A DNA stretch of 11,536 nucleotides from NCBI GenBank assembly GCA_018238545.1, contig JABCTC010000069.1, positions 1 through 11,536 of the forward strand, written 5' to 3'. Shown piece after piece: positions 1-11,536 of this stretch. Source of the stretch: Candidatus Heimdallarchaeota archaeon (GTDB lineage Archaea > Asgardarchaeota > Heimdallarchaeia > Heimdallarchaeales > Heimdallarchaeaceae). Both the position numbers and the translations under genes were made by a program. Within the stretch, counting starts at the first letter, position 1; the number at the start of each line of letters is the position of its first letter. The notes under the pieces were generated by a model. The model was not told where the DNA came from. It did not search any database and was given only the letters and a program-made list of their open reading frames with translations.

Positions 1-520
1 AATAGATTATCCTTGCATCAGCAGGAATCCTATCTCCTTGATCCAATTCGATTAAGTCACCAGGTACCAAATCTACTGCAACTATTTGTCTAGGTACACC
101 ATCTCGTATTACCGTTGATCTTGGAGCAGCTAGCTTGTGTAATGCATCCAATTTGAATTGAGCTCTTATTTGTTGAAAAATTGTAAAACCAATATTGAAA
201 ACAATTATTATCAACCAAAAGCCAATTTGCCCAATAATGCCATCTACCCATATTGCCATGAAAATTAGAATAGAAGAAACAATAAGGTAGATATTGATTA
301 ACCAATTGAATAATGGAGCTAGATATATCTCCCAAATTGATCCTTTGATTTTGGGAATTACATTAGGACCATATTGTTTTAGTCGTTTATCTGCTTCATC
401 ATCATGTAAACCAAATCTGATATCAGTATTGAGTTCCCCACTTATTTTATCTTCTGAAAGATGATGAGGACATAAGTATTTTTGAGTTAAAAATTCTGTT
501 TGCTTGGTTCTTTTTCGCAT
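1..520 (-). CDS. Cation-transporting P-type ATPase, type II (Ca2+-ATPase-like); 5' part only, runs off the window start
   Basis: Manual translation from ATG 520 (alternative GTG 526) is open to the window edge: MRKRTKQ...GLHDDEADKRLKQYGPNVIP (Cation_ATPase_N motif), two hydrophobic helices, then VIRDG...DLVPGDLIELDQGDRIPADARII (actuator domain). Not in the ORF track. Confidence 0.95.
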   Translation of the reverse strand, partial: MRKRTKQTEFLTQKYLCPHHLSEDKISGELNTDIRFGLHDDEADKRLKQYGPNVIPKIKGSIWEIYLAPLFNWLINIYLIVSSILIFMAIWVDGIIGQIGFWLIIIVFNIGFTIFQQIRAQFKLDALHKLAAPRSTVIRDGVPRQIVAVDLVPGDLIELDQGDRIPADARIIY

Positions 521-563
521 GGGCACACAACCAGCTATGGTAAGAAATTAACAAAACTATGCA

Positions 564-577
564 ATATAAACTTTAAG
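564..577 (-). promoter_or_regulatory. Putative TATA box for the P-type ATPase
   Basis: Minus strand reads CTTAAAGTTTATAT, about 45-55 nt upstream of ATG 520. Confidence 0.4.
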
Positions 578-625
578 CTGATATATTGAGAAATATTTAA
601 CAATCAACACTTCTTTTACAAATTA

Positions 626-638
626 AGTAAAGTTTAAG
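626..638 (+). promoter_or_regulatory. Putative BRE/TATA for the NTase-KaiC operon
   Basis: AGTAAAG followed by TTTAAG, about 60 nt upstream of ATG 699. Confidence 0.4.
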
Positions 639-650
639 AGAGCATCCACA

Positions 651-677
651 ATTGTTTGTTTAGCGATAAACAAAAAT
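651..677. repeat. Inverted repeat or hairpin TTTGTTTA-GCGA-TAAACAAA
   Basis: Perfect 8-bp arms at 655-662 and 667-674 around GCGA (GNRA-type loop). The stem extends 3 bp further if G654 is bulged. Confidence 0.55.
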
Positions 678-698
678 AAAATTTACAAGTGATTAACT

Positions 699-1526
699 AT
701 GAGCACACCCCCCTCTAAACCTCCTAGTCCTGGTATTCGTCGCGCTGGTCCTGATGGTAGACCACTAGGTCCTGACGGAAAGCCAATGGGACCTATCTTA
801 TTGCGAGATGAATACAAAAATCTGGTTGATGGATTTACTAACGATATCAAAAAAGAATTATCTAAAGAAGTTAAGAGTCTTCTTCTAATTGGAAGTTATG
901 TTACAGCAGAGCACATCGCTGGTGAATCTGATTGTGATTTTCTTATAGTCTTAGATGAAAAAGCATCTGGAGATAATTTTCAACAATCAATGGAAGCAAT
1001 AAGTAAAATTGTTTTCAAATATCTAGAAGATCCACTATTTGGTTCAATAATTGATGTTGAGGTTCTAGGGGCAAGTGATGTACCCACCAAAGGAGACACA
1101 GATTATCCTTGGACAAAAGTACTAGTAGCTCAACGAGGTAAAACACTAATTGGAGACAACCCATTTACAAAAATTAAGATAAGTGAAGAAAATATCAAAA
1201 TGTCAGCTAAAGAGATGGCTTTAGTCTATCTAGAGCAACTCGAAGAAATTATTGCTACTGATGAGATTGATGAATATGACCAACGATACTTAACTGTTGA
1301 AGCAGTTCTGGGGTGTGGATGTGCATATCTTTACTATCATGGTGAAAAAGAATTCTACCGAAGTTCAGCTATAATTCTTTTTGAAGATAAATACAGGGAT
1401 AAAATAGATATTGATCCAATCCAAATCAGTCATAGATTAAGGTTAGCGGTAAAGACTCTTGATATGAAGGATTTCATTCCCAAATCTTTAGACTTCTGTA
1501 AGAAAGTTGTCTCTGAATTGAAATAA
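699..1526 (+). CDS. Pol-beta superfamily nucleotidyltransferase (MNT/KNTase/ANT-like) with a C-terminal helical (HEPN-like or substrate-binding) domain and a Pro/Gly-rich N-terminal extension
   Basis: hhhhG65S66-x11-D78xD80hhhh (LLLIGSYVTAEHIAGESDCDFLIV), third acidic residue in IID119VEV, MNT-typical GKTLIG strand, then about 110 aa of predicted helical bundle. Confidence 0.85.
   Translation: MSTPPSKPPSPGIRRAGPDGRPLGPDGKPMGPILLRDEYKNLVDGFTNDIKKELSKEVKSLLLIGSYVTAEHIAGESDCDFLIVLDEKASGDNFQQSMEAISKIVFKYLEDPLFGSIIDVEVLGASDVPTKGDTDYPWTKVLVAQRGKTLIGDNPFTKIKISEENIKMSAKEMALVYLEQLEEIIATDEIDEYDQRYLTVEAVLGCGCAYLYYHGEKEFYRSSAIILFEDKYRDKIDIDPIQISHRLRLAVKTLDMKDFIPKSLDFCKKVVSELK
747..794 (+). repeat. Degenerate 21-bp in-frame tandem repeat (about 2.3 copies) encoding GPDGRPL-GPDGKPM-GP
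   Basis: ggtcctgatggtagaccacta / ggtcctgacggaaagccaatg / ggacct. Confidence 0.8.
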
Positions 1527-1528
1527 AA

Positions 1529-1534
1529 GAGGAG
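1529..1534 (+). promoter_or_regulatory. Shine-Dalgarno site for the KaiC-like gene
   Basis: GAGGAG 5 nt before ATG 1540, within a 13-nt intergenic gap; typical of an internal operon gene. Confidence 0.7.
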
Positions 1535-1539
1535 AAAGT

Positions 1540-2196
1540 ATGTCAGTAAGAACTAGTATAGATATATTGGTTGATAGTGTAGAAGGTTCTGTAGTTCTTT
1601 GCATAGGTGAATCAGGAACAGCAAAAGAAGAAATGGCATACAGATTTGTTGAGGACGGTTTTCAGAAAGGAGAAAATGTTATAGCAGTTTTATTTGCTCA
1701 CTCAGCTAGTGATTATCTTGAGGAATTGAAAAAACGAGACGACAAGAATGAAGCTTATCTTAAGAAAGGCCAACTTAACATTATAGACGCTATTTCTTAT
1801 AGGTCAATTCCAGAGGTAAAACCTCCTAAAACATTCTTTTTAGAAAATGCAAACGATTTGCTAACGCTCTCTGTCGCCTTGAATGAGCAATCTCAAAAAG
1901 CTGATAAACTACGAATTGTTTTTGATCAACTTGCTCTCCTAACATTATATAATGAACCAATGCAAGTTTTAAACTTCCTTCAAACATTAGCCGCAAGGGT
2001 TAGAGATAGAGACCAAGCCATCTTGCTTTTATTAGATGCAGGAGTTATAGCCGAACAAACAGAAAAAACTCTCCATACAATAGTTGATGTTCTAGCTGAA
2101 ACAAAAAGAACAGATGAACCCACAGGTCCTCAACAGCTTGTCAGAATCAAGTTTGCTAAAAATCAATATGAACCTCGATGGGTACAGGTAGTATAA
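1540..2196 (+). CDS. Single-domain KaiC/RAD55 (RecA-fold) family protein with degenerate ATPase motifs
   Basis: VVLCIGESGTAKE (Walker A-like), FVEDGFQKGENVI, LNIIDA, RIVFDQL (Walker B-like), LHTIVDVL, VRIK: the motif order of archaeal KaiC/RAD55/DUF835 proteins. Confidence 0.85.
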   Translation: MSVRTSIDILVDSVEGSVVLCIGESGTAKEEMAYRFVEDGFQKGENVIAVLFAHSASDYLEELKKRDDKNEAYLKKGQLNIIDAISYRSIPEVKPPKTFFLENANDLLTLSVALNEQSQKADKLRIVFDQLALLTLYNEPMQVLNFLQTLAARVRDRDQAILLLLDAGVIAEQTEKTLHTIVDVLAETKRTDEPTGPQQLVRIKFAKNQYEPRWVQVV

Positions 2197-2210
2197 ATTA
2201 TTCACCCATC

Positions 2211-2225
2211 ACAAAATATTTTATC
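2211..2225 (+). promoter_or_regulatory. BRE/TATA of a probable leaderless promoter for the M24 peptidase
   Basis: ACAAAATA-TTTTATC, with the TATA element 22-28 nt before ATG 2247 and no SD. Confidence 0.5.
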
Positions 2226-2246
2226 TCCTATTTTCACATCATGTAG

Positions 2247-3443
2247 ATGATATTAGAATACGACTTTTTTCCTAAAAAAGAGTTTTTAGACAGGATAGAG
2301 CATCATCAAAAAGAGCTCGTAGAATCTGAAGTAGATTTTTCTATAATTCAATATAAATCAGACCTCTATTATTATTCAGGAACTGGTCAATCTTGTATAT
2401 TGGTAGTATCAGCTGAAAGTGAACCGTTACTCTTTGGAAGGCGAGAAATCAAAAGAATAAAGCAAGAAACAGCATTAGAGAATATTATTGCAATAAAAAA
2501 TACTAGAGAAATTTTCTCACATCTAACCGATTGGGGAATTAGAGTAAAAGGGGGTAAATTTGGTCTTGAAGGGGATATCCTTCCTGCTGATATGTATCAT
2601 AAGGCTGAAAAAATATTCCCAGAGAAACAAGCGATTTCTATTGGATCTTTACTTCGAAAGATACGATCTGTTAAGAGTGATAATGAGATTGATGCTTTGA
2701 AAAAATCTGCTAGTATTCTAGATGAAATCCATGAGCTAGTGCCATCAATAATCAAAGAAGGTATGACAGAGATAGAAGTTAGCTCAATACTTAACAATGA
2801 AATGCGGATTAGAGGAGCTCAACCCACAGTTAGAAGCAGAGATTTCTATACAGAGACAGGAGGAATAGGACTTGTCCTATCAGGCACCAACACAGCAATT
2901 AGCAGTTACACTCTGACAGCAACTGCAGGTCCGGGCATACATCAATCAAACCCAGCTGGACCAAGTTTCAAAAAGATTGAACGAGGAGAAATTATTTTTG
3001 TAGATTTTTCACTTGCTTACAAAGGTTACATCACAGATGAAACTAGATGTCATGTTCTAGGTCAAGCTTCTGATGAAATCAAGGACAGATATCAAAAAAC
3101 TTGGGAATTTGAAAAATTCATGAGTAACAAGATGAAAAAAGGTAAAAAAGTGAGTGAGATTTATCATGAAACATATGACTTCGCTGAAGAGCTCGGTGTT
3201 AAAAATGAACTAATGTCGGGGGGGCAGATTCCTTTCTTAGGGCATGGAGTTGGTTTAGAGCTAAGTGAACCACCAATTATCACAAAAAAATCAGATTATA
3301 TTCTGAAAGAAGGTAATGTAATCGCTTTAGAGCCAAAATTAATTTATCCAAATAAGATGGTAATAGGCTCAGAAAATACGTATGTTATTAGCAAAAATGG
3401 AACAGTGCAAATAACCAATGCAGCCCAACCTCTACTAGAATAG
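2247..3443 (+). CDS. M24 family metallopeptidase (Xaa-Pro dipeptidase/aminopeptidase, creatinase-N + pita-bread fold)
   Basis: DLYYYSG, RSVKSDNEI, and metal ligands in VDF...GYITDETR, GHGVGLE, LEPK and GSENT. Confidence 0.93.
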   Translation: MILEYDFFPKKEFLDRIEHHQKELVESEVDFSIIQYKSDLYYYSGTGQSCILVVSAESEPLLFGRREIKRIKQETALENIIAIKNTREIFSHLTDWGIRVKGGKFGLEGDILPADMYHKAEKIFPEKQAISIGSLLRKIRSVKSDNEIDALKKSASILDEIHELVPSIIKEGMTEIEVSSILNNEMRIRGAQPTVRSRDFYTETGGIGLVLSGTNTAISSYTLTATAGPGIHQSNPAGPSFKKIERGEIIFVDFSLAYKGYITDETRCHVLGQASDEIKDRYQKTWEFEKFMSNKMKKGKKVSEIYHETYDFAEELGVKNELMSGGQIPFLGHGVGLELSEPPIITKKSDYILKEGNVIALEPKLIYPNKMVIGSENTYVISKNGTVQITNAAQPLLE

Positions 3444-3458
3444 ATGAATCCTAGAACG

Positions 3459-4247
3459 TTATGTTTTCTTCTCATTTCTTGATATTATCCACTGGGATAA
3501 TCTTCTTACTATGAACATATTAGATAAGAACAAAGACAGATGATTCAGGAAACCAGGTACATAGACAACTTTACCTTTACGAGCTGCTTTCAATGATTTC
3601 TTTACAACTTCAGCAGAGCTCATCCAGAGTCTTTTTGGCACAGTAGATTTGTCAAATTCTTCAAGTTCTTTGGTATCATGAAATTCTGAATAAGTCATTC
3701 CTGGACAAAGAGCGTGAATATTGATATTTGTATTTCTCAACTCTTCTTGCAATGATTCTGAAAATGTTATGAGAAAAGCTTTCGTAGTAGTATAAGTAAC
3801 GTCCCCAAACTTTATCATCAATCCACTCATTGATGAAACATTGATTATCAGCCCTTCATTCTTTCTAAGCATGATGGGAACAGCTGCACGACTGAGCATA
3901 TAACTTGCAACAACATGAACATTTACCATAGCTAACTGCCGCTCATAATCACCTTTAGCAAAACTAGAAGATAATCCAAAACCAGCATTATTAACTAAAA
4001 CATTAATATGATCCAACGATTTTATGATTTCTACTACATTTGTAATTTGCTCTATTATAGAAAGATCTGCAACTATTACTTTAGTTTCGACTGAAAACTG
4101 ATCAGCAAGGGTTTCAGCTAATGCATCTAGTTTGTGTTTTCTTCTTGCAACTAAAATCAAATTATATCCTTCTTTTGCTAGAATTTCTGCAAAAGATTTG
4201 CCAATTCCACTTGAAGCTCCAGTTATAAGTGCTGTTTTTTCTGACAC
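3459..4247 (-). CDS. Classical short-chain dehydrogenase/reductase (DltE-like, probably NADP(H)-dependent)
   Basis: TGASSGIG, VARR, NNAG, NVSS, YTTTK, CPG. The start is most likely GTG 4247 (MSEKTALITG), 4 nt after the znuA stop and preceded by AAGGA; ATG 4277 is an alternative. The track start at 4364 would overlap znuA by 113 nt. Confidence 0.92.
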   Translation of the reverse strand: MSEKTALITGASSGIGKSFAEILAKEGYNLILVARRKHKLDALAETLADQFSVETKVIVADLSIIEQITNVVEIIKSLDHINVLVNNAGFGLSSSFAKGDYERQLAMVNVHVVASYMLSRAAVPIMLRKNEGLIINVSSMSGLMIKFGDVTYTTTKAFLITFSESLQEELRNTNINIHALCPGMTYSEFHDTKELEEFDKSTVPKRLWMSSAEVVKKSLKAARKGKVVYVPGFLNHLSLFLSNMFIVRRLSQWIISRNEKKT

Positions 4248-4251
4248 AAAA

Positions 4252-5319
4252 TCATTCCTTATTGTTTTTTGGCTCATTTCTTTTTTTCTTGAATTTGAAA
4301 GTATTCCCCTTAAAACGCAGAAAGACAAGCAGTAGAATACTACCCACAAAAAATACTCCACCAATAGCTAAAGATGTTACAATCCATTGATTGTCTTCGA
4401 TATCTTCTGGGGACAACAACGCGTTAATATCATCTATTATCATTTGGATATAATTGTCATCTACATCATCTCGCAACATTGGTGACAATTTAGCAAGTTT
4501 GGAATTTGTATCTCTAGCAATTTGTATAACTAATTGTTCCTCAATTTGTGGTTGGGTGATAATAGTGGTCACATTTTGTTCTATCATAATGTTAACAATT
4601 TCTTGTATGTGTTGTGCTGAAGGTTCTGAGCCTTCATGTTCTTCAATTATCCCTACTCTTTCAACACCAAGCAAGTTTAACAAGTAGAAAAATGACGGGT
4701 GCTGTACGACTACTTTTAAGCCATTGGTTCGATTGAAATAATAATCTTCGATATCAAATATCAACTCATCTAAATTAGAAAGATAATTATCTCTGTTTAT
4801 TTCATATTGTCCTCTATTTGCAAAGTCCAGAGTAATAATGCTATCCGTTATGTTTGATACAAAGTTTTTGGCAATTATAGGACTCATCCACACATGTGCA
4901 TTTAGATATCCTGAAACTGGATCAATTTCCATTATCTCCTCTGAGGCTAGCGTAAGAACATTAAGTGAAGGAAATGCGTCTAAAACATTCTCAACCCAAG
5001 GTTCAATTCCAGGTAAACCCAGTCTTACAAACAAATCTGCATCACCTATCATCTGAATCTCACTTGAAGTTAAGGAATATGTATGAGGATCCTCAGAACC
5101 TGTAACGATAGAAACTGGAGTGAAAAGAGTATCACCTACTTGAGATGCCCAATCGGCGATTATTGATAGTGTCGTCACAACACTAATTACTCCACTAGTT
5201 TCATTTATGTTAGAAATTATAGTCGGCTTATAAGACATACCAGCCATAGCTGAATATGGGGATAGAAAGAGAACCATAGTAAAAATGAGAATAACTATTT
5301 TATGAGTTTTAGAAGACAT
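4252..5319 (-). CDS. znuA: Zn/Mn ABC transporter substrate-binding protein (ZnuA/TroA family) with N-terminal signal peptide and C-terminal TM anchor
   Basis: VVTT, DPHTY, ADLFV, NAHVWMSP, QHPSFFYL, EPS (three His ligands). The C-terminal hydrophobic helix is followed by a basic tail. ATG 5319 (or TTG 5322). Confidence 0.92.
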   Translation of the reverse strand: MSSKTHKIVILIFTMVLFLSPYSAMAGMSYKPTIISNINETSGVISVVTTLSIIADWASQVGDTLFTPVSIVTGSEDPHTYSLTSSEIQMIGDADLFVRLGLPGIEPWVENVLDAFPSLNVLTLASEEIMEIDPVSGYLNAHVWMSPIIAKNFVSNITDSIITLDFANRGQYEINRDNYLSNLDELIFDIEDYYFNRTNGLKVVVQHPSFFYLLNLLGVERVGIIEEHEGSEPSAQHIQEIVNIMIEQNVTTIITQPQIEEQLVIQIARDTNSKLAKLSPMLRDDVDDNYIQMIIDDINALLSPEDIEDNQWIVTSLAIGGVFFVGSILLLVFLRFKGNTFKFKKKRNEPKNNKE

Positions 5320-5340
5320 CAAGTAAAAAAACTGATTCTT

Positions 5341-5382
5341 CTTTATATTAATTTTTTGTACATACCCAAAATCATTTTATAT
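5341..5382. promoter_or_regulatory. Back-to-back BRE/TATA promoters for znuA and znuBC (probably leaderless)
   Basis: Plus strand CCCAAAATCA-TTTTATAT (TATA 5375-5382, ATG 5404). Minus strand CAAAAAA-TTAATATAAA (about 5351-5342, ATG 5319). Neither gene has an SD. Confidence 0.6.
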
Positions 5383-5403
5383 TTCACTCATTTATCCTAG
5401 TAT

Positions 5404-6426
5404 ATGGCATCGATTCTTGATTTCATATACTCTTTAGCAACACCGTTAATGATTAAAGCTTTACTTACAGCAATAATTATTGGAGTTTTAGGGGGGATTG
5501 TCGGAGTTTTTGTTCTGTTAAAAGGTATGGTGTTTCTTGGTGAGGCTATAGCCCATTCAGCTTTTGCCGGAGCTGCATTGGGGATACTCTTAGGCATAGA
5601 TCCACTTATTACAGTTATGATTTTTGGAATCACTTCTTCTATAGGTATTGGTTATGTTAATGAAAAAAAGGTTATGAAGGATGAAATAATTATTGGAGTA
5701 GTATTTACCAGTTTCATGGCTTTAGCTATACTCTTCATAGGATTAATGCCATTTTACTCAACAGATGTAACTTCAATATTGTTTGGAGATATTCTCCTCA
5801 TTTCTTGGGAAAATTTCATTTTACTCATTAGTGTGGCTGCAGGAGTTTTACTCATCATTTTTGCTCTAAAGAAGGAATTATACTTGATAACATTTAATGA
5901 AGAAATGGCTTTAGTAGCAGGTATTCCAATAAGATTTCTAAATTATCTCTTTCTAATACTTATAGCAGTTACAATTGACGTTTCATTGAAAGCAATAGGA
6001 GCAATTTTAGTTTTTGCAATGATAATTACGCCTGCTGCAGCAGCTTATCAATGGACATTTAAGCTAAACAAAATGCTTTTGTTGTCAGCATTATTTGGTG
6101 TAATTTCAGCTTTTCTAGGGTTATTTTTCTCATTTATCTGGGATCTACCTTCTGGATCAACTATTGTTGGAGTTGCAACATTAATTTTTGCTCTATCATT
6201 TATTGTGTCTCCGAAGAGAAGAAAGTCTGGAACAGGACATGATATTGAGAATTGTGAATATTGCGCAAAATCCATTAATGGCAGAAAATTCTGTCTGGAA
6301 GAAAGTTGTATAGCCAAAGAGATTCCACACAAACATAGTGAGGGAGAGTTGATTATTTATAAAAAAGATTTGAAGGAAAAAAGTATTCCGTCTATACACA
6401 AACATGAAACGGAGGGTGAAGAGTGA
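5404..6426 (+). CDS. znuB: Zn/Mn ABC transporter permease (ABC-3/ZnuB) with a 71-aa Cys/His-rich C-terminal extension
   Basis: GEAIAHSAFAG, LFGDIL, TFNEEMA...GI, IGAILV.AMIITPAAAA, DLPSG; multiple TM helices. Confidence 0.95.
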   Translation: MASILDFIYSLATPLMIKALLTAIIIGVLGGIVGVFVLLKGMVFLGEAIAHSAFAGAALGILLGIDPLITVMIFGITSSIGIGYVNEKKVMKDEIIIGVVFTSFMALAILFIGLMPFYSTDVTSILFGDILLISWENFILLISVAAGVLLIIFALKKELYLITFNEEMALVAGIPIRFLNYLFLILIAVTIDVSLKAIGAILVFAMIITPAAAAYQWTFKLNKMLLLSALFGVISAFLGLFFSFIWDLPSGSTIVGVATLIFALSFIVSPKRRKSGTGHDIENCEYCAKSINGRKFCLEESCIAKEIPHKHSEGELIIYKKDLKEKSIPSIHKHETEGEE

Positions 6427-7172
6427 TGGGTGATGACATATCATCAGATAACGGCATAGTTATTTGTATGAGGGATATAAGCGTCGTTTATGGTGACTTT
6501 GCTGCGTTATATGAGATAAATTTAGATATAAAAAAAGGAGATTTTATTGGAATTTGTGGTCCAAACGGGAGTGGAAAAACGACACTACTAAAAACTATGA
6601 TAGGTTTGATTCAACCAATTGCAGGAAAAATGACACTGTATGGGGAAGAGATTATTGATTCTGTTCCAGTTCATACTAGGTTTCGAATAGGATATGTCCC
6701 ACAAATTACTACCATAGATAAAAATTTCCCAGCACTAGTAAAAGATGTAGTAGAGATGGGAAGATATGCGAAAGCAGGATTAGTAAATAGGATTAGAAAA
6801 ATTGACAAACAAAAAGCAATGGATGCATTGCGATTAGTAGATATGGAACATTCTGCTGAAAGACCTATTGGTCATCTTAGTGGAGGGCAACAACAAAGAG
6901 TTCTCATTGCTCAAGCATTAGCAGCTGAAGCTGAAGTATTGTTGTTAGATGAATTTACTTCCGCTTTAGATTTTCGAATGACAGAGGATATTATGGAACT
7001 TCTGGATTATCTCAATTATACACACAAAATTACAATCATCACTGTTGGACATAATATAGAAATCCTAAGAGCATATTGCAATAGAATTGTTTGTATAAAC
7101 AAAGTGATAGCATTCGATGGAGATCCCAAAGATTCTGAGCTAGATAAAGCTATTATCAAGATATTCCACTAA
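6426..7172 (+). CDS. znuC: Zn/Mn ABC transporter ATP-binding subunit
   Basis: GPNGSGKT, IGYVPQ, FP..V.DVV.MGRY, LSGGQQQR, LLLDE, H-loop VGHN. The ATG overlaps the znuB stop (TGATG) with SD GGAGG upstream; alternative GTG 6423. Confidence 0.95.
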   Translation: MGDDISSDNGIVICMRDISVVYGDFAALYEINLDIKKGDFIGICGPNGSGKTTLLKTMIGLIQPIAGKMTLYGEEIIDSVPVHTRFRIGYVPQITTIDKNFPALVKDVVEMGRYAKAGLVNRIRKIDKQKAMDALRLVDMEHSAERPIGHLSGGQQQRVLIAQALAAEAEVLLLDEFTSALDFRMTEDIMELLDYLNYTHKITIITVGHNIEILRAYCNRIVCINKVIAFDGDPKDSELDKAIIKIFH

Positions 7173-7240
7173 TCTAACTTTCTTAGAATAATTATAGCAA
7201 GAAAGTAAAGAGTTTTTGAAATAAACAATTTGCTTGCATA

Positions 7241-7537
7241 TTATTTGCCAGACTTTCGTACTAGTGTTATATCTATAGTTGAAACAGTTTTTGGACCAGT
7301 ATCACCTTCGAGCACTTCTGAACCAATTTTAACATCAGATACTTCTATCATTTCTGGTAGAAATTTTCTATTAGTAATTTCAGCAACATCTACTGCTTTA
7401 CTAATTGAACGTCCTCTCGCGCGTATTGTACACTTGTTTTCGCCTTTGTTAAAAATAGTTACAACAACTAAACAGTAATCCATGGTTCTTTTTCGTCCAA
7501 TATAGACAGCATTTTCTTCTTTAGACATTTTTCCCAT
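7241..7537 (-). CDS. albA: DNA/RNA-binding chromatin protein Alba (Sac10b family)
   Basis: VYIGRK..MDY, IRARGRSISKAVDVAEI, KFLP, IGSE, VSTIDI. The start could be ATG 7528. Confidence 0.97.
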   Translation of the reverse strand: MGKMSKEENAVYIGRKRTMDYCLVVVTIFNKGENKCTIRARGRSISKAVDVAEITNRKFLPEMIEVSDVKIGSEVLEGDTGPKTVSTIDITLVRKSGK

Positions 7538-7578
7538 CTCGCAATTTATTAGAGGCTAGTTAGATATAGCTTTGCTCT

Positions 7579-7598
7579 CTTTTAAATTTTCTTTTTTC
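7579..7598 (-). promoter_or_regulatory. BRE/TATA for alba
   Basis: Minus strand GAAAAAAGAAAA-TTTAAAAG, about 42-50 nt upstream of ATG 7537. Confidence 0.55.
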
Positions 7599-7688
7599 TA
7601 TAGGCTGTTGCAAAATATAACAAAAATAAATTGAAACTGAAAGAATTGAGAAAATAACTGAGAGACGATTTATGAAAAATATAATAGA

Positions 7689-8696
7689 TTATTTGTCTAT
7701 TTTTTCGAATTTTCTGTTTGCGTAAGATTCTTCGAATTTTTGTTGATAAATTTCTTCTTCATAATCTACTTTATAGCTCCTTTCCTTTGGAACAATAATA
7801 TTAATTGCATCTTCAATTCTTTCAATTTCTACTCTGGTACTATTTTCACTGTAAATCTCACCTTCATTTTCCCAACATAATGGTTCAGCGGTTTCAATAA
7901 TCATTTTTCTACAGCGATCTAAATGAACACCTTTCATCCCAATATGATTTCCAGGAATTGCTTTTATGAGCAATCTTACACGATTTAACCCTTTCATTCC
8001 ATGGGCAATAACTACACCCAAATCTTTGTTTTTCTGACTGTATTCAGCATTACTTGGCAAAACATGAAAACCAGCTATATCATCACCAACACCTGCAAAG
8101 GCATTTGTAAGTTCAGGAACCTCAAATGGTTCTCTATCATCTAAAGTTACTTTTGCGGGAATATTCTTGAATTTCAAAATATATTTTAAAGCCAAGTAGT
8201 TGTATTTGATTGCTCCAATTGTCATCCATTTCATTTCTGTATGAGCTGCAGCAGCTGCTTTTCCTGTAAAACCACCGTCAGTCATGTCAAAAGCATAATT
8301 TGTGTTATCACCTGTACATTTTATAGCTGGAAATTTCTCACTATGTCCCTCTGCAAGAATCTGAAGACTTTCTTCTAGATCATAAGGTATTGAGTGAGTT
8401 CTATGCCAATCGCACATTGAACCAGCTGACAATAAACCCAAAGTGACATCAGAATGACCTATTATAGCATCACCCATATTGGTTGCTGTTCCATCTCCAC
8501 CTAAAGCTATTAGGGTTTTGTAGCCTTTTTTAATTGCTTCTGCAGCAAGTTCTATCTCTTGTTGCGGTCTCTCTGTTACCACATATTCAAAATCTCCGAT
8601 GTACTCTTTAGCCAATGCTAAAGCAGCGTCTAGTTTTTTACCCAATTTACCAGTGTTTGCATTGGGATTAACGATAATGTAAGGCTCTGAAGGCAT
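7689..8696 (-). CDS. Diacylglycerol/lipid kinase family protein (YegS/DgkB/BmrU/sphingosine-kinase fold) with atypical motifs
   Basis: IIVNPNAN, LIALGGDGT, LGLLSAGS..D, and C-terminal EGE...IE...AINI. Confidence 0.88.
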   Translation of the reverse strand: MPSEPYIIVNPNANTGKLGKKLDAALALAKEYIGDFEYVVTERPQQEIELAAEAIKKGYKTLIALGGDGTATNMGDAIIGHSDVTLGLLSAGSMCDWHRTHSIPYDLEESLQILAEGHSEKFPAIKCTGDNTNYAFDMTDGGFTGKAAAAAHTEMKWMTIGAIKYNYLALKYILKFKNIPAKVTLDDREPFEVPELTNAFAGVGDDIAGFHVLPSNAEYSQKNKDLGVVIAHGMKGLNRVRLLIKAIPGNHIGMKGVHLDRCRKMIIETAEPLCWENEGEIYSENSTRVEIERIEDAINIIVPKERSYKVDYEEEIYQQKFEESYANRKFEKIDK

Positions 8697-8776
8697 ATTT
8701 TCATTTTGAATAGAAAGTAGTATATAAAATTAATCTGTAACAGCAGTATATCTTTAAAAATCAAATGAATATATTT

Positions 8777-8790
8777 TAAAACTAGTTTTA
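8777..8790. promoter_or_regulatory. Perfect 14-bp palindrome TAAAACTAGTTTTA, candidate operator
   Basis: Self-complementary. Lies in the divergent kinase/pspC intergenic region and overlaps TATA-like TTTTAAA (8774-8780). Confidence 0.5.
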
Positions 8791-8811
8791 CTATTTCTTC
8801 GATGTGATTAC

Positions 8812-9138
8812 ATGAAATGTTACGATTGTGGAACTGAAAATGTTGAACAAGCAGTATTTTGCGGAAAATGTGGAGCAAATTTAGAATCCGTACCATCAGC
8901 TAAGGCACAGAATCAACAAGTACCTCCCCAACAAACAAGGAAGAAACTAGTTAGATGTACAAATGATAAAGTATTAGGTGGAGTATGTGCTGGTATTGGT
9001 AGACAACTTGACATGGATACAAGTACAGTTCGTTTGCTTGCTGTGTTAATATTCTTCTTCTCTGGCTCTACTATAGGATTAGTTTACCTTATTCTTTGGG
9101 CAGTTCTTCCTGAAGCTCTTTGTGCGCCTGAGCAATAA
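8812..9138 (+). CDS. pspC: Zinc-ribbon + PspC domain membrane protein
   Basis: CYDCG-x11-CGKCG ribbon, Gln/Pro linker, then the PspC signature KKLVR...DKVLGGVCAGIG..L.MD...VRL...YLILWAVLP. Confidence 0.9.
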   Translation: MKCYDCGTENVEQAVFCGKCGANLESVPSAKAQNQQVPPQQTRKKLVRCTNDKVLGGVCAGIGRQLDMDTSTVRLLAVLIFFFSGSTIGLVYLILWAVLPEALCAPEQ

Positions 9139-9156
9139 AGAAACCAGAAACTATGT

Positions 9157-9942
9157 TCATTCTCCTTTTTTATCAAAAAAATCTTCCAATTTTGCACTTT
9201 TTGGTCTTTTTATCATTGGAAAAATTTCTTTCCAATGAATTATTTTTGCTTCGAGGTTATTCTTTTCTAAATATGCTAAAACTTTCTTAGGAAACTCTTG
9301 TGCGACCAATATTCCTCTCACAGACTTTTTCTCTGTGGTTTCAAAGTATTCTATATACCTTTTAAGTTGATGAGCATTTGCTGGAGTAGCATTCCTTTTT
9401 TTCACTTCTACGATTACCTCACCGCTTTCACTCATTCCTCTGATATCCACAGGACCAACATCTGTACCATATTCAGTGCGTAATATTTGAAAACCTTCCT
9501 CGATCATATCAGGATTAGCTACGAGAAACTTCACAAGATCACTTTCATCACCATATATTTCCAATTCAGATTCATCTGTTGCGTGCCATATAGAAATATT
9601 AGCTAAATTAGTGAAAGTAATTATCAAAGTCTCCTTCGTTTTTGTTCGATGTGTAATCATCTCTAATAAAGAATCAGCAATTTTAAACTCAATTGGTCCA
9701 GCTAATGGTTTTTGCCAATTAAGAGGTTTTACACCTATTGGCCCGTGTAAAACGATAGAAAGATCTTTCTTAATCATAAGAAATCTATCTCCTTCAGCTA
9801 GAGTAGATTTTATCCTACCATCAAAAATTGCTTTACATCTACCAGCAATAAGAATCATTTTGTTCCCTACAACCAGATTCAGTTTTTTACTAATAGAATC
9901 AATTGGAACTAAAGGTAGTTGTTCAAAATTGTTGTTGCTCAA
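9157..9942 (-). CDS. nucS: Mismatch-specific endonuclease NucS/EndoMS
   Basis: C...FDGR..S.L..GDR...IK.D.S..LH....KPLNWQ, ESDL...L..NP..IEEG, GPVDI, VEVK, QLKRY, RGILVA. TTG start with GAGGG SD; C-terminal PIP-like SAKLEDFF. Confidence 0.96.
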   Translation of the reverse strand: MSNNNFEQLPLVPIDSISKKLNLVVGNKMILIAGRCKAIFDGRIKSTLAEGDRFLMIKKDLSIVLHGPIGVKPLNWQKPLAGPIEFKIADSLLEMITHRTKTKETLIITFTNLANISIWHATDESELEIYGDESDLVKFLVANPDMIEEGFQILRTEYGTDVGPVDIRGMSESGEVIVEVKKRNATPANAHQLKRYIEYFETTEKKSVRGILVAQEFPKKVLAYLEKNNLEAKIIHWKEIFPMIKRPKSAKLEDFFDKKGE

Positions 9943-10086
9943 ATTTTAACCCTCAAGGAGATATTTTCATTATAAATTCTTAATGAGATAATATTAATCT
10001 TGTTACATTGCATTTCAACCTTACCCATATACAAAATCTATAAAAGAGAGAATGGGTGGTAGATATAATATCATAGTAATAAACAA

Positions 10087-10899
10087 GTGATTCTTATGGT
10101 TGAAGTTACATTCATTATGCTACTTATACAAATGGGAACCGTGATTCTTTGTCTACTGTTTGGTTCATATATGGATTTGAGGAAAAGAGAAGTATCAGAC
10201 ATACCTTGGATAATCATGGCCGTAGTAGGTTTGATCACAACAATCATCTATATCATTTTTACTGAAAATAAAGCCAAAGATGGAACGATTATTGGAATCA
10301 ATCTTGGTGTAGGAATTGCAATAGGACTTGTTTTGTATTATACTGGAATGATGGGTGGAGCTGATGCGAAAGCTATAATGGCTCTATCACTTAATACTGC
10401 AATTTACCCTTTCACATATGAATTAACATCTTTACTTGTTTATGATGTTGTACCACCAATCTTCAACACATTTTTCAATTGGCTTCTAGCTCTTGTCCTG
10501 ATCTATCCATTGCCATTACTCTTCTACAACATCTATTTGAAAATTAAGAAACAAAGATTATTCGAGAACACTAACGCAAACTTTGCTAGTAAGTTTTTGA
10601 TGATGATCTCTGGTTATCTTATACCAGTAGAAAAAGCTAAGAACAGAACAGATATTGTCTATTCAGAAGTATATGATGTTGAGGAGGAGGAGTGGGAAAT
10701 CAAGCACTTCATGCAAGTTCCAGAGATTGAGGAAGAAGAAGAATGTAAGGCACAAGTCGAAACCTTCATACAAAAAACAAATCGAGAGAAAATCTGGGTT
10801 AAAGTACTTCCTCCGGGTATAGTTTTCCTCTTAATTGGATATATACTGAATATCTTTCTTGGAAATATTCTATTTGCTTTATACCACTGGTTCCTTTAG
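10087..10899 (+). CDS. flaK: Archaeal prepilin/prearchaellin peptidase (A24, FlaK/PibD type)
   Basis: Catalytic aspartates in SYMDLRKREV and MGGADAK (GxGD-type), several TM helices, and a C-terminal IWV...P..VFL segment. Start GTG 10087 or ATG 10096. Confidence 0.9.
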   Translation: MILMVEVTFIMLLIQMGTVILCLLFGSYMDLRKREVSDIPWIIMAVVGLITTIIYIIFTENKAKDGTIIGINLGVGIAIGLVLYYTGMMGGADAKAIMALSLNTAIYPFTYELTSLLVYDVVPPIFNTFFNWLLALVLIYPLPLLFYNIYLKIKKQRLFENTNANFASKFLMMISGYLIPVEKAKNRTDIVYSEVYDVEEEEWEIKHFMQVPEIEEEEECKAQVETFIQKTNREKIWVKVLPPGIVFLLIGYILNIFLGNILFALYHWFL

Positions 10900-10960
10900 G
10901 TTCATTTGTTGTGAAAACAGAACTTATATATTCAAGTATAGATGATTTTCTCAGAGTAAA

Positions 10961-11536
10961 ATGAAAATAAAAGAACTAGCAAAAACAGTTCTAGAAATGA
11001 TTCACAATAATGAAAAGGATAGTGTCATAAACTTCATTTCAGATAACTTGGAGAAAGATGTTCAATTCCTAAAAACGCTTGTAAACATTCAAATTCAACT
11101 TAAGGAGATGGGAGGAGGATATCCTCCTGTTGGAAAGCAAATAGAAACAATAGATGAAATAATTGAATATACAGAAATCACAGTAAAAAAAGCCCTAGAA
11201 ATGGAAAACAAACTCACAGCAGGAATTTTATACCACAACCAAGCTTCATTTTGTTTCCCAAATATGGATGATGGTGTAGAAGAGAGACTGATTGAACCAG
11301 GTTACTTTGCAGCAGTAAAAGATTATGAAATCCGCAAGGAAATTGGTAAAAAGGGACCTATGTTGTGGGCTAAATGGTTAGTAGGTATTAGTAAATTCAT
11401 TAAGGGGGATGTTGATGAAGCTCTAGAAACCCTAGAAGACACCGCTAAACAAGCAATAGAAGAACCTTTTGAGAAGGATATTGATACTTGGACAAGAATG
11501 ATGATAGCAAAATTTTATCTTCAATCTTATCCTGAA
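10961..11536 (+). CDS. Hypothetical alpha-helical, TPR-like protein (partial, runs off the window end)
   Basis: 192 uninterrupted codons from ATG 10961: MKIKELAKTVLEMIH...AGILYHNQASFCFP...AAVKDYEIRKEIG...WAKWLVG...GDVDEALETLE...; TATA-like TTATATA at 10924-10930. Not in the ORF track. Confidence 0.8.
   Translation, partial: MKIKELAKTVLEMIHNNEKDSVINFISDNLEKDVQFLKTLVNIQIQLKEMGGGYPPVGKQIETIDEIIEYTEITVKKALEMENKLTAGILYHNQASFCFPNMDDGVEERLIEPGYFAAVKDYEIRKEIGKKGPMLWAKWLVGISKFIKGDVDEALETLEDTAKQAIEEPFEKDIDTWTRMMIAKFYLQSYPE

Follow-up and report, generated by a model that had tools for sequence, protein, structure and literature searches.

A nucleotidyltransferase gene conserved beside a degenerate KaiC-like gene in Heimdallarchaeia, with a CCDC47-like membrane protein as a candidate ancestral partner

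Results

A closely spaced gene pair in a housekeeping setting

We analysed a window of 11,536 nucleotides, positions 1 to 11,536 of contig JABCTC010000069.1 from a Candidatus Heimdallarchaeota archaeon (assembly GCA_018238545.1). Near its start lie two genes on the same strand, encoding a nucleotidyltransferase (NTase) and a KaiC-like protein, with the following surroundings.

2-526, minus strand: N-terminus of a P-type ATPase, divergent and upstream of the pair (open reading frame and annotation)
527..698, plus strand: intergenic region between the pair and the P-type ATPase gene and common to both, presumably the pair's promoter (read from the sequence)
699..1526, plus strand: NTase gene, 275 aa, Pol-beta-type nucleotidyltransferase (exact ORF call)
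1527..1539, plus strand: spacer of 13 nt between the NTase and KaiC-like genes, aagaggagaaagt, with a Shine-Dalgarno-like GAGGAG (GAGG motif)
1540..2196, plus strand: KaiC-like gene, 218 aa, KaiC/RecA-fold pseudo-ATPase (exact ORF call)
2197..2246, plus strand: spacer of 50 nt between the KaiC-like and M24 genes, with a T-tract and the TATA-like aaaatatttta (read from the sequence)
2247-3443, plus strand: M24 Xaa-Pro peptidase, downstream of the pair (open reading frame and annotation)

The first-pass annotation had described two genes 13 nt apart with a Shine-Dalgarno sequence before the second, bounded by a divergent gene upstream and an apparently separate promoter downstream. The two reading frames and the GAGG motif between them bear this out, the divergent gene is that of the P-type ATPase, and the 50-nt spacer places a TATA-like stretch and a T-tract ahead of the M24 gene. 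To judge from this spacer, it is likely here that the transcript of the pair ends and the peptidase unit starts. On the other side, the shared intergenic region reads as containing TATA-like AT-rich stretches, for example aaaaataaaattta, approximately 14-27 nt 5' of the NTase ATG. Because the 13-nt spacer has no room for a promoter, the NTase and KaiC-like genes are probably translationally coupled. A GAGG-type motif precedes the KaiC-like ATG by 6-10 nt in all eight loci inspected from the window's own family, the Heimdallarchaeaceae (f1). Both genes are under purifying selection (dN/dS of 0.05-0.15 for the NTase and 0.06-0.13 for the KaiC-like protein), and at such values neither is a decaying pseudogene. 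The locus sits in a housekeeping chromosomal setting and in no genomic island, and Rfam and tRNA scans of the whole window gave no matches.

The pair persists while its neighbours change

Conserved adjacency in relatives had been put forward as a test of the pair, and gene-neighbourhood comparison found it kept in five family-level lineages, with protein identity falling to 21-36% and with unrelated flanking genes. The order NTase to KaiC-like, on the same strand and with a gap of mostly 13-43 nt, recurs in 22 of 22 genus relatives having both genes, and the arrangement holds likewise in all six sampled genomes from four other Heimdallarchaeaceae genera. Beyond this family, it was found in the Kariarchaeaceae-like lineage (f2), in 3/3 genomes of f4, in genera g5 and g7 of f3, and in the eight f6 genomes (8/8) that have both genes on one contig. 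The M24 gene follows the pair in its four closest relatives only. With order, strand and short gap retained while the flanks differ, the proposal of a conserved, co-transcribed two-gene unit, already made in the first-pass annotation, is well supported by the genomic comparison. That annotation knew of no described NTase-KaiC pair, and our literature search found no paper describing one; the persistent adjacency suggests a partnership that has not been described previously.

The two genes do not always travel together. The NTase family is present without this KaiC-like protein in the Hodarchaeales-like lineage f5, including a closed, 96% complete genome, and in f9 and f22, so the partnership is not obligatory. 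The best 150 of 393 library matches included no fusion of the two proteins: in P0126 and P0139 the NTase-like match occupies the C-terminal half, and what lies ahead of it has either no Pfam domain or a weak hydrolase match, not KaiC, while P0141 joins an NTase to NUDIX. A weak search of longer relatives of the KaiC-like protein found no NTase fusion among them either. Upstream of the NTase, a 277-aa gene in f3 and a 278-aa gene in f6 have no detectable relationship to each other.

These distributions bear on whether the two genes are functionally linked at all. Carriers all belong to one phylum and mostly to one class, and conserved order within one class could in part be inherited synteny. 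Were the adjacency nothing but such an inherited order between unrelated genes, it would be natural that the NTase, the KaiC-like protein and a third protein treated below (F3) each occur alone in some lineages. Against this, all other neighbours change, yet the order, the strand and a gap that leaves no space for a promoter are kept, and we consider an absence of functional linkage improbable.

The NTase retains its catalytic residues in an ANT/AadA-type fold

The NTase matches Pfam NTP_transf_2 (PF01909) above the cut-off (23.6 bits, 6.7e-5; cut-off 21), and three of its elements can be placed on the window.

699..794, plus strand: N-terminal arm rich in Pro and Gly, with GPDG[RK]P repeats, predicted disordered (pLDDT < 50-60 over residues 1-34)
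891..938, plus strand: catalytic motifs G65-S66 (891-896) and D78-C79-D80 (930-938), codons read directly, with eleven residues between GS and D78
1053..1055, plus strand: third catalytic carboxylate D119 in an IIDVEV strand (sequence reading and alignment)

Our reading of G65-S66, D78-x-D80 and D119 agrees with the full GS-x11-DxD...D triad reported before. GS/GG, DxD and the third carboxylate are intact at every locus with an adjacent pair; DxN variants are confined to lineages in which the pair is split, namely g3 and a Hodarchaeales-like long paralogue. The enzyme is probably catalytically active, on the strength of these residues. The N-terminal arm is P/G-rich also in genus relatives and absent from other families.

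An AF2 model (pLDDT 83) places a minimal Pol-beta NTase domain before a C-terminal HEPN-like four-helix bundle, the two-domain fold of ANT/AadA enzymes. VIA-align ranked ANT(3'')(9) (7uy4, Z 16.7) and ANT(9) (6sxj, Z 15.8) first, with rmsd 3.1-3.2 over 214-222 residues, and the following matches at Z 10.8; Foldseek gave TM 0.6-0.66. The likeness to ANT(3'')(9)/ANT(9)/AadA and kanamycin nucleotidyltransferase thus extends from the GS/DxD/acidic triad to the C-terminal bundle, but identity is only 12-14% and the NCBIfam ANT_9 score lies below its cut-off (16 bits vs 340). Unlike the genes of these enzymes, that of the NTase is presumably not a resistance gene; it belongs to the class-wide core of uncultured sediment archaea, and its product has a KaiC-like protein as its dedicated partner.

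The same architecture can be described as an MNT domain fused to a HEPN-like domain, and it invites comparison with HI0073/HI0074 and the type VII toxin-antitoxin system MntA-HepT, in which an NTase likewise adjoins a non-enzymatic or regulated partner. If such a fused protein were the core of a toxin-antitoxin or antiviral defence cassette, the weak PADLOC matches of the NTase, which are to generic MNT-type models only, would also be accounted for. In the window's protein, however, the two halves are fused, the helical domain (residues 160-275) has no Rx4-6H motif, the partner has a RecA/KaiC fold, and the NCBIfam MntA score is 13 bits vs a cut-off of 60; on these grounds membership of type VII was rejected. 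Since the NTase gene is moreover single-copy, vertically inherited, class-wide and in a housekeeping setting, with the pair not mobile and the KaiC-like protein without a PADLOC match, the defence reading is largely refuted and we hold it to be extremely improbable. Identity as a CD-NTase or CBASS cyclase was rejected as well (NCBIfam 11.4 bits vs 200, Foldseek TM 0.28-0.30, no adjacent effector gene).

The KaiC-like protein is a degenerate ATPase

The second protein exceeds the cut-off for Pfam KaiC (PF06745; 53.9 bits, 2e-14, cut-off 26.6), with further Pfam matches to DUF7504 (5e-7), MEDS and DUF835. Its AF2 model (pLDDT 88.6) finds FlaH, PH0284 and KaiC as best Foldseek matches, with TM up to 0.81. 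In fold and size it resembles the archaeal single-domain KaiC-like proteins ArlH/FlaH, PH0284 and SSO2452/aRadC, but it has lost both catalytic Glu residues as well as the Ser/Thr of Walker A. Its nucleotide-binding motifs map as follows.

1606..1629, plus strand: degenerate Walker A, G23-E-S-G-T-A-K29-E30 (GESGTAKE); alignment with GxxxxGK[ST] shows Ala for the second Gly and Glu for the Mg-binding Ser/Thr
1696..1701, plus strand: A53-H54 in place of the KaiC catalytic Glu-Glu pair (alignment to canonical Asgard KaiC, VTLEEPP vs VLFAHSA)
1924..1926, plus strand: Walker B Asp D129, kept (alignment)

The earlier statement that the ATPase residues had been lost holds for the degraded Walker A and for the Glu pair, but not for K29 and D129, which the window's family keeps. 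Across the subfamily the catalytic Glu pair is missing throughout, and the KaiC-like protein is predicted to be no longer able to hydrolyse ATP. The Walker B Asp is kept in f1 and f2, while f3, f4 and f6 have W or N in its place; the P-loop glycines are gone in f2, f3 and f4, whereas GxxGxGK is kept in the f6 and f15 copies. The position of the Walker A Lys is always basic (K/R). Within Loki-like genomes, the nearest relatives also have no Glu pair; they keep GxxGxGKT and are paired with a canonical KaiC, not with an NTase. No Pfam family of Elongator Elp4/5/6 or of Rad51 paralogues was matched, and these identities were therefore rejected. That of ArlH was likewise rejected (NCBIfam 36.5 bits vs a cut-off of 215), and the window has no arl genes.

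Archaeal KaiC-like proteins have reportedly been proposed, by Makarova and colleagues in 2017, as 'signal transduction hubs', and the first-pass annotation had suggested two ways in which an NTase could serve one. In the first, the NTase would AMPylate or UMPylate the KaiC-like protein on Ser, Thr or Tyr and thereby switch a signalling scaffold, much as MntA modifies HepT and GlnE modifies glutamine synthetase. An intact NTase does adjoin its proposed target, its fold class includes the protein-AMPylating MNT, DrrA and GlnE, and S86, S111 and Y137 are invariant in the KaiC-like family. These three residues are, however, equally conserved in relatives without an NTase partner, and we found no Ser/Thr/Tyr conserved only in NTase-linked copies. 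In addition, lineages in which this KaiC-like protein was not found still have the NTase, whose nearest structural relatives modify small molecules. We judge modification of the partner to be unlikely.

In the second, the NTase would make a nucleotide or oligonucleotide signal that is bound by the degraded P-loop of the KaiC-like protein. The constant basic residue at the Walker A Lys position, the GxxGxGK of f6 and f15 and a moderate fold match of the NTase to the oligo-dA synthase HalB (Z 10.8) are consistent with such a receptor. Yet loss of the P-loop glycines in three lineages and replacement of the Walker B Asp by W or N mean that the canonical nucleotide pocket is not conserved; the matches to CD-NTases are poor (TM ~0.3; NCBIfam 11 bits vs the cut-off of 200), and an effector gene is absent from the window. 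This possibility appears to us very doubtful. Taken with the KaiC-less NTase lineages (f5, f9, f22), the unconserved P-loop and the want of an NTase-linked-specific Ser/Thr/Tyr weakly disfavour both mechanisms.

A CCDC47-like membrane protein joins the pair outside the Heimdallarchaeaceae

Outside the window's family, the KaiC-like gene is followed by a third gene, F3, in f2, f4, f3 and f6. In g3 and f15 the NTase gene has gone from the locus, but F3 and the KaiC-like gene are still together, and in f9 the NTase adjoins F3 directly, so that all three pairwise adjacencies occur, in different lineages; this weighs further against two genes without a functional link. In the window's genome F3 is unlinked and lies on contig C62. 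The first-pass annotation of the window made no mention of this third gene. NTase and F3 are both present in f1-f7, f9 and f22. Searches of 76 f11 genomes recovered no member of either family. The 68 f14 genomes yielded no F3 either, and from the NTase profile nothing more than short N-terminal matches of ~1e-6, in 5 of them.

Five of eight F3 proteins match Pfam CCDC47 (PF07946) at E<=0.01, with a best E-value of 1.5e-9, a match above the cut-off; the copy of locus L020 scores 37.9 bits (cut-off 27.7). The copy in the window's genome reaches 18 bits, below the cut-off of 27.7, and covers profile positions 8-322 of 326. NCBI names one F3 protein a DUF1682 domain-containing protein, and the ESM Atlas gives DUF1682 at 0.80, which we take as a lead only. 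Searches of the PDB with F3 profiles did not retrieve the solved CCDC47 chains. F3 is predicted to be a single-pass membrane protein with an N-terminal transmembrane helix, a globular cytosolic domain and a Lys-rich (K/E/R-rich) tail. Eukaryotic CCDC47, a component of the PAT complex and multipass translocon whose Pfam family PF07946 was formerly DUF1682, has the same layout; unlike CCDC47, F3 is without the acidic N-terminal domain. CCDC47 has been described as conserved across eukaryotes (PMC7505659).

A membrane-anchored partner also bears on whether the pair handles nucleic acids, with the KaiC-like protein behaving as an inactive RadA paralogue would and the NTase attaching nucleotides either to the ends of DNA or RNA or to a factor bound to nucleic acid. 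The RadA paralogue SSO2452 matches the KaiC-like model (TM 0.74), and the f4 NTases carry an extra C-terminal HhH domain behind a Lys-rich linker (Pfam HHH_5, 5e-11) which in the PDB is best matched by the N-terminal domain of Pyrococcus furiosus RadA (1pzn, 3.3e-7). As this domain directly precedes the RecA-fold gene, the domain order of RadA is reproduced across two genes. The HhH domain is limited to one family, however, and in most lineages the two proteins of the pair have an acidic pI of 4.5-5.1; an ANT-type fold is no polymerase fold, and a membrane-anchored third partner is ill-suited to repair. A nucleic-acid module therefore seems unlikely to us.

Discussion

We favour a reading in which the NTase works with a non-catalytic KaiC-fold adaptor and was ancestrally coupled to a CCDC47-like protein, and we give it an even chance of being correct. 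The two genes would form an operon specific to Heimdallarchaeia and inherited vertically, and their products would assemble into a complex. Within it the NTase would be the sole catalyst and would attach an NMP, AMP being the most likely, to a hydroxyl group; the dead KaiC would serve as an adaptor or a regulatory subunit, holding the NTase in position or gating it. A precedent for a KaiC-like protein in such a position is ArlH, a nucleotide-dependent adaptor docked to the membrane-anchored ArlX. In the presumed ancestral state, the pair would have made up the first two genes of a three-gene unit ending in F3, which in the window's family would have moved elsewhere in the genome. Because F3 is predicted to be a single-pass membrane protein with a cytosolic domain, the complex would probably reside at the cytoplasmic face of the membrane.

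A bolder version of this scheme takes the pair as the catalytic and adaptor half of an ancestral three-protein machine around an archaeal CCDC47 homologue. Nucleotidylylation would then occur at the interface of the membrane with the ribosome or translocon, and a component of the eukaryotic multipass translocon would have its prokaryotic forerunner, or a regulator, in this machine. We regard this extension as speculative and improbable.

No known archaea are more closely related to eukaryotes than Heimdallarchaeia, and to our knowledge the conserved genes specific to their lineages are for the most part without an assigned function. If the adjacency were mere synteny, the pair would be a marker of Heimdallarchaeial genome organisation and of little wider interest. 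As it stands, the module is class-wide, single-copy and under purifying selection, and its three proteins are tractable in vitro: an NTase with D78A/D80A as a dead control, a small soluble pseudo-KaiC and a single-pass membrane CCDC47-like protein. Once the target of the NTase is found, a pseudo-ATPase from the large group of archaeal KaiC-like proteins would gain a biochemical role, and the function of the archaeal CCDC47-like protein could come to light as well.

The NTase and KaiC-like genes remain adjacent across several Asgard lineages

The window (GC ~34%) is chromosomal and lies on contig C121 of G000, a metagenome-assembled Heimdallarchaeaceae genome; close homologues carry the name Candidatus Heimdallarchaeaceae in their sources. 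It harbors the two genes of interest exactly where the first-pass annotation had placed them:

699-1526, + strand: nucleotidyltransferase (NTase) ORF P0001, 275 aa
1540-2196, + strand: KaiC-like ORF P0002, 218 aa

As had been claimed, the 13-nt gap between them (aagaggagaaagt) carries a GAGG-type Shine-Dalgarno motif, and such a motif lies 6-10 nt 5' of the KaiC-like ATG in 8/8 Heimdallarchaeaceae loci inspected. The proposed borders of the unit could also be traced: the divergent upstream gene, on the opposite strand, encodes a P-type cation ATPase N-terminus, and downstream, an M24 Xaa-Pro peptidase gene begins after a 50-nt spacer containing a T-tract and a TATA-like, AT-rich stretch. The remaining window genes are housekeeping genes (SDR, ZnuABC, Alba, DAG-kinase-like, PspC, NucS, prepilin peptidase), and scans of the window detected no RNA genes. 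Of these proteins, the ZnuB-type ABC-3 permease (5404-6426, + strand, 340 aa) has a C-terminal extension of ~70 aa beyond the Pfam ABC-3 profile, which stops at residue 268. Elsewhere in G000, a contig end (C109:3-281, - strand) matches codons 1-93 of the window NTase at 99% identity, probably reflecting assembly redundancy or strain overlap and not a second gene copy.

Comparing gene neighbourhoods revealed that the NTase precedes the KaiC-like gene in all 22 genomes of the genus having both genes (three split only by contig ends), and in 6/6 genomes of four other Heimdallarchaeaceae genera, two of these genomes being closed. Among the other family-level lineages, numbered f1 (Heimdallarchaeaceae) to f22, the same order is present in the Kariarchaeaceae-like f2 (placed via a 91%-identical protein named Kariarchaeaceae), in 3/3 f4 genomes, in the f3 genera g5 and g7, and in the eight f6 genomes with both genes on one contig. 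Order and strand are invariant and the gap measures 13-43 nt in most loci, with two apparent overlaps due to start-codon calls and two gaps of ~165 nt as exceptions. Across these lineages, the pair proteins share only 21-36% identity with those of the window, and no other window gene accompanies the pair. Both window genes show dN/dS values of 0.05-0.15 against relatives. Given the constant order and strand, short gap and different flanks, the adjacency is conserved, and we consider it rather unlikely that it represents inherited synteny devoid of any functional link. A literature search found no published description of an NTase-KaiC pair.

An intact NTase is paired with a degenerate KaiC fold

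P0001 scores above the Pfam NTP_transf_2 cut-off and belongs to a small family, with only 46 clusters (50% identity) at E<=1e-10 among 1.84 billion representatives. Its catalytic triad, described as full in the first-pass annotation, is indeed readable in the sequence as G65-S66, 11 residues, D78-C-D80 and then D119 on the next strand. The AF2 model (pLDDT 83) predicts a minimal NTase domain and, C-terminal to it, a HEPN-like bundle of four helices. When aligned with 48,161 chains in VIA-align, this model matched best to ANT(3'')(9) (7uy4, Z 16.7) and ANT(9) (6sxj, Z 15.8), with KNTase and the oligo-dA synthase HalB far behind (Z 10.8 each), and Foldseek was in agreement. At the sequence level, membership in the ANT(9), MntA or CBASS cyclase families fails by a wide margin. 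The helical domain lacks the Rx4-6H motif, and that the two genes constitute a defence or toxin-antitoxin cassette is scarcely credible. The N-terminal arm (residues 1-34; 699-794, + strand) is Pro/Gly-rich with GPDG[RK]P repeats and predicted to be disordered; it is P/G-rich throughout the genus and missing from all other families.

P0002 matches Pfam KaiC (2e-14). Weaker matches are to DUF7504, MEDS and DUF835, three families comprising KaiC-like sensor or pseudo-enzyme domains. The P0002 model (pLDDT 88.6) superposes on FlaH, PH0284, KaiC CI and SSO2452. Where canonical Asgard KaiC reads GKAGTGKT ... VTLEEPP ... VIDTLS, the aligned motifs are GESGTAKE ... VLFAHSA ... VFDQLA. The proposed loss of ATPase residues is mostly borne out: P0002 lacks the second P-loop Gly, the Mg-binding Ser/Thr and the two catalytic Glu residues, but has kept the P-loop Lys and the Asp of Walker B. 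Across lineages, the P-loop decays stepwise, from GPPGSGKE in f6 to GESGTAKE in f1 and then to glycine-free versions with only K/R left, and the Walker B Asp is replaced by N or W, arguing against a conserved canonical nucleotide pocket. That the NTase makes a nucleotide bound by the KaiC-like protein, as the first-pass annotation had suggested, appears very unlikely. The same annotation had alternatively envisaged the KaiC-like protein as a nucleotidylation target of the NTase, for which we estimate a small chance; no acceptor site is apparent, since residues >=95% conserved in NTase-linked KaiC-like proteins are all common in unlinked relatives.

A CCDC47/DUF1682-like membrane protein shares the range of the NTase

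Outside Heimdallarchaeaceae, in f2, f3, f4 and f6, the KaiC-like gene is followed by a third gene, F3, encoding a protein of 230-290 aa (pI 9.3-9.8) in which a single TM helix at the N-terminus is followed by a globular domain and a tail rich in Lys. Five of eight F3 proteins match Pfam CCDC47/DUF1682 (best 1.5e-9, 37.9 bits vs a 27.7 cut-off), and one carries the NCBI name DUF1682 domain-containing protein; the ESM Atlas score for this assignment is only 0.80, and F3 profile searches did not retrieve the solved CCDC47 chains. CCDC47 has been described as conserved across eukaryotes in a translocon paper (PMC7505659), and our literature search found no paper covering both CCDC47 and Asgard. 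F3 stays next to the KaiC-like gene where the NTase has moved away (genus g3) or was not found (f15), and directly adjoins the NTase in f9, such that all three pairwise adjacencies are observed. Among 300 Asgard genomes, NTase and F3 have a common range (f1-f7, f9, f22). Neither was found in 76 f11 genomes, nor was F3 in 68 f14 genomes, five of which gave only short N-terminal matches (~1e-6) to the NTase profile. G000 itself encodes an F3 copy unlinked from the pair (L028:1480-2382, + strand; contig C62:20809-21711), directly 3' of a Ras-family small GTPase gene. This 300-aa protein, with a TM helix and a globular domain ahead of a long K/E/R tail, covers positions 8-322 of 326 of Pfam CCDC47 at an E of 1.6e-3, which is under the cut-off.

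Lineage variants and a possible non-catalytic role of the KaiC-like protein

The triad is complete in every locus with an adjacent pair. DxN, accompanied in two genomes by N or Q at the third site, occurs only in g3 and in a long paralogue of the Hodarchaeales-like f5, lineages in which the pair is separated or searches gave no KaiC-like gene; representing just two independent events, this correlation is suggestive at most. In f4, the NTases (L015:1830-2963, L016:3446-4558, L017:3998-5080) carry a C-terminal extension of ~110 aa, consisting of a Lys-rich linker and an HhH domain (Pfam HHH_5 5e-11) that is matched best in the PDB by the P. furiosus RadA N-terminal domain (1pzn, 3.3e-7). Being encoded immediately 5' of the RecA-fold pseudo-ATPase gene, the extension recreates the RadA domain order over two genes, a placement that lends indirect support to a physical association of the two proteins. 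It also hints at nucleic-acid contact in f4; as an explanation of the pair, a nucleic-acid module retains a small but appreciable probability.

The f5 genomes, one of them closed, have two NTase paralogues and F3, and the KaiC-like profile finds no match in them even at E<=1e-3. The KaiC-like protein can thus not be the sole conserved substrate or receptor of the NTase. The long paralogue (L033:3953-4969, L035:4552-5562) combines a helical N-terminal extension of ~80 aa with DxN for DxD, and the second, short paralogue retains DxD. In f6, a 278-aa protein is encoded directly 5' of the NTase (L031:3747-4583, + strand; L030, L032), seen in one genus only. It shows weak winged-helix-type Pfam matches (PCI 6.7e-6, E3_UFM1_ligase 1.4e-4, DDRGK 2.8e-3) and no detectable relationship to a 277-aa f3 gene product in the same position.

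The closest KaiC-like relatives within Loki-like genomes also lack the Glu pair, have an intact P-loop (GxxGxGKT) and follow a canonical KaiC ATPase, not an NTase; this pairing fits a general role as non-catalytic partner subunit. In L039 (4035-7891), L040 and L041, which come from Loki-like genomes and further Asgard families, the gene before that of the Glu-less protein encodes a canonical single-domain KaiC (Pfam 1e-69), and the two proteins may form an ATPase/pseudo-ATPase pair related to the window KaiC-like family. A 767-768-aa gene product comes next in L039 and L040, with a weak TPR match in L039.

Overall, we see roughly even odds that the locus is a conserved operon encoding an active NTase of the ANT fold together with a KaiC-fold pseudo-ATPase, in which the latter would act as adaptor or regulator of the NTase, and that the pair would ancestrally have been coupled to a membrane-anchored CCDC47-like protein.
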